A stretch of 63,748 bases of DNA, the filler included, from a bacterium (GTDB lineage: Bacteria; JAJRZV01): assembly GCA_024275095.1 (NCBI GenBank). It is 6 parts of 6 records of this genome, joined end to end, with 100 filler letters (N's around TTAATTAATTAA, not from the genome) between each part and the next. Parts side by side here need not be neighbours in the genome. Positions count along the whole stretch, not along the records: positions 17,298 to 23,988 come from JAJRZV010000061.1; 5 more parts are not named here. One strand, given 5' to 3'. How positions within the stretch are numbered: position 1 is the stretch's first letter; each line of letters opens with the position of its first letter. A program made the position numbers and the translations under genes. This document shows, piece after piece, positions 1 through 63,748 of this stretch. The notes under the pieces were generated by a model. That model had not been told where the DNA came from, did not search any database, and was given only the letters and a program-made list of their open reading frames with translations.

Positions 1-378
1 AGCAAGACAGGCTCTTGAAGATTTCAAAATCAAATTTCAGCGCATTTATCCGAAGGTGGTGAAGCTCTGGGAGGAAAATTTTGATGATCTCCTCAGATTC
101 CTTGAATTTCCCTTTGAAATCAGAAGATTCATCTACACGACCAATCAGCTTGAAAGACTGTTTGAAGAAGTAAAACGCAGGCTTAAGGTGATGGAAATCC
201 TGCCTGATGAAGAAAATGCTGACAAAATTCTCTTCCTCATATTCCTGGATGGGGTGAGAAAATCTCAAAAAGGAAACTTCCTGGTTTTGAATTTGTATTT
301 TCTGATCCTTTTCATTCTCTTGCCCGGGAGGTTGTATGATGATTAAATATTTTGAGATACAATTGGAGAAACACTATG
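1..378 (+). mobile_element. IS256-family insertion sequence, 3' end (transposase C-terminus, frameshifted near 250, plus putative right end)
   Basis: FLEFPFEIRRFIYTTNQLERLFEEVKRRLKV is the IS256/Mutator C-terminal signature. A shifted frame continues WGEKISKRKLPGF. AGATACAATTGGAGAAACACTAT (355-377) resembles IS256 right ends. Confidence 0.8.
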
Positions 379-504
379 GAAAATTGAGAAAAAATTTCAG
401 GTTGAATGACTTTTTATCTTATTCAAGTTATCCAAATTTTAGGGGATTAAAACAACTCCAGTGCTTGCATGTACAAAATGTGAAAAAGCGAGGGAATCAA
501 TTCT

Positions 505-1470
505 TCAGTAAAGGAAGCAGGCAACCTTGTGGCCGGGTTTCACTTCCTTGAGTTCTGGTGTGGTTCTGTCACATTGAGGGAGGCGCTGAGGGCAGCGGGG
601 ATGAAATGAGCAGCCAGGAGGTGGATTCTCGGGTGAGGGTACTTCTCCGGGCAAGATGATTTTCTTTCTTCCGGTTTTTTCATCCAGGGTGGGAATGGAG
701 GAGATGAGGGCCTGCGTGTATGGGTGGAGGGGATTGTCCATCACTGCTTCGGTTGAACCCTCTTCCACGAATTGTCCCAGGTACATTACTGCGATGCGAT
801 GGCTGACGAATTCGATAAGTCTTAAATCATGGGAGATGAAAATATATGCCATGTTAAATCGTTCCTTGAGGTCAAGAAAGAGGTTCACAATTTGTGCCTG
901 CACAGACACATCCAGTGCGGATGTGGGTTCGTCGGCGAGAAGAACGTCAGGGTTGAGTATAATCGCCCGTGCTATTGCAATTCGCTGACGCTGTCCACCG
1001 CTGAATTCATGGGGGAATTTTGCCATGTCATCCTCATGCAGACCTACCAGGTGAAAGATTTCCCTTACGCGTTGCTTTCGCTCTTCACGTGAACCCATAC
1101 GGTGCACGATGAGGGGTTCTTCCACGGCATAACCTGCGCGCATGCGTGGATTGAGGGATGTGTACGGGTCTTGGAATACCATCTGTATGTGTCGCCGTGC
1201 CTGCCTGAGCTGTTTGCCTTTCAACCCGAGGAAATTCATTCCGAGAAGCGTGATGTTGCCACTGTGGGGTTCAACCAGCCGTAGAATTCCCCGTGCGAGG
1301 GTGGATTTACCACATCCTGACTCACCCACCAGTCCCAGCACTTCGCCCCTGTGAAGCGAAAAACTCACTCCTCTTACAGCCATGACAGGGGGACGTTTTG
1401 AAAAGAAACCACCTGGCCTGTGGTAGTACACGTGCAGATTTTCTACCTGGAGCACCACCTCGCTGTTCAT
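505..1470 (-). CDS. oppF: Oligopeptide/dipeptide ABC transporter ATP-binding subunit
   Basis: GESGCGKS, FSGGQRQRI, ADEPT and the C-terminal HPY/CxFHPRC domain. Start set at MNSEV, which forms an ATGA overlap with the oppD stop. Confidence 0.9.
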   Translation of the reverse strand: MNSEVVLQVENLHVYYHRPGGFFSKRPPVMAVRGVSFSLHRGEVLGLVGESGCGKSTLARGILRLVEPHSGNITLLGMNFLGLKGKQLRQARRHIQMVFQDPYTSLNPRMRAGYAVEEPLIVHRMGSREERKQRVREIFHLVGLHEDDMAKFPHEFSGGQRQRIAIARAIILNPDVLLADEPTSALDVSVQAQIVNLFLDLKERFNMAYIFISHDLRLIEFVSHRIAVMYLGQFVEEGSTEAVMDNPLHPYTQALISSIPTLDEKTGRKKIILPGEVPSPENPPPGCSFHPRCPQRLPQCDRTTPELKEVKPGHKVACFLY

Positions 1471-2417
1471 TGCTGATGCCCCCAGCACCTGACCCAGCGA
1501 CCAGGAGCAATCTCCACCAGAGGTGGCTCCTGGTCGCATTGAGTGTAACGTTCTTTGCAGCGGTCTTTGAACGTGCAACCTGAGGGAAGGTCCCATAGCG
1601 GAGGCACATTTCCGGGAATCTGGGGTAAACGCTTATGTCCACGTCGAGGGATGGATTTCATGAGTCCCTGGGTGTAAGGGTGTAGAGGGTTGTTTATCAC
1701 ATCGTTTATTGGCCCCCTTTCCTGAATGCGCCCGGCGTACATGATGACTATTATGTCAGCAATCTGGGCCACCAGCTCAATGTTGTGAGAGATGAATAGA
1801 ATAGACAGCCCCCTCTCTTCCCTGAGATGTACAAAGAGGTCCATTATTTGGGCTTCCACTGTGACATCCAGTGCGGTTGTCGGCTCATCAGCAATGAGAA
1901 GCGATGGGTCTGCTGCAACAGCCATTCCGATGACAGCTCTCTGGCGCTGGCCGCCTGAGAGCATGTGTGGATAGGCATGGTAAAGTTCAGGGGGAAGTCC
2001 AACCTGCTTCATGATGTCTTTAACCCGGTTCATGGCTGTTTTACGAGACAATCCATAGTGAATAATGAGTGGCTCGGCTATCTGGTATCCAATGGAAAAT
2101 ACAGGATTGAGAGCTGCCCCTGGTTCCTGAAATACCATGCCGATTTCGCGACCTCGAAATCGCCTCATTTCTTTTTCAGGCAGAGAAGTGAGTTCCGTAC
2201 CTTTGAACCAGATTTCTCCTTCGAGGATGTGCGCCCCTTCGGGCAGGAGTTGCATTATGCTCAATGCTGTAAGGGTTTTGCCTGATCCACTTTCACCTAC
2301 AAGCGCAAGAACCTCCCCCTCCCCGATGCTAATATGAAGGTCTTTTAAAACAGAAAAACTCCGGCCAGGCAGGTTGAAATCTACCCGCAGTCCCCTGATG
2401 TTCAGAAGAGGCTCCAA
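1467..2417 (-). CDS. oppD: Oligopeptide/dipeptide ABC transporter ATP-binding subunit
   Basis: GESGSGKT, LSGGQRQR, ADEPTTALD, PLHPYT and a Cys-rich tail. Confidence 0.9.
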   Translation of the reverse strand: MEPLLNIRGLRVDFNLPGRSFSVLKDLHISIGEGEVLALVGESGSGKTLTALSIMQLLPEGAHILEGEIWFKGTELTSLPEKEMRRFRGREIGMVFQEPGAALNPVFSIGYQIAEPLIIHYGLSRKTAMNRVKDIMKQVGLPPELYHAYPHMLSGGQRQRAVIGMAVAADPSLLIADEPTTALDVTVEAQIMDLFVHLREERGLSILFISHNIELVAQIADIIVIMYAGRIQERGPINDVINNPLHPYTQGLMKSIPRRGHKRLPQIPGNVPPLWDLPSGCTFKDRCKERYTQCDQEPPLVEIAPGRWVRCWGHQQ

Positions 2418-2429
2418 ATCGGCGTCCGC

Positions 2430-3134
2430 TTACTGTAATTCCTCTTCGATTTCTGTGACAGTAATATAACCTTTTTTTATGAGAACTAAAAGAAGGGCGC
2501 GAACCAGTTCATCGGAAGTGTATTCCCATATTGACCTCAGGGGAGCAGAATGTTTTTTTTCTTCCTTCTCGTGTTCCGCACGTGCATCTGCTTTGAGGAA
2601 TTCTTCGTCAGTGGCGATCACAAGCTCCGGTTCCTCTCCTTCTGTTTTGCTCACGGTTTGTTCCTTGAGTGCTTCCCAGGGGGGGACCGGGTGACCCTCG
2701 TAGTAGTATTTTATGGCTGCCTCCAGTGCTGTATCAGTGGCTACCACCGGCTGCACACGCATGCCGGTGATGAAGGCTATTTCGTCAATGGCTGATACGT
2801 TGGTCGGGTCTGAGACCGCTACAAACAGCACCTTTTTCCCTTTCTCTGTTTTTATCCCTAATGGTACCACGCGCAGTCGTTTGGCCTTCTCAGGAGAAAG
2901 AAGTTTAATTATCTGAGGCTGCACGCGAAAACGCGTAAAATCCACCTTTGGGAGTTTAAAATGCCTGGATAAAAAATCCAGTAGCTGACGCTCGGTTAAA
3001 AAACCAAGTTTTACTAAGTTTTCTCCCAGGCGCCCACCCCAGTTTCTCTGGTGGGCCAGTGCAGTAGCGAGCTGGCCCTCGTCTATCAGGCCTGATTCTA
3101 TGAGAAGCTCACCGAGTTTTTTTCGAAGCTGCAT
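2430..3134 (-). CDS. Stand-alone MshEN / T2SSE N-terminal domain protein (putative c-di-GMP receptor)
   Basis: Tandem KLGELLIESGLI..QL..AL.HQ and RLGENLVKLGFL motifs, then SDPTN; no ATPase domain. Confidence 0.85.
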   Translation of the reverse strand: MQLRKKLGELLIESGLIDEGQLATALAHQRNWGGRLGENLVKLGFLTERQLLDFLSRHFKLPKVDFTRFRVQPQIIKLLSPEKAKRLRVVPLGIKTEKGKKVLFVAVSDPTNVSAIDEIAFITGMRVQPVVATDTALEAAIKYYYEGHPVPPWEALKEQTVSKTEGEEPELVIATDEEFLKADARAEHEKEEKKHSAPLRSIWEYTSDELVRALLLVLIKKGYITVTEIEEELQ

Positions 3135-3194
3135 GGTTCAATTTTAACATGTTTCCAACCTAAAAACCAAGCATCTGAAAAAAGTGGAGCGCCT

Positions 3195-3845
3195 TTATCC
3201 CTGAAATTTATGCTTTTTTGCGTGAGCAGAGGCGCTGGTATCTTCCTTGCCAAGCAGCTCTTTCATGCGACCTTCAGTACCCTTGGCAATTCGTTGAAGA
3301 TTCTCCCTGTGAGTATAAAAAAGAAAGAACATGACAAAATAACAAAATACGAGACTGGCAAGGCCGGCGTCTACGGTGGCTGCGTATATGGGCATGAGGG
3401 AGGCGGCGGTAAGTGCTCCAAAGGATGAAATGCGGGTGCCGAGAAATCCCAGGAGCCAGAAAAGTACAAATCCACCTCCTAGCAGAGGGTTCGCTCCCAG
3501 CAACGCTCCGATTGTGGTGGCCACGCCTTTGCCACCCCGAAACTTCAGAAAAATACTGAAACAGTGTCCGAGTATTGCTACAGTTCCTACCAGAAGGGCC
3601 TCTTTATAGCCCAGATACACAAGTGTCAGATATGTGGGTACCAGTCCTTTGAGGGCATCGAGCAGCAGTGTCAGAGCCCCCCATTTTTTGCCCAGGTTGC
3701 GCGTGACATTGGTCGCGCCGATGTTGCCACTGCCAACCCGTGTAATATCCACTCCTCTGAAGCGGGCAATGACGAGACCGAATGGTATTGACCCTATCAG
3801 GTAAGCCAGAAATGCTGCGACTATCAATTCCCAGTAAATAACCAT
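3195..3845 (-). CDS. plsY: Glycerol-3-phosphate acyltransferase PlsY
   Basis: YLIGSIPFG, GSGNIGATN, GH..FRGGKGVAT, HRENL.R. Confidence 0.95.
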   Translation of the reverse strand: MVIYWELIVAAFLAYLIGSIPFGLVIARFRGVDITRVGSGNIGATNVTRNLGKKWGALTLLLDALKGLVPTYLTLVYLGYKEALLVGTVAILGHCFSIFLKFRGGKGVATTIGALLGANPLLGGGFVLFWLLGFLGTRISSFGALTAASLMPIYAATVDAGLASLVFCYFVMFFLFYTHRENLQRIAKGTEGRMKELLGKEDTSASAHAKKHKFQG

Positions 3846-3847
3846 AA

Positions 3848-4045
3848 TTACCTCTCCTGTTGGGGTTCGTCGAATGTTTTACCTGCAATGGCGTAATTTT
3901 CTTTTTCCATTTCCTCTATAACTACAATCACATCTTCGGGAGTCACGTTTACTGTTTCACATACGGCTCTTGTAACTTCCTGTACCAGCGCTTTCTTTTG
4001 CTCTTTGCTTCTCCCTTTAAACATTTTTACTGTTACAAGAGGCAC
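3848..4045 (-). CDS. 4-oxalocrotonate tautomerase family protein
   Basis: N-terminal Pro, GRSKEQK, 65 aa, AGGAGG upstream. Confidence 0.9.
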   Translation of the reverse strand: MPLVTVKMFKGRSKEQKKALVQEVTRAVCETVNVTPEDVIVVIEEMEKENYAIAGKTFDEPQQER

Positions 4046-4160
4046 CCTGCACCTCCTTAGAAAGTATTTTTTACTGTATTGTATTCATAATACACTCAGC
4101 ATCTCGCCTGTGGAAGAGTTGCAACAAACTCCTGCTCTCTCTGTTATACTCTTTACAGGG

Positions 4161-4829
4161 ATGCAGGATGTAAATACAGACCAGCGGGAAATTTTGAAAA
4201 GAGTTCACGAGGAACTGAAGTCGTTGTATGGAACTCCACGGCTTCACAGAAGAGATTTCAACGAGGTAATGCTCAGGACCATTCTTTCACAGAATACCAA
4301 TGATGACCTCAGGGATCGTGCATATCTTCGGCTCAAGAGACGTTTTCCACGACTTGAGGATCTGGAGAAGGCGTCGGTGGAAGAGATCGTTGAGGTTATC
4401 AGTGTTTGTGGATTGGCGCGTCAAAAAGCACAGACCATTAAAAATTATCTTGCTTGGCTCCGCCGTAAATACGGGAGATTGCGTCCAAGAGGAATATGTG
4501 ATGAAAACACACAGTCTCTTCTTTCAGAGCTTCTCAGCATCAAGGGCGTGGGTGAGAAAACAGCGCGTGTGGTCCTGGCCTTTGCCTGCGGGAGGGATAT
4601 GTTTCCTGTGGATACCCATATTCATAGGGTGTTGAAGCGGCTCGGGGTTATTCCTTCAAATGCCAGTCGTGAACTTGCCCATAAACTCGTGCCGGATCTT
4701 CTTCCTGAAGGAGTATCAGCAGCGCTTCACCTCAATCTCATCCGTTTCGGGAGGGAAATATGTCAATCAAGAAAACCTCGGTGTGCCTCCTGTCCATTTT
4801 CATCCTTTTGTCCTTCATTCTCTGCATAA
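4161..4829 (+). CDS. nth: Endonuclease III family HhH-GPD DNA glycosylase
   Basis: ILSQNT, LLSIKGVGEKTA, PVDTHIHRV and the C-x6-C-x2-C-x5-C Fe-S loop. Confidence 0.88.
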   Translation: MQDVNTDQREILKRVHEELKSLYGTPRLHRRDFNEVMLRTILSQNTNDDLRDRAYLRLKRRFPRLEDLEKASVEEIVEVISVCGLARQKAQTIKNYLAWLRRKYGRLRPRGICDENTQSLLSELLSIKGVGEKTARVVLAFACGRDMFPVDTHIHRVLKRLGVIPSNASRELAHKLVPDLLPEGVSAALHLNLIRFGREICQSRKPRCASCPFSSFCPSFSA

Positions 4830-6232
4830 GCAAGGAACAGGTTTTCGCTGCACAGTGGTACCTCTACTCCGGTGCTTCTGCACGCGGTGCTGTCACTCGA
4901 GGATTCGAGGGTGTACTGGCCGAATTCGTGCCCGAAGACGAGCGCATTTATGGATATGTCCAGGCTCAGGCAGAAGTGAACTGGAATCGGTTAGGAGGGG
5001 TTTTATCCCTGGGTACATGGGAGATTTCGGAAGACACTATAGAATCCGGTGCATTGCTTGATCGCACGGAGAATCGGTTGTTCATTGATGAGATGTATTT
5101 CTATTATGGGGATGATGAAAAGAATTTTTTTACTTCACAGATTGGCTGGACGAACACGGTAATTCTCGACGGATATATTCTGGATGATTATTATCCGGGA
5201 GGAACACTAAGGTTTAACTTTTTACGTGGAGAAAAGCAGCTTTCTTTGGAAGGCTATGTCTGTAAAGTAGAAACTGACTCACTCATCAGCGGGAGCAAGT
5301 CCTTTATTAGTGGTACACAATTAACGTATTCGGCAAAGCCGTCGGGGCTTACTCTAAAGGGTGGTTTCCACGTACTTATTGAGCGTGATGACTATACCAA
5401 GCAGTTTCTCAATGAAACCTTTTACACCTTTCTGCTGGCAGCGCGTGAACTTATTATGAAAAGACTGCTGGAGAAAACACAGAATTCTGCGTTAGCTGAA
5501 TATATGTATTATCAACTTCTCACTTCCGAAGTGGTTAAAGAAGCAAAGGCCGATATTTACTGGATTACCACACGTCTTCAATGGACAGGGGAAAACTGGG
5601 ATTTTTCCTTACTCGGCGCTATTGATACAGGCACGGGCCGGGTTCATACCGAAATGCCCACGTCCACAGGAGGGGTCGTTGAATCTGATAAGGACATTAT
5701 CTTTTTCGGGTACATGTGGAAGGGTGAGGTGTCCTGGAAATTTCTCGAATGGATGAAAGCTTCCCCTGCTTTGTTGTGGATGAGTGGAAGTGCTGATTAC
5801 TATCGCCGTATTATTGAAAGCGGGAGGGTGGACGCATTCCTTTCCTTCCGACCACTTATTTACGACTCCGCAGTGTTTTTCCAGCAGGGTCTCAACCTGG
5901 GCCTGCACTCTTCTGCTCCTGTTACTGCTGGTCTGTTCGGGACAGGTCTTGTCGTTCCACAGCTTTCGTTTGAAGCCACATTGTGGAAGAGATTTGAGGT
6001 GACATTAAGCAATATTGGCATTTTTACAGAGAAAAAGCCCTCAGAAGCCCCGAGTGCTTTCATAGGATATGAGATGGATTTTCTTTTGCAATGGAACTTC
6101 TGGAAAGATTTTTCCCTCTCCACAGAACTGGATGTTTTTGTTCCGGGTGGTTTTTTTAAAAACACAGGTGGCACGGGGGTAATGTGGACACTTGGTCTGG
6201 ACTGGGCGGTGGAAGGAGAAGGTTGTTTTTAG
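4760..6232 (+). CDS. Putative outer-membrane beta-barrel protein
   Basis: Signal peptide, aromatic-rich alternating strands, C-terminal GYEMDF...FVPGGFF reminiscent of alginate-export-like barrels, terminal Phe. Confidence 0.55.
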   Translation: MSIKKTSVCLLSIFILLSFILCISKEQVFAAQWYLYSGASARGAVTRGFEGVLAEFVPEDERIYGYVQAQAEVNWNRLGGVLSLGTWEISEDTIESGALLDRTENRLFIDEMYFYYGDDEKNFFTSQIGWTNTVILDGYILDDYYPGGTLRFNFLRGEKQLSLEGYVCKVETDSLISGSKSFISGTQLTYSAKPSGLTLKGGFHVLIERDDYTKQFLNETFYTFLLAARELIMKRLLEKTQNSALAEYMYYQLLTSEVVKEAKADIYWITTRLQWTGENWDFSLLGAIDTGTGRVHTEMPTSTGGVVESDKDIIFFGYMWKGEVSWKFLEWMKASPALLWMSGSADYYRRIIESGRVDAFLSFRPLIYDSAVFFQQGLNLGLHSSAPVTAGLFGTGLVVPQLSFEATLWKRFEVTLSNIGIFTEKKPSEAPSAFIGYEMDFLLQWNFWKDFSLSTELDVFVPGGFFKNTGGTGVMWTLGLDWAVEGEGCF

Positions 6233-6277
6233 AATAGAAACTTTTTTGGCTGGAGATTGTTTTATATAGTGGATGCA

Positions 6278-6823
6278 ATGGACAGTGATACAAAGCTGAT
6301 GATGAAGGTAAAGAATGATGATGAGGAGGCTTTCATGATTTTGTTCGAGAAATACTCGCCGCGAATTCTTGGATACCTCATGCGCAATGGAGCTTCTCGC
6401 GTAGAAGCTGAAGAAATTGTTCAGGAAGCCTTTTTGCGTGTATGGAGTGAACGCCGCCGTTTCAGACCGACGGGTACCTTTCAGGCGTGGCTTTATACCA
6501 TTGCCTCCCATATCCTCATAAATGAGAGGAAACGGTGGTCAAGGGAAATTACAGATGAACAGCAAATGCTTTCACATCCTGAAAAGTCAGATAATGACCC
6601 GTTTTACCGGGTATCTCTATCCCAGACTGTTGGACGCGTGAAGGGGGTACTTGAGCAGATGAAACAGGAGTATCGCATGGCTGTGCTTCTTGCAGCCGAA
6701 GGGCTTTCCTACCAGGAAGCTGCCCGGGCTATGGGGCTCTCGGTTTCAGCATATAAAACAGTGCTGTTCCGAGCGAGGGGGTTGCTGCGGTCTCATTTTG
6801 CAGAGGCGGGGAGGAAAGAATGA
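6278..6823 (+). CDS. ECF sigma-70 factor
   Basis: AEEIVQEAFLRVW, FQAWLYTIA, GLSYQEAA...VLFRAR. Confidence 0.92.
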   Translation: MDSDTKLMMKVKNDDEEAFMILFEKYSPRILGYLMRNGASRVEAEEIVQEAFLRVWSERRRFRPTGTFQAWLYTIASHILINERKRWSREITDEQQMLSHPEKSDNDPFYRVSLSQTVGRVKGVLEQMKQEYRMAVLLAAEGLSYQEAARAMGLSVSAYKTVLFRARGLLRSHFAEAGRKE

Positions 6824-7263
6824 AGTGCAGCTCTGTCCAGAAATGGCTGAGCGCTTATGTGGATGGGAAGCTTGATTTTTGGCGTCAGCGACGTGTGGGA
6901 AAACACCTGCGAAACTGTGACGAATGCCAGATTGCGTTGAAACGTGAACAGGAGGCGGTCGCTGCTGTACAGCAACTGGTGAGCCACAACCCCGAAGTTG
7001 ACGCGAGATTCCGTGCAAGGTTTGCAGCACGATTTCAGGAACTTCGGAGACGCGAAAAGGAAGAGACGAGGCCCGTCACTCCGGTGCGGCGGTGGGTTCT
7101 GGCTGGCACGCTGGCAGGGGTAATGGCTGTATGTGCAATTGCAGGTGTTTACATTGTTCATTCGAGGATTCAACCTGTGGATGAGAAAGAGTTGCTTCTC
7201 AACCTGGACCTCTACGAAAACCTGGATGTCATTATTAACATGGAACGCATGAAAGGAGGTTGA
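6820..7263 (+). CDS. zf-HC2 zinc-binding membrane anti-sigma factor
   Basis: C...LSAYVDG...HLRNCDEC (HxxxCxxC), one TM helix, ATGA overlap with the sigma gene. Confidence 0.85.
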   Translation: MKCSSVQKWLSAYVDGKLDFWRQRRVGKHLRNCDECQIALKREQEAVAAVQQLVSHNPEVDARFRARFAARFQELRRREKEETRPVTPVRRWVLAGTLAGVMAVCAIAGVYIVHSRIQPVDEKELLLNLDLYENLDVIINMERMKGG

Positions 7264-7267
7264 AAGG

Positions 7268-7471
7268 ATGACAATATGGGCCCTGGCAGCAGTGTTGCTG
7301 ATAAACGGTGGCGCAAAAGCGCCACCGGCGGAAAAGCAATTGACGCTTGAGGAACTAAGGGCAGTGGAAATGCTGGAAATACTGGAGAACCTGGACGTGC
7401 TTCTCGATGACTCTTTTCAGGAGAAAGCCACTGCAATTTCTTCTGTGAAGGCCCGGGAGGAGAAAAAATGA
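7268..7471 (+). CDS. Small exported acidic protein
   Basis: Hydrophobic N-terminus, EMLEILENLDVL motif, GGAGG upstream, ATGA overlap with the next gene. Confidence 0.65.
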   Translation: MTIWALAAVLLINGGAKAPPAEKQLTLEELRAVEMLEILENLDVLLDDSFQEKATAISSVKAREEKK

Positions 7472-8739
7472 AGGTACTGAAAACATTGTTGATTACAGGA
7501 CTGTTATGTGCAGCCAGCAGTGTTTATGGAGATGCTATTCCTGTGATTACCCGTGTTGAAGGCAGTGTGATGGTTTCTCTTAATGGCGCTTCTCACACGC
7601 CTGAAAGTGGTGAAAGAGTCGAGTGGGGTTCGGTTATTACCACTGGGGAAAATGCTACTGTAACACTGGAGACTCCAGACGGTAGTGAAATAACACTTTA
7701 TTCCCATTCACGACTCATGGTTGATGCATCCCTTATTGAGTCACGCCCACGTGTCATTCTTTCCTATGGGACAGTCTTCCAGAAGGTGGCAAAATTCTTC
7801 TCACGAATGGTGAGTTTCCGGGTGTTTTCTCCTTCAGCGGTATGTGGCGTCAGAGGTACGGAGTTTTACGTAGAGGCGGGGCTTGATGGTTCGTCCATGG
7901 TGTATGTGAAAGAGGGCAAGGTTGAAGTCGGGGGGGAACTATTAAAAGCGGGTGAGGCCCTTGAAGTTATCTGGAAAGACAACGGCTGGTTCAAGCGTCG
8001 CAAGAGAATGGAAAAGTACGCTCCCGGAGCCTGGGCGAGGAAGCATCACACACTTCCACGTGATATTGTCCGCCGGCTTATTGAAAGTGATAGGGTCAAT
8101 TTAAAAGAGGTGGAAAAGAGACTGCGTGAATCCCTGAAAGATGGGAAGGTTGCAGAGGGCAGGGCAGGTGACCTTGTCAAGGCTGAAATAGATGCGGGCC
8201 GATGGATGTCGCGCTTGATGCTTCTTTCTTCCAAGCCCTGGAAGGAACGTCTCGGTCCCAGGGCGAAGGCCTTTGTAAAAAAAGAGCTCAAGCGCACACA
8301 GAAAATTGCCAAGCGCATGAGACGGTTGCCTGTGCGAGTGCGACATGCTGTGGAAAGAGAAATGCGGCTTGTGAATATCCCTCACAAGATACTCGAGCGT
8401 TACCTTTCCATGAAACCTGAGGAAAGACGCCAGCTGATACAGCGTTTGAAAAAGTGGAAGTCGCTGACACCTGAACAGAGGGCGCGCGTGGTTCGCAATT
8501 ATATACGATTCAAAAAAATGCCACCGAAACTTCGCAAACGCATTATTGAAAATTACAAACGATTCATCAAGCTTCCCCCGGAAGAACGACGCAGGATTTT
8601 ACAGCTTTACCGCAAGTGGAAACAATTGCCGCCTGAGGAAAGGGAGCGCCTGCGGCAACGTTTTCGCGAAATGAAGCAGAAGAAGAAACATATGCCGCCA
8701 CGAAAAAAAGGTCGTCCGCCAAAGCCCAGACACCGGTAA
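7468..8739 (+). CDS. FecR-domain protein with C-terminal DUF3106-like basic repeats
   Basis: Signal peptide, SPSAVCGVRGTEFYV (FecR), then five 18-aa [WFY]xxLPPEERxR repeats. Confidence 0.8.
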   Translation: MKVLKTLLITGLLCAASSVYGDAIPVITRVEGSVMVSLNGASHTPESGERVEWGSVITTGENATVTLETPDGSEITLYSHSRLMVDASLIESRPRVILSYGTVFQKVAKFFSRMVSFRVFSPSAVCGVRGTEFYVEAGLDGSSMVYVKEGKVEVGGELLKAGEALEVIWKDNGWFKRRKRMEKYAPGAWARKHHTLPRDIVRRLIESDRVNLKEVEKRLRESLKDGKVAEGRAGDLVKAEIDAGRWMSRLMLLSSKPWKERLGPRAKAFVKKELKRTQKIAKRMRRLPVRVRHAVEREMRLVNIPHKILERYLSMKPEERRQLIQRLKKWKSLTPEQRARVVRNYIRFKKMPPKLRKRIIENYKRFIKLPPEERRRILQLYRKWKQLPPEERERLRQRFREMKQKKKHMPPRKKGRPPKPRHR

Positions 8740-8743
8740 AACC

Positions 8744-9229
8744 ATGAAGAGCCCGCCTGCTCTACTCTCGGTCTTCGAGGTGAAACGTGTGGCGTCCGAG
8801 CTCAAAAAAGACGGAAAACGAATCGTGTTTACCAACGGGTGCTTTGACCTTTTCCACGCAGGCCATGCAGCCCTGCTCGCCTTCGCCAGGTTGCGTGGTG
8901 ATGTGCTCTTCGTGGGGCTCAACTCGGATAATTCTGTCAGGCGCATAAAAGGACCTGGCCGTCCCCTTCAACCTCAGCTTCTCCGCGCACAGGTGTTGCT
9001 CGCATGCCGCCACGTGGATTATGTGGTTATCTTTGAGGAAGATACCCCTTTCAATCTCATACGCATTTTGAAACCGCATGTGCTCGTCAAGGGTGCTGAT
9101 TGGAAGGGAAAAGAAGTGGTGGGAAGCACTATTGTACGCGAGTCAGGTGGTGAGGTTGTTTTTGCGCCGCTGGTAGAAGGCTTATCCACGTCAGCCCTTA
9201 TTGAAAAGATACGGAGAGGTTCGGGTTGA
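8744..9229 (+). CDS. rfaE2: D-glycero-beta-D-manno-heptose 1-phosphate adenylyltransferase
   Basis: VFTNGCFDLFHAGH, VGLNSD.SV..IKG..RP, LVKGADW, STSALIEKI. Confidence 0.9.
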   Translation: MKSPPALLSVFEVKRVASELKKDGKRIVFTNGCFDLFHAGHAALLAFARLRGDVLFVGLNSDNSVRRIKGPGRPLQPQLLRAQVLLACRHVDYVVIFEEDTPFNLIRILKPHVLVKGADWKGKEVVGSTIVRESGGEVVFAPLVEGLSTSALIEKIRRGSG

Positions 9230-9234
9230 CATCA

Positions 9235-9651
9235 AAAAATATAATTTTTCAGTGCATGAAGCACTTCGGTTTCCACTTTCATTAACCTGTGCATGTTTTC
9301 AAAAATTTTTTCATGGTCTATTTTTAAATATTGATGTGCAAGAACGTTTCGAAACCGCCCCAACCCTTTTAATTCCGCATAAGCTTTTCATCTATAATGC
9401 CCTGGGCTTGAAGGCGTTGACAAGTATTTCTTCGTAGGAGTCACTCGTGACTCGAAGTCTGGAGGTCAAAATGTGGTCCAGCATATCCAGAATGAATTCT
9501 GAAACAAGGAAAAGAATTCTTTTCACAGCATAGCGGGATTCTCTGCTTTTTAATATTCTTCAAGGGGAAGGTTCTGGTACTTTCGCAAATCGAGAAAGTA
9601 TTCTTCCAGTTTTGATATGCCGCGTTTCAAATATTCCCTGTCAAATACCAT
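9235..9651 (-). pseudogene. HEPN/DUF86 (HepT-like) toxin pseudogene
   Basis: Fragments in different frames: MVFDREYLKRGISKLEEY, RYAVKRILFLVSEFILDMLDHI...DSYEEIL, LKGLGRFRNVLAHQYLKID (RNxxxH). The 3' end is approximate. Confidence 0.8.
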
Positions 9652-10040
9652 TTGTGCTTCTCCTGCGGCGCTCCATCCTCAGATAGTAATCAAAATATTC
9701 GTGCTTGCTACGCTGCTCGAAATTCGTTCAGTACTGTGGCATCCCGGTAAAAAATAAGCCGGCCCGTTTTTAATACGTTGAACTTCATTACCGGGTCCGC
9801 CTCGTTCAGCCAGACACGGTGAAAGCGGTCGGATTTCAAAAGAAGCGAGAGATCAGCTTCAAGAGCAAGATACTCATGGTAAGACAGCTCTTTTGTCAGC
9901 ACAGCCATATCAAGGTCTGAACGTTCCGGCTGAAAATTTTCACTTCTCACAGAGCCGAACAGGCACACAACTTCGACTTCTGCTCGAAAAGAAAAAATTC
10001 TACAAGTTTTTCCAGCTCGTGAGCAGTTCGATTCAGGGGT
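9641..10040 (-). pseudogene. Minimal nucleotidyltransferase (MntA-like antitoxin) pseudogene
   Basis: VCLFGSVRSENFQPERSDLDMAV motif. A shifted frame continues FEQRSKHEYFDY. Frameshifts near 9990 and 9720; the 5' end is approximate. Confidence 0.8.
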
Positions 10041-10091
10041 TTTGTCCCTTTCCGGCGTTCACTTACGCCCGTTTTTGCTCTGCCTGCATGT

Positions 10092-10358
10092 TCAGTAATC
10101 TTTTACAGCATCTGCGTATAGCTTCTTGAAGGTTTGCTCTTTTTGGTGAACATCCGCGTGTCCCTGTTGTTTGAGTTTTTCTTCGACCTGGAGCACTGCT
10201 TCTGCATGACGCTTCAAGCCCTCAGCAATTACTCCTGCAACAATTCGCTGGGCGCGGCTGCGGTCTTTCACACGAATGCAGCCTGAAGAAATCAACCTCT
10301 CCATGATAAGACGCGCCAGTGTTTGAGCTTTTTCATGAGAGTGAAAACGTACTTTCAC
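10092..10358 (-). CDS. Small hypothetical protein, DUF507-like
   Basis: 88-aa helical ORF with a GTGA overlap to a similarly sized upstream gene. Confidence 0.5.
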   Translation of the reverse strand: MKVRFHSHEKAQTLARLIMERLISSGCIRVKDRSRAQRIVAGVIAEGLKRHAEAVLQVEEKLKQQGHADVHQKEQTFKKLYADAVKDY

Positions 10359-10639
10359 AGCGGCAACCTCTCCTTTTCTGCGAGCTGTTTCATTACCAGA
10401 AGCACTGCCTGCCGGTAGTCTGCATCCGGCACCTGGCTGATGCGTTCTTCCACCAGTCGAGTTGCGCGCCTTTCCAGCTCGACTACGCGATTTTCGTACT
10501 CCGATATGATCCGGGAGATTATATCCATTGCTTTTTCCTCGTCTGTCATGAACTCGACTTCACCAGACTCTTCGAGTGCACTTTTTACCTTTGTGGCAAT
10601 GCGTTTAATCATGGATGAGGGTACAGGCCGATACACCAT
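10355..10639 (-). CDS. DUF507 family protein
   Basis: Helical, ends DYRQAVLLVMKQLAEKERLPL, as in DUF507 C-termini. Confidence 0.65.
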   Translation of the reverse strand: MVYRPVPSSMIKRIATKVKSALEESGEVEFMTDEEKAMDIISRIISEYENRVVELERRATRLVEERISQVPDADYRQAVLLVMKQLAEKERLPL

Positions 10640-10752
10640 GTTCTTAATGTTACACAGCCGGCATGTTTTTTTCACGGAGATAATGATGCTTTGAGTCTGG
10701 AGGTGTAGAGATGTGTAAAAATAAGATGAAAGTTTGGATCGGGGTTCGCTGA

Positions 10753-10781
10753 TTGACCACCCTTGCTACCCTCAATATAAT
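10753..10781 (+). promoter_or_regulatory. Sigma-70 promoter of radA (probably leaderless)
   Basis: TTGACC-N17-TATAAT with ATG 6 nt downstream and no Shine-Dalgarno. Confidence 0.7.
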
Positions 10782-10787
10782 GCGGGC

Positions 10788-12122
10788 ATGGCCGGCCGAA
10801 AATCCCGTTCCAGCTTTGTCTGTTCTTCCTGTGGTTACCGCACTCCTCGATGGATTGGTCAGTGTCCCGCATGTGGGGAGTGGGGTACATTTGTACAGGA
10901 GAGCGAGTCAAAAAAGGTCGAAACCAGGCTACCCCCTGTGAAGTCTGTGAAGGATGTGACCCTTTCTCCTCAGCAGCGGCTTATCACGGGCATTCCAGAG
11001 TTGGACCGGGTTCTCGGCGGAGGACTTGTGCCGGGAGCTGTGGTGCTGGTGGGTGGTGTTCCTGGAGCAGGAAAGTCTACACTTCTCATGCAGGCGGCTG
11101 ATGCCTTGGCGCGGTCCGGCCAGCAGGTTCTTTACGCAAGTGCAGAAGAGTCAGAAACACAGATACGCATGAGGGCCGAACGCATTGGTTCGCTTTCAGA
11201 CAATCTGCTCCTTTATTCAGGCAGTGTGCTGGACGAAGTAGAGGTTGCCTGTTTGCACCACAATGTGCAGGTGCTGGTGCTTGACTCCGTCCAGACTTTT
11301 CGCTGTGAAGATGTGCCCTCTTCTCCTGGTTCGCCGCTGCAGGTGAGAGAGGTTGCTGCACGGATGGTTCAGATGGCCAAAACGCGAAACATATCAATTT
11401 TCCTCATTGGCCACGTGACAAAGGAAGGGCATATTGCGGGACCGCGGATGCTGGAGCACATGGTTGATGCTGTGGTGTATTTTGACGCATCCGGGCCTGA
11501 AAATCTGCGTTTTCTCAGGGCTGTAAAAAACCGGTTTGGCCCTGTAAACGAAGTGGGTGCATTTCTCATGACTTCTTCAGGAATGAAGGAAGTTGCCGAC
11601 CCTGCATCAGCCTTTCTTACGGGTGAAGAAAAGGAAACAGGGCGTGCGCTCGCCTGCGCCAGAGAAGGTACTCGGGACTTTGTTCTGGAGGTTCATTCAC
11701 TTGTGAGACCAGTGGCATTCGGGTATGGACGGCGTGTGGTGACGGGACTGGAGACCGGACGTGCACTTCAAACCCTTGCAGTTGTTGAGAAGGCTCTCGG
11801 CCGGGATTTCAGACAGTACGATGTGTATATCAGTACTGTGCGTGGGTTGCGCATACGCGACACTGCCGCTGACCTCGCAGTGGCTGCAAGCGTGATATCC
11901 GCAGTGCGTGGCATCCCACTGCCTCATGGGAGTGTTTTCATGGGCGAGGTAACCCTTACCGGGCGTGTTCTTCCTGATTTTACCTTTGAGGAGCGATTGG
12001 ACAGTCTCGTGCGCCTGGGATACAGGGTGGTCTTTTCTCCTCCTTTAAGAGTCAAAACTGCCCGAGAGATCAGGTTTGTACCTGTAAAGAACGTGGAAGA
12101 ACTGGCAGAAAAGCTTCCATGA
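10788..12122 (+). CDS. radA: DNA repair protein RadA/Sms
   Basis: C4 zinc finger, GVPGAGKSTLL, KNRFG, Lon-like C-terminus. Confidence 0.95.
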   Translation: MAGRKSRSSFVCSSCGYRTPRWIGQCPACGEWGTFVQESESKKVETRLPPVKSVKDVTLSPQQRLITGIPELDRVLGGGLVPGAVVLVGGVPGAGKSTLLMQAADALARSGQQVLYASAEESETQIRMRAERIGSLSDNLLLYSGSVLDEVEVACLHHNVQVLVLDSVQTFRCEDVPSSPGSPLQVREVAARMVQMAKTRNISIFLIGHVTKEGHIAGPRMLEHMVDAVVYFDASGPENLRFLRAVKNRFGPVNEVGAFLMTSSGMKEVADPASAFLTGEEKETGRALACAREGTRDFVLEVHSLVRPVAFGYGRRVVTGLETGRALQTLAVVEKALGRDFRQYDVYISTVRGLRIRDTAADLAVAASVISAVRGIPLPHGSVFMGEVTLTGRVLPDFTFEERLDSLVRLGYRVVFSPPLRVKTAREIRFVPVKNVEELAEKLP

Positions 12123-13372
12123 TACATGCTTTCATTTTTGCAGGATTTTTGTCTGTACAACCGGAAAGTATGAATTTCGTGTTGACTGCGCGTACAGCCA
12201 GAAATTTCACTCCTGATAAGAAGGGAGCATCTGCGTATGAACGGTTTGTTTCCTACATGAGGTCCTTTCCAGCCCCTCGAGTTCTGCTTCACGGAGGTGA
12301 TTTTTTGCCTCGTCCGAAAAAAGCCGATTTGTTTAAATCCCGCCTTTTCGCCCGGTATGCTGCTGAAGCGATCTCGCGCGTGAAGTTCGATGCTGTCAAC
12401 GTGGGAAGTAATGAACTGAACTGGGACGTGAATTTTCTCCTTTCAGAAGCAGCCCGTCGTGGACTCAAACTGGTATCTGCCAGCATTGTTGACTCTACAG
12501 ACAGGTACGTGTTCGAGCCCTTTGTGTCTCTTCGCATAAAGAAACAAAAGATATTGATTACAGGAATGCTTGAGGCACCTTCCCCCCATCCGGGGTTGCA
12601 CATTCTCTCTCCTGCGGATGTCGTGCAGCGATTAAAAGACGTGGTGCAAAAAGAACGCCCTGACATAGTGGTTATTTTACTGGATGCAACGTCACGCTGG
12701 TATTCTACAATTGCTTCACAGTTTGAGGCTTCAACGATTGTGTTGATATTTCAATCACGCATTCCAGGGTACGTGTATGCTCCACAGCCTCTGGTGAAGA
12801 AGGTATACGTGGTAGATGTACCCGATGAGTGGAGATACGTCGCAACGGTGAAAATTTCACAGGATGAGAACATTCGAGGTAAAGTGGTGGACCTAATCAA
12901 CACACCTCCTTTGTTGGGTGAGGGTGCGTTTCTCTTACGGGCCCAGCTTGATACCATGCCATCAGTTCTCACACGTCCACCCCAGGGTTTCAAAGGCGCT
13001 GAAGCATGTCGTCCATGTCACGCTCAAGAGTGGAAGAGCTGGAGCAGGTCCTCTCACGCAGGTGCGTGGAATAGTGTAGTGAAGAAGGAGAGAAGAGATG
13101 ATCCTTCGTGTCCACGCTGTCATATTACCGGCTGGTACGGCAGTCGTGATGAAATTCCTTCAGATGCGTACGTGGAGAAACTGTCAGGCGTTCAGTGCGA
13201 AGCATGCCATGGGCCGGGAGAACTTCATGTCTCTGGCAAGGGTCCGGTACCATCGGGACCGGATAAAAAGATTTGCTCTGGGTGTCACACGGCCACCTAT
13301 TCCAGACAATTTGGCAAAGGAACATTTCCTTTTACCTGTACAGGAGTTAATGTTGGTCCCGGAAAGCAGTGA
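12119..13372 (+). CDS. Tetraheme cytochrome c (c554-like) with a degenerate 5'-nucleotidase-like N-terminal domain
   Basis: CRPCH, CPRCH, CEACHGPG, CSGCH; N-terminal HGGDF, DAVNVGSNE, LVSAS. Confidence 0.8.
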   Translation: MIHAFIFAGFLSVQPESMNFVLTARTARNFTPDKKGASAYERFVSYMRSFPAPRVLLHGGDFLPRPKKADLFKSRLFARYAAEAISRVKFDAVNVGSNELNWDVNFLLSEAARRGLKLVSASIVDSTDRYVFEPFVSLRIKKQKILITGMLEAPSPHPGLHILSPADVVQRLKDVVQKERPDIVVILLDATSRWYSTIASQFEASTIVLIFQSRIPGYVYAPQPLVKKVYVVDVPDEWRYVATVKISQDENIRGKVVDLINTPPLLGEGAFLLRAQLDTMPSVLTRPPQGFKGAEACRPCHAQEWKSWSRSSHAGAWNSVVKKERRDDPSCPRCHITGWYGSRDEIPSDAYVEKLSGVQCEACHGPGELHVSGKGPVPSGPDKKICSGCHTATYSRQFGKGTFPFTCTGVNVGPGKQ

Positions 13373-13378
13373 AGGTGA

Positions 13379-13891
13379 TCAATTCTCTTCCGCGTCTTCA
13401 GGTTTTACTACTTCGAAATATTTAAGGTGATGTTTTACCTGATGACGGAGGTCGTCGAGACTCGTGTAGTCCACGATATACGTACGGGTGAGTAAATTGT
13501 TGATTTCTTTCATGGGCGGGTGCTCTTCCTGCAGCAGCTCAAGCAACCGAGTAAGTGTTTCTTTTTTCTCCTGCACGTACCTGGAAATGGCGGATCGGCT
13601 TTCTGGATCCACGCTTGTAAATTCGATTCCCATGCCGGGGCCCTGATATATACCGTACGTGCCCTTTACAATGGTCCATACGACCTTTCCCTCTGCAATG
13701 GTATCTGCCGAATGGCCCGGCACACGAAAGTGGAGAACGAGGGAAGTACCTTTGTAAAACATGTGCTCGCCTTCGACATACATTCCTCCCTCTCCGATAA
13801 CCCGGCTTTTTCCTGTGTAGGCAGGTTCACGAATTCCATATTTTACAGGAATTTTGAGAGGGGCTCGTGGAAAACGACGGCGCACACTCAT
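13379..13891 (-). CDS. PilZ-domain protein
   Basis: RRRFPR, IGEGGMYV, GKVVW, PGMGIEF. Confidence 0.85.
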   Translation of the reverse strand: MSVRRRFPRAPLKIPVKYGIREPAYTGKSRVIGEGGMYVEGEHMFYKGTSLVLHFRVPGHSADTIAEGKVVWTIVKGTYGIYQGPGMGIEFTSVDPESRSAISRYVQEKKETLTRLLELLQEEHPPMKEINNLLTRTYIVDYTSLDDLRHQVKHHLKYFEVVKPEDAEEN

Positions 13892-13937
13892 ACTTTCAGT
13901 ATATGGCAGATACCGGGGAGCTTGCACGCAAAAAGTG

Positions 13938-15203
13938 TTATTTCAAGGAACTGGCGCCCAGGAGTCGTACTTCAAATCCTTCCGCCTCCCATAGAGCGGC
14001 ATCTATGACACGTCGCAGGTCAAGAATGCGGCGGGCCTTCATCAGGGGGGCGACCTCCCCGGGTTTGAGCAAACGGTATTCATTGTGATCTGCTGCCACA
14101 ACAAGTAGATGAGAGTGACGAATGGCTTTTTCCAGTTCATTTGTCACGCCTTCTGCCTTTACGTGAGGGTCGTGATATGAAACCTCGAACCCTTTTTCCT
14201 TCAGGCGTTTCCCCAAAGCGAATCCAGGCGAGTTGCGGGCGTCGTCCACATTACCTTTATATGCAACACCGAGGATGGTGGCTTTTTCTCCCGGAGAAAG
14301 CATGCTTGTGGCGAGCCCTGTGCTGTGAGCAAGCATGATTTCGTTGGTTTGCAGGGCATTGTGGGTAACCCTCGCATCTTTATACACATGCAGCAAAAAG
14401 TAAGGGTCCACTGGAAGACAGTGACCTCCCATCCCCGGGCCAGGATTGAGGATGTCAACTCTTGGGTGCCTGTTGGCCAGGGTTATCACTTCCCACACGT
14501 TGATGCCGAGATGTTCTGCAATCAGGGCGAACTCCATTGCGAGGGCAATATTGACCATACGGTACGTGTTTTCCGCCAGCTTTACCATTTCCGCGGTTTT
14601 GAGATCGGTAATGAAAATTTTACCCTCCACAAAAGACCTGTATATTTTTTCGGCCTGTCTCGCACATTCAGGTGTATAGCCTCCGATGACACGATCGTTT
14701 TCAATGAGCTCTTTGATGATGTGGCCGGGAATGACCCTTTCAGGGCAATGCGCCACGAATACGTCTTTACCGGGCTCGAGACCCTGTTCCTGTAAGAGAG
14801 GAAACAACACCTCCTCTGTGGCACCTGGATAGATAGTGGACTCCACCACTACAAGGTTGCCTTTTTCGAGCACACCGGCGACGGCTCTGGCCGCTTCCCG
14901 CAGATATGAAAGGTTGGGACTGCCGTCCGGGCTGACAGGGGTGGGTACACAGAGGATGTATGCATCTGCTTCCCGGGGAGGCGAAGTGGAAAATGAGAGT
15001 TTATCTGCTCCTATTGCACCCTCGAAAATGGTTCTCAATCCCGGCTCGTAAATGGGGAGTTCTCGCCGTTTGAGAACTTCTATTTTTTCCTCATCCACGT
15101 CACAGCCCACCACGTGGAACCCCGATGCGGCTAATATGCTTGCCGTGGGAAGACCAATATAACCCAAACCTACAACACAGATTCGTTCGCTTCTGTCAGA
15201 CAT
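13938..15203 (-). CDS. wecC: UDP-N-acetyl-D-mannosamine dehydrogenase (nucleotide-sugar dehydrogenase)
   Basis: GLGYIGLP, CVPTP, HCPERV.PG, GPGMGGHCLPVDP, AYKGNVDD.RNSP. Confidence 0.88.
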   Translation of the reverse strand: MSDRSERICVVGLGYIGLPTASILAASGFHVVGCDVDEEKIEVLKRRELPIYEPGLRTIFEGAIGADKLSFSTSPPREADAYILCVPTPVSPDGSPNLSYLREAARAVAGVLEKGNLVVVESTIYPGATEEVLFPLLQEQGLEPGKDVFVAHCPERVIPGHIIKELIENDRVIGGYTPECARQAEKIYRSFVEGKIFITDLKTAEMVKLAENTYRMVNIALAMEFALIAEHLGINVWEVITLANRHPRVDILNPGPGMGGHCLPVDPYFLLHVYKDARVTHNALQTNEIMLAHSTGLATSMLSPGEKATILGVAYKGNVDDARNSPGFALGKRLKEKGFEVSYHDPHVKAEGVTNELEKAIRHSHLLVVAADHNEYRLLKPGEVAPLMKARRILDLRRVIDAALWEAEGFEVRLLGASSLK

Positions 15204-15213
15204 GGTGAGCATT

Positions 15214-15984
15214 TTATACGAATTTTGCAGAAGAGGCATCAGGTTCAGGCATTAAAATGCTGATCAGAAGGGCAAGAGCAGCGTGTGCGAAAACAATAGT
15301 GTATCCTGTAGGAAGGTCGAGCACGTACGAAACTATTACAGCCAGTATGTTTACAACAATCCCGTAAGCCCATGCAAAGTAAAGTCTGAGGCGGGAAGAG
15401 TCCGTTACGAAATTTGCAACATAAGCTGGACCCACCAGAATAGCGAACACTGTGAGTACGCCAGCCATTTTTACTGAACTGGTTACAGTCACAGCAAAGG
15501 TGCTGAAGAAGATCAGGTCTTTCCAAAATTGCGAGTGCAGGGTGGTTGACGCAACAAGGATTATGCCGACACAGGTGTATAATATCCCGGTTCTGAAGAT
15601 GCCATCATAAGGTGTGAACAGAATATCTGCAGCCATTAATTTTTGGAAGACCTCTGTTCCGTGTACAGAGTGTGACAGCACCAGTACAGAACCGGAGAGG
15701 CCCATGGCATAGAGAAGTCCGATAAACGCCTCGGGATGTTTCAGTTTTTTGGAAGCCAGTGCTATCATTGAACCTCCCACCAATGCAAAGACGAGTGATA
15801 TCCCGTACAGTTCTCTTCCTCCTTTTTGAAGGAGCAGCGCGACCGCGGCTCCAAGGGCAGCCCACTGGCCGATGGCGAGGTCCGTAAAAATAATACCTCG
15901 TTCGATGATGCGTATGCCGTAGTATGCATGAATGCCGAGAAGTACCACCGAAAGAGCAAAAGCCGGCAGGATGATATCAATCAT
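15214..15984 (-). CDS. Metal (Zn/Mn) ABC transporter permease
   Basis: Multi-TM, RGIIFTDLAI, EAFIGLLYA; coupled to the binding-protein gene. Confidence 0.85.
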   Translation of the reverse strand: MIDIILPAFALSVVLLGIHAYYGIRIIERGIIFTDLAIGQWAALGAAVALLLQKGGRELYGISLVFALVGGSMIALASKKLKHPEAFIGLLYAMGLSGSVLVLSHSVHGTEVFQKLMAADILFTPYDGIFRTGILYTCVGIILVASTTLHSQFWKDLIFFSTFAVTVTSSVKMAGVLTVFAILVGPAYVANFVTDSSRLRLYFAWAYGIVVNILAVIVSYVLDLPTGYTIVFAHAALALLISILMPEPDASSAKFV

Positions 15985-16853
15985 TGTTGTCCTCCTGTGA
16001 GTTTCTCGACGATCGTTTGGAAAAGAGAATAGATGTCGTGCACTTCAGGCAAGGAACCCACGTCGTGTGGAAGTATCACAACGCGGGCTCCTGTATGTTC
16101 TGCTACATATCTGGCGGTTTTCTGTTCGTGGTAGACATCCTGCAAAATGAATCGGACTCCTTTTGCCCGGAATATCAACTCTTCCACATGCTTGGCTGTT
16201 GGTGGAATTCCCGGTTTGGGTTCCAGTGTGCCCACTTCCTCCATTTCATAAGCCTGAAGGAAATAATCGAAAAGTTTATGGTACTGAATTACTTTCGCTC
16301 CTCGCAGCGGTTTCATTTTCTGGTCCCATTCTGCAAGAAGCGACTCCCATTGTTCTTGAAAATTGTTGAGTCTGGTTCTGTAATTTGTGCAGCTGGAAGA
16401 GTCTAACTCACATAACTTGTCCGTTACGGCTGAGGCGATCCGCGGAATATTATGAGGATCGAGCCAGTAATGGGGATTTCCTTCAGGGTGTACGTCTCCC
16501 ATTTCTCTGGATACAGAAACAGGAACCTCTATCAGCTGTACGTATGTTGAAAGATCGAGAAACCCCCGTGCGCCTGGTTGGATTTCAGGATTACCTGAAC
16601 GTCGGATGATGGGAGGAACAAATCCTATTTCCAGAGAAGCACCGTTGATGATGAACAGCTGGGCACTGCGAGCCCTCGCAATGTAGGAGGGTCTGGGTAC
16701 CACGAAATGCGGGTCTTCTGTGCCTCGTGCCAGTACGGCTACTGAGGCGTGTTCTCCTGCAATGTGTTTTACAATATCTCCAATGTAGGGATAAGTGGCC
16801 ACAACGTTTAAACGAGATGTGAAAGCAAGTAGTACAGCAAACATTATTTTCAT
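15981..16853 (-). CDS. Metal ABC transporter substrate-binding protein (ZnuA/TroA family)
   Basis: EDPHF, GDVHPEGNPHYWLDP, YH..F.YF, EPKPGIPPT. Confidence 0.9.
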   Translation of the reverse strand: MKIMFAVLLAFTSRLNVVATYPYIGDIVKHIAGEHASVAVLARGTEDPHFVVPRPSYIARARSAQLFIINGASLEIGFVPPIIRRSGNPEIQPGARGFLDLSTYVQLIEVPVSVSREMGDVHPEGNPHYWLDPHNIPRIASAVTDKLCELDSSSCTNYRTRLNNFQEQWESLLAEWDQKMKPLRGAKVIQYHKLFDYFLQAYEMEEVGTLEPKPGIPPTAKHVEELIFRAKGVRFILQDVYHEQKTARYVAEHTGARVVILPHDVGSLPEVHDIYSLFQTIVEKLTGGQQ

Positions 16854-16865
16854 TGTTCAACCTCC

Positions 16866-17197
16866 TCAAAAAGGATGCGCTCCGTGAGCACCCACGGAAA
16901 TGTTTACCTCAAAAATTAGAGCGTGAACCGGAATTCTTTTCCCATCAGAGTTGAAGTGCATGTGACTGTATGCGTACTGAAGCCGGAATCTGGAAAACTC
17001 GGAAGGGTTGAACTCCAGCATGGCGGAACTTTCCAGCAGTGTTCCCGGCATGTGCGCATCTGTTCCATTTTCCTGTGTGTAAAAATTGAACAGCCCTTCG
17101 AGTCGCACACCTGTTCTCCAGCGCTTGGCCGGACGCCATACGACCTGAGAGTAAAAACCTCCCTGCAGACGGTCGAGAATATCCATTAAAGGCACCC
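16866..17197 (-). CDS. Outer-membrane receptor/porin associated with Zn uptake, C-terminal part (truncated by contig end)
   Basis: PSEFSRFRLQY and the terminal GAHGAHPF motif. Confidence 0.7.
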
Positions 17198-17297
17198 NNN
17201 NNNNNNNNNNNNNNNNNNNNNNNNNNNNNNNNNNNNNNNNNTTAATTAATTAANNNNNNNNNNNNNNNNNNNNNNNNNNNNNNNNNNNNNNNNNNNN
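17198..17297. other. Artificial contig linker
   Basis: 100 nt of N with a central TTAATTAATTAA (stops in all frames). Confidence 0.98.
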
Positions 17298-17298
17298 C

Positions 17299-17841
17299 AT
17301 CCTGGCCATTGCCGATGCACTCAAGTTCTCTCACAAACTTGAACTAACAACCGATGGCGGCGAAAAGGTTACTGTTGAACCCTACAGCATGATTTTTTAT
17401 GTGGAAGAGATTTATCTTCTGGCAAAAGAGGTCGAATCAGGACAGATAAAGCTCTTCAGCGCTGTTGATATCACTGCAGTCAAGGATTTGAAGGAGGAGT
17501 TTGATTACCCGGAAAATCTTGACGTAGAGCGGATGCTGTCGAATTCCTTTACTCTCGCTGTGGCTTGCGAAAAGCCTGAGGAGGTTGTGCTGAAGTTTTC
17601 TTCCGCTGTTGCAGACTTTATTGAAAAGCGGATGTGGCACCCATCTCAAAAAATGAAGCGTCACAGGAACGGCTCTCTCACCCTCCAGATGAATGTCAGC
17701 GTGGATTCCGATCTTGTCCGGTGGATCGCGGGCTTTGGCCCGGATGTGAAGGTGATGGAGCCTGAAAAATTGAAAAGAAAACTCTTCCGGTACCTTTCAA
17801 AGGCTGTTTCTGGATACTTGAAAAAAACCCTTAATCCGTGA
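17299..17841 (+). CDS. WYL/WCX-domain transcriptional regulator, C-terminal part (5' truncated)
   Basis: VEPYSMIF...IYLLA, WHPSQK, WIAGFGPDVKVMEP; the frame is open from the contig start. Confidence 0.85.
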   Translation: MLAIADALKFSHKLELTTDGGEKVTVEPYSMIFYVEEIYLLAKEVESGQIKLFSAVDITAVKDLKEEFDYPENLDVERMLSNSFTLAVACEKPEEVVLKFSSAVADFIEKRMWHPSQKMKRHRNGSLTLQMNVSVDSDLVRWIAGFGPDVKVMEPEKLKRKLFRYLSKAVSGYLKKTLNP

Positions 17842-18211
17842 AGTTTATACCTTTAAAAGGCACGGAGATGGAAGGGATGATTTGAAATGCCACGCAATAC
17901 AGATAAGAAATGCATTCTTGATTTTCTAGAATAACACACTACTGTCGGGATGAGACGAGACGTGGATGCAGCGACGAAGATGGCGGACAGTGGCTCAGTG
18001 TATTGGATCTGGCGGAGATGCTGGACAGCGTATCTGAGGCATACCGCTTGGATGAGGCCGCTCTACAGGCGCCCGGTTGCATTTCTACAACCACGAACGT
18101 CCGCCTCCCGGCTGTCAAACCAGGGACGTACACTCCCATATGAGACCATTTCAATGTTCACCAAACAGAATGCAGGCAAAGAAGGTTAAAAGTACACATC
18201 GTTTGTTTCTG

Positions 18212-18257
18212 TTGACAATAATTTAGGGTTTGCCTAAAATTTTAGGCAAACCTAAAT
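18212..18257 (+). promoter_or_regulatory. Sigma-70 promoter overlapped by a double DtxR/MntR-type operator
   Basis: TTGACA-N17-TAAAAT. ATTTAGGGTTTGCCTAAAA and TTTTAGGCAAACCTAAAT form an inverted pair, each a TTAGG-N4/5-CCTAA box. Confidence 0.85.
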
Positions 18258-18274
18258 ATTGGAGGAAAGAAAAA

Positions 18275-18802
18275 ATGATGGCGGAAGCACTCAGCGGTAG
18301 CCTGGAAGATTACCTGGAGGCGATATTTTTTATTGAACAGCAAAAACAGGCGGCACGAGCCAAGGACATCGCGCAGCGATTGCAGGTGAATCATTCATCG
18401 GTTACAGGCGCACTCAGGACTCTTTCTCAAAAAGGGCTTATCAACTACAGCCCCTATGACCTCATCACCCTTACAACAAAGGGCCGCAACGTGGCAAAAG
18501 ATATTGCCCGGCGCCACGAGGTGCTCCGGCACTTTCTTGAAGATGTGCTCGATGTTCCACCCGAACTCGCGGAGGAGACGGCATGCAAGATGGAACATGT
18601 TGTGCGGGGAGAGGTGCTGGAACGATTCGTGAAATTTATCGAATTTATAGAAGTCTCCTCCCGCGCCGGAGCCGGCTGGGTTCAGTGCTTCCATAAATAT
18701 TATTCCCGGGAATGGGATGAAGAAGAGTGCAAGAAATGCCTGGCCGGAGAAAAGGGGGTGAAAAAATCATGTCAGGAGGGGAGTACCGGTGATCACGGTT
18801 GA
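18275..18802 (+). CDS. DtxR/MntR family metal-dependent repressor
   Basis: LEDYLEAI, SSVT..L..L...GL, RRH..L..FL, ACKMEH; GGAGG upstream. Confidence 0.92.
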   Translation: MMAEALSGSLEDYLEAIFFIEQQKQAARAKDIAQRLQVNHSSVTGALRTLSQKGLINYSPYDLITLTTKGRNVAKDIARRHEVLRHFLEDVLDVPPELAEETACKMEHVVRGEVLERFVKFIEFIEVSSRAGAGWVQCFHKYYSREWDEEECKKCLAGEKGVKKSCQEGSTGDHG

Positions 18803-19043
18803 GCTGTCATCCTTAAAGCCCGGTCAAAAAGGACGTGTTGCCCGGGTTACAGGTGATGCGGCAGTGCGCAAGCGCCTGGTGGATATGGGTATCACGTCCG
18901 GAACAGAGGTAGAACTCCTTCGGGTTGCGCCACTTGGAGATCCCGTGGAGGTCAGGGTGAAAGGCTACTGCCTGTCCCTGCGTAAAGAGGAAGCGAAAAG
19001 TGTCAAGGTGGAAATCATATCGGAGGGGAACCGTGCCCGATGA
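18789..19043 (+). CDS. feoA: Ferrous iron transport protein A
   Basis: RLVDMGI, APLGDPVEV, LSLRKEEA. Confidence 0.93.
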   Translation: MITVELSSLKPGQKGRVARVTGDAAVRKRLVDMGITSGTEVELLRVAPLGDPVEVRVKGYCLSLRKEEAKSVKVEIISEGNRAR

Positions 19044-19278
19044 AAAGACCCAACCTGCACTGCGTTCTCTTCTTTCCGTGCCTGCCGGCCAGCAGGTGCG
19101 TGTTGTCCGAATTGACGGCGGTCGTGCAATGAGGTCGCGTCTTGCAGCCATGGGTCTTGTACGGGGTGCGGAGGTGGAGGTGGTGCGCAACAGCGGGCAC
19201 GGCCCTTTTATCGTTTCTGTGAAGGGTAGCCGTATCATCCTGGGAAAGGGCATGGCCTCCAGAGTGTATGTGGAGTGA
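19033..19278 (+). CDS. feoA: Ferrous iron transport protein A (second copy)
   Basis: RLAAMGL..G, GPFIV.V.GSR..LG.GMA; GTG start after GGAGG. Confidence 0.9.
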   Translation: MPDEKTQPALRSLLSVPAGQQVRVVRIDGGRAMRSRLAAMGLVRGAEVEVVRNSGHGPFIVSVKGSRIILGKGMASRVYVE

Positions 19279-19305
19279 GGGCTCCTTAAAAAATTTTTTA
19301 GAGTG

Positions 19306-19325
19306 GTTTTAGACATGCCTAAAAC
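19306..19325. promoter_or_regulatory. DtxR/MntR-type operator upstream of feoB
   Basis: Palindrome GTTTTAGACATGCCTAAAAC, same core as the operator at 18221-18257. Confidence 0.75.
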
Positions 19326-19357
19326 TTTAAGGTTGAACAAATAACATGGAGGATTAA

Positions 19358-21508
19358 ATGGCGGAGAGAAAGGTGATCACTGTTGCTATCGCCGGCAATC
19401 CCAATGCAGGCAAGACCACAATTTTCAACCATCTTACCGGGGCACGCCAGCATGTTGGCAACTATCCGGGCGTTACTGTGGAAAAGAAAGAGGGACTGCT
19501 GCGCCGGGGAGACATCGAGATCCGCGTGATAGACCTGCCCGGCACGTACAGCCTTACGGCGTACTCTGTTGAGGAGCTCATTGCCAGAAACGTGGTGCTG
19601 GAGGAAAAACCCGACGTGGTGGTGGATGTGGTTGATGCCTCCAACCTGGAGCGCAATCTCTACCTGGCAGTGCAGTTCATGGAACTGGGTGTTCCACTGG
19701 TTCTGGCGTTCAACATGAGTGACATTGCGCGTGCGCGAGGAATGGAGATAGACACTCAAAAGCTCTCGCGTCTCCTGGGCTGTCCCATTGTCTCAACCGT
19801 AGGGCATCGTGGCCTGGGGATCAATGCACTGGTGGAAGCGATCGTAAAAGCATCCCGGGAGAGCATGCGCCCCGTACAGGTCCGCTACGGGCACGAAATA
19901 GAAACGGAAATCAAGAAACTCCAGGATGCAATAATGGCCTCCGGGCTCGTGAACCTGAATAAATATCCGGCGCGGTGGCTGGCCGTCAAGTTGCTGGAAG
20001 GCGATAGCGATGTACTTGCAAAAGTGCCTGGACCTATCGCCGCCGCATCTCAAGGGGCTCGCAATAGAATAGAAAATTTTTTCGGAGACCCCCCGGAGGT
20101 GATCATCGCAGAACAGCGTTACGGGTTCATCTCCGGCGCATGCCAGCAATGCGTCAGGAGGGCGAATGTTGAGGCACGCCACAACCTTTCGGACCGGATT
20201 GATTCAATCGTGACCCATCGCGTACTGGCGATACCCATTTTCCTCGCTTTCATGTACGGCGTGTTTTATTTCACCTTTGCACTTGGAGATCCTCTTGCAG
20301 ACCTTGGGGGGTCGTTTTTTGCCTTGCTGGCAAAGTCAATATCAAACCTGTGGCCTCCCGGGGTTCATAGTTCACTTCAATCACTGATTGTGGATGGCAT
20401 TATCGCAGGAGTGGGGAACGTGCTGGTGTTCATGCCCAACATACTATTTCTCTTTCTCGCCATTGCCGTGCTGGAGGATTCAGGCTACATGGCCCGGGCG
20501 GCGTTCATCATGGATAAAGTAATGCATCGCATTGGACTGCACGGAAAGAGTTTTATTCCGCTTCTGCTGGGTTTCGGATGCACCATCCCTGCCATCATGG
20601 CCACACGGACCCTGGAGAATCGTCGCGACCGCCTGACCACGATACTTGTTGCTCCCCTCATGAGCTGCGGAGCGCGCCTTCCCATTTATGCTCTTATCAT
20701 TCCTGCCTTTTTTCCCCGGAACTGGCAAGCTCCTGTGTTGTGGAGCATTTATCTCATCGGCATCATCCTGGCAGTGGTGAGTGCCAAGCTGTTGAGGTCA
20801 ACTCTTTTTCGCGGGGAGGCAGAGCCCTTTGTTATGGAACTCCCACCTTACCGCCTGCCCACGTTAAAAAGTCTCCTTCTTCACATGTGGGAGCGTTCCG
20901 CACTTTACCTGCGTAAGGCCGGCACTATTATCTTGGGGCTGTCCGTGCTTTTGTGGGCCATGAGTTCCTACCCTGAAAAGCCGGGATTGGAACAGCGCTA
21001 TGCAGCCGAAGTGTCCCGGGTGAAGAAGGAATGTGTAGTGAAGCAACTGGATCCGGAAGAATGCCAGAGGAAGGTGGCGGAGCTCGAGCACTCGCGCCAG
21101 AGCGAGGCACTGGAATATTCGCTGGCCGGCCGTGTGGGTCGTGCGCTTGAACCGCTGGTAAGACCCATGGGTTTTGACTGGCGCATTGCAACAGCGCTTG
21201 TCGGTGCTACTGCCGCGAAAGAGGTGTTCGTTGCCCAGATGGGCATTATGTATTCCATTGGAGAATCGGACGAGGAGTCGGAAGAACTGAGGACCCGCCT
21301 GCGGGAGAACTATTCCGCTCTTGTGGGATTTTGCATCATGCTTTTTTGCCTTATCAGCGCGCCGTGTGTGGCCACAATCGCCGTAACGCGGCAGGAAAGC
21401 GGTTCATGGAAGTGGGCTGTTTTTCAGTTCACCGGCCTGACATTACTCGCTTATGTGATTACTACTGTCGTGTATCAGGTGGGACGGGCGCTCGTCGCCG
21501 GAGGGTGA
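19358..21508 (+). CDS. feoB: Ferrous iron transport protein B
   Basis: GNPNAGKT, VGNYPGVTV, DLPGTYSL, LEDSGYMARAA, MELPPY. Confidence 0.97.
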   Translation: MAERKVITVAIAGNPNAGKTTIFNHLTGARQHVGNYPGVTVEKKEGLLRRGDIEIRVIDLPGTYSLTAYSVEELIARNVVLEEKPDVVVDVVDASNLERNLYLAVQFMELGVPLVLAFNMSDIARARGMEIDTQKLSRLLGCPIVSTVGHRGLGINALVEAIVKASRESMRPVQVRYGHEIETEIKKLQDAIMASGLVNLNKYPARWLAVKLLEGDSDVLAKVPGPIAAASQGARNRIENFFGDPPEVIIAEQRYGFISGACQQCVRRANVEARHNLSDRIDSIVTHRVLAIPIFLAFMYGVFYFTFALGDPLADLGGSFFALLAKSISNLWPPGVHSSLQSLIVDGIIAGVGNVLVFMPNILFLFLAIAVLEDSGYMARAAFIMDKVMHRIGLHGKSFIPLLLGFGCTIPAIMATRTLENRRDRLTTILVAPLMSCGARLPIYALIIPAFFPRNWQAPVLWSIYLIGIILAVVSAKLLRSTLFRGEAEPFVMELPPYRLPTLKSLLLHMWERSALYLRKAGTIILGLSVLLWAMSSYPEKPGLEQRYAAEVSRVKKECVVKQLDPEECQRKVAELEHSRQSEALEYSLAGRVGRALEPLVRPMGFDWRIATALVGATAAKEVFVAQMGIMYSIGESDEESEELRTRLRENYSALVGFCIMLFCLISAPCVATIAVTRQESGSWKWAVFQFTGLTLLAYVITTVVYQVGRALVAGG

Positions 21509-21512
21509 AGTG

Positions 21513-21704
21513 ATGTATGAAAACCTCATCGTGTGGGCTATCGTAGTTGTTTCAGCGGGCGGTGTGCTTATACGGCTGTTTCGTTTCTTTGCCAGTGGAG
21601 AAGGCGATGAAGAAAAGAGGGATGGGCGATCACAGGGCACTTCATGCACCACGTGCCCGTTTTCCTGCAATTCAACCACACGACGCAAAAGGAGTGATGG
21701 ATGA
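21513..21704 (+). CDS. FeoB-associated Cys-rich small membrane protein
   Basis: N-terminal TM helix and SCTTCPFSC, directly after feoB. Confidence 0.7.
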   Translation: MYENLIVWAIVVVSAGGVLIRLFRFFASGEGDEEKRDGRSQGTSCTTCPFSCNSTTRRKRSDG

Positions 21705-21886
21705 ACAACCCGCGCGTGCGTGTGAAAGGAAACGCATCAGAGCTTCGATGCCCCTGTCGCAGGCTCCTGGCAAAGGTTTCCGGCAGAGCCGTCATACTCA
21801 AGTGCCCGCGGTGTAAGCGGGAAGCAGTGCTTTTTGTTGAGGAACTAACGCGAACGGGGGAAGTTGAGGTGGTGTTCACCAGATAG
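21701..21886 (+). CDS. Mu Com-like zinc-ribbon protein
   Basis: ELRCPCRRLLAK...LKCPRCKR parallels Com's RC..C.KLL.K...I.CPRCKR; ATGA coupling. Confidence 0.7.
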   Translation: MNNPRVRVKGNASELRCPCRRLLAKVSGRAVILKCPRCKREAVLFVEELTRTGEVEVVFTR

Positions 21887-21954
21887 ATAAATAAAACACA
21901 GCGGCCAGCGGCCTTTTCGCGTCCAGAGCCCCATCACATAGAAAGGAGGATCAC

Positions 21955-22698
21955 ATGAAAAAAGGCTGCATTATCGCTGTGTTGATGTGGGGTGTGTTTC
22001 TTGTTCCGGGTGTGTACGCCGCCGACACTGTGGAAACATGGGATGTGGGTGCCACAGATGTGGACTTTTACATCGGCATGGAAGGTGTGGGCAGGGGAAA
22101 GATGGATCGGGGTTTCTATACAGACATGATGCTGGGCTACGGACTTATTCCAGGGCTCTCTTCGTACCTGGGTGTGTGCCTGGAGGGTGACGGTGTGCTG
22201 TCTGGTGGTTCCACGCTTTACGCGGGTGTTTTCGGTACCGTGATCGACTCAGATCACTTTGATGTGGATGTTTTCTTTGACACCACCCTTGAAGGAGCAC
22301 TTGCGGGAGTCCTCACACTCACCCCTGCTGTTGAACTGAACTTTGATGTGAAGCCCGATCTGGAGGCTGCAGGGGTCTACCTGCGTTTTGGTCTTCCCGT
22401 GCATGCTGGTGAAGACGCCGATGGCGTGAAGTTCCATCTGGAAGGAACCGCGGGCTTTTACTGGACTCTTTCAGAAGGTCACCAGGTTCTGCTTGAGTAT
22501 TCTTACTCCATTCATCCATTTCCCCCCGCTGGTAAGGGGCACGTGGAATCAGGAACTGTGGCACTGGGATACAATGTGTGCATCAGCGAAGCCCTGGAAC
22601 TGATCACAGAAGTGCATGCAAGTGCTCCCTGGGACAGCCCGGGTGAAGTTGGAGTCATGGTGGGTTTTATTGCCACACTGCCCTCGGTGCAGGAATAA
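21955..22698 (+). CDS. Exported acidic protein, probable outer-membrane beta-barrel
   Basis: Strong AGGAGG, signal peptide ending VYA, alternating beta-strand pattern. Confidence 0.65.
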   Translation: MKKGCIIAVLMWGVFLVPGVYAADTVETWDVGATDVDFYIGMEGVGRGKMDRGFYTDMMLGYGLIPGLSSYLGVCLEGDGVLSGGSTLYAGVFGTVIDSDHFDVDVFFDTTLEGALAGVLTLTPAVELNFDVKPDLEAAGVYLRFGLPVHAGEDADGVKFHLEGTAGFYWTLSEGHQVLLEYSYSIHPFPPAGKGHVESGTVALGYNVCISEALELITEVHASAPWDSPGEVGVMVGFIATLPSVQE

Positions 22699-22699
22699 T

Positions 22700-23662
22700 G
22701 GTAAAAGTTTTGACATGTACAGCCATCCCATTGATTCAGCGGGAAAAGTCGGTTTCCTGGGGCTCCACTTAAACAGAAGTGCGGCAGAGCTGTGCTCATA
22801 CCTCCAGCTCTTGCTGCACTCGCCCCCCTGTGTGTCCACATGTTCAGCAAGTTTTGCCGTGCTGCTCGGTACGCACTTGACTGCCCTAATGCCCTGTCAT
22901 TTGTGATGCAGTGTCGGAAGAAGTTGTTGGGCAAGGCCTCCACTCCCTTGTCCTTCCATCATTTGTATGGCAACAGGATGGAATGGTTCCGCACATTTCC
23001 TGGCAGAAAAAGGAGCGGAAGCCGAAAGTATCCTTTGAATGCCTGCCTCATACATCATGCTCACAATGTGCCGTTGTTGTTACTCCAGCCACCCTGCTTT
23101 TTGTCTCCTCAAAGGCGATGACAAACATTCGAAGTTATTGTGATGTCTCTGGCCCCCGTGGGCTGGAACGACGCCGCGTGGGAAATTTATCTGTTCCTCT
23201 GAAAGAGGTGCTTGTGGCAAAATCAATACATCCAGGGGAATACGAGAACGACGTGCCCTATCTTCAAACTTTCATCTCCGCTGTGCACCTGGGAAATGCC
23301 GAGGGGGCTCTGGAGGCAGCCATCACCTGCTCGGGTGAACGCTATCAAACGGGATGCCCCGTTATTGAACACCAGGGTGTCAGAAAAAACTGGTGGAGGC
23401 GAAAATGCTTTCCCATGCAACAGAGAGTTTTATTTATCGCACTGGTGTAGAAGAGCACAAAGAACTGTTTATCCGCTTGGCAGGAATGCTTTTCGAGTTT
23501 GCAGGCTCAAGCGCCGAAAGAATTACTCTAGAAGCAGTTGGGGGTGAGGGAAGTTACGGGTACATGGAAGACCATGGCATTGAGCGACGGTTCAGAGACT
23601 GTAAGGGCCTCCGGTGCATGGTGGGTTCGCACCTGGATGATATTCTCGCGTGGAAGAATTGA
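22700..23662 (+). pseudogene. Acyl-CoA dehydrogenase pseudogene
   Basis: LGNAEGALEAAI..SGERYQTG.PVIEHQGVR in one frame and GSYGYMEDHGIERRFRD in another; stops upstream. The 5' limit is approximate. Confidence 0.7.
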
Positions 23663-23703
23663 TTCCTGGTGGGAAATTACACAAACAAGGGAGGGAAGGG
23701 AAA

Positions 23704-23988
23704 ATGACAAGAAGAGATCTGATTTTCAGGTACATTCCGGCTGGGGCTCTTGCGCTGGCTGGTCTTTCGCATGCCTGTGGCAGAGTTGCCAAAAAGCGGG
23801 CTTATATCATCGCGCTTGACGGGCTTTCTGCTGATTATATCTTTGCCACGGATGAGAACGGACAGCCTGTCATGAAGGAAGTGCAGGCACTTATCAACGA
23901 GGGAGTGTGCTACGAGAGTTGCTTTTCACCGCTTCCTGCCGTGACGGTTTGCAACCACAGTGCCATTATTACAGGCCGTTCACCCGGG
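23704..23988 (+). CDS. Alkaline phosphatase/nucleotide pyrophosphatase family lipoprotein, N-terminal part
   Basis: TRRDLI twin-arginine-like signal, SHAC lipobox, IIALDGL, PAVT..NH.AIITG. Confidence 0.75.
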
Positions 23989-24088
23989 NNNNNNNNNNNN
24001 NNNNNNNNNNNNNNNNNNNNNNNNNNNNNNNNTTAATTAATTAANNNNNNNNNNNNNNNNNNNNNNNNNNNNNNNNNNNNNNNNNNNN
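23989..24088. other. Artificial contig linker
   Basis: N run with TTAATTAATTAA. Confidence 0.98.
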
Positions 24089-25033
24089 GCCGGTGTAGTC
24101 TTCAACAGGGTGGCATCCCCCTCCCACTTCCGGGAGCTGAAGGCGGCCGTGAGGGAGCGGTCGGCGGTTGAATGTTTGGGATGGCTGCCTGACCGCCGGG
24201 AACTGCGCCTTCCGGAGCGCCAGCTTGGGCTGGTGTCGGTGCACGAGCGAGGGCTTCCGCGTGAATACCTCGACCTGCTTGCTTCAACCATTCGGGAACA
24301 CCTGCAAATAGACCGCGTTCTTGAACTCGCCGGCCAGGTATCCATATCCGGGTGCAGTATTAAAAAGGAAGGTGAGCACAGAGCCCGTATCGGCATTGCC
24401 CGCGACAGGGCCTTTTGTTTCTACTATGAGGACAACCTGCGCCTCCTGGCCGAGGCGGGTGCCGAGTTCGTGCCGTTCAGCCCCCTGGAGGATGTGCGAC
24501 TTCCGGAAGGACTGGACGGCCTGTACCTGGGCGGCGGTTTCCCCGAGGAGTTCGCCGCCTGCCTGGCAGAGAACAGGTCCATGCTGGAAACCGTGAGACG
24601 TTTTCCCGGGCCGGTGCTTGCCGAATGCGGGGGGCTGATCTACCTTTGCGAGAGGTTCGTCGGGCGTGACGGGGTTCGTTACCCGCTTGCGGGACGCATT
24701 AAGGGTACCATTGAGATGACGGAATCCCTGCAGGCATGCGGATACCGCGAGGTTGAACTGACCCGTGATTCACTGCTTGGTCCTGCGGGAACAAAACTCC
24801 GTGGCCACGTGTTTCACTGGTCGAGGTGGGTGAAATATCCCGCGGAGGGCTGGGGTATATACCGGGCCGATGGAATGACATTCGGGTACGCGGACGCTAA
24901 AACACTGGCTTCTTACTTTCATTTTCACCTGGGAAGCTGTCCCGCGGCCGCCGCGTATTTTGTCGAGCAATGTCGCCGTTTTTCATTGCGTATGCCCGAA
25001 GGTCTTCAGGGTGAACGACATGGAAGGGAATAG
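24089..25033 (+). CDS. cbiA: Cobyrinate a,c-diamide synthase, C-terminal part
   Basis: GVVFNRV, LPERQLGL, ARDRAFCFYY.DNL, GGGFPE, AECGG, RGHVFH. Confidence 0.9.
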   Translation, partial: AGVVFNRVASPSHFRELKAAVRERSAVECLGWLPDRRELRLPERQLGLVSVHERGLPREYLDLLASTIREHLQIDRVLELAGQVSISGCSIKKEGEHRARIGIARDRAFCFYYEDNLRLLAEAGAEFVPFSPLEDVRLPEGLDGLYLGGGFPEEFAACLAENRSMLETVRRFPGPVLAECGGLIYLCERFVGRDGVRYPLAGRIKGTIEMTESLQACGYREVELTRDSLLGPAGTKLRGHVFHWSRWVKYPAEGWGIYRADGMTFGYADAKTLASYFHFHLGSCPAAAAYFVEQCRRFSLRMPEGLQGERHGRE

Positions 25034-26117
25034 GTGGTTTCACCGCCACGGCGGTGCGCCGGAATATGATTTCAGGCGCCTGGATATTCCACCCCGGCCG
25101 GTTGTTGACTTCAGCGTCAACGTTAATGCCCTTGGTCCGCCCCCGGAGGTTATAGATAGATGGAATGAGCTGGCGGCGGAAATTGCTTCTTATCCCAGTA
25201 TAGACGGGGAGGGAGTCAGGCGTTTTTATCAACACAAGTTCAAGCTTCCTCCCGAGTGCGTGCTGCCCGGGAACGGTTCTGTCGAGTTGATTTACCTTGT
25301 TCCCCGGGCGCTTCGGCTCGGGCACGTGGCAGTGCTTTCACCCTCTTTTTATGAATACGTTCGTGCGGCTCGGCTTGCAGGAGCGCAGGTGTCTTTTATT
25401 CGCCTTTCTGCGGAGAACGATTTTGCTCTGCCACCTCTGCAAGAACTGGAAAAACATTTATCCGGAGCACAAGCCCTTTTCTTGGGGAATCCCAACAACC
25501 CCACGGGCACCTTGATTCCACGAGATGTGATTCTTCAGCTTGCGGAAAGACACCCGGACAAATGGTTTCTCGTGGATGAAGCATTCATTCAGTTCGTTGA
25601 AAATTCCGCAAGTTACACGTTGATGCGCAGTGAATATCTGCGACCGAACGTGGTGGTTTTTCACTCCCTGACCAAGTTTTATGCTCTTTCCGGGTTGCGC
25701 ATGGGAGCCGCCCTCGGCCATCCAGCAACAATATCCCGGCTGCGTGCATTCAAGGAACCGTGGTCGGTCAACGCTGTTGCTGAAAGGGTGGCCGGCGTTT
25801 TATGTCGGTGCAGGGATTACGAGGCAAAAACGCGTCGGCTTGTTTCGCAGGAGCGACAAAGGCTCTTCCACAATCTGAAGGAAATGCCGGGGATACAAAT
25901 ATTTGCTCCAGTGGCCAATTTCTTCCTGGCCAGGTGGACGGCAACAGGTAACCTGGACGATCTGCTGCGGGGATTACTTTCAAGAGGGTTCTATGTCAGG
26001 GACTGCCGGAACTTCCCGGGCCTGGAGGAGAACTACTTCCGGTTTGCCATCCGCCAGCCGCATGAAAACGACCGCCTGGTAAAAAACCTTGTCGCCTGCG
26101 TGACAGAATTGAAGTGA
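25020..26117 (+). CDS. cobD: Threonine-phosphate decarboxylase
   Basis: HGG, DFSVNVN.LG, NPNNPTG, VDEAF, SLTKFYALSGLRMG; cob context. Confidence 0.88.
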   Translation: MEGNRWFHRHGGAPEYDFRRLDIPPRPVVDFSVNVNALGPPPEVIDRWNELAAEIASYPSIDGEGVRRFYQHKFKLPPECVLPGNGSVELIYLVPRALRLGHVAVLSPSFYEYVRAARLAGAQVSFIRLSAENDFALPPLQELEKHLSGAQALFLGNPNNPTGTLIPRDVILQLAERHPDKWFLVDEAFIQFVENSASYTLMRSEYLRPNVVVFHSLTKFYALSGLRMGAALGHPATISRLRAFKEPWSVNAVAERVAGVLCRCRDYEAKTRRLVSQERQRLFHNLKEMPGIQIFAPVANFFLARWTATGNLDDLLRGLLSRGFYVRDCRNFPGLEENYFRFAIRQPHENDRLVKNLVACVTELK

Positions 26118-27103
26118 ACAAGTGCATGCTGGTTCTTTTTTGGGCTTTTGTGCTGGACCTCCTTCTGGGAGATCCTGAATACCCGTTGCATCCTGTAAGA
26201 ATAATTGGAAGGGTGGTGTCCCTTCTCGAGAGCCTTTTGCGGCGTGCGGGCATGGCCGGGATGACAGGTGGAGCCCTGCTGGCTGTGTCAGTGCTGATCT
26301 CATTTACAGGCGCATACCTGGGCTTGCGATTCGCGTTACACCATGTTCATCCCCGGCTCGCTGTGGCCTTTGATACGTTCGTGGTTTACTCGTGCATCGC
26401 GTTCAAAGACCTGCTTCGCCATGGCGGGTTGATAGCTGATGCACTGGAGAGAGGAGATTTTTCAGAAGCACGGGTTGAGGTTCAGAAGATCGTCGGCAGG
26501 GATGCATCCAGGCTTGATGCTTCCGGTATCGCTCGTGCCGCTGTTGAGAGTGTCGCGGAAAATTTTGTCGACGGCCTCCTGTCCCCGTTTTTCTGGTATA
26601 TCACCGGCTGTGCGCTCTCCAGCTTTGCAGGCCTCCCCACGTGCACGGGGGGAGTGCTCGGCATATTCATTTTTCGGGTCGTCAACACGCTGGATTCCAT
26701 GGTTGGACATCGCAGCGAGCAGTACCTGCGCTTCGGATGCTTTGCGGCAAGACTTGACGACGTGATGAATTTTTTCCCCGCACGGCTGTCCGTACCCATC
26801 ATCTCGTTGTCGGCAGGCATGTGCGGGTTGAACGCCGTCCATGCCGTGGAAATTGCCTGGCGCGACCGATTAAAACATCCATCTCCAAATGCGGGCCATG
26901 CAGAAAGCTGCGTGGCGGGAGCCCTGGCCATTCGACTCGGAGGACCGGCGGTTTATTCCGGCGGTGTTGTAAAAAAACCTTGGATTGGGGATGGTACGGC
27001 GGATATTTCCCATGAGCACATCCGCAAATGTTGTGTTCTGATTTTATGTTCAGGTTTGGTCGCTTTATCTCTTGCGTTGCTTTTTCTCCTGTGGTTGCAG
27101 TAA
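26114..27103 (+). CDS. cbiB: Adenosylcobinamide-phosphate synthase
   Basis: GDP...HPV, IVGRD, VESVAEN..DG, NTLDSMVG, SPNAG..E. Confidence 0.93.
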   Translation: MNKCMLVLFWAFVLDLLLGDPEYPLHPVRIIGRVVSLLESLLRRAGMAGMTGGALLAVSVLISFTGAYLGLRFALHHVHPRLAVAFDTFVVYSCIAFKDLLRHGGLIADALERGDFSEARVEVQKIVGRDASRLDASGIARAAVESVAENFVDGLLSPFFWYITGCALSSFAGLPTCTGGVLGIFIFRVVNTLDSMVGHRSEQYLRFGCFAARLDDVMNFFPARLSVPIISLSAGMCGLNAVHAVEIAWRDRLKHPSPNAGHAESCVAGALAIRLGGPAVYSGGVVKKPWIGDGTADISHEHIRKCCVLILCSGLVALSLALLFLLWLQ

Positions 27104-27289
27104 TCGCGCCGTGTGGTTCAACTCATGTGGTGGTGTTCCTGTGTACGCCACTTCCGGAACTTGAGAAATACCGCAATAACTTTGACATTCTCGAGAGCTA
27201 CCAGGGTTGATTTGTTTGCCCTTCTTCTCAAGGATCTTTCCGGTGTCGTAGAGAGCGGGCTCCTGCCCGGGAACACCGAGGCCCGCGTG

Positions 27290-27523
27290 AAAAGCCGGGT
27301 GGATCATCAACCGCCTGGTGGGAAACGACGTCAGGACCCTGCCGTCCGTTGTTGCCTGGGACGGGCCGACCCGTGGTGGACCGTCTGCGACCACAACGAC
27401 ATCTTCTTCCCCCTGGAACTCGAGCCCGGGACGGTGCTGTGCATCCCTTCCGTAGAGCACGTCCACATGTGCCTCCTGGCATGGGGCGCGACCCTTGGCG
27501 GCCCCGTTCCTCGACCGGGCTGA
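27290..27523 (+). pseudogene. Relic of a phage/contractile-tail baseplate LysM-like gene
   Basis: LGRADPWWTVCDHNDIFFPLELEPGTVLCIPS matches the G...WW.I.D.N.I..PL.L.PG..L.IP pattern; no credible start. Confidence 0.45.
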
Positions 27524-27720
27524 ATCTCAGCTTGCTGATATGTTTGTTACAGGCGTAGCGTTTGTCATGGGCGGGTGATGCTTGTGCTTGGAGCTTGCGT
27601 GACATCCAGCTGGGTCCAGGGGGTAAATATGAAAGAAACGGCTCATGTCACGATTGTTGCTTGTGTGATTGCGGCGGGCGGGTTTTGGGAATTCAAATTT
27701 CTTGAAGCCCTGTGGTTTTG

Positions 27721-27748
27721 GTGTTATTTTTTTTGAAAAAAGTAACAC
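27721..27748. promoter_or_regulatory. Putative NikR operator
   Basis: GTGTTA-N16-TAACAC palindrome with an AT-rich spacer, 14 nt before the tonB ATG. Confidence 0.75.
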
Positions 27749-27762
27749 GATCTGGACGAGTA

Positions 27763-28392
27763 ATGGAAAATGTGGAGCAGTGGTTAAAAAAGAGTAAAAC
27801 TTGTGGATTTCTGGGTTCACTGGTTGTTCATTTGTTTGTCTTTGCTGTTCCACTATCAATTGGGAGCACTTCTTATCGCTGTAACGAAGTTGAATTTTTT
27901 ATTGAAGAAGGTAACAGCACTTCCAGAAAGGAGGAAGTACGTAACAATTTAGTGAAAAGAACGCTATCATCCCCCGAGCCGATAAAGGCTGTGCCGGTTG
28001 AATCTGCCACCAGCAAAAACGTTGCTGTTACTGCGGAGAAAACCTCCCACGAAATCCCTGATGAGTCACCCCCGGAGACCAGCTCCGAAGCACTTAAAGA
28101 CACCGGGTTTGGCTCCGACGAAGGTCCACGATTTATTCACATGGAAAAACCTTTTTATCCGCTCATGGCCAAGAGACTCGGGATAGAGGGGCAGGTGGTT
28201 TTGAGATTGTTCATTGATGAAGCCGGTAACCTTACCCACATTGAGGTGGTTGAAAGGGGATGCTGCGGTTTTACGGAATCTGCCGTTGAAGCGATGAAAA
28301 AATCCACCTTCGCCCCGGCCCGCGAAAATGGGAAACCCGTTGCTTCCAGTGCGCTGCTGCGCGTGAGATTTGTCCTGAAGGATGCTGAATGA
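27763..28392 (+). CDS. tonB: TonB family energy transducer
   Basis: TM with S...H, then YP..AKRLGIEGQV.L..FIDEAG and F.PA. Confidence 0.88.
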   Translation: MENVEQWLKKSKTCGFLGSLVVHLFVFAVPLSIGSTSYRCNEVEFFIEEGNSTSRKEEVRNNLVKRTLSSPEPIKAVPVESATSKNVAVTAEKTSHEIPDESPPETSSEALKDTGFGSDEGPRFIHMEKPFYPLMAKRLGIEGQVVLRLFIDEAGNLTHIEVVERGCCGFTESAVEAMKKSTFAPARENGKPVASSALLRVRFVLKDAE

Positions 28393-28961
28393 TTGAAATT
28401 TTCCAAAAAGGCGGTTTTTTAATGTACCCCCTGCTCGGGTGTTCTCTCCTTGGGGTTGCAATAGTCATAAGTAAATTCATTGAGTATCAGTATTACCTGA
28501 AAATTTTAAACAAGCCCCTTCAAGAAATTCTGAAAACAAACCCGACCATCCTGCTACCCGTGGTAGAGAAAATAAAAGAAGGCTGTGGGGAGGAAGAACT
28601 GACTGTTGTTTGTGCAAAGCAGGTGAGTCAGATAGAAAAAGGTTTGAGCTGGTTGACCCTGATAGCAACAATTGCTCCCCTCCTGGGTTTGACAGGTACG
28701 GTGACCGGGATGATAAAGGCGTTCAAGGTCGTATCTGAAAACCCGACCATCAACCCTTCCTTGCTCGCGGGTGGAATATGGGAGGCACTCATCACAACTG
28801 CAGCAGGACTTCTCATTGCTGTCCCCATTTACGTGGCTCATCATTATCTGGACAGGCAAGCGGATGAAATAGTGCTTCTACTTAAAGAATTTACGATGAC
28901 CTTGCGCAGGAGAGAACAAGGTGCAACTGGAAAGAAAGCGCCGGAACTCATGGGGTATTAA
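28389..28961 (+). CDS. exbB: MotA/TolQ/ExbB proton channel
   Basis: GG.LMYPL, IAPLLGLTGTV.GMI, GIWEALITTAAGL. Confidence 0.9.
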   Translation: MIEIFQKGGFLMYPLLGCSLLGVAIVISKFIEYQYYLKILNKPLQEILKTNPTILLPVVEKIKEGCGEEELTVVCAKQVSQIEKGLSWLTLIATIAPLLGLTGTVTGMIKAFKVVSENPTINPSLLAGGIWEALITTAAGLLIAVPIYVAHHYLDRQADEIVLLLKEFTMTLRRREQGATGKKAPELMGY

Positions 28962-29319
28962 TATCGCTCCTCTTGTGGACATGGTATTTCTTCTTCTATT
29001 GTTTTTCCTTCTCACGTGGCAACTCGCAGAACGCCCCGCGATAAACATAAACCTTCCAAAGACCAAAACAGCAAGTATTCGAAGGGATACCTTGGGCACG
29101 ATTTACATTACAAAAGACAAAAAAATTTTTTTCATGGAAAAAGAAGTTGACTTGAAAGCCCTCGGTTCCGAGATCAAAAAGGTTTTCAAAAATCCAGAGC
29201 TGAATTTTATCCGTATTGAAGCTGATATAGATGCGGACATAGGGATTCTTATAAGTGTGATTGATGAGTTGAGACTCATCGGAATAAGAAAGTACAGCAT
29301 ATTGACGCAGCGGAGATAA
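28921..29319 (+). CDS. exbD: ExbD/TolR protein
   Basis: INIAPLVDMVFLLLLFF, INLP, I.AD. Confidence 0.9.
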   Translation: MQLERKRRNSWGINIAPLVDMVFLLLLFFLLTWQLAERPAININLPKTKTASIRRDTLGTIYITKDKKIFFMEKEVDLKALGSEIKKVFKNPELNFIRIEADIDADIGILISVIDELRLIGIRKYSILTQRR

Positions 29320-29341
29320 AAACAGAAGAGGAGGTGATAGT

Positions 29342-31183
29342 ATGAGTAGTACGAAAAAACTGCTGGTAATTTCTGGAATTTTAATGTTCGCAGTTCCTTT
29401 TAGCCGAGCAGAAGAGAAGAAGGAAACTCGGGAAAAAGAACTTAAAGAAATTGTTGTTACCGGCACAAGAACACCACACACGCTGGAGGAAACTCCTGTT
29501 GAGACCATTCTCATAACAAAAGACGAAATTGAAAAGTCGAATTCCAAGAACGTCGCCGAAATTCTCAGGGGAGTCCCGGGTGTTTTCATCCAGGGTGAAA
29601 ATGTTCCCGGGGCATCCTCGTGGAAAACAAGACTGAGAGGTTTCAGTTTTGATAGTGGATACGGGCTTATCCTCGTGGATGGCGAGAGGGTCCTGGGCGG
29701 AGGAATGGGTGAATATGGGATAAGCTTAAACCAGATACCCCCTTCTCTGATTGAAAAAATAGAAATTGTTAAAGGGCCTGCATCCTCTCTTTACGGATCA
29801 GATGCCTTGGCAGGGGTGGTAAATATTATTACAAAGGATGTGCCTGAAAAGCCTCTTTTTTATCTGAGCGGAGGTTATGGGTCTCATAACCCTTCGCTTG
29901 TCAGCCTGGGATACGGACAGAAAAGCGGGAAGTTCGGTTTCTTAGTAATGGGCGAGAGAGACATCTCGGATAGAGGGCGATACGGTGCAAGAAAAGACAA
30001 GTTCTGGGGAGAGTATGTTCTTTCAAAAATTTCCTATGATTTTTCTGAAAAAATAAAGCTTCACCTGGGGGTTCATTATGATTATTTGAGGTGGCAATAC
30101 GCCATAGAGAAAAAGTTCAGGTTGAGCCCTTCGGTAGAAATCTCCCTTTCAGATAATTCGATGCTGAAACTCAGAGCCTACTACTATCCAATGAAGATGG
30201 ATCTTTTTTCTCCTGGATATACCCGTCGTTATGGTGATATCAAGTACCTGCAAGGCGAAGCCCAGTACACTGCCTTCGTCGGTAAAAATCAGCTTTTTAC
30301 AGTAGGGAGCGAATATCTCTTCAGGGACATAGACGCTAATTTTACAAATGCGACCGATACAATTATAAGCTTTTACCTTCAAGATGAAATTTCGTTTCTG
30401 GAACGCGTGATCGTAGCGGCCGGCGGAAGAATAGACAATCACTCCAGGTTCGGGACCGAATTTAACCCCAAGATAGGAGTCCTCTGGAAAATTTTTGAAA
30501 ACACGAGAGCCCGGGTTTCAGCAGGAAGGTCCTTTAAATCCCCCACGATAAGGCAACTTTATGTCTCGTTCAAGCATGGAGACTGGTGGAATGAGCCCAA
30601 TCCTGAATTGAATCCCGAAATTGCCTGGGGATACTCCCTCAGCCTTGAACAGCTTTTTCTGAAGAACTTCTCGCTGGTTATAGGTGCATTTAGAAATGAT
30701 GTGAAGAACATGATCGTTCGAGTTGAAACATCTGAAACAGTCGACGGTGTGCCGGTACGCACGTGGGAAAACGTACAAGAAGCATTTACCCAGGGTTTAG
30801 AAGCGATGATTAACCTCACTTTATTTAACAGTCTTTCGCTGAATCTCGCTTATACCTATATGGATACAGAAAATAAAAATACAGGAAAAGAGTTACCCTA
30901 TAGTCCTCACAACATGGCAAGTACCGGTTTTGGATGTGAACTCAAGGCACTGAGACTTTCGTTTCACTGGATGAGTGTATATTACTCAAAGGCGTATAAA
31001 GACAATGATAACACCGCAACAATCAATCCCTATTCCATTTCGAACCTGAAGGTTATCGGAAATCTTGCAAAAAACGTACGCGTTTCCTTCGAAGTTGACA
31101 ACATTTTCAACTCGGATTACGGAGAACCCCAAAAGGAATGGCTGGGTCGAGTGTTTTTTGGAAAATTGAACATAGAAATATGA
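29342..31183 (+). CDS. TonB-dependent outer-membrane receptor
   Basis: TonB box EIVVTGTRT, IEKIEIVKGPASSLYGSDALAGVVNIITK, NPELNPE, VDNIFN. Confidence 0.93.
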   Translation: MSSTKKLLVISGILMFAVPFSRAEEKKETREKELKEIVVTGTRTPHTLEETPVETILITKDEIEKSNSKNVAEILRGVPGVFIQGENVPGASSWKTRLRGFSFDSGYGLILVDGERVLGGGMGEYGISLNQIPPSLIEKIEIVKGPASSLYGSDALAGVVNIITKDVPEKPLFYLSGGYGSHNPSLVSLGYGQKSGKFGFLVMGERDISDRGRYGARKDKFWGEYVLSKISYDFSEKIKLHLGVHYDYLRWQYAIEKKFRLSPSVEISLSDNSMLKLRAYYYPMKMDLFSPGYTRRYGDIKYLQGEAQYTAFVGKNQLFTVGSEYLFRDIDANFTNATDTIISFYLQDEISFLERVIVAAGGRIDNHSRFGTEFNPKIGVLWKIFENTRARVSAGRSFKSPTIRQLYVSFKHGDWWNEPNPELNPEIAWGYSLSLEQLFLKNFSLVIGAFRNDVKNMIVRVETSETVDGVPVRTWENVQEAFTQGLEAMINLTLFNSLSLNLAYTYMDTENKNTGKELPYSPHNMASTGFGCELKALRLSFHWMSVYYSKAYKDNDNTATINPYSISNLKVIGNLAKNVRVSFEVDNIFNSDYGEPQKEWLGRVFFGKLNIEI

Positions 31184-31199
31184 AAAAAGGGGTGTCAGG

Positions 31200-31922
31200 A
31201 TGGAGAGATTCTTGCTGAGAAAGATTGTTTTTGCAGGAGTCGGCCTGTGTTTAAGCATGAAGGGGGTTGCCCTGGCTCACGACCTGTTCTTGGTGGAGGA
31301 CCACTTTCACTTTTCAAAGCCAGAGGCTGTGAAGGTGAAGGTGATGTTTGGTCATAATTTCCCTTATCCGGACATTCTTGTCCCTCGCAGTGCGGTTTCA
31401 GAATTTTTCTATGTTGGTCCCGACGCCCAGAAGAGAGAAATTAAAAAAGTGTGGGAAGAAAGAACAGGTGATAGGTTCGGCACTTTATTCGGTGAGTTTG
31501 TTCCGCGCCAGGAGGGTTCATATTTGATAGCTGTCTCCCGAGAGCGGAAAGGCCGCAGGAGGCACGTGCCATCAGGAAAATATGCCAAGTCAATTATCTT
31601 CGTGGGAGAAAAGGGTAGGGGTAACGTTAGCATTCCCGTTGGGCACAGGATAGAGATCGTTCCATTGAAAAACCCTGTTGATATAAAGCCGGGGGATGTG
31701 CTGCCCGTAAAAATACTTTTTGAAGGCAATCCCCTCTCTACATATGTTTACGCCACATATGCAGGTTATTACTCTGAGGACGAGCCCTTTCCCGTTGTAG
31801 AAAAGAGCAACAAGGCAGGGGTCGCGTTTGTAAAGATAGACCGCCCAGGGATATGGTTGCTTGTGTGCAACCATGAGGTCAATTTTTCAGCAACCCTTAC
31901 TTTTGAGATACCAGCGAAATAA
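31200..31922 (+). CDS. DUF4198 (NikK/NikM-associated) periplasmic protein
   Basis: Signal peptide ending ALA then H, FGH.FP, YAKS, IEIVPLKNP, G.WL, ATLTFE. Confidence 0.8.
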   Translation: MERFLLRKIVFAGVGLCLSMKGVALAHDLFLVEDHFHFSKPEAVKVKVMFGHNFPYPDILVPRSAVSEFFYVGPDAQKREIKKVWEERTGDRFGTLFGEFVPRQEGSYLIAVSRERKGRRRHVPSGKYAKSIIFVGEKGRGNVSIPVGHRIEIVPLKNPVDIKPGDVLPVKILFEGNPLSTYVYATYAGYYSEDEPFPVVEKSNKAGVAFVKIDRPGIWLLVCNHEVNFSATLTFEIPAK

Positions 31923-32041
31923 TACTTTTTTCGATACCCTGCCCCAGGATAAAGTGGGGCAAAAAACTGTAAGAGACTTTTGAGGCAGTTGCCTATCGGT
32001 GGTTCTCATCCACCGGCAAATAGATATCACATAGACACTTG

Positions 32042-32112
32042 CTGGGGTGGGTGGATTCGAACCACCGATCGGGGATCCAAAGTCCCCTGCCTTGCCGCTT
32101 GGCCACACCCCA
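32042..32112 (-). tRNA. tRNA-Gln (UUG), CCA not encoded
   Basis: TGGGGTG/CACCCCA acceptor stem, GGGGA-CT-TTG-GA-TCCCC anticodon arm, GGTTCGAATCC T arm. Confidence 0.95.
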
Positions 32113-32119
32113 GGGTTAA

Positions 32120-32219
32120 NNNNNNNNNNNNNNNNNNNNNNNNNNNNNNNNNNNNNNNNNNNNTTAATTAATTAANNNNNNNNNNNNNNNNNNNNNNNNN
32201 NNNNNNNNNNNNNNNNNNN
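32120..32219. other. Artificial contig linker
   Basis: N run with TTAATTAATTAA. Confidence 0.98.
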
Positions 32220-32454
32220 AGAATCAATATGGCGACGCTCATGTTGTAGAGGTCTAACCTGGTGTAATATATGACGAATTGTTGGCCTGCATGTTGTCTC
32301 AATATCCCAATTTGAAAAAATATCGTTCTAAAACAAATCGTTGTTATTGCTTTATTTGAGCTTTGTTCAACCACCGATGTTTTTCAATTTTTACTTGACA
32401 ATATCTGTTTGTTTTCTGTAGAAGGGGTGGCCAGTTTTCTGAGGAGGTGTGCTG

Positions 32455-32688
32455 ATGAAAGGTAAAGCTCGCTCGCAGGAGAGCACTCTCAAGGAATTGC
32501 TCCTGGATGAAGAAGGCCAGGGAATGACAGAGTACATTATTATCCTTCTCCTCATTGCCGTGGCGATGATAGCGGGATGGAAACTGTTCGGAAAAAAACT
32601 CGCCCGCCTTCTTGGTTTTGCAGTGGAGCAAATCGGCGGAGTTGAAGACGGCGTGAATGACATTCAGGGAGAATTCTCGGGCGAATAA
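32455..32688 (+). CDS. flp: Flp/Fap type IVc major pilin
   Basis: DEEG|QGMTEY followed by a hydrophobic helix; GAGGAGG upstream. Confidence 0.9.
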   Translation: MKGKARSQESTLKELLLDEEGQGMTEYIIILLLIAVAMIAGWKLFGKKLARLLGFAVEQIGGVEDGVNDIQGEFSGE

Positions 32689-32708
32689 AAAGTTTCTGGA
32701 GTCGGGAA

Positions 32709-33611
32709 ATGAGATCACGCGGTGCGGTATATGTTGAGGCTCTGGTGGTAATACCCTTGCTGGTAGTGTTCATCCTTGGTCTCGTTCAGCTTTCACTGCT
32801 GTGGCAGGTGAAACTCGGGGCTCGCTATGCTGCTTACTGTGCAGCAAGGGCTGTCGCGGTTCACGGTGGCGGGAGAAGGTATGCACAGAGTGCCGCGCTT
32901 CTGGCATTGACACCTGTAATGCCGAGGATCAGCGGGGTGTTTGCAGATGCCGCAGCGGCTCCTTCCGTTATCCTCGATGCACTTCAGGCCCGCGTGCAGG
33001 AATACACCGGGATGATAGCAGGGTATGCAGGCAGCGTGGCAAGGGGTGCTGTAAAAGAACTCGGCGAGTCCGTGTCGTCATCATTGAACGTACGCATTCC
33101 CATGCCGGATGGATATGACGTGAACGTCAATATCGCTCGTCTTCTGCCTCTTGATGCTGTGGAGAATTTTATCGCAGGTGTTGCGGGCGAACTCACGGGG
33201 GGAGCGTTATCGTTTTTTACGGAAAGAATTTTCTCGTCGATGTCCTTGGCATCGGGGCCCGGAAGGCACTACTCCGTACCGCCTGCCGGAAGAACGAGCC
33301 GTGTGGTTGAGATCGCTGAAAGATACCTGACCGCTAAATATTTCACTGAAATACGCGTGCTCGATGAAACCGGTGGTGAAGTGACCGGGCAGGTATCTGC
33401 GGGAGAACTTGTCACCGTCGAGGTGATCGTGCATTATCCCCTTCCCGTGCCTGTGGTGCGCAGGCTCATGGGGAGTCCTCCCCGGAGATTGCCGGACAAT
33501 CCCGTAGCTCGGATATTTGAAAGCACAGGCGCTGGTTACTTCAGCCGTGTGGTGGCCCGCTCGACCATGAGAATTGAAGGGATGAGAGAACGTGAAGGGA
33601 ACCCGGGCTGA
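32709..33611 (+). CDS. TadE-like pseudopilin
   Basis: RG|AVYVEAL.V.P, YAAYCAARA. Confidence 0.8.
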   Translation: MRSRGAVYVEALVVIPLLVVFILGLVQLSLLWQVKLGARYAAYCAARAVAVHGGGRRYAQSAALLALTPVMPRISGVFADAAAAPSVILDALQARVQEYTGMIAGYAGSVARGAVKELGESVSSSLNVRIPMPDGYDVNVNIARLLPLDAVENFIAGVAGELTGGALSFFTERIFSSMSLASGPGRHYSVPPAGRTSRVVEIAERYLTAKYFTEIRVLDETGGEVTGQVSAGELVTVEVIVHYPLPVPVVRRLMGSPPRRLPDNPVARIFESTGAGYFSRVVARSTMRIEGMREREGNPG

Positions 33612-35355
33612 AAGAAAACTTTTGAATGATGAGAGCGGAGGAGCGCTCCTTCTGGTGCTCCTTGGTTGCCTGGCGGTGGTCACATTTCTCGCGGCGGTTT
33701 TCAACATGGGTGTCCAGGTGATGGTGAAGACGGGGCTCCAGGGAATAGCGGATGCGGCTGCACTGACAGGAACATCCTGGCTGGCTGCGGGGCTCAACAC
33801 CCTGGCATTTATCAACTTTGCAATGATGACAATCGTGGCTCTTGTTGTTGCGCTGGCGCTTATCGGTGTGGCTCTGGGAGCCTGTTCTTCGCTGGTATTT
33901 GTGCCTGTGCTTCCGGCGGTATGTGCAGCGGCAATGGTCCCTTATTACCGCGTTGTTGTACCGGAAGTGGTTCCCAAGCTGTGGAAAGCCTCCATCGGCC
34001 TTCAGCGTACCGGTAATGTGTACATGAAACTGTTCCCCATTGTGGCAGCCGGAGACACATTCATAAAAGGAGTGCAGGAATCCGGCGACACGCGTAGGTG
34101 GAGGCCTTTTGTGGTTTTTTACCCGCTTCTACCGGGAACTGACAGTGATGATGGTTTTGAACGCCTGAGCCTTCACGTCGAAAAAGGGGCTTTTGAAGAT
34201 TTTGCCAGAGAAGTGGAAAAGCAGGTGGGGAACGCCATAAATAAGCTGCTCGAAGGTACGGGGATTTTTGGTGGCCCAATGGCAAAGGCTGCTGGGTGGA
34301 TCGGCGGCAAAGCCGCATCTCTTGCAACCAGCGGTGTAGGAAACGTGCTGGGCACGGTTCTATCAGATGGCGGAATTCAAAGTGAACATGGAGAAGAGAA
34401 GAATTTTGAAAGGGTGCTCAGATTCGACATTAATCCGTCACTTGTGTCTTCTGAGCGGGGATATTTTGATCCTCGACCTCCCCAAGAGTGTACCCAGGAA
34501 AAGTGCCGCCAGATACTTCACATGCTCAAAAAGTGGGAGGAAGTGGCGAGATCGGGAGAGGTTTCAGCGACCATAGAGCCACTGCGTCATTATCGCTTTG
34601 TCTACCGCAGTGAGAGCGAAGGCATGCGTTTTACGCGCGTGGTGAACATCAGCTTGAGATGGCGGTATTACCACCTGGTGTGGAATGTGACCGACGAGGA
34701 CGTGGACGGTGACGGACGTGTTCAGGGTGATGGGTGCCGCAGGAGATGGGCCGGGACCCGAAGTGGTGACACGGCAGGTTTCAGGCCCTTTCAGGCCATG
34801 CAAGAACGCCTGGTGGAGGTGATTCCAGAATGGCTGCATCGTGGTGAAAACCTGAGGGGTGCAGAAAATGCTTCATGTCGCAATCTGGATTACGAAGTCA
34901 AAGTCATCTGTGATGGTACGGAATACGTTAAGGAACGTTTTGTGCTGAGAGACCTGGAGGCGAGGTATACCCAGTCATTCCAAGTGTCACCGCCGCCGGA
35001 GATGCCGGCACCGTTCGTACTCCACGCTCACGCGTTCGAGAAGCTGCGTATGGCTGTGCTTGCCTGGGACAGGGGGCGTACACGCAGGCCGTATGTGCTG
35101 GAACACCTGATGGGAGATGGTGCACCTGCAGGCACGTTTGCCGTTGCCCAGGCCTGCGCGGCCAGCCCTTCTGCTGTTCCGGGAGAAGCGTTTTTCCACT
35201 GGGACTGGACGGAATTTTTGTGTCCTGTTTCCCTCGTAAGGGAACTTGCTCGGGCCTGGCGTTCTGCACCCCCAAACGGCGATATGGAGCCGGAAGAAGG
35301 CACAGCCGGTGACTCGTTGGAGGAGTGGATCAGTCGCCATGTGCTCGTACACTGA
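33592..35355 (+). CDS. TadG-like large minor pilin
   Basis: DESGG then TM, LQ.IADAAALTG. Confidence 0.75.
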   Translation: MKGTRAERKLLNDESGGALLLVLLGCLAVVTFLAAVFNMGVQVMVKTGLQGIADAAALTGTSWLAAGLNTLAFINFAMMTIVALVVALALIGVALGACSSLVFVPVLPAVCAAAMVPYYRVVVPEVVPKLWKASIGLQRTGNVYMKLFPIVAAGDTFIKGVQESGDTRRWRPFVVFYPLLPGTDSDDGFERLSLHVEKGAFEDFAREVEKQVGNAINKLLEGTGIFGGPMAKAAGWIGGKAASLATSGVGNVLGTVLSDGGIQSEHGEEKNFERVLRFDINPSLVSSERGYFDPRPPQECTQEKCRQILHMLKKWEEVARSGEVSATIEPLRHYRFVYRSESEGMRFTRVVNISLRWRYYHLVWNVTDEDVDGDGRVQGDGCRRRWAGTRSGDTAGFRPFQAMQERLVEVIPEWLHRGENLRGAENASCRNLDYEVKVICDGTEYVKERFVLRDLEARYTQSFQVSPPPEMPAPFVLHAHAFEKLRMAVLAWDRGRTRRPYVLEHLMGDGAPAGTFAVAQACAASPSAVPGEAFFHWDWTEFLCPVSLVRELARAWRSAPPNGDMEPEEGTAGDSLEEWISRHVLVH

Positions 35356-36064
35356 GGATAAAGGCGTGATTTACACAGAGGCACTTATCACCCTGCCTGT
35401 GCTGGTGTTGCTCTTGTATGCCGTAATTTACGTTCCCCGGGTTCATTACGCAGGTATAAAGCTTCAGGAGGCTTTGCGTTTTTACCTTCTGGAGGCGGGT
35501 AGAAACGTCATTTCGAATGATGGTGATGCTGAGAAGTATTTTGAGGATTTTAACGAGGAGTGGCGTTTCAGCACCACCATTTCACACGAAGGGTCATCCG
35601 GATTAGGTGAAGAGTTCGCTTCGGGTGATGGTTTCGCAGGTGCCATCGGAGATGTACTGGATTTTATCCTGGGTTCACGACGCGTGAATGTAAGTGTGAC
35701 AACAGGGGTGATTGTGCCCCTGGGAATAAGGGTGAGTTTAAGCGGTATCCTGAAGGCACATCTCGACCCATTTCACGGGTCCGTAAGGGCATGGGTGCCG
35801 CGGAGCGTTTCAACACTTTACGCGCTGGGTTACGCTCTTGCCGGAAGTTCTGAACAGGGATTGTCACAGCACATCATTCGCAATTCTCTCGGTTCTTATG
35901 TCCAGAAGGGAGAAACCGCGGCTGAAAGGGCAGGGCGGCGCCTGGGCCTGCCTGCGCCTGCAGGGGATGCAGAGAGAAGCCGGGGGCTTGTTGACGAAGA
36001 AGATGTTTTGGGTGCTTTTGCTTCTGAATGTGCGCCTCAACACTTTCCAGGAAGTGAGCGATGA
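35339..36064 (+). CDS. TadE/F-like pseudopilin
   Basis: KG|VIYTEALITLPVL pilin-type N-terminus. Confidence 0.7.
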   Translation: MCSYTEDKGVIYTEALITLPVLVLLLYAVIYVPRVHYAGIKLQEALRFYLLEAGRNVISNDGDAEKYFEDFNEEWRFSTTISHEGSSGLGEEFASGDGFAGAIGDVLDFILGSRRVNVSVTTGVIVPLGIRVSLSGILKAHLDPFHGSVRAWVPRSVSTLYALGYALAGSSEQGLSQHIIRNSLGSYVQKGETAAERAGRRLGLPAPAGDAERSRGLVDEEDVLGAFASECAPQHFPGSER

Positions 36065-36726
36065 AAGTGTTTCTATCCAGAATTCTGGGTGTTGCCGCAG
36101 GCATCGTGGCGATTTCCCTGGCAGGTTCCAGGTGGGCCGGAGGCACGGTTGCGTGGTACGGTGAACCTGCCGGTAAGGTTACAGATGTAAGAAGGGTTAC
36201 AGCATACCTGAATCGTACTCCAGTAAAGATCATAACCGCTACCTATTACGGCAGGCCCGTTGACGCCCTTCGGCTGATTATGGGCCCCGGCGCGCGTATC
36301 GGAGGTTCGGCAGATGTGGCCGTTGGTACGGACGTGGACCTGTACAGGCTTCTTGCAGGGGAATTGTTCTCGCTGGGCATAGGCATGGCATTTCGGGGCT
36401 ACGGGGAGCGAACGGAGCTGTTTCTCGTGCGCGCGGAGAATCTGGACGGCAACGCCTTTGCAAAAATGCTTCAGACCCAAACAGCGCCGCCTGAAATGCC
36501 GAACTGCGGCAGCAAGGGTTTTTTACTGGAGGCTAACGATGCACGCGTATTTGTGGAAGTGAACGGCCTTTCTCCCGGTTTGCTCCTGGGACGCGCGAGC
36601 AGGTCTCTCGAATTTCAGGGCTATATGTCGGTGAGTTCATTTGCATACGTGAAGACAGACGGCAGGTGCATTTTTTCCATAACTGAGGTGAAGGGTGAGA
36701 GTGTTTGCGTATCTGCGTGCCTGTGA
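36061..36726 (+). CDS. Hypothetical exported protein in the Tad operon
   Basis: ATGA-coupled 221-aa ORF with an N-terminal hydrophobic segment. Confidence 0.6.
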   Translation: MKVFLSRILGVAAGIVAISLAGSRWAGGTVAWYGEPAGKVTDVRRVTAYLNRTPVKIITATYYGRPVDALRLIMGPGARIGGSADVAVGTDVDLYRLLAGELFSLGIGMAFRGYGERTELFLVRAENLDGNAFAKMLQTQTAPPEMPNCGSKGFLLEANDARVFVEVNGLSPGLLLGRASRSLEFQGYMSVSSFAYVKTDGRCIFSITEVKGESVCVSACL

Positions 36727-36871
36727 AGATGGAGGCCAGGCGGCGGTTGAGTACCTGGTTGTTCTGGGACTTGTGACACTGGCCCTGACGGGCATTTTCT
36801 GGATGCTCGGCCGGGCAGCGGGCGCGGGATTTTCCACCGCGGCCTTTATATGGTCATTACCTGTACCGTAG
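36695..36871 (+). CDS. Second small Flp-type pilin (58 aa, absent from the ORF track)
   Basis: MRVFAYLRACEDGG|QAAVEYLVVLGLVTLAL...SLPVP; GAGGTG upstream. Confidence 0.8.
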   Translation: MRVFAYLRACEDGGQAAVEYLVVLGLVTLALTGIFWMLGRAAGAGFSTAAFIWSLPVP

Positions 36872-36881
36872 GAGAAGCACG

Positions 36882-37388
36882 GTGAAATTTCAATATGCCT
36901 TTTTTGTAAACGTGTTTTTCACAGGATCCCTGCTGGCAGCGGGTGTGATGGATTTTGCAACGGGTAGAGTTCCCAACCTTATTGTACTGCCAGCATCTGC
37001 GCTGGCTCTCCTGTGGCACGTGGCAGGCGAAGGATTGTCCGGGCTTGTACTTGCAGTAAAAAGTGGAGTTGTTGCTGCTGCACCTCTGTACCTGCTTTTT
37101 CGTCTGCGTGCCATGGGAGGTGGTGATGTGAAGCTCATGTTCTTTGTAGGTGCATGGCTGGGTATGGTTGCCGCGTTCAAGGTGCTGTTTCTTGCCCTCC
37201 TGTTCGGAGCCCTGGCAGGCGTTGTGGAGATGGTGGCACGGGGGCAGATGCGTACGTGGTTGAAAAAGATGATGGGACGGCCCCTGCACGAGCCTTACCG
37301 TCCGGTATTTGTGCCGTTTGCAGGGGCCATAGCGGCGGCGGGTCTCTACATCGTTCTGCTTACCTCTCCCGGAGGAATTTTTAGATGA
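36882..37388 (+). CDS. cpaA: A24 prepilin peptidase (CpaA/TadV)
   Basis: D....RVPN, MGGGDVKL, VPFA.AI. Confidence 0.9.
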   Translation: MKFQYAFFVNVFFTGSLLAAGVMDFATGRVPNLIVLPASALALLWHVAGEGLSGLVLAVKSGVVAAAPLYLLFRLRAMGGGDVKLMFFVGAWLGMVAAFKVLFLALLFGALAGVVEMVARGQMRTWLKKMMGRPLHEPYRPVFVPFAGAIAAAGLYIVLLTSPGGIFR

Positions 37389-38155
37389 AGTTCGACAGGA
37401 AGACTGTATTTGTCGTGGCTGTCGCCTCTGCCGTTCTGGCGGCTCTGCTCACTGTCCACTATATCCAGGGAGTAAAAAAACAGCTCATGAAAGGACTCGA
37501 ACCCGTGAAGGCACTTGTTGCACGTCAGGACATGCGAGCTGGCGAGGTGGTGGAAGAGGAGGGTTTCGTCGTGCGCCTTTTCCCAAAACGGTATCTCCAT
37601 CCCGCGGCCCTGAAACCAGGAGACCTGCCACTGGTTGTGGGGCAACGACTGAGAAACCCGGTGTTCAAGGGTCACCCGGTTCTATGGAGCGACCTGGGGG
37701 CCGGTGAGAGCAACAGTCGTGTTTCCGAAGGTCTCATGGAGAGCGAACGAGCAGTGTCTGTGGCGGTGGATGGTGTATCCGGTGTTTCCGGGCTCATTCA
37801 GCCAGGTGACCACGTTGACATTTTGTGGACGTACTCGGGGGTTCTTCCGGATGGACGGGCCGGCACTCTTGTAACGAGCCTCCTCCAGAATGTGACGGTT
37901 CTTGCTGCAGGTGGGCGTACTGTCCCGGGGCACGGCGGTTACTCGACGGTGACCCTGGCCCTGACCCTGAGGGAGGCGGAGATTGTTACGTTTGCCCAGC
38001 AAAAAGGAAAAATCACCCTTGTTCTACGCAACCGCAGGGACGTGTCAGTGCTGGATGACCAGAAGGTATTGCACATGCAGGAACTGCTTGGAAGGGAGAT
38101 GAAGAGAATCCAGAAGGCAAGAACCCTGAGAATTATCAGGGGTAAACAGCAATGA
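37385..38155 (+). CDS. cpaB: Flp pilus assembly protein CpaB/RcpC
   Basis: SAF region, RAVSV.VD..SGVSGLIQPGDHVDI, LLQNV.VLA. Confidence 0.92.
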   Translation: MKFDRKTVFVVAVASAVLAALLTVHYIQGVKKQLMKGLEPVKALVARQDMRAGEVVEEEGFVVRLFPKRYLHPAALKPGDLPLVVGQRLRNPVFKGHPVLWSDLGAGESNSRVSEGLMESERAVSVAVDGVSGVSGLIQPGDHVDILWTYSGVLPDGRAGTLVTSLLQNVTVLAAGGRTVPGHGGYSTVTLALTLREAEIVTFAQQKGKITLVLRNRRDVSVLDDQKVLHMQELLGREMKRIQKARTLRIIRGKQQ

Positions 38156-39396
38156 AAAGTTTCTGTATTGCCGTCGCTGCTTTTGTCATTGGTGTACTAC
38201 TGGTGCGGGTGAAGTTGCTTGCCGCTGAGTTCATCAATCTGGTAGTGGGACAATCCCACGTGTTGAAAGTGGCCGGTGCTTCTTCCGTGGCTGTGGGGGA
38301 CAGTACAGTGGTCGGTGTAAAAGTTCTTCCCGGCGGGAACGAGGTAATGCTCACGGGCCTCCAGAGCGGCACCACCAATTTTATTGTCATGGGAGAGGGT
38401 GGACTCAGAAAGGAATATACCGTGCGTGTGCTGGCCACTGATCCCAGGGCACTGGCAGATGCCGTGCGTGAAGCCCTGGAGGGTGTGGAAGGAGTGAAGG
38501 TGCGCGTTGCAGGAGCGAATGTCATTCTGGAAGGTGAAATACTTCGCAAGGCTGACCAAGAACTGCTTGACAGGGTTCTCGCTGCTTTCCCGGGTGTCAT
38601 TTCCTTTGTAAAAGGCAGGCGCGTGTTGCCTGAACTCATGGTTCAGATAGACGTGAAGGCAGTAGAAATTTCCAGCACATCGTTGAAGGAATTTGGCTTT
38701 TCGTGGCCATCAGTGTTCGGAGGTGAAGGAAGTGCCACCTGGACGATGAGACCCGGTGAAGCAACTGGTGGCACCGGCTTCTCCCTGTCCGTCGTGTCCT
38801 ACCTTACGGCAGCCCTCCGTCTGCTTTCGGATGCGGGGAAGGTAAGGGTTCTGTCCAATCCCGTGCTCGTTACGCGTAACGGAGAAAAGGCGCGTTTCCT
38901 TGCCGGTGGTGAGGTGCCTGTTCCTGCGGCAGGCTCCCTTGGACAGGTGGATATAGAATTCCGCGAGTTTGGTGTGCTGCTGGAGTTTCGCGCCAGAGCT
39001 GATACGTACGGCAATGTTTCGCTCGACGTGCATGTATCCGTGAGCGACCTGGACTATTCTCGCGCAGTACAGGCGGGAGGGTTTGCTGTTCCTGCCATTC
39101 GCAAGAGGGAAACGGAGAGCCGTGTGAACCTGCACGAGGGAGAGTCACTGGCCATTGCAGAGCTTTTCACTGAGTCGCAGCGTAAAAACGTGAGCAAGCT
39201 TCCGTTCCTGGGGGATATCCCCATACTCGGCGAGCTCTTTAAGAAGCGTTCATTTCAGAATGGACACACCCGCTTCATGATGTTCATTACCCCGGCTGTG
39301 TTGCGTCCGGGCAGGCTGCCTGCGGACAGAATTCGACGAATATTAAAAGTTTACGAAAAATGGAGGAGCGAGGTCAGTGCAGGATTGCTTGACTGA
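38152..39396 (+). CDS. cpaC: Tad secretin CpaC/RcpA
   Basis: LSNPVL...GEKARFLAGGEVP, EFGV.L, KLPFLGDIPILGELFK, FITP. Confidence 0.9.
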   Translation: MKSFCIAVAAFVIGVLLVRVKLLAAEFINLVVGQSHVLKVAGASSVAVGDSTVVGVKVLPGGNEVMLTGLQSGTTNFIVMGEGGLRKEYTVRVLATDPRALADAVREALEGVEGVKVRVAGANVILEGEILRKADQELLDRVLAAFPGVISFVKGRRVLPELMVQIDVKAVEISSTSLKEFGFSWPSVFGGEGSATWTMRPGEATGGTGFSLSVVSYLTAALRLLSDAGKVRVLSNPVLVTRNGEKARFLAGGEVPVPAAGSLGQVDIEFREFGVLLEFRARADTYGNVSLDVHVSVSDLDYSRAVQAGGFAVPAIRKRETESRVNLHEGESLAIAELFTESQRKNVSKLPFLGDIPILGELFKKRSFQNGHTRFMMFITPAVLRPGRLPADRIRRILKVYEKWRSEVSAGLLD

Positions 39397-40921
39397 ATAT
39401 ATCGAGGTGAGGGTGGGAAGTACCACGCACTGTATCACAGGACCTCAGTGCGTGCTGGGCCGTGATGCTTCCTCATGCGACGTGATTGTCGAGCATCCCA
39501 CCGTATCCAGGAGACACGTGCGCATATGGCTGAAGGATGAACATCTGTTTATCCAGGACCTGGGATCAAGGAACGGAACGTTCGTCAACGGCGAACAGGT
39601 GAAAGGTGAATGCATGCTGGGCAGTAAAGGCACGTTCAGAATGGGAGATGTGGAGGTGACTGCTTGTTTGAAACGTGGTCGTTGTGATGCAGATGATACA
39701 GGCGTCCTGCCTGTACTCGTCGAAGCCGTGCGAAGGGAACTCCTGCAGAAAATAGATGTTTTCAGCGCAAGCGGCGAGGAAATTCAACATTACCTTGTGG
39801 ATATACTGAAAAGTCACGGCTATGACCCGGGTGTGTATCTCCTTCCCGTAATGCGTGACGTGGTGGGTTACGGCCCCATCGAAGAATTTATTAATGACGA
39901 AAGCATCTCCGAGATCATGGTTAACGGTCCCGGTCAGGTGTACGTGGAACGCCATGGAAAACTGGAACTCACCCCTGTATTTTTTGCATCCGATGAAGAA
40001 GTCGTCCGGGTGATTGAAAGGATTGTTGCTCCCCTGGGACGCCGCATAGATGAATCGCAACCTTACGTGGATGCGCGGTTGCCCGACGGGAGCCGCGTGA
40101 ATGCTGTGATTCCCCCTCTATCCCTTATCGGTCCCGTACTGACCATTCGGAAGTTTTCCCGGCGGAAGCTTGGCATTAATGACCTCATTTCCTTCGGATC
40201 CCTTACCAGCAAAATGGCTGAGTTTTTGAGGCTCGCCGTGGAGTACCGTAAAAACATCGTGGTTTCGGGTGGGACTGGTTCAGGCAAAACCACGTTGCTT
40301 AACGTCATTGCATCTTTCATACCCTCCGGCGAACGCATTGTCACCATCGAGGATGCGGCCGAACTGAGGCTTCCCCAGGAGCACGTGGTGCCGCTGGAAG
40401 CCCGGCCCCCGAATATTGAGGGACGCGGCGCGGTGACCATTCGTGACCTGGTGAGAAATTCACTGCGCATGAGACCCGATCGTATTGTCGTGGGTGAATG
40501 CCGGGGCGGTGAGGCACTGGATATGCTCCAGGCCATGAATACAGGCCACAGCGGTTCAATGACAACGCTGCATGCCAATTCTCCAAGGGATGCCATTTCG
40601 CGGCTCGCTACACTTGCCCTCATGGCAGGAATAGAACTGCCACTACGGGCAGTTTACGAATGGATTACCTCTGCCGTTGACATCGTCGTCCAGGTGGAGC
40701 GTTTCCGCGATGGTTCGCGCCGAATTACATCAATTGTGGAACTGGGGGGAATGGAGGGCGACGTTGTGGTGCTCAGGGAAATATTCCGCTTTGTGGTGGA
40801 AGGAGTGAAGGCGGAAAGGGTTACAGGGCGCTTTGTTGCCACCGGGGTGATTCCTGATTTTATCCACGAACTCAGGGAACGCGGTGTTCCTGTAGAACTG
40901 GACATTTTTGGAGGTGCTTGA
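39377..40921 (+). CDS. cpaF: CpaF/TadA ATPase with N-terminal FHA domain
   Basis: FHA: LGR, VSRRH, DLGSRNGT. ATPase: EIMVNGP, GGTGSGKTT, LRMRPDRIVVGECRG, TGHSGS. Confidence 0.93.
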   Translation: MQDCLTEYIEVRVGSTTHCITGPQCVLGRDASSCDVIVEHPTVSRRHVRIWLKDEHLFIQDLGSRNGTFVNGEQVKGECMLGSKGTFRMGDVEVTACLKRGRCDADDTGVLPVLVEAVRRELLQKIDVFSASGEEIQHYLVDILKSHGYDPGVYLLPVMRDVVGYGPIEEFINDESISEIMVNGPGQVYVERHGKLELTPVFFASDEEVVRVIERIVAPLGRRIDESQPYVDARLPDGSRVNAVIPPLSLIGPVLTIRKFSRRKLGINDLISFGSLTSKMAEFLRLAVEYRKNIVVSGGTGSGKTTLLNVIASFIPSGERIVTIEDAAELRLPQEHVVPLEARPPNIEGRGAVTIRDLVRNSLRMRPDRIVVGECRGGEALDMLQAMNTGHSGSMTTLHANSPRDAISRLATLALMAGIELPLRAVYEWITSAVDIVVQVERFRDGSRRITSIVELGGMEGDVVVLREIFRFVVEGVKAERVTGRFVATGVIPDFIHELRERGVPVELDIFGGA

Positions 40922-41769
40922 TGAGCCTGGTACTGGCGGTGTTCGCCTGGGCGGTTGCCGGTGCAGCTGCCGCGATGTTTTCAGGAGATGCGTTGATTAC
41001 TGTACTGGATGGGCGCCGCAGGAAGGTGGCGGACGAACTGGCGGAGGTGAAGAGAGCTGCACGGCCACCGGTGCACGAGGGTAATATTTTCTACCTGCAG
41101 GTGTTTTTCTCTGCTGCAGGGTTTGTCGTATTTTATCTGGCCACGGCGTCCATTCCCTTTTCTGTTATTTTCAGTTTCTCAGGAGCAATTCTTCCCATTA
41201 TGTACGTGAGGTACTGGAAACAGAAACGCATGGAGGCCCTGGAAAAGCAGATGCCGGAGGTGTTGCGTGCACTCGCCTCGGCCATGCGGGCCGGGAGAAG
41301 CTTTCAGCTTGCAGTTGAATCCGTTTCCTCCGTCTTCGAGGAGCCGGCTCGAAGTGAACTCGCTCTTATCTCAATTCAAATGAAGCTCGGTGCTCATCCG
41401 GAAGAGGCTTTAAAAGAAGGGGCAAAACGTGCAGGCGGTGAGGACATGCTTCTTTTCGCTGCCGCAGTAGAGGCTGCTCGCAGGGCAGGGGGCAATCTTG
41501 CGGCCGTGATGGAGAAACTTGCCGGCACGGTGGAGGATCGTCTTCGCGTGAAGCTGAAGGTCAAAACCCTTGCTGCACAGGGACGTGCCCAGGGGTGGAT
41601 CATGGGAATGTTGCCGGTGGGAATGCTCTGCATTCTTTATGTGCTGGACAGGAACATGCTGGCAGGCGTGTTTTCCCATCCGCTGGGTATTGCACTGATG
41701 GCGCTGGCCGGGATTTTTGAAGTTGCAGGAGTGGTGATCATGAGACGGATGCTGAAACTGGAGGTGTGA
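40921..41769 (+). CDS. tadB: TadB inner-membrane platform protein
   Basis: QMPE.L..LAS.MRAG, GGNLA.V, AQGR.QG. Confidence 0.9.
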   Translation: MSLVLAVFAWAVAGAAAAMFSGDALITVLDGRRRKVADELAEVKRAARPPVHEGNIFYLQVFFSAAGFVVFYLATASIPFSVIFSFSGAILPIMYVRYWKQKRMEALEKQMPEVLRALASAMRAGRSFQLAVESVSSVFEEPARSELALISIQMKLGAHPEEALKEGAKRAGGEDMLLFAAAVEAARRAGGNLAAVMEKLAGTVEDRLRVKLKVKTLAAQGRAQGWIMGMLPVGMLCILYVLDRNMLAGVFSHPLGIALMALAGIFEVAGVVIMRRMLKLEV

Positions 41770-42617
41770 TGGTGATCGCTTTTATCGCGGCACTTGCGGG
41801 ATTTTGTGCATTTGCAGCTGTGATGACTTCAGGGGACTTTTTAGCTTCTTTCAGTTCTGAAAAAAGAATGGAAGAAAGCGCAGGGTCCCCGGGTTTCCTT
41901 GGTGTTCTTGCGGGGGTACTGGAGAGAGTTCAACCTGTCTGGCTCGAGAAAACAGTTGACAAGGTTGCAGAGAAATATTTTGAAGAAAAAGGATATGCAT
42001 TGTTCACAAGTCCATACGGGTTGTTCATCAGGGGGGAGGTCCTGTTCCTGCTGGTGTTTACAGTGGCAGCCTTTACGGCTTCCTTAACTCTTGCAGTTTT
42101 TGCCGGAACCGCAGCCTTTTTTGTCCCGTTACTCGATGTGCGTTCCAGGCGAGTGGCGCTTGAAAGGGAAACCATGCGGCACTTCCCGTTTTTTCTCGAC
42201 CTGGTGGGTGTATCCGTGGAGGCGGGAGTTGACTTTATGCTGGCGGTTGAGAGGGTATACCCCATTCTTCCCCCTGGCAGGGTTAAAGATGCTGCCGGCG
42301 AAATGGTTAAGACAGTAAGGCTCGGATCCACACGGCGGGAAGCCCTCAGTACCCTGGCCGAACAACTCCCGGTAAAAGAAGTTCGTGATTTTGTTTCTGC
42401 GACCGTTCAGGCGGACAGGATGGGAAGTGGATTGTCAGGCGTTATCAGAACGTTTTCCAGAGAACTTCGCAGGAAGCGTTTTGCAGAAGCGGAGGAAAGG
42501 GCACAGGAAGTGCCGGTAAAGCTCATGCTCCCGTTGCTTTTCATATTTGTGTGCAACTTCATTGTAATAACAGCTCCTGTGATTGTACGTGCGCTTGGCG
42601 GGGGCGTGTTGCGATGA
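41769..42617 (+). CDS. tadC: TadC inner-membrane platform protein
   Basis: PFFLDL...VEAG, QADRMG, AEERAQ..PVKLM.PL. Confidence 0.9.
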   Translation: MVIAFIAALAGFCAFAAVMTSGDFLASFSSEKRMEESAGSPGFLGVLAGVLERVQPVWLEKTVDKVAEKYFEEKGYALFTSPYGLFIRGEVLFLLVFTVAAFTASLTLAVFAGTAAFFVPLLDVRSRRVALERETMRHFPFFLDLVGVSVEAGVDFMLAVERVYPILPPGRVKDAAGEMVKTVRLGSTRREALSTLAEQLPVKEVRDFVSATVQADRMGSGLSGVIRTFSRELRRKRFAEAEERAQEVPVKLMLPLLFIFVCNFIVITAPVIVRALGGGVLR

Positions 42618-43690
42618 CCGTGGCAATGATGATTTTTGCGGTTATTCTCGCGGCATCGCAATTGCACGCGCCGGTGGTGTTATGGACAGGGGATGTTCCA
42701 CCTCCACAGGTGAAAGATATAAAGGTTATCCGAGGATCCGTTGTTGAAGCTGTTGATTGCAACGTGCGGAAAGCGGAAGAAGCTTTTGATAAGGGTCGTT
42801 CTCACTACGAATTTCTCGAAGTGGACAGAGCAGAAAAATACTTCCGACGCGTTGTGAGAATTACGAGCCGGATGCCACTGTGTTCAAGAGCACGTCGTTG
42901 GCTCGCACTTTCTCACCTTTACCTTTCGGTGTGCAGGCTTGTCGTCGGAAAAGATAAAAGCGCTGCCAATTACATGAAAAAAGCGGTGAAGGAGGGACTG
43001 TGGCAGGACCTCTCGGAGGTTGAGTTCCCTCCGCCTGTCACGCGCCTTCACCGCCGGGTTCTTTCGAAGGTTCCCATGTGCCCCTGGGAATTTGAGCATC
43101 CTTTTGGGAAAGAGATAGAAACCCATATCGACGCCGTGAGAGTGAAGGTGGGCCACAGAATTCCGTGTGGGAAGCACCTTGCAGAAGCCTTTGTGGATGG
43201 ACTTGCTGTGACACGCGGAGATATTACCGTGGAAGAAAAGGGTTCCGTCAGCCTTCCCCTTGTTTTGACAGAAGGCGTTGCAAAAAAACTACTGGAGCAG
43301 GATCGTATCCAGGCCTGGTTTCACACGCAGCAACGGGTGAATAACACTGTGCTTGTGAGGATAACCACCTCTGATAGAGAGTATGAACGGTTAGGCAGTT
43401 TTGAGGATTTGAAGGGTGAATTTGTTCGTGTGTTGAAGGGCAGTTCAGATGGACGGTCCAGTACCGAGAAGAAAATTCAGCTTTTGCCGCCTGCCGTTTC
43501 TGAAGGTGTGCATGAGCGTCGAGTGCCGCTTGTACCAGTGCCGCTGATTGCGGAGAAAAAACAGTGGTACAGAAATCCCTACATCTGGGGAGGAGACGCG
43601 GGGATTGTTGCCGTTGCAGCAGGTGTGTTTCTGGGTGTGAAAGTTTTTTCTGATGAAGGGAAAAGAGGCGTTTTCATCGTGACCTGGTAG
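42614..43690 (+). CDS. Exported protein with TPR-like helices and a C-terminal hydrophobic segment
   Basis: ATGA-coupled to tadC; helical A.EAF..G..HY region, FPPPV, WYRNPYIWG then hydrophobic tail. Confidence 0.6.
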   Translation: MTVAMMIFAVILAASQLHAPVVLWTGDVPPPQVKDIKVIRGSVVEAVDCNVRKAEEAFDKGRSHYEFLEVDRAEKYFRRVVRITSRMPLCSRARRWLALSHLYLSVCRLVVGKDKSAANYMKKAVKEGLWQDLSEVEFPPPVTRLHRRVLSKVPMCPWEFEHPFGKEIETHIDAVRVKVGHRIPCGKHLAEAFVDGLAVTRGDITVEEKGSVSLPLVLTEGVAKKLLEQDRIQAWFHTQQRVNNTVLVRITTSDREYERLGSFEDLKGEFVRVLKGSSDGRSSTEKKIQLLPPAVSEGVHERRVPLVPVPLIAEKKQWYRNPYIWGGDAGIVAVAAGVFLGVKVFSDEGKRGVFIVTW

Positions 43691-43725
43691 CAGGTTAAGG
43701 CAAAACGCGGAAAGCGGAGGTTTTC

Positions 43726-44604
43726 ATGAGGTGCTTATTATTACTCACGGGACTTTTTTTACTTTTCCTGGAGGAGCCGGCCGTGGCTGTTGCTTCCACC
43801 GGTCAGCTCTTTCCCGGTAAGACCACCCTGTACTCCCGGCAGTACGTGATTGAAGGCGGAACCTTATACTGGACAAGTTCCGGCATGCAGCGGTCCAGGC
43901 ACTATGTGCTTGAGGCAGGAACAGCCTCTCTCCTGGACCGCAGGAAGGCGGAAGTTTACTACGTGACTCCTTCACAGGTGATAGAGGGACTGGAAACGGA
44001 AGTTTCCATAGTGGGGAACTACTTTTCTGATTATCCTTCCTCTCCTTCGGTGACTGTAGGAGACAGGCCTGTCGAGGCTGTCCGTGTGGTTTCACCCACG
44101 CTCGTCCGGTTCACGTTTCCCTCGCAAATTTCAGCTGGCCTGTACAGCGTGAGCGTGATTTATTCCGGACAGTACCGCGTAAGCATTACACGCGCAATAA
44201 AAGTGGTGCATCCTCCACCCGTTGTATCCCGCATTGTGCCCAGTACGTTTTATGCTTCGGCAGGTGCCGAGTTCCTCGCTTACGGCGAACACTTTCAGCA
44301 GGGGCTGACCGCGACAATCGATGGGAGCCCCGCGGAGGTTGCTGAGACAACGGCTGGTCGCATCAAGGTTCGCGTACCCCGGGGAATGCCTCCCGGTTAC
44401 AAACGCTTTTCCGTTTTCAATCCAGACGGGCAGTTCGTCACGGTGGCCAATGCCCTGAGGATCATTGGCTCTCCCCCTCCAAACACCAGTGCCCAGGGTT
44501 GCGGATGCACGCAGTCGGATGCCGCTCCTTCCGCGGGAACAATTCCTTACGTCCTTGCTTTTTTGATTATTACAGTGTGGAGGTGCTCCTGTGGGAAAAA
44601 GTAA
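43726..44604 (+). CDS. IPT/TIG-domain surface protein with MYXO-CTERM-like sorting signal
   Basis: Two IPT-like repeats (I.GN.F, V.NPDGQ); C-terminal GCGC-linker-TM-basic tail. Confidence 0.75.
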   Translation: MRCLLLLTGLFLLFLEEPAVAVASTGQLFPGKTTLYSRQYVIEGGTLYWTSSGMQRSRHYVLEAGTASLLDRRKAEVYYVTPSQVIEGLETEVSIVGNYFSDYPSSPSVTVGDRPVEAVRVVSPTLVRFTFPSQISAGLYSVSVIYSGQYRVSITRAIKVVHPPPVVSRIVPSTFYASAGAEFLAYGEHFQQGLTATIDGSPAEVAETTAGRIKVRVPRGMPPGYKRFSVFNPDGQFVTVANALRIIGSPPPNTSAQGCGCTQSDAAPSAGTIPYVLAFLIITVWRCSCGKK

Positions 44605-44977
44605 GACCATCAGGCGGCGCAGGAGGAGGCACCGTCGCCTGACTGGTGAAGAGCTGAGACTTTCCCTGTCAGCCAGATGGCTGGCCGAACGTCACGCAAG
44701 GTGTTTCAAGCGGTTGATCGATGAAAGATGTGAAAGCCTCAAGGGAAAGGGTGCTGATGATGACGGACGGGAAAAACGGAAGAAAGAAGGGTTGCGGGAA
44801 CAAGAGGATCTCCTCAGCAAGGCAACTGAAGAGAATCGGAGAATTGCAATCTGGGTGTATGGGTGGAGACTCTGCGAAGTACAAGGAAAGAAGGCGCTTC
44901 AGGCGGCTGAGCAACAGACGCTTCGCATGTTTCGTGAAGGTGCGACTGCGCACAATCTCCAGAAGGAGGTCTTGTAA
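44591..44977 (+). CDS. Hypothetical basic protein
   Basis: 128-aa ORF overlapping both neighbours (TAATG at the 3' end); no family recognised. Confidence 0.35.
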   Translation: MGKSKTIRRRRRRHRRLTGEELRLSLSARWLAERHARCFKRLIDERCESLKGKGADDDGREKRKKEGLREQEDLLSKATEENRRIAIWVYGWRLCEVQGKKALQAAEQQTLRMFREGATAHNLQKEVL

Positions 44978-45957
44978 TGTTTGCAAAAAGGGAAGTCGAG
45001 AAAGTAGTATTTGCCCTGTTCACTGCTTGTGCACTTTTCGGATACGGATGCACAGGCAGTGATACCGGTGCATTGAAAGGTGAAAATCATCTTCCCCTTG
45101 CTGATGCAGGAGGTGATGCTTACGCGGTTCCCGGAGAAATTGTTTACCTTGACGGAAGCGGGTCCAGCGACCCCGACGGAGACGTTCTCGTTTATTCCTG
45201 GTCATTGAAGAGTGCCCCTGAGGGTGCGGATGTTCTTCTTGCGAACCGCTTTACAGCGTCCTTGCTTTTCAGGGGGGATACCCCGGGAACATACGCGCTT
45301 GAACTCGTGGTTTTCGACGGCACCGGCTACTCGGAGCCTGATACGGCGTATGTGCATGTGGTCTCGGATACGGTAAGGCCTGTGGCACTTGCCTGTGGCG
45401 TGCCGGGCCGAATCGGCGGTTACAGCGTTATTGACGGAAGCGCCTCGTGGGACCCCAGAGGATTGCCACTCGCCTATACATGGGAGCTGACCGGGGCATC
45501 TGCCGGGTGTGATGTTTCAGGAGTGAACCTGGACGCGGCGCTTCCGGTACAGTCTGTACCCGTGGGCTGTGGTGCCGGGGCCAGGTACTGGTTCTCATTG
45601 CGCGTGTACAACGGCGAGTATGCATCGCTGCTTACACAGGTGGTTCTTGAGGTGCCGGATACGCCACCGGAGGGGAGGGTGCAGGAGCCTGCCTGGCCCA
45701 TGTCATCGACGGCGGATGTTACGCTCGCGGCTGTGCCTTCCGACGCAGACGGTGACGTGGTAGCCTGCCACTGGGATGTCGTGGCCAGGCCCCCGGATGT
45801 GAGCGTAATGCCGCTTGCATCTGCATCATGCAGCGAAACCTTTTCCGTCAGCACCAATGCACCGGGAGTGATGCCCTACGTGGTGTTCCGTGTGCGAATG
45901 AGCGACGGACGCGGTGGAATGTTTGAGCACTTCGTAAGCGCGTGGGGTCAGGATTGG
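44977..45957 (+). CDS. PKD-like repeat lipoprotein, N-terminal part (truncated)
   Basis: Lipobox GYGC; PLADAG.D...LDGSGSSDPDGD...YSW repeats. Confidence 0.8.
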
Positions 45958-46057
45958 NNNNNNNNNNNNNNNNNNNNNNNNNNNNNNNNNNNNNNNNNNN
46001 NTTAATTAATTAANNNNNNNNNNNNNNNNNNNNNNNNNNNNNNNNNNNNNNNNNNNN
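45958..46057. other. Artificial contig linker
   Basis: N run with TTAATTAATTAA. Confidence 0.98.
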
Positions 46058-47658
<1,601 letters not shown>

Positions 47659-48129
47659 TTAATCTACGACCTTAATTTTAAATTTCAGTCGCGAATCCCC
47701 CACCTGTATCTCATCCCCGTGTTTCAGGCGGGTTTTCGTAATTTTCACCCCGTTAAGATATGTTCCATTGGTGCTGGCAAGATCCTGAATATAGGCAATG
47801 TCTCTGGACCATATCTCGAGAGCGAAATGCTTTCTCGACACTTTCGGATCTCGAATGATAAGGTCGGCGTCGCCCCTGCCCACGGTAATGCGACCCTTTT
47901 TCACTTCGTACTCCATGCCCCTCGCGGGGCCATCCACCACCTCCAAGAGAACCCTTATACCCTGAGGAAGGCTCTCCGGCGCGTCGGTTTCGTCCACACG
48001 CATTTTCCTGGTGCGTTCTTCTTCAGCGTAGGTATCCGAAGAGTCCAGCTCCACCAGTTCACCGTTGCAATGAGGACACAATATCCAGTCGCCTTCTACT
48101 TTTTCACCGCACTGTTTGCACTGTCTCAT
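47659..48129 (-). CDS. Zinc-ribbon plus FHA domain protein
   Basis: CKQCG...CPHCN; VGR, VSRKH, DLASTNGT. Confidence 0.9.
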   Translation of the reverse strand: MRQCKQCGEKVEGDWILCPHCNGELVELDSSDTYAEEERTRKMRVDETDAPESLPQGIRVLLEVVDGPARGMEYEVKKGRITVGRGDADLIIRDPKVSRKHFALEIWSRDIAYIQDLASTNGTYLNGVKITKTRLKHGDEIQVGDSRLKFKIKVVD

Positions 48130-48150
48130 GGCTGCCACTCCATAAAAGTT

Positions 48151-49155
48151 TTAAGAAAAGAAATAATCCACAATCCTGCGCATTAATCCGCGCTTTCTCG
48201 GCTCCTTAAGCGTGCGTCTGAGTGATGATGTCTTTTCCGTAAAAATCATCCACGTTCGCGAAAATGAATCAAGATATTCCGGGGCTTCACTCAATCTGGC
48301 GGGAGTTGGGAGACGCTTTCTTTCAGCACACGCCAGGAGGGCTCTTTTCAGTGCTCCGGCATCATCAAAACGGTTATCGCGATCCTTTTCCATACACCGG
48401 AGAATGACATCGGAAAGGCTCTGAGGCACCCCCGGATTTCGTGAAGATGGTGGAACGGGTTTTCTATACATAATCGCATTTACAACCTCAGCAACATTGG
48501 CACCGGTGAAAGGTCTTTCACCTGTCACTGCAAAGTAAAGGGTTGCACCAGTGGAAAAAATATCAGTTCGAGCGTCCAGCTCGTCTCCTTTTATTTGTTC
48601 CGGAGACATGTATGCCGGTGACCCCCAAGTTTCGCCTGTATCTGTAATTTCTGCGTCCTGGAGCTTCGCGATGCTGAGGTCCACCAGCTTGACTCCTCCA
48701 TCTGAAGTGATAAGTACATTGGTAGGTTTTACGTCTCTATGAAGCACACCCGAAGCATGAGCTGCTTCCAGAGCATCGCATATCCGAACCCCCACATCCA
48801 CTGCTTCTTCCGGAGCCAGCGGCCCCAGCCTTCTCACCTGATCATGCAGGGTAATGCCACGCACCCTCTCCATAACGATGTACGGAATATCTTCATAAAA
48901 CCCCACATCAAAAATTTGAACCACATTGGGATGTGAAACCCTGCCAGCAGCCCGGGCTTCTCTGAGAAATCTTTCTATGTATTTGCGACGTTCTGACACA
49001 TTCATTGTACGGGTAAAAGTCATGAGTTTAACGGCTACATCCCGATCAATCACGGGATCATGGGCAAGAAATACCGTGCCCATTGACCCCCTCCCGATGA
49101 CCCCTTTGACGCAGTAACGCCCCAGAGCCTTAGGCCATGCTGAACCTTCCCACAT
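48151..49155 (-). CDS. Hanks-type Ser/Thr protein kinase
   Basis: GRGSMG, VAVK, HRDVKPTN, YMSPEQ; DLS in place of DFG. Confidence 0.92.
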   Translation of the reverse strand: MWEGSAWPKALGRYCVKGVIGRGSMGTVFLAHDPVIDRDVAVKLMTFTRTMNVSERRKYIERFLREARAAGRVSHPNVVQIFDVGFYEDIPYIVMERVRGITLHDQVRRLGPLAPEEAVDVGVRICDALEAAHASGVLHRDVKPTNVLITSDGGVKLVDLSIAKLQDAEITDTGETWGSPAYMSPEQIKGDELDARTDIFSTGATLYFAVTGERPFTGANVAEVVNAIMYRKPVPPSSRNPGVPQSLSDVILRCMEKDRDNRFDDAGALKRALLACAERKRLPTPARLSEAPEYLDSFSRTWMIFTEKTSSLRRTLKEPRKRGLMRRIVDYFFS

Positions 49156-49162
49156 CAAAGTA

Positions 49163-49192
49163 AGTATATAGGAAAGAAAAACCTACTGTCAA
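49163..49192 (-). promoter_or_regulatory. Sigma-70 promoter of the kinase-FHA-gyrB unit
   Basis: TTGACA-N18-TATACT with ATG 7 nt downstream. Confidence 0.65.
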
Positions 49193-49253
49193 CGGCAAAA
49201 TTCCCGAAATTTAACAATTTTTTATTATATTTCAAGCACATACAAACTGCCTG

Positions 49254-49943
49254 TCACCGACGCGCATCCTCCACCACTCTGCCGTCTCTCAGTCTGATAA
49301 GCCGGCGTGCTTCTTCCATCACCATGGGATCGTGAGTGGAAAAAACAAAGGTCACATTTTTTTCCTGGTTGAGCTCCGCCATCAACTGAATGAGTCTCCG
49401 TCCTGTATCTGAATCCAGGTTGGCAGTGGGTTCATCCGCAAGCACAATGCGCGGTTCCGTAATCAGTGCCCTGGCAACAGCAACCCGCTGCTGTTCACCA
49501 CCGGATAGCTGGTTGGGTCTTTTGTTCAGGTGTGCCCCCAAACCCACTCTCTCCAGCATTTCCCTCGCTTTCCGGCGACGGGTTTTCTCATCCACCCTCC
49601 TGAGAAGCAGCGGAAACTCCACGTTTTCAAGAGCTGTCAGCACCTCTATCAGGTTGTAGGTTTGAAAAATAAATCCGAGATTTTCGAGCCTGAACCGGGC
49701 TCTTTTTTTGCCCTGCAACAACGATGTATCTGTACCATTGAGAAAAACCCGACCAGATGTGGGTTCATCCAGGCACCCCACGATATTTAAGAGGGTTGTT
49801 TTGCCTGAACCAGAAGGACCTGCGATGGCCAGAAATTCACCTTCCTCAACCGTGAAACTCACACCCCTGAGTGCAGGAGTAGCCACCCCTTTCGACGTGT
49901 AAATTTTTTCAACATTCTCCAGCCTGATCAAAGGTGCACTCAT
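49254..49943 (-). CDS. ABC transporter ATP-binding protein (LolD/MacB-like)
   Basis: GPSGSGKT, LSGGEQQRVAVARAL, LADEPTANLD. Confidence 0.92.
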   Translation of the reverse strand: MSAPLIRLENVEKIYTSKGVATPALRGVSFTVEEGEFLAIAGPSGSGKTTLLNIVGCLDEPTSGRVFLNGTDTSLLQGKKRARFRLENLGFIFQTYNLIEVLTALENVEFPLLLRRVDEKTRRRKAREMLERVGLGAHLNKRPNQLSGGEQQRVAVARALITEPRIVLADEPTANLDSDTGRRLIQLMAELNQEKNVTFVFSTHDPMVMEEARRLIRLRDGRVVEDARR

Positions 49944-51169
49944 ACGTATTTAATCGCCTCCACCGGCTGGAGTCTGGATACTTTGTAGGCTGGGTAAAGA
50001 GACGCCAGCACAGCCACCAGAAAGATAACCCCCACAGAGCTTGTCACGTGATACAGGCTGTCAGCCGTGAAATAGGGATAAAGCACCTTGGGCATTGCAA
50101 ACATTTCCATAATGTCTGAAAAATTGCTCAAATCAATACCCACATGATTGAAATATACACTGAGAAGAATTCCGAGACCCATGCCAGCGGCGACCCCTAT
50201 TAAATTGAGCATTATTGATTCCAACACCACCATCCGAAAAATCATTCCCATATCAGCACCCATGGCATGCATAATTCCAAACTCGCGTGTTCGCTCGGTA
50301 ACAGACATGAGGATCGTATTCATCACGCCGAACCCTGCGATGATGGTCACAATAATCAGTATGAGGTACATGCTCGCATTATCCATTTCGATGCCCTGGT
50401 AGAGAAAAGGCATGATGTCCTTCCAGGTGAGAACCTCGTACTGTTTACCAAGCTGAGCCTGCAACTCTTTTTTTATTTCGTCGCTTTTGCGCAGGTCTTT
50501 CAACTTCAACGCAAACTCGTGAATGCCTGTAAGATAGAGCATGGAAGCCACTCCTTCGATGTGAGCAATCATTGCACCGCTGTTCAGTTCGGTAACGCTG
50601 AAATCTACAATCCCGCGCACACGAAATGCCTCTGCTCCGAGTGAGCCATCTGCTGCCTGCGAAAGAAGTACCACTTTGTCTCCAACGCCGACGTTGAGAT
50701 TTTCAGCCAGTATTTTCCCCAAAAGAACACCCTTTACATCGTCAGGTTTCAAATACTCACCGGTGATGACACGGTCGTAAAAGTATGTAACCTTCATTTC
50801 CTGCTCCGGCTTAACGGCAAGAACCATCACCCCTGCGGAATCTTCAGCGCTGGAGGCGAGAGCATATGTCTTTATCCTTTCAGAAATACCCGATATCTCG
50901 GGATGGGAGGCAATAACTTTGCGAACGGTGTCAACATCCTGGATGGTGTCTTCAAGAGCCGGGTTTTTGGCAAATCCTTTTTTGTGTATCTGAATTTCTC
51001 CAGGGAGCACATCGCACGAAAGTCGTATTACCTGTTCGTGCACGCCGTCTATAAGCGCCCAGAAAAAGACCAGGGATGCCACACCCACGGCTATGGCCGC
51101 AACGGTGATGAGAGAACGCCTGGGATTGCGCCAGGTATTGCGCCACGTCAGTTTCAGAATAAGGCTCAC
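49940..51169 (-). CDS. ABC transporter permease (LolE/FtsX-like)
   Basis: RN.WRNPRRS, NT.LMSV.ERTREFG, YPA...SRL.PVEA. Confidence 0.9.
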   Translation of the reverse strand: MSLILKLTWRNTWRNPRRSLITVAAIAVGVASLVFFWALIDGVHEQVIRLSCDVLPGEIQIHKKGFAKNPALEDTIQDVDTVRKVIASHPEISGISERIKTYALASSAEDSAGVMVLAVKPEQEMKVTYFYDRVITGEYLKPDDVKGVLLGKILAENLNVGVGDKVVLLSQAADGSLGAEAFRVRGIVDFSVTELNSGAMIAHIEGVASMLYLTGIHEFALKLKDLRKSDEIKKELQAQLGKQYEVLTWKDIMPFLYQGIEMDNASMYLILIIVTIIAGFGVMNTILMSVTERTREFGIMHAMGADMGMIFRMVVLESIMLNLIGVAAGMGLGILLSVYFNHVGIDLSNFSDIMEMFAMPKVLYPYFTADSLYHVTSSVGVIFLVAVLASLYPAYKVSRLQPVEAIKYV

Positions 51170-51947
51170 CGACTTCTTCCTTTCAGGGCTTTCAGAGAAA
51201 AGCGTGAGGCAGGAATTTTTACGTTAAATTTCACGTCCTGAATGCTGAGCACTGTTTCGTATCCTTTTTTCTTCACCGGGATCATTCGCATGATCGTCGG
51301 TATGAGACGCCCCCCATTTTGCGCACACGCTCAAAAGTCATATAACGTATTAATTCTCCTCGTTCGTTATAGTATTCAGCTCTGACAGGAATGTGGCCTG
51401 GAATTTTCAGCGTATAAACAATCTTCCCCCACACCACCGGAGCATCCGGCTTGGGTGTAAGTTGAAGTGTGTATGTTGTGTACTTCCCGCGTCTCTTTCT
51501 TTCAAGAATGGTTTTGTCATAATCACGAGAAATGGACGACTCTTTCACGAGGTCATCATTTGTAAAATCGCTTCCCATCCAGGAGTTCATCATCATGGAA
51601 GGAGGAATTCGGATAATACGTTCAACACGGGGGATGTACATCCACATATCGTTTTTCAGTTTGAGAAACGCCGTACCTCTGTCACGGACAGGCTCTTCAA
51701 TCACCACAAAAGATTTATCCCCTTCTCGCTGGTCCCAGAACCGTATGGTGTAACGTCTCGTCCACGAGGGACGGGTAACAATCATGGTATAGGTGCCTGT
51801 GCTGGTAAGACCCCGAAGAAGGTCTTCTGCCTTTTGTACCAGGTCTTCTGCTGTTTCAGCCCGGGCAATTCCCGTCAGAAACCATGCAAGTATAATTATC
51901 CCGGCCGCTCGTTCAGTAAAATGCTGACATTTTGAAAAAATACGCAT
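51166..51947 (-). CDS. LolA-like outer-membrane lipoprotein-sorting protein, frameshifted at a G6 run (51310-51315)
   Basis: GTAFLK, WMYIP, SWMGSDFTNDD. One extra G restores MGGRLIPT...FSLKALK, ending in a GTGA overlap with the permease. Confidence 0.8.
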
Positions 51948-52416
51948 CGCCCATCCACCAGAATTCGGTTCCCTTCTTACCCGCTGGAATTATAGCTCCT
52001 GCACTGATCTCCATAAACTGAAAAGGAATCCACTCCGCAACAGGGAAAAAAACACAGCTGTTATCATTCAGGTTCACCTCGAATCCCAGGGAAAGTGTAA
52101 TCGGATAGTTCAGAGACTTGCTGATATATAAAGCCGCGTAATGGCGGCCCAAGGAACCAGTGCCCGGAGGACGGCTGAAAAATTGAGTCAACACTTTCAA
52201 TTGTGAGAATCCAGAGGTAGAGTATGAACTGAGAATCTGATTAAACGGGTATTTATCCGATGATGTAAAACCGTCTGTGTAGTTAAGAAAATACTCGAGA
52301 ATGAGATCGAAACCCTCTTCCAAGCCCCTATCGTATCCCAGCAGAAGCTTGAATCTCTTCTCAGGAACAATCAGGTCCGCCCTGAGCACCCCTTCAAAAA
52401 GGTTAAAAGCGACCGA
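51913..52416 (-). CDS. Hypothetical (probably outer-membrane) protein, C-terminal part
   Basis: Frame open from the contig end; beta-strand pattern; ends G..GTEF...AFY. Confidence 0.55.
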   Translation of the reverse strand, partial: SVAFNLFEGVLRADLIVPEKRFKLLLGYDRGLEEGFDLILEYFLNYTDGFTSSDKYPFNQILSSYSTSGFSQLKVLTQFFSRPPGTGSLGRHYAALYISKSLNYPITLSLGFEVNLNDNSCVFFPVAEWIPFQFMEISAGAIIPAGKKGTEFWWMGDAYFFKMSAFY

Positions 52417-52516
52417 NNNNNNNNNNNNNNNNNNNNNNNNNNNNNNNNNNNNNNNNNNNNTTAATTAATTAANNNNNNNNNNNNNNNNNNNNNNNNNNNN
52501 NNNNNNNNNNNNNNNN
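52417..52516. other. Artificial contig linker
   Basis: N run with TTAATTAATTAA. Confidence 0.98.
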
Positions 52517-52978
52517 AAAGGTTTTGGCCACCACGTTGGCAAAAACAGCAACAACAAGAATCAGTGCAAAAAATGTAAAACCAGCAAATAGTAATTTGCC
52601 TCTCCGACCAATAAACCGTTCCACAAGTTCTCCAATGCTGCGTCCATCGTGCCGAAGCGACGCCACAAGAGATGTAAAGTCGTGTACTGCTCCTACGAAC
52701 ACACATCCCACGAGAATCCATATAAATGCCGGGAGCCAGCCGTATTTAACAGCAAGCACGGGACCGACAATAGGTCCTGCTCCCGCAATGGAAGCAAAAT
52801 GATGGCCCATGATCACACTGAGCCGTCCAGGTACGTAATCCACACCATCTCTCAAACGATGTGCCGGTGTTTCGTTTGAGTCATCCAGCCGGAAATATTG
52901 CGTAAGGTAGCGACCATAAAAAATGTATGCCCCGAGAAAAATTACAATTCCTATGCCGATCAAACCCGAAACAGTCAT
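52517..52978 (-). CDS. cstA: Carbon starvation protein A (3' truncated)
   Basis: TPAH...DGVDYVP, GHHFASIAGAGPIVGP, GAVHD. Confidence 0.92.
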
Positions 52979-52979
52979 T

Positions 52980-54794
52980 TTACTTTCCCCTGTGAAAATA
53001 ACTATATATTTTCTCAGCCGTTTTGTCGCCTATTCCGTGTAAAGATTTAAGTTCCTTCAAGGACATGTCCCTCAACTTTTTCACAGAACCAGTTTGAAGA
53101 ATAATCGAACGGGCTGTTTCAGGACCAACGCCCGGAATGGAAAGAAGTTCGGAATGTGTTTTTACCTTCATATCAAGTTTGCGAAGATACGACAATGCGA
53201 ATCTGTGCGCCTCGTCGCGAAGGTGTCTCAATAGTGCAAGAATACACAATGCTCTACCCTCGAGTAGCACTTTTCCATCAGCCAGATGAATTGTCTCAGG
53301 ACCGAATTTCTCAACCGGCTTGGACAGTGCTACAGCCGACACGCGCGAGCCAAGTCCAGCGGCTTCCAAACACTGAAGAGCCACGTTCAAATGCCCACGT
53401 CCTCCATCAATAAGAATCAGGTCGGGGAGAGAATCTTCGGCAATACCCCTGCGCAGCCTTCGAGACAGGATTTCCCTCATCGCTGCATAATCGTCCAGTT
53501 CTTTCTTTTGCACCCGATACCGCCTGTAAAGTTCCCTTCTCAAAATGCCGTGTATCATTGCCACAGACGAACCTACAACAAGGCTGGCACCATAGCGTGA
53601 AATGTCAAAGGCTTCCACCCATGCTGGAGCGCGGGGCAGGTGCAATACCTTTGCCACTTCATCACCCTGCCATTCAGTTTCCTGAGCACGAACCGTCAAC
53701 GCCATTTCTGCATTTTTTAAAGCCGCTTTCATAACTTCGGACATCGGCTCCGTGCGTGCACTGACAATGCGTACACGTCGTCCCTTTAAGTGCGTGAGGA
53801 AGTTTTCCAAATCGTTTTTTTCCTTTAAATTCCGGTTGAGGTAAATTTTATCCGGCAGAAACCGGCCAGCAGAATAATATGAGCGTATAAAATCAGAAAC
53901 AACTTCCTCCTCTGAACAAGCATGACCTGTATCAGTATATCTGTATACATTGGTCATCACTCCACTTCTGTAACTCACCACCGCCGCCGCGATTTCAGTC
54001 CCCTGAAAAACAAAAGCAATCACATCGAAATCTTTGCCTTCAGTGCGCTGAAATCCTAAACCTGCCGATATATTCCGTAGGCTGAGAAGGACATCGCGAA
54101 TGGCTGCCGCCTGTTCAAACTCTTCCATCTCTGCTTTCTCACGCATGCGTTGTTCAAGAAGCTTTTCAATATCCTTCAATCCCCTCTTCAAAGCCTTTTC
54201 GGCTTCCCGCACAACACCCATATACTCTTCCTTACTCACCATGCCGGCACACGGTCCGAGACATCGTCCCATTTCGTATTCAATACAGGGCCTTTTCCTG
54301 TGCCGCAGTGTATTGTCAGAACAGGTACGCAACGGAAATACATACTGGAGAAACTCTATCATTCGCCGCGTTCCCGAAGCCGAGGGGAAAGGGCCAAATA
54401 TTACGTTACCCCGGGGATCGGGCCTTCTCAGCTGCCTGATACGCGGCCATGGCGATTTCTTTTCCAGTACGATACAAGTATACGTTTTGTCATCCTTGAG
54501 GCGGACATTGTAGCGTGGATTCAGTTCCTTTATCAGCCTGTCTTCCAGAAAAAGAGCCTCTGCACCATCACTGGTGGGTATAAATTCCGCATCTTCCGTT
54601 TCCTGGTGAATTCGCAATGAAAGGAAACGGCCATCCTCGCCATGGGCGTATGCCTTTACGCGTTCTTTTAAATCAGATGCTTTACCAATGTAAATAACAC
54701 TGCCCGTGCTGTCTCTGAACACATATACACCGGGGCCTTCCGGTGCCCTTTCCACAATTTCCCGCCATTTAGATTTTTCCTGTATGTTTTTCAT
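52980..54794 (-). CDS. uvrC: Excinuclease ABC subunit C
   Basis: PGVY, IYIGKA, PRYN..LKDDK.Y, FEQAA.IRD, PDLILIDGG.GHL, RDEAHRFA, HhH. Confidence 0.95.
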   Translation of the reverse strand: MKNIQEKSKWREIVERAPEGPGVYVFRDSTGSVIYIGKASDLKERVKAYAHGEDGRFLSLRIHQETEDAEFIPTSDGAEALFLEDRLIKELNPRYNVRLKDDKTYTCIVLEKKSPWPRIRQLRRPDPRGNVIFGPFPSASGTRRMIEFLQYVFPLRTCSDNTLRHRKRPCIEYEMGRCLGPCAGMVSKEEYMGVVREAEKALKRGLKDIEKLLEQRMREKAEMEEFEQAAAIRDVLLSLRNISAGLGFQRTEGKDFDVIAFVFQGTEIAAAVVSYRSGVMTNVYRYTDTGHACSEEEVVSDFIRSYYSAGRFLPDKIYLNRNLKEKNDLENFLTHLKGRRVRIVSARTEPMSEVMKAALKNAEMALTVRAQETEWQGDEVAKVLHLPRAPAWVEAFDISRYGASLVVGSSVAMIHGILRRELYRRYRVQKKELDDYAAMREILSRRLRRGIAEDSLPDLILIDGGRGHLNVALQCLEAAGLGSRVSAVALSKPVEKFGPETIHLADGKVLLEGRALCILALLRHLRDEAHRFALSYLRKLDMKVKTHSELLSIPGVGPETARSIILQTGSVKKLRDMSLKELKSLHGIGDKTAEKIYSYFHRGK

Positions 54795-54901
54795 GGAGAA
54801 ACTCTGAAATGAAAATTTAATGTCTCTGCGTTTTGACTCTGAAAGAAAACCACATTCACCACAAAGTGGTTATTTGTTCCCAAGGGAAAATTTTTAAAAA
54901 A

Positions 54902-54976
54902 TGGCTGGGGAGCCAGGATTCGAACCTGGACTCGCGGATCCAGAGTCCGCTGTCCTGCCAATTAGACGACTCCCCA
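54902..54976 (-). tRNA. tRNA-Gln (CUG) with encoded CCA
   Basis: TGGGGAG/CTCCCCA acceptor stem, GCGGA-CT-CTG-GA-TCCGC anticodon arm, GGTTCGAATCC. Confidence 0.96.
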
Positions 54977-55276
54977 TTGTTTGTTTTTTATAGCATATGT
55001 TATCCCTTATACTCAACGTCAACCCTTCACATTCATTTTCTTTTTGAATTATCGCAAGTTATATGTGTTGCACAAAGCATCTGTCATCAACACCTGAACT
55101 CTTCCTTCAAAAAACAAAAAAACAGTTCAACGGGCTCAGGGGTGAACCAGGCCTCTTGCAAACTTGTTAAACAGTTCAAAACAAGAATTCTATGAAAAAT
55201 ATTTAATCGGCTTTCAAAAGGTGAAAAAAGTTTTCCTTTCTGATAGTCTTTTCAAGACCTAGTTACAGAGGGGAAA

Positions 55277-56569
55277 ATGGGTCACTTAACAGGAGGCGGA
55301 GTTTATAAAAAACTTCAGGAACGGCTTCATCGTAACCCTGTCGGTGTACCAGCCAGTCCTGCACTCTTTGAAATCCTCAAAATTCTCTATTCCGAAGAAG
55401 AGGCTCATATCGCTTCTCATATGCCTATGAAACCCGCCCGTCTTGAAGAGATTTCAAAAAAATTGAAGCTTCCTCCAGAAAAACTGAAATCCCGACTTGA
55501 TCGTATGGCCGAAAAGGGACTGGTTGTGGATTTTCAACGTGGCGACAGGCATTACTATGTGCTTAACCCCACGGTTGTCGGTTTCTTCGAATTTTCCCTT
55601 ATGCGGGTGAGGGAGGACTTCGATCAGAAACGTCTCGCCGAACTCTACGAAGAATACATGCTCCAGGAATCTGACTTTCCTCGAGAGGTTTTTCAGGGAG
55701 AAACACAAATTGGACGGGTTCTGCCTCACGAAGATGTCCTTGGCGAAGATGTGTACGCCGAAATTCTTTCATGGGAAAAGGCTACTGCGGTAGTGGAAGA
55801 AGCAGGACACTGGTCCATCAGCCTCTGTTACTGCCGGCATAAAGAACAGCACCTGGGCAAGGAGTGTAAGTTCCCCATGGAAATTTGTATGGCACTGGGG
55901 CTCGGAGCAGAATTTATTGCTCGGAGAAAACTTGGTAAAAGCATCAGCAAATCAGGAGCCCTGGATATCCTTGCAATGGGACGGGAATTGGGCCTGGTGC
56001 ACATTGCCGATAACGTGAAACAACGTCCCACTTATATCTGCTCGTGTTGTGGATGCTGCTGCGGGCAGCTCAGGGCCATAAACACGCTGGGAATTGAGGG
56101 GGCCATCGTAACGAGCAATTACATCATGACAATTGACCAGGAAAAATGCGTTGGATGTGGAAGATGTGCCAGGCGATGCCCCGTGCGTGCCATTGTGCTC
56201 AGGGGCACAGGACGCCAGGGAGAACTCAAAGCAGAAGTCGAAGAGGACCTGTGCTTAGGTTGCGGCGTGTGCATTCGTGCATGCGGGAAGGATGCCATGA
56301 AAATGGAGCTCCGGAAACAACGGGTATTTGTGCCAGAAACCACCATTGAGAGAGTAATGATAATGGCTCTGGAACGAGGAAAATTACAGGAACTTATTTT
56401 TGATGGTGACGGCATAAGTGCAAGAGCCCTGCGTGCTCTCACGAAAGCCGTGCTGAGACTCCCTCCTGTCAAGCGGAAAATGGCAGAGGCGCAACTGCGC
56501 TCGCGTTTCATCAGTGCACTCGTGGCAGGTGCTATACGGTTTGACAGAAATGTTCGTGACTCCATATGA
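55277..56569 (+). CDS. 4Fe-4S dicluster protein with extra Cys motifs and an N-terminal winged-helix-like region
   Basis: CVGCGRCARRCP, CLGCGVCIRAC, CYCR, ICSCCGCCC. Confidence 0.85.
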   Translation: MGHLTGGGVYKKLQERLHRNPVGVPASPALFEILKILYSEEEAHIASHMPMKPARLEEISKKLKLPPEKLKSRLDRMAEKGLVVDFQRGDRHYYVLNPTVVGFFEFSLMRVREDFDQKRLAELYEEYMLQESDFPREVFQGETQIGRVLPHEDVLGEDVYAEILSWEKATAVVEEAGHWSISLCYCRHKEQHLGKECKFPMEICMALGLGAEFIARRKLGKSISKSGALDILAMGRELGLVHIADNVKQRPTYICSCCGCCCGQLRAINTLGIEGAIVTSNYIMTIDQEKCVGCGRCARRCPVRAIVLRGTGRQGELKAEVEEDLCLGCGVCIRACGKDAMKMELRKQRVFVPETTIERVMIMALERGKLQELIFDGDGISARALRALTKAVLRLPPVKRKMAEAQLRSRFISALVAGAIRFDRNVRDSI

Positions 56570-56584
56570 GACCCATCAGGCATC

Positions 56585-57457
56585 GTGAAGGCTGAAAAAA
56601 AGTTAAAAAAACAGCAACTCCTACCTATGGTTCTCGCTCTCACAGTGTTTTCAATTTCATGCACTGGCAAAACCCGGAAGCCTCTTTTCTGTCGCGCTGA
56701 CTGGGAAACCGCTGATCTTTCAGCTCCCTACCCTTCAGAGGTCACGGCTGTACTCGTGGAAGAAGGTCAAAAAGTGAAAAAAGGAGAAGTTTTAATCGCA
56801 CTGGACACCTCAGATTTCGCTCGTCAGCGGGATAGTGCAAAGGCTGCACTTAATGCGCTGTATCATCAAATTAGACGACTGCGCATTCTCATACGCCACC
56901 AGGAAAAAAATCTGGCAAAAGTAAAAAATCTCACAAAAATCGGGGGTGCACCTCAGCAAACACTGGAAAATCTACAGGTGCAGCTGGAGGCACTCAGAGA
57001 AGAACTTCTTGCTGCAGAAAGCCAGATGTCTTCCCGGAAGAAAAAAATCTCAATCATTGAGCAGCAAATGATGCGCGGTATGGTCCGGGCACCTGAGAAC
57101 GGCATTGTCTTACGGGTCTTTACCTCGAAAGGTGAAAGAGCCCTGCCAGGCCAGCCCCTCGTACGAATGGGATATCCTCAAAGCGTTGAAGTTTACTGTT
57201 ATGTATCACACGACCTTATGTCAAAGTTAAAGGTTGGTACAAAGGCGAAAATCTTCTCAACCGGCGAAACCGCAACCCTGGGCACCGTCTCTTTCATATC
57301 ACCAGAACCTGAATTTACACCCAGGTATTACATTTCCGACAGTGAACGGGACGTGCTGCATTATATGGTTAAAATAAAGGTTCAGGCACAAGAGCGAGTA
57401 TTCAACATGGGCGAATTTGTTCAGGTGCATTTTCTGTTGCAACATGGCCAGAAGTGA
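56585..57457 (+). CDS. HlyD-family periplasmic adaptor (YbhG-like)
   Basis: VEEGQKVKKG, coiled coil, RAP..G, ISPEPEFTP; possible lipobox SISC. Confidence 0.85.
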   Translation: MKAEKKLKKQQLLPMVLALTVFSISCTGKTRKPLFCRADWETADLSAPYPSEVTAVLVEEGQKVKKGEVLIALDTSDFARQRDSAKAALNALYHQIRRLRILIRHQEKNLAKVKNLTKIGGAPQQTLENLQVQLEALREELLAAESQMSSRKKKISIIEQQMMRGMVRAPENGIVLRVFTSKGERALPGQPLVRMGYPQSVEVYCYVSHDLMSKLKVGTKAKIFSTGETATLGTVSFISPEPEFTPRYYISDSERDVLHYMVKIKVQAQERVFNMGEFVQVHFLLQHGQK

Positions 57458-58400
57458 TATAACCATTCGAGCCGAAGGTCTTACCAAACGTTTCGGTAAT
57501 CTTGTCGCTGTTGATGATGTGAGTTTCACCGTCAGACAGGGGGAGGTTTTCGGCCTTCTCGGCCCTAACGGAGCGGGAAAATCCACCACCATACGCATGT
57601 TATGCGGAATATTGAAACCCACAGCCGGGTACGCCGAAATCGCCGGAATCAACGTGGTGAAAACACCTGAACAGGTAAAACGTACTATCGGATACATGTC
57701 TCAACGGTTCGGGCTTTACGATGACCTTACTGTCCGCGAAAACATACTCTTTTATGCCCGTCTCTATATCGGAAACTGGAAAAAAGCCGCTGAACGAGCA
57801 AACGAGGTTATGGAAAAGCTGGAACTTCATTCATACGCCAACACCACCGCCGGGCAACTTTCAGGCGGCTGGCGACAACGGCTCGCCCTGGCCTGTGCCA
57901 TCACACACAAACCTCCCGTGCTTTTCCTGGACGAGCCCACAGCAGGTGTAGACCCTCTTTCGCGACGGATGTTCTGGGACATCCTCTACGACATGGCTGC
58001 TGAAGGGGTTACGCTGTTTGTTACCACCCACTACATGGAAGAAGCAGAACGCTGCGACACCATAGGCTTTCTATGGCACGGGAAACTCGCTGCACTGGGA
58101 AGTCCTGAAAAGATAAAAAAGACCTCTATACCCGCGGGCGTGTACACCATAAAAGGGGTATCACCTGCAGAAGTGGTAAATACTCTGAAAGGGTTACCCT
58201 TTGTAGCGGAAACAAGTCAGTATGGTTCAGAGGTTCACGTCATTACCAATATCCCGGAAGACGTAACTCACAAAATTCGTGAGCAACTGATGGCAATGGG
58301 ACTAAATCAGGCCAGAGTCGCCCCCTCCGTCCCATCCATTGAAGATGTGTTCATGTATATATCGCATGAAAAGGCAAACAACATAAAGCAAAATGAATAA
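57444..58400 (+). CDS. ABC-2 exporter ATP-binding protein
   Basis: GPNGAGKST, GYMSQRF, LSGG, LDEPTAGVDP, TTHYMEEAE. Confidence 0.93.
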   Translation: MARSDITIRAEGLTKRFGNLVAVDDVSFTVRQGEVFGLLGPNGAGKSTTIRMLCGILKPTAGYAEIAGINVVKTPEQVKRTIGYMSQRFGLYDDLTVRENILFYARLYIGNWKKAAERANEVMEKLELHSYANTTAGQLSGGWRQRLALACAITHKPPVLFLDEPTAGVDPLSRRMFWDILYDMAAEGVTLFVTTHYMEEAERCDTIGFLWHGKLAALGSPEKIKKTSIPAGVYTIKGVSPAEVVNTLKGLPFVAETSQYGSEVHVITNIPEDVTHKIREQLMAMGLNQARVAPSVPSIEDVFMYISHEKANNIKQNE

Positions 58401-59511
58401 CAAACAAATTTCATCATTTCTCAGCAAGGTACTGACATTCGCAATTAAAGAATGGAATCACATACTCCGGGATAGGCGTTCATTCCTGTTAACCCTTATA
58501 TTTCCAGCCTTTATAGTGGTGTTTCTCGGGTATGCAGTTACCTTGGACGTCAACAGGGTCCGTATAGCCGTACTTGACGAAGATGGGGTTGCAGGGAGAC
58601 AACTGGAGAAAAAACTGGAAGGTTCCACAACATTTGAAGTGGTACAGGTTCCAAATCTGCCCGAAGGAATTGAGCTTTTAAAGGAAGGTCACGTCCAGGC
58701 AATACTGCAGGTCCCGCGAGCCTTTAGCAAAAATCTTTTTTTCACCGGAAAATCCATTATCTCTCTGATTGTGGACGGCTCTGATAACAACGCTGCACGT
58801 ATAATCATGGGATATCTTGCTGATTTCGCGGGTAAAGGGTTTTACGCGGTCCGCCACTCACCTCCCCGTAAAACCACGGTAAAATACCTTTTCAATCCAG
58901 CTCTTGACACACGCTTGTTCTTCGTACCGGGTATTATTGCCATTTTTATTTTCATGATGGCAGTAGCCATGACAGCTCTGTCTATTGTTCGTGAAAAAGA
59001 ACAGGGTACTTTTGAAAACATCCTTGTCACACCTGTCCGTCCCATCCACATTTTAACGGGCAAGGTCATCCCCTACCTTCTCATAGGATTCGTCAATTTT
59101 TTTACAGGCATCCTGTGCGCCTACCTCTTTTTCGGCTTTCATGTATATGGTTCATGGGTAGCCATTGCCATTATAGCCCTGTTGTTTGTTGCGTGCGGTG
59201 TGTGTCTAGGGATGCTCCTTTCCACCCTCACAAAAAGTTCGCTTGTGGCATGGTTACTTTCTTTTATTCTTACCTTCCTACCCTCCGTCATTCTTTCAGA
59301 TTTTGTTTTTCCCACACGCAGCATGCCTGGAGTGATCACAGCTGTCAGCTGGCTTGTGCCGACCAAGTACTTTATGCACCTGTTGCGCGACATTTCCATG
59401 AAAGGAGCCCCACTTGATCAACTACTGCATTATGTACTGCCCCTTATGGGATTCACCTTTATATTCATGCTTGTTGCAACCAGAAGGATGAAAAGAGCAC
59501 ACGCATGGTAA
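58393..59511 (+). CDS. ABC-2 exporter permease
   Basis: KE...I.RD, VPG, IVREKEQGT.E, GK.IPY. Confidence 0.9.
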   Translation: MNNKQISSFLSKVLTFAIKEWNHILRDRRSFLLTLIFPAFIVVFLGYAVTLDVNRVRIAVLDEDGVAGRQLEKKLEGSTTFEVVQVPNLPEGIELLKEGHVQAILQVPRAFSKNLFFTGKSIISLIVDGSDNNAARIIMGYLADFAGKGFYAVRHSPPRKTTVKYLFNPALDTRLFFVPGIIAIFIFMMAVAMTALSIVREKEQGTFENILVTPVRPIHILTGKVIPYLLIGFVNFFTGILCAYLFFGFHVYGSWVAIAIIALLFVACGVCLGMLLSTLTKSSLVAWLLSFILTFLPSVILSDFVFPTRSMPGVITAVSWLVPTKYFMHLLRDISMKGAPLDQLLHYVLPLMGFTFIFMLVATRRMKRAHAW

Positions 59512-60572
59512 AAACAATACTTAACGTTGCATGGAAAGAAATCATTCAACTCAAACGTGACCGTCGCGTTTTTCCTATTCTGTTTATTGCCCCGGTAATC
59601 CAGATAATTCTTCTGGGTCTTGCAGCTACATTAGAAGTGAAACACATTCGATGGGTGTTGATTCCAGGGAAAACCCCGGCAGCAACCTTGCAAATAGAAA
59701 AAGTTCTTGCCGAAGGTGAAACCTTCCATTCCCTCGGCATGATAGATTCCTACAATAATGCTTTAAAACTTTTCGAAAGCGATCGCATCGACGCCGCTGT
59801 TGTCGCTGACAACCCCCCGCTCATACTCGTTGATGCCTCCAATGCCAACAGCGCGCGCATAATCGCGGGGTATTTGAAAAAGGCCCTCTCGCCGATCGAG
59901 TTTCCGATTAGAGTTTCATATACTCTGCCCATGCGTGCAGACCTCCGGGTCCACGTGCTCTACAATGAAACCCTGGAGAGCAAAAACTTTATGGTTCCCG
60001 GGGTAATGGTCACCATTCTCATGGTCATGACAATGGTGCTGACGGCTCTATCCATGGTCAGGGAAAAAGAACGCGGCACCATCGAGCAGGTGGTGACAAC
60101 TCCCATCGGGCGCACCGCATTCATCGCCGGTAAAATTGTACCGTATGTAATCATCGGTCTTGCAGAGGCAGGTCTTATCCTTGCGGTTGCGGTATTTCTC
60201 TTGAAAGTTCCATTTCGTGGTTCAGTGGTTACGCTTCTTTTGTTTGCTCTGCTCTTCATGCTCAACACCCTCGGGGCTGGAATGTTCTTCTCCGTAATCT
60301 CTCGAACACAGCAACAGGCCATGCTCACCATTTTCATGACCATTATGCCCATGGTCATTCTTTCGGGGTTTATATTTCCCATTGATAGTATGCCGACTTT
60401 TTATCAATGGCTTGCACAGATTAATCCATTTACTCACTTCGTTAAAGCAAGCCGATATATCTTTCTCCGTGGCTCTGTCTTCAGTGAACTCACCCACGAA
60501 GCAATTGCGCTCGCAACCACCGGCACAATTCTGTTTTCACTGGCGGTTATATTCTTCCGAAAACAAATATAA
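59505..60572 (+). CDS. ABC-2 exporter permease
   Basis: KEIIQL.RD, VREKERGTIEQ, LSGFIFP..SMP. Confidence 0.9.
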   Translation: MVKTILNVAWKEIIQLKRDRRVFPILFIAPVIQIILLGLAATLEVKHIRWVLIPGKTPAATLQIEKVLAEGETFHSLGMIDSYNNALKLFESDRIDAAVVADNPPLILVDASNANSARIIAGYLKKALSPIEFPIRVSYTLPMRADLRVHVLYNETLESKNFMVPGVMVTILMVMTMVLTALSMVREKERGTIEQVVTTPIGRTAFIAGKIVPYVIIGLAEAGLILAVAVFLLKVPFRGSVVTLLLFALLFMLNTLGAGMFFSVISRTQQQAMLTIFMTIMPMVILSGFIFPIDSMPTFYQWLAQINPFTHFVKASRYIFLRGSVFSELTHEAIALATTGTILFSLAVIFFRKQI

Positions 60573-60573
60573 A

Positions 60574-61551
60574 TCAAGATGCAAGTATTCGCGCTGCATC
60601 TTTGGCAAAATATGTAAGGATAAGGTCCGCACCTGCCCTTTTGATGGAATAAAGGATTTCCATCATCACCTTCTCTTCATCTATCCAGCCCATTTTTCCT
60701 GCTGCTTTCACAAGTGAATATTCTCCACTTACATTATAGGCAGCCAAAGGTACTCCAAACTTTTCCTTTACTCTACGAATGACATCTAAATAGGCGAGAG
60801 CGGGCTTCACCATAACGATGTCTGCACCTTCCTCAAGGTCGAGTTCAACCTCGCGCAAGGCCTCATCTGCATTACGGGGGTCCATTTGATAACCCCGGCG
60901 GTCACCAAATGCAGGAGCCGATTCAGCTGCATCCCGAAATGGACCGTAAAAAGCGGATGCGTATTTGGCTGCATACGACATAACGGGCACATGCGAGAAA
61001 CCGGTCTCGTCCAATGCGCTTCTAATCGCAGCAACACGTCCATCCATCATGTCTGAAGGAGCAATCATGTCCGCGCCTGCTTCAGCAAGAGACACAGCTG
61101 TGGTAGCCAGTTTTTCAAGCGTTTTATCGTTATCAACCTCGCCTTTCTCGGTCAAAATGCCACAGTGACCGTGGGATGTATACTCGCACATGCATACATC
61201 AGCAATCACGATCATTTCCGGCACAGCATCCTTGATGGCCATCACAGCCTGTTGGGCAATGCCATTTTTATCGTACGCGCCGGTACCCTCTGGATCTTTG
61301 TGTTCCGGAATACCGAATACAATGACTGCGGGAATTCCCAGTTGAAAAGTCTCACGTGCTTCTTCGCCGATACAGTCTACAGAATACCGGTATATGCCCG
61401 GCATGGAAGGAATCTCCTCTTTCTTGCTCCTCCCGAACACAGCAAACATCGGATAAATAAAATCCTTCACTGAAAGCTGCGTTTCAGCCACCATATCTCT
61501 GAAGCTCTTCAGGCGCCTGAGCCTTCTCATCCTCACAGTAGGGAAACCCAT
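60574..61551 (-). CDS. hemB: Porphobilinogen synthase (Zn type)
   Basis: [46 protein letters not shown]. Confidence 0.96.
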
Positions 61552-61757
61552 CGCCATCACCTCCTGTTAGCAAATATGAAACAATTATTACAGGGAAAGA
61601 AGAGCCTCTCAACAGGAGCATAATCTTTTTCCGAAAACACATAAACAGACAAGACTTTTTTCGCTTTTTGTAGCACCATCAGGATCATTAAACCAGGTTT
61701 TTTACTAACCCACATTTTTGGTACACTATCCCGGAACCATCGGAGGTCTTACCCGAA

Positions 61758-63653
61758 GTGAAGAAACAGAAAACACTGATTGTAAGTGCATTTGTTACCA
61801 TTAATGTAATAAAAATCTGCATTTTTTACTTCTTTAACGACTTACACGTTTTCCAAATCACCTGGACAGAAGACCTGCTGATCGTATTCATCGCGGCCAT
61901 AGCCGTTTCTGCTTTACCTTTCAACCTGTCGCTTCTCATGTATGCTGTTTTCGATTTTGTAATCTCTGCAGTTGTAATGATCGATACCGGCTACCTGCGC
62001 ATTTTCAGTAGAATGCTCCCTCTTGACGCACTGAAGCAGGCAAGGCTGCTTCCACATATAAATATTGCGATTATGGAAGTTTTTCACTGGTACGAATGGC
62101 TTGTGCTTCTCACACCTGTGGTGTACGCAATTATGGCTTTTGCGTTTAAGAAGAAAAAAGGTTCGACTACTGACATGAATTCAGCCACCCGTGTGCTCAC
62201 ACTGTACTTCAAGATTTTAACCGCGTGTGTCTTGTTCGCCGTATCACTGAGGTATTTAAACTTTGTACAGAAAAAAGTATACAACGACCCGTGGAACCAG
62301 CCATCCGATATGCTCCTCCTTAAAAAGCTGGGGCTTCTCGGTTTTCACTACAACGAGGCAGTACTCAGGATAAAGAAAGGGAAAAAAACCAGGTTTTCAG
62401 ATGAGGAGATCAAAAAAGCTCAGGAAATATTGAAAAAACATCGTCTCAAAGGTTCTGACACATACAAAGAGCTTGCAGGCTCTTACAGTGGGTACAACAT
62501 TATAGTGGTCCTTATGGAGTCACTTCAGGCGTTCATGATTGGACAAATCTTACATGGGCAAGAACTAACTCCGACACTCAACAAACTTTTAAATGAATCA
62601 CTGTACTTTTCAGATTTTTATTCCACCGTATCGATGGGTAACACCTCAGATGCCGAATTTTCAGTAAACAACAGCCTTCTCCCTCTTCCAGACGACTCTG
62701 TCTATGTTTCATATTATGCACGGGATTACATTGCCCTCCCATCAATCCTTGCTGAAAAGGGCTACGGGACCTACGTGTTCCACGCATACAGGCCTAACTT
62801 CTGGAACAGAAGCAAGGCTTATCTCTACCAGGGAATCCAAAAATTTTTCTATGACAAATACTTCCGCATAGATGAAAAAATAGGGCTTGGGCTTTCCGAC
62901 GGATCGTTCTTCAGACAGGTGGTATCCAAAATGGAAAAGCTTCCCCAGCCCTTTTACGCTCTCGTTATAACGTTATCAAACCACTACCCTTACAAGCTAC
63001 CTCCGGATCTGATTGCATTAGACCTTTCCTTTATCGGGTACGAACAGTTCAGGAACTATCTTGAGAGCGTGCATTATATGGACACGGCCCTGGGGATATT
63101 CATTGAAAAACTCAGGAAAACAGGTATCCTGGACCGCTCCATTCTCGTCGTATTCGGCGATCACTTTGCGCCCATGAACAATGCCTATCTTACAATGAAC
63201 ACCATTAAAAAATTTTTCAAGACAAGCGGCACCCCTTTTGAGCGATCACGCGTGCCACTTTTCATTCGTCTTCCAGGAGGTCATCCTTCTGCGGTAATTG
63301 ATAAATCAGGAAGTCACCGGGACATAGAGCCCACCCTCCTGTATCTTACAGGATATTACCGGGAAAACATCCCGATGCTTGGTGAAAATTTACTCGCTGA
63401 AGGTGAAGGATTCGTGCCCTTCCTGTATTATTTTGGGAATGGGAGCTGGCTGAACAGGTCAAAATATTTTTACCTTAAACGCGGAGAAAGACTGAGAAGG
63501 GGCAGATGTTTCTCGCGCACAGAAAAACGCAAACTCCCTTATGAAGAATGCAAAGCAGGCATTGAAAGGGCGCGCAGGGAGATTCGGGCATCGGAAGTGC
63601 TCATAAAAGGGAATCTGATCAAGAAGATTTTTAAATATAAAAAATTCAATTGA
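61758..63653 (+). CDS. LTA synthase (LtaS)-family sulfatase/phosphoglycerol transferase
   Basis: About 5 N-terminal TMs; ESLQ, GNTSDAEF, FWNR, TLSNH.PY, GDH. Confidence 0.85.
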   Translation: MKKQKTLIVSAFVTINVIKICIFYFFNDLHVFQITWTEDLLIVFIAAIAVSALPFNLSLLMYAVFDFVISAVVMIDTGYLRIFSRMLPLDALKQARLLPHINIAIMEVFHWYEWLVLLTPVVYAIMAFAFKKKKGSTTDMNSATRVLTLYFKILTACVLFAVSLRYLNFVQKKVYNDPWNQPSDMLLLKKLGLLGFHYNEAVLRIKKGKKTRFSDEEIKKAQEILKKHRLKGSDTYKELAGSYSGYNIIVVLMESLQAFMIGQILHGQELTPTLNKLLNESLYFSDFYSTVSMGNTSDAEFSVNNSLLPLPDDSVYVSYYARDYIALPSILAEKGYGTYVFHAYRPNFWNRSKAYLYQGIQKFFYDKYFRIDEKIGLGLSDGSFFRQVVSKMEKLPQPFYALVITLSNHYPYKLPPDLIALDLSFIGYEQFRNYLESVHYMDTALGIFIEKLRKTGILDRSILVVFGDHFAPMNNAYLTMNTIKKFFKTSGTPFERSRVPLFIRLPGGHPSAVIDKSGSHRDIEPTLLYLTGYYRENIPMLGENLLAEGEGFVPFLYYFGNGSWLNRSKYFYLKRGERLRRGRCFSRTEKRKLPYEECKAGIERARREIRASEVLIKGNLIKKIFKYKKFN

Positions 63654-63748
63654 AATGCCGCGTGCAACCATAATAAAATAAGAAAAAACAAAAAGTGTTG
63701 CAAACGACTGCATTTGATTTATATGTATAGACAAAACATAAACTCAGA

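Follow-up and report, generated by a model that had tools for sequence, protein, structure and literature searches.

The textbook account of bacterial iron uptake places control at transcription, through Fur or DtxR; of layers that act after transcription, small RNAs are known and, for haem receptors, HemP-type proteins. A ferrous iron uptake (feo) operon from a bacterium of the lineage JAJRZV01 (GenBank assembly GCA_024275095.1) raises the question of whether another kind of regulator acts there: between feoB and a gene for a secreted beta-barrel lies a gene for a 61-aa zinc ribbon, RCPC...LLAK...KCPRCKR, which a first-pass annotation likened to the RNA-binding protein Com of phage Mu. We asked what this protein is, what the leader that follows it contains, and whether the two belong together. 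The core of the earlier reading, in which a Com-type finger, a conserved leader element and an outer-membrane barrel gene stand in a feo operon that also has a gene for a DtxR/MntR-family repressor, held up.

Results

A zinc-finger gene within a metal-uptake operon

The window, by which we mean the whole stretch of DNA analysed (63,748 nucleotides), is a chain of contigs; because the feo contig ends at 17298 and 23988, the remaining window gives no genomic context. This contig measures 6.7 kb, in a 2.45-Mb genome assembled in 136 contigs, and its features are collected in Table 1.

Table 1. Features of the feo contig, in window coordinates
Feature	Position	Strand	Basis or remark
Promoter-like site, TTGACA-17-TAAAAT	18212-18240	+	Overlapped by palindrome (feature span 18212-18252)
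Perfect 26-bp palindrome	18227-18252	+	Overlaps promoter-like site
DtxR/MntR-family metal-dependent repressor gene	18230-18802	+	Pfam PF01325 E 1.6e-13, PF02742 E 8.5e-18
Two feoA genes	18789-19043, 19000-19278	+	PF04023 E 2.8e-25 and 1.2e-21
feoB, ferrous iron transporter	19358-21508	+	TIGR00437 608.9 bits (cut-off 315.65)
64-aa membrane protein, Cys-rich tail	21510-21704	+	Position of FeoB-associated Cys-rich protein
Com-type Cys4 zinc-finger protein, 61 aa (C17, C19, C35, C38)	21701-21886	+	PF10122, profile comparison
Predicted alternative start-hiding fold	21895-21983	+	MFE -36.2 kcal/mol, z -4.30, 0/200 shuffles as stable
Operator-like RNA hairpin	21897-21936	+	Covariance model 34.2 bits, RNAalifold, covariation
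Shine-Dalgarno AAGGAGG and barrel start codon	21943-21949, 21955-21957	+	Sequence reading
Secreted 12-stranded beta-barrel, 247 aa, signal peptide	21955-22698	+	AlphaFold, Foldseek, relatives

Judged from its position and symmetry, the palindrome is likely to be the operator for the DtxR/MntR-family repressor. The NCBIfam MntR and DtxR models match the repressor below their own cut-offs, and its true start is probably the ATG at 18275, 3' of the promoter. The feoB product carries the Pfam domains FeoB_N, Gate, FeoB_Cyto and FeoB_C. The 64-aa protein encoded after it resembles the FeoB-associated Cys-rich protein in position and build; it gave no Pfam match, to PF12669 or otherwise (Pfam at E ≤ 1, and a second test at E ≤ 0.01). 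Among six other loci tested, proteins at the equivalent position match PF12669 in three, once above the cut-off. The TGA of this 64-codon ORF overlaps the ATG of the zinc-finger gene (ATGA, 21701-21704), which bears out the proposed coupling of the finger gene to the feoB operon. The finger and barrel genes are separated by a 68-nt spacer (21887-21954) in which no promoter-like or terminator-like site was seen. This order, with the finger gene directly 5' of its target and putatively on the same transcript, is shared by the window, three other loci (L014, L079 and L080) and 18 receptor loci.

The downstream gene encodes a beta-barrel, as the first-pass annotation had expected. Its AlphaFold model has a pLDDT of 88.4 and 12 long strands, and Foldseek aligns it with NanC (TM 0.67/0.79) and KdgM (TM 0.64/0.91), 12-stranded monomeric porins whose fold and size it is predicted to share; no sequence family links them, and the barrel matches no Pfam or NCBIfam family at E ≤ 1. 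Whereas NanC and KdgM have sugar-acid genes as partners, those of the barrel are feoAB or cbiMQO/nikR. Besides itself, 62 relatives were found at E ≤ 0.01, none with a family name, and feoA-feoB lies directly 5' of the barrel gene in 12 of 15 loci. The models and gene neighbourhoods suggest that the 247-aa protein is a small porin of an unnamed feo-linked family with a NanC/KdgM-like predicted fold. The family is a candidate for a ferrous iron (or nickel/cobalt) route through the outer membrane.

A Com-type finger protein

On its own, the 61-aa protein matches Pfam PF10122 (Zn_ribbon_Com) with E 1.6e-4 and 21.5 bits, below the cut-off of 22.9; at E ≤ 1 the only other Pfam matches are two weak ones to zinc-ribbon or other families, and no HemP-type family is among them. 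PF10122 is matched by 24 of 36 relatives at E ≤ 0.01, and a profile of these 36 aligned by hhalign to Mu Com gives a probability of 97.1% (E 5.2e-11) over 31 columns that span the whole finger, with a single gap because the first knuckle is CxC. Shared with Mu Com are the four cysteines, the LL.K/R motif and CPRCK; R16, C17, C19, L22, A24, C35, R37 and C38 are invariant in the family. The earlier likening of the protein to Com stands at the level of the family profile and falls just short at the single-sequence Pfam threshold. By sequence comparison, the 61-aa protein is a homologue of Mu Com and carries a Com-type finger.

Less sensitive routes returned little: a word-index protein search retrieved only the query itself, whereas a full HMMER search gave 53 relatives at E ≤ 1e-3; none of the finger, barrel and 64-aa proteins has an NCBIfam match; and a sequence search of the PDB found no Com-like chain, its best match (E 0.0096) being an unrelated phosphatase. 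The monomer model is of moderate quality (pLDDT 72.4), and Foldseek found nothing for it at E ≤ 0.001. The homodimer model reached an ipSAE of 0.48, against 0.00 for the best control. Of proteins with solved structures, 20 of 30 homodimers and 1 of 23 single chains attain 0.48; the separate model runs share at least 95% of contacts, with pLDDT of at least 71. Tandem double fingers occur in 15 of the 53 relatives listed. Finger genes were present in 75 of 301 sampled Myxococcota genomes, in other lineages too, and in 1 of 40 unrelated genomes.

A covarying hairpin follows the finger gene

The spacer reads as first described, with CAGCGGC and CAGCGGCC at 21899-21913, CAGAGCCCC at 21924-21932 and CCTTTTC at 21912-21918. 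What had been taken for a tandem repeat and a variant copy proved to be the 5' and 3' strands of one covarying, bulged hairpin of 8 bp (21903-21930) with its loop at 21913-21920. Its pairs are 21903-21930, 21904-21929, 21905-21928, 21906-21926, 21908-21924, 21910-21923, 21911-21922 and 21912-21921, and RNAalifold on 17 sites reproduces this hand-drawn structure. Across 34 distinct sites, 99.6% of cells pair. Compensatory changes affect four of the eight pairs (CG/UA/AU, GC/AU and, in the outer helix, CG/UA), the other four being invariant, and sites outside the seed add new compensatory pairs (GGU/ACC in L079 and L080, GAU/AUC in L081). The covariation score was reached by none of 500 shuffles, and slid registers pair in 18-49% of cells.

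In the 2.45-Mb genome the covariance model matches only at the window hairpin, and it has no match in 40 unrelated genomes. Across 46 sources, real sites scored at least 28.7 bits and others at most 16; because the later real site L079 scores 26.1 bits and two matches of 29-31 bits, judged false, sit within coding sequence, the lower score margin is not clean, and the model's E-values are rough. Rfam returned no match at E ≤ 1 across 12 loci, leaving the hairpin without an Rfam family. An origin of the motif as a repeat or mobile element was considered and rejected, because it is present in one or two copies per genome.

Within the hairpin, two CNGN bulges lie inside CC-N-G(A/C)G words that flank a 3-bp covarying stem. 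SELEX with a Com finger yielded a bipartite motif, GAG(N)2CC / CC(N)2-3GAG, flanking a 3-4-bp variable stem (PMC6483171). In a comparison that also took in the native 19-mer, the words of our hairpin resemble this motif (PMC6483171). Taking two-fold symmetry, tandem fingers and the homodimer model together, the finger probably acts as a dimer.

Might the element instead be a DNA operator, and the protein a DNA-binding transcription factor? The element is partly two-fold symmetric, zinc ribbons can bind DNA, and the database name, as far as a name goes, is 'Com family DNA-binding transcriptional regulator'. Yet each of the 50 model matches shares the sense strand with the gene 3' of it and is placed after a stop codon or promoter and before the following Shine-Dalgarno sequence, none of them at a promoter; the hairpin tolerates a G-U pair; the terminator stems and start-region folds with which the element overlaps are found in RNA only; and Com itself is reported to bind RNA (PMC6483171). 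We regard a DNA operator as highly improbable.

Hairpin and finger gene occur together

The first-pass annotation proposed testing whether an AGxGGCC repeat is conserved after homologues of the finger gene, and such conservation is clear: 30 of 40 zinc-finger loci examined carry the hairpin 3' of the gene on the same strand, namely the window, L014, L023, 24 of 29 Myxococcota loci and 3 of 8 metagenome loci. The metagenome loci came from a narrower alignment, a scan with a broad alignment having found no stretch conserved enough. Among 15 porin-family loci, the hairpin is present in two, exactly those with the finger gene, and the other 13 have neither. Hairpin-bearing Myxococcota genomes are finger-positive in 19 of 20 cases, compared with 75 of 301 overall; the Myxococcota genomes are often close kin, so these counts overstate independence. 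Conversely, no hairpin was present within 1.5 kb of the finger gene in 5 of the 29 Myxococcota loci, and seven finger-positive Myxococcota genomes have no hairpin match, a count that presumes which 150-genome sample was scanned.

The finger gene adjoins TonB-dependent receptors, porins and a cbiMQO operon, and not Feo alone: receptor genes lie downstream on the same strand in 18 of 29 loci, and OprB and Porin_O_P porins and the 12-stranded barrel account for other downstream genes. Extra hairpin copies stand in the leaders of porin genes, mostly 3' of Fur-box-like sites. Such sites, with at least 14 of 19 matches, were found upstream of 22 of 36 leaders, and none of 35 control stretches scored above 12.

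These distributions bear on the idea that the hairpin works independently of the finger, as a processing, stabilising or pausing signal, and that the Cys4 protein does something else, such as handling metal for Feo or the receptors. Cys4 sites can hold either iron or zinc, translational coupling joins the protein to a Cys-rich membrane protein associated with Feo, and the five finger loci without a nearby hairpin fit this idea. Set against it are the co-occurrence across genomes, the 13 porin loci that lack both partners, the recurrence of the same finger beside genes other than Feo, and the likeness of the bulges to the experimentally defined Com target as reported (PMC6483171). We consider it very unlikely.

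Competing folds in the leader

The first-pass annotation had CCTTTTC pair with GAAAGG (21941-21946), which is present as described and overlaps the Shine-Dalgarno sequence. This pairing is absent from the predicted fold, in which CCUUUU pairs with codons 2-5 and the Shine-Dalgarno G's (21945-21949) are held by the CCCC of the third repeat (21929-21932). In that alternative fold, 21895-21904 pair with 21974-21983, 21908-21917 with 21960-21969, and CGU 21920-21922 with the AUG 21955-21957, so that in the window it and the hairpin are mutually exclusive. The homologous porin leaders L014, L079, L080 and L023b have fold z values of 0.08, -1.38, -1.59 and +0.81, none significant; because the strong fold is unmatched in these four, 'unmasking' of the start is supported for the window locus only. 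The ATCACAT direct repeat that flanks the Shine-Dalgarno sequence (21933-21939 and 21950-21956) is real, as annotated, and was not seen in the L014 leader.

A second leader design appears elsewhere: in L036, L047, L071 and L025, terminator-like stems share at least six bases with the 3' strand of the hairpin, and because the hairpin overlaps the terminator foot, binding there would give read-through. The hairpin alone is thermodynamically weak (in 21 leaders the cost of forcing it runs from 1.4 to 24 kcal/mol), and forcing it shifts predicted Shine-Dalgarno or AUG accessibility in an inconsistent direction over these 21 leaders, which we therefore do not count as support for activation. Activation is favoured by the competition that the hairpin meets, from the start-hiding fold in the window and from a terminator in other leaders.

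The same protein-hairpin pair could nonetheless repress. Protein bound 24 nt 5' of the start codon would hinder the 30S subunit or promote decay, giving negative feedback that caps channel synthesis once the operon is strongly expressed. The five porin-type leaders place the 3' end of the hairpin 19-29 nt ahead of the start codon, inside the reach of the ribosome footprint; in several leaders, L080, L046 and L027 among them, the forced hairpin lowers the predicted accessibility of the Shine-Dalgarno sequence or the AUG; and the other porin leaders show no significant inhibitory fold for a bound protein to open. The start-hiding fold and the terminator overlap, two leader designs unrelated to each other, nevertheless both predict that a stabilised hairpin means 'on', and Com, the sole studied member, is reported as an activator (PMC6483171). 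Repression is, in our judgement, unlikely.

Discussion

From Com homology, a conserved structured element, gene co-occurrence and competing folds we infer binding, the direction of control and a dimer. We think it rather probable that a Com-type RNA-binding finger has been recruited to metal-uptake regulons, where it would bind the hairpin and activate an outer-membrane barrel. The finger protein would be made from the same DtxR/MntR-controlled transcript as FeoAB and, probably as a dimer, would bind the bulged hairpin just past its own stop codon. The free window leader would prefer the other fold, in which the 5' half of the hairpin pairs with porin codons 2-10 and the C-run of its 3' half with the Shine-Dalgarno sequence; bound protein would fix the hairpin in place, expose the start region and turn barrel translation on. 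Synthesis of the outer-membrane channel would then wait until both the inner-membrane system and the finger protein had built up, and extra hairpin copies in other leaders would form a small regulon in trans.

A wider form of this proposal is a widespread post-transcriptional regulon beneath Fur, DtxR/MntR and NikR that selects which outer-membrane channels are made, in cis and in trans, by start-site unmasking or antitermination; so broad a regulon strikes us as quite unlikely. In its boldest version, occupancy of the Cys4 site (zinc versus ferrous iron, or oxidation) would be the signal, and the finger, if this were true, a direct metal or redox sensor coupling outer-membrane permeability to the metal state of the cell. 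The 'metal-occupancy check' of the first-pass annotation, whose only basis is the Cys4 site, is not supported.

The module shares with Mu Com-mom a Cys4 finger of ~60 aa encoded directly 5' of the controlled gene on one transcript and, as far as the Mu system is described in the source consulted, a small RNA hairpin with CC-N-GAG-type words beside a start-hiding structure (PMC6483171), which here is predicted for the window leader. It differs in setting, a chromosomal metal-uptake operon with a DtxR/MntR, Fur or NikR-type repressor in place of a phage late operon, and in target, an outer-membrane barrel in place of a DNA-modification enzyme. The first knuckle is CxC where Com has CxxC; the finger and barrel genes lack the overlap seen between com and mom; and the operator hairpin is longer, bulged and equipped with two symmetric sites and, unlike its Mu counterpart, is also present in leaders distant from the finger gene and in some leaders paired with a terminator.

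That Com-like genes stand ahead of non-phage genes is already published for Pseudomonas, where, according to the sections of that report available to us, they precede llpA bacteriocin, tailocin cargo and levansucrase genes (PMC6240691). These are likewise PF10122-type mini-genes, often unannotated, directly 5' of non-phage or phage-derived exported-protein cargo; unlike here, those sections describe no RNA element or mechanism, stating that the role 'remains to be explored', and report no link to metal uptake or to Fur/DtxR (PMC6240691). Our literature search found neither the metal-uptake link of a Com-type finger nor the hairpin in print.

The closest parallel in logic is HemP/HmuP/ChuP, described in the portion of the source consulted as a small protein whose gene opens a Fur-repressed operon and which acts positively, after transcription, on the adjacent TonB-dependent receptor gene and on a second receptor gene elsewhere; the proposed logic is the same and the protein families are unrelated (PMC9131926). 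HemP/HmuP/ChuP binds haem, whereas the finger protein holds a Cys4 site. We know of no RNA motif that the two have in common.

If the activation we propose is true, a phage-type RNA-binding finger with its own operator hairpin would form a second, protein-based layer on metal import, sitting ahead of TonB-dependent receptors, porins and the Feo-linked barrel. Com, known from one phage operon, would acquire a function in cells and a defined RNA target in nature, and since that target has built-in covariation, the rules of binding are directly testable. In many bacteria the finger-hairpin pair recurs 5' of outer-membrane genes for metal uptake, which suggests that metal import is subject to a layer of control not yet described.

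Organization of the feo contig

The finger, a 61-aa zinc-ribbon protein, is encoded on a contig of 6,691 bases (window 17298-23988) whose listed genes lie on the plus strand throughout and whose GC content of 0.52 does not depart from that of the window's other contigs (0.46-0.54). Because the contigs are joined by N runs carrying a TTAATTAATTAA linker (e.g., 17198-17297 and 23989-24088, with more beyond), neighbors across these joints are not genomic neighbors. Every sequence item that the first-pass annotation had listed was found where it had been placed. The palindrome upstream of the feo genes overlaps the -10 element of the best promoter-like site, immediately 5' of the DtxR/MntR-family gene; this arrangement implies that the TTG listed as its start (18230) is incorrect and that translation probably begins near 18275. 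Past the barrel gene, which encodes a 247-aa secreted protein, about 950 bases (22699-23650) contain short overlapping frames and no convincing intact gene, and a frame starting at 23650 encodes a twin-arginine-like signal peptide and continues off the contig end.

Features of the feo contig in gene order
Feature	Position	Strand	Remark
WCX-domain gene		+	End only; first in order
Promoter-like site	18212-18240		Overlapped by palindrome
Perfect 26-bp palindrome	18227-18252
DtxR/MntR-family repressor gene		+	After promoter-like site
feoA (two), then feoB		+	Downstream of repressor gene
64-codon membrane protein gene		+	Cys-rich tail; between feoB and zinc-ribbon gene
61-codon zinc-ribbon (finger) gene	21701-21886	+	ATG overlaps stop of 64-codon gene
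68-nt spacer	21887-21954		Between zinc-ribbon and barrel genes
Hairpin	21897-21936		In spacer
Direct repeat ATCACAT	21933-21939, 21950-21956		On both sides of Shine-Dalgarno
Shine-Dalgarno AAGGAGG	21943-21949
247-codon secreted protein (barrel) gene	21955-22698	+	Last of the ordered genes

A conserved hairpin follows finger genes

We gathered relatives of the 247-aa protein, and then finger relatives from Myxococcota genomes and from metagenomes. When the sequences behind each finger gene were compared, the same element recurred, made up of four units in the order GGCC, NGNGGYC, RRYCC preceded by a variable loop, and NGNGCC. The second and third units covary as pairs (GGC/GCC, GGU/ACC, GAC/GUC, AGC/GCU, and GGA/UCC), and RNAalifold applied to 17 sites reproduced the structure drawn beforehand, in which eight pairs are interrupted by two bulges of one base each and one one-by-one mismatch. 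We built a covariance model from these sites and ran it on 286 kb of loci, where real sites scored 28.7-52.2 bits and everything else 16 bits or less. The lower score margin is not clean, because a real site found later in the barrel-family locus L079 scores 26.1 bits, below that first range, and two matches of 29-31 bits lie within coding sequence. The model finds a single site in the window's own genome, the one in the spacer, and none in 40 unrelated genomes; Rfam holds no family corresponding to the hairpin.

Sites found later, outside the seed, add new compensatory pairs, the first in the outer helix being GGU/ACC in L079 and a second barrel-family locus, L080. Across 34 distinct sites, in an alignment fitted to the covariance model and so somewhat biased in its favor, pairing holds in 99.6% of cells and changes on both sides occur in four of the eight pairs. 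The covariation score of the hairpin alignment is reached by none of 500 shuffles, and slid registers pair in 18-49%. The first-pass annotation had described a tandem repeat plus a variant in this spacer. That repeat is thus real and conserved, and its copies are the 5' and 3' strands of a single hairpin.

The hairpin lies on the same strand and just 3' of the finger gene in 30 of 40 finger loci examined, namely the window, the barrel-family loci L014 and L023, 24 of 29 Myxococcota loci, and three of eight from metagenomes; the five metagenome loci without it have phage-like or low-GC contexts. Of 15 barrel-family loci, two contain a finger gene, and the hairpin is confined to these two. A scan of 150 Myxococcota genomes returned hairpin matches at E ≤ 0.01 in 20, 19 of them finger-positive, and the finger is present in 75 of 301 Myxococcota genomes; if the 150 correspond to the first half of that set, as their numbering suggests, seven finger-positive genomes have no match. 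Two weak matches, one in G151 and one in G064, fall within coding sequence and are probably false.

Copies distant from the finger gene occur in three genomes (G072, G064, and G181) and as a second copy in G173, each lying in a leader immediately 5' of a gene for a signal-peptide protein; among the genes scanned behind such copies, those of L064 and L074 encode porins by Pfam (Porin_O_P and OprB). In L023, where the finger gene lies between fur and feoA, one hairpin follows the finger gene and a second stands directly 5' of the barrel gene. Given these distant copies and the two in L023, the remote hairpins fit a trans-acting regulator with several targets.

In Myxococcota, the finger-hairpin pair lies 5' of a same-strand TonB-dependent receptor gene in 18 of 29 loci; in one, the receptor is divergent and a PLP-dependent decarboxylase gene lies downstream. 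Fur-box-like sites with 14-17 of 19 matches to the Fur-box consensus stand 5' of 22 of 36 leaders, and none of 35 control stretches exceeds 12 against the same consensus. In one locus (L081:3240-3470), an extra frame of ~67 codons with its own start lies between hairpin and receptor gene.

The finger resembles Com, and the hairpin its target

Against the Pfam Com model, the window's finger gives an E of 1.6e-4 but stays 1.4 bits under the cut-off, so that this copy by itself does not reach the Pfam threshold. Among 1.84 billion representatives searched, 53 relatives reached E ≤ 1e-3; most are of 58-75 aa, and 15 have a tandem two-finger form. In a 36-relative alignment, R16, C17, C19, L22, A24, C35, R37, and C38 are invariant, and 24 of the 36 match PF10122. 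When the profile of this family was compared with the phage Mu Com sequence of the annotated Mu record, the two aligned along the entire finger (probability 97.1%, E 5.2e-11), the one gap falling at the first knuckle, which is CxC in the family and CxxC in Com. Because of this alignment and the PF10122 matches, we treat the window protein, on its sequence, as a Com-type finger.

In a SELEX study, a Com finger selected a bipartite motif whose halves, GAG(N)2CC and CC(N)2-3GAG, are placed symmetrically about a 3-4-bp stem of variable sequence, and the natural Com site was placed in a small hairpin adjoining the mom translation-inhibition structure (Nowacka et al., PMC6483171). Our hairpin is like that target in its 3-bp covarying stem and in the CC-N-G(A/C)G words that flank it on both strands, and GCCUGCGA is common to the L014 leader and the native Com 19-mer. 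Of the independent grounds for supposing that the finger binds the hairpin, this resemblance is the strongest. A homodimer model of the finger had an ipSAE of 0.48 (best control, 0.00), a mark attained by 20 of the 30 proteins with solved homodimer structures and one of 23 solved as single chains; contacts agreed by at least 95% between runs, with pLDDT at least 71. A dimer would suit a two-fold operator, and the predicted homodimer supports binding, short of proof.

Leader folds point to activation

Taken together with the opening 30 nt of the barrel gene, the window leader has a predicted fold of -36.2 kcal/mol (z-score -4.30), a stability matched by none of 200 shuffles. In this fold, codons 2-10 of the barrel gene pair with the 5' half of the hairpin region, the G residues of the Shine-Dalgarno with CCCC of the hairpin 3' strand, and AUG with CGU; the CCTTTTC-GAAAGG pairing proposed earlier is absent. 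The start-region fold and the hairpin are mutually exclusive. By capturing the hairpin during transcription, the finger would keep the start region open, as in the Com model. In four other leaders (L036, L047, L071, and L025), the hairpin 3' strand instead forms the base of a terminator-like stem with a run of U after it, and a bound hairpin would there permit read-through. Because two different designs, a start-hiding fold and a terminator overlap, agree, they point to activation as the direction of control.

The homologous porin leaders L014, L079, L080, and L023b (the second L023 hairpin leader) have no significantly stable fold, and in the best folds of three of the four the C-rich strand pairs with the Shine-Dalgarno. 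Forcing the hairpin in 21 leaders shifted computed accessibility without consistent direction. The ATCACAT repeat flanking the window's Shine-Dalgarno is not seen in the L014 leader. Myxococcus-type leaders (e.g., L041:1290-1400, minus strand; L046:1770-1830) carry two more conserved stem-loops between hairpin and receptor start. The second of these, CCGGC-loop-GCCGG, extends into the beginning of the GGAGGA ribosome site, and its pairs vary in a compensatory way from genus to genus.

The finger is placed with Com by profile comparison, and the module is likened to com-mom in its working; the logic is also similar to that of the HemP/ChuP haem-receptor regulators (PMC9131926). A Pseudomonas study places Com-like mini-genes 5' of bacteriocin, tailocin-cargo and levansucrase genes and leaves their role open (PMC6240691). 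We found no papers tying Com-type fingers to metal uptake, or describing the hairpin, in a literature search that covered few subscription journals. Low-GC finger relatives (ELRCLCNRLL...; L082:2082-2400, L083:75-700) are followed by a different hairpin with GAGGCC-type words, and then by a signal-peptide protein in L082 and a large secreted protein in L083; these pairs may represent a distinct branch that works on the same lines.

A porin-like family as a candidate metal route

Besides the 247-aa protein itself, a search at E ≤ 0.01 returned 62 relatives, none of them named, and across the family (L009-L023, L079, and L080) the mature chain begins with a nearly invariant ADTVETW. The high-confidence model of the protein (pLDDT 88.4) has 12 long strands and is similar to NanC, KdgM, FapF, and OmpG. 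feoA-feoB stands directly 5' of the barrel gene in 12 of 15 species-genome loci, and the partners in L080 are CbiM, CbiQ, an ABC ATPase, and a divergent NikR. A gene for the small Cys-rich membrane protein likewise precedes the barrel in 12 of the 15 loci; in P0041, P0059, and L021:366-1292, a PF12669-like Cys-rich membrane protein and the barrel share a single frame with no stop between, as either true fusions or the product of an internal start. Because of the 12-strand porin-like model and the feoAB or cbiMQO/nikR partners, we infer that an outer-membrane metal channel is plausible, and the small 12-stranded porins of this unnamed family are candidates for carrying ferrous iron or nickel/cobalt across the outer membrane.
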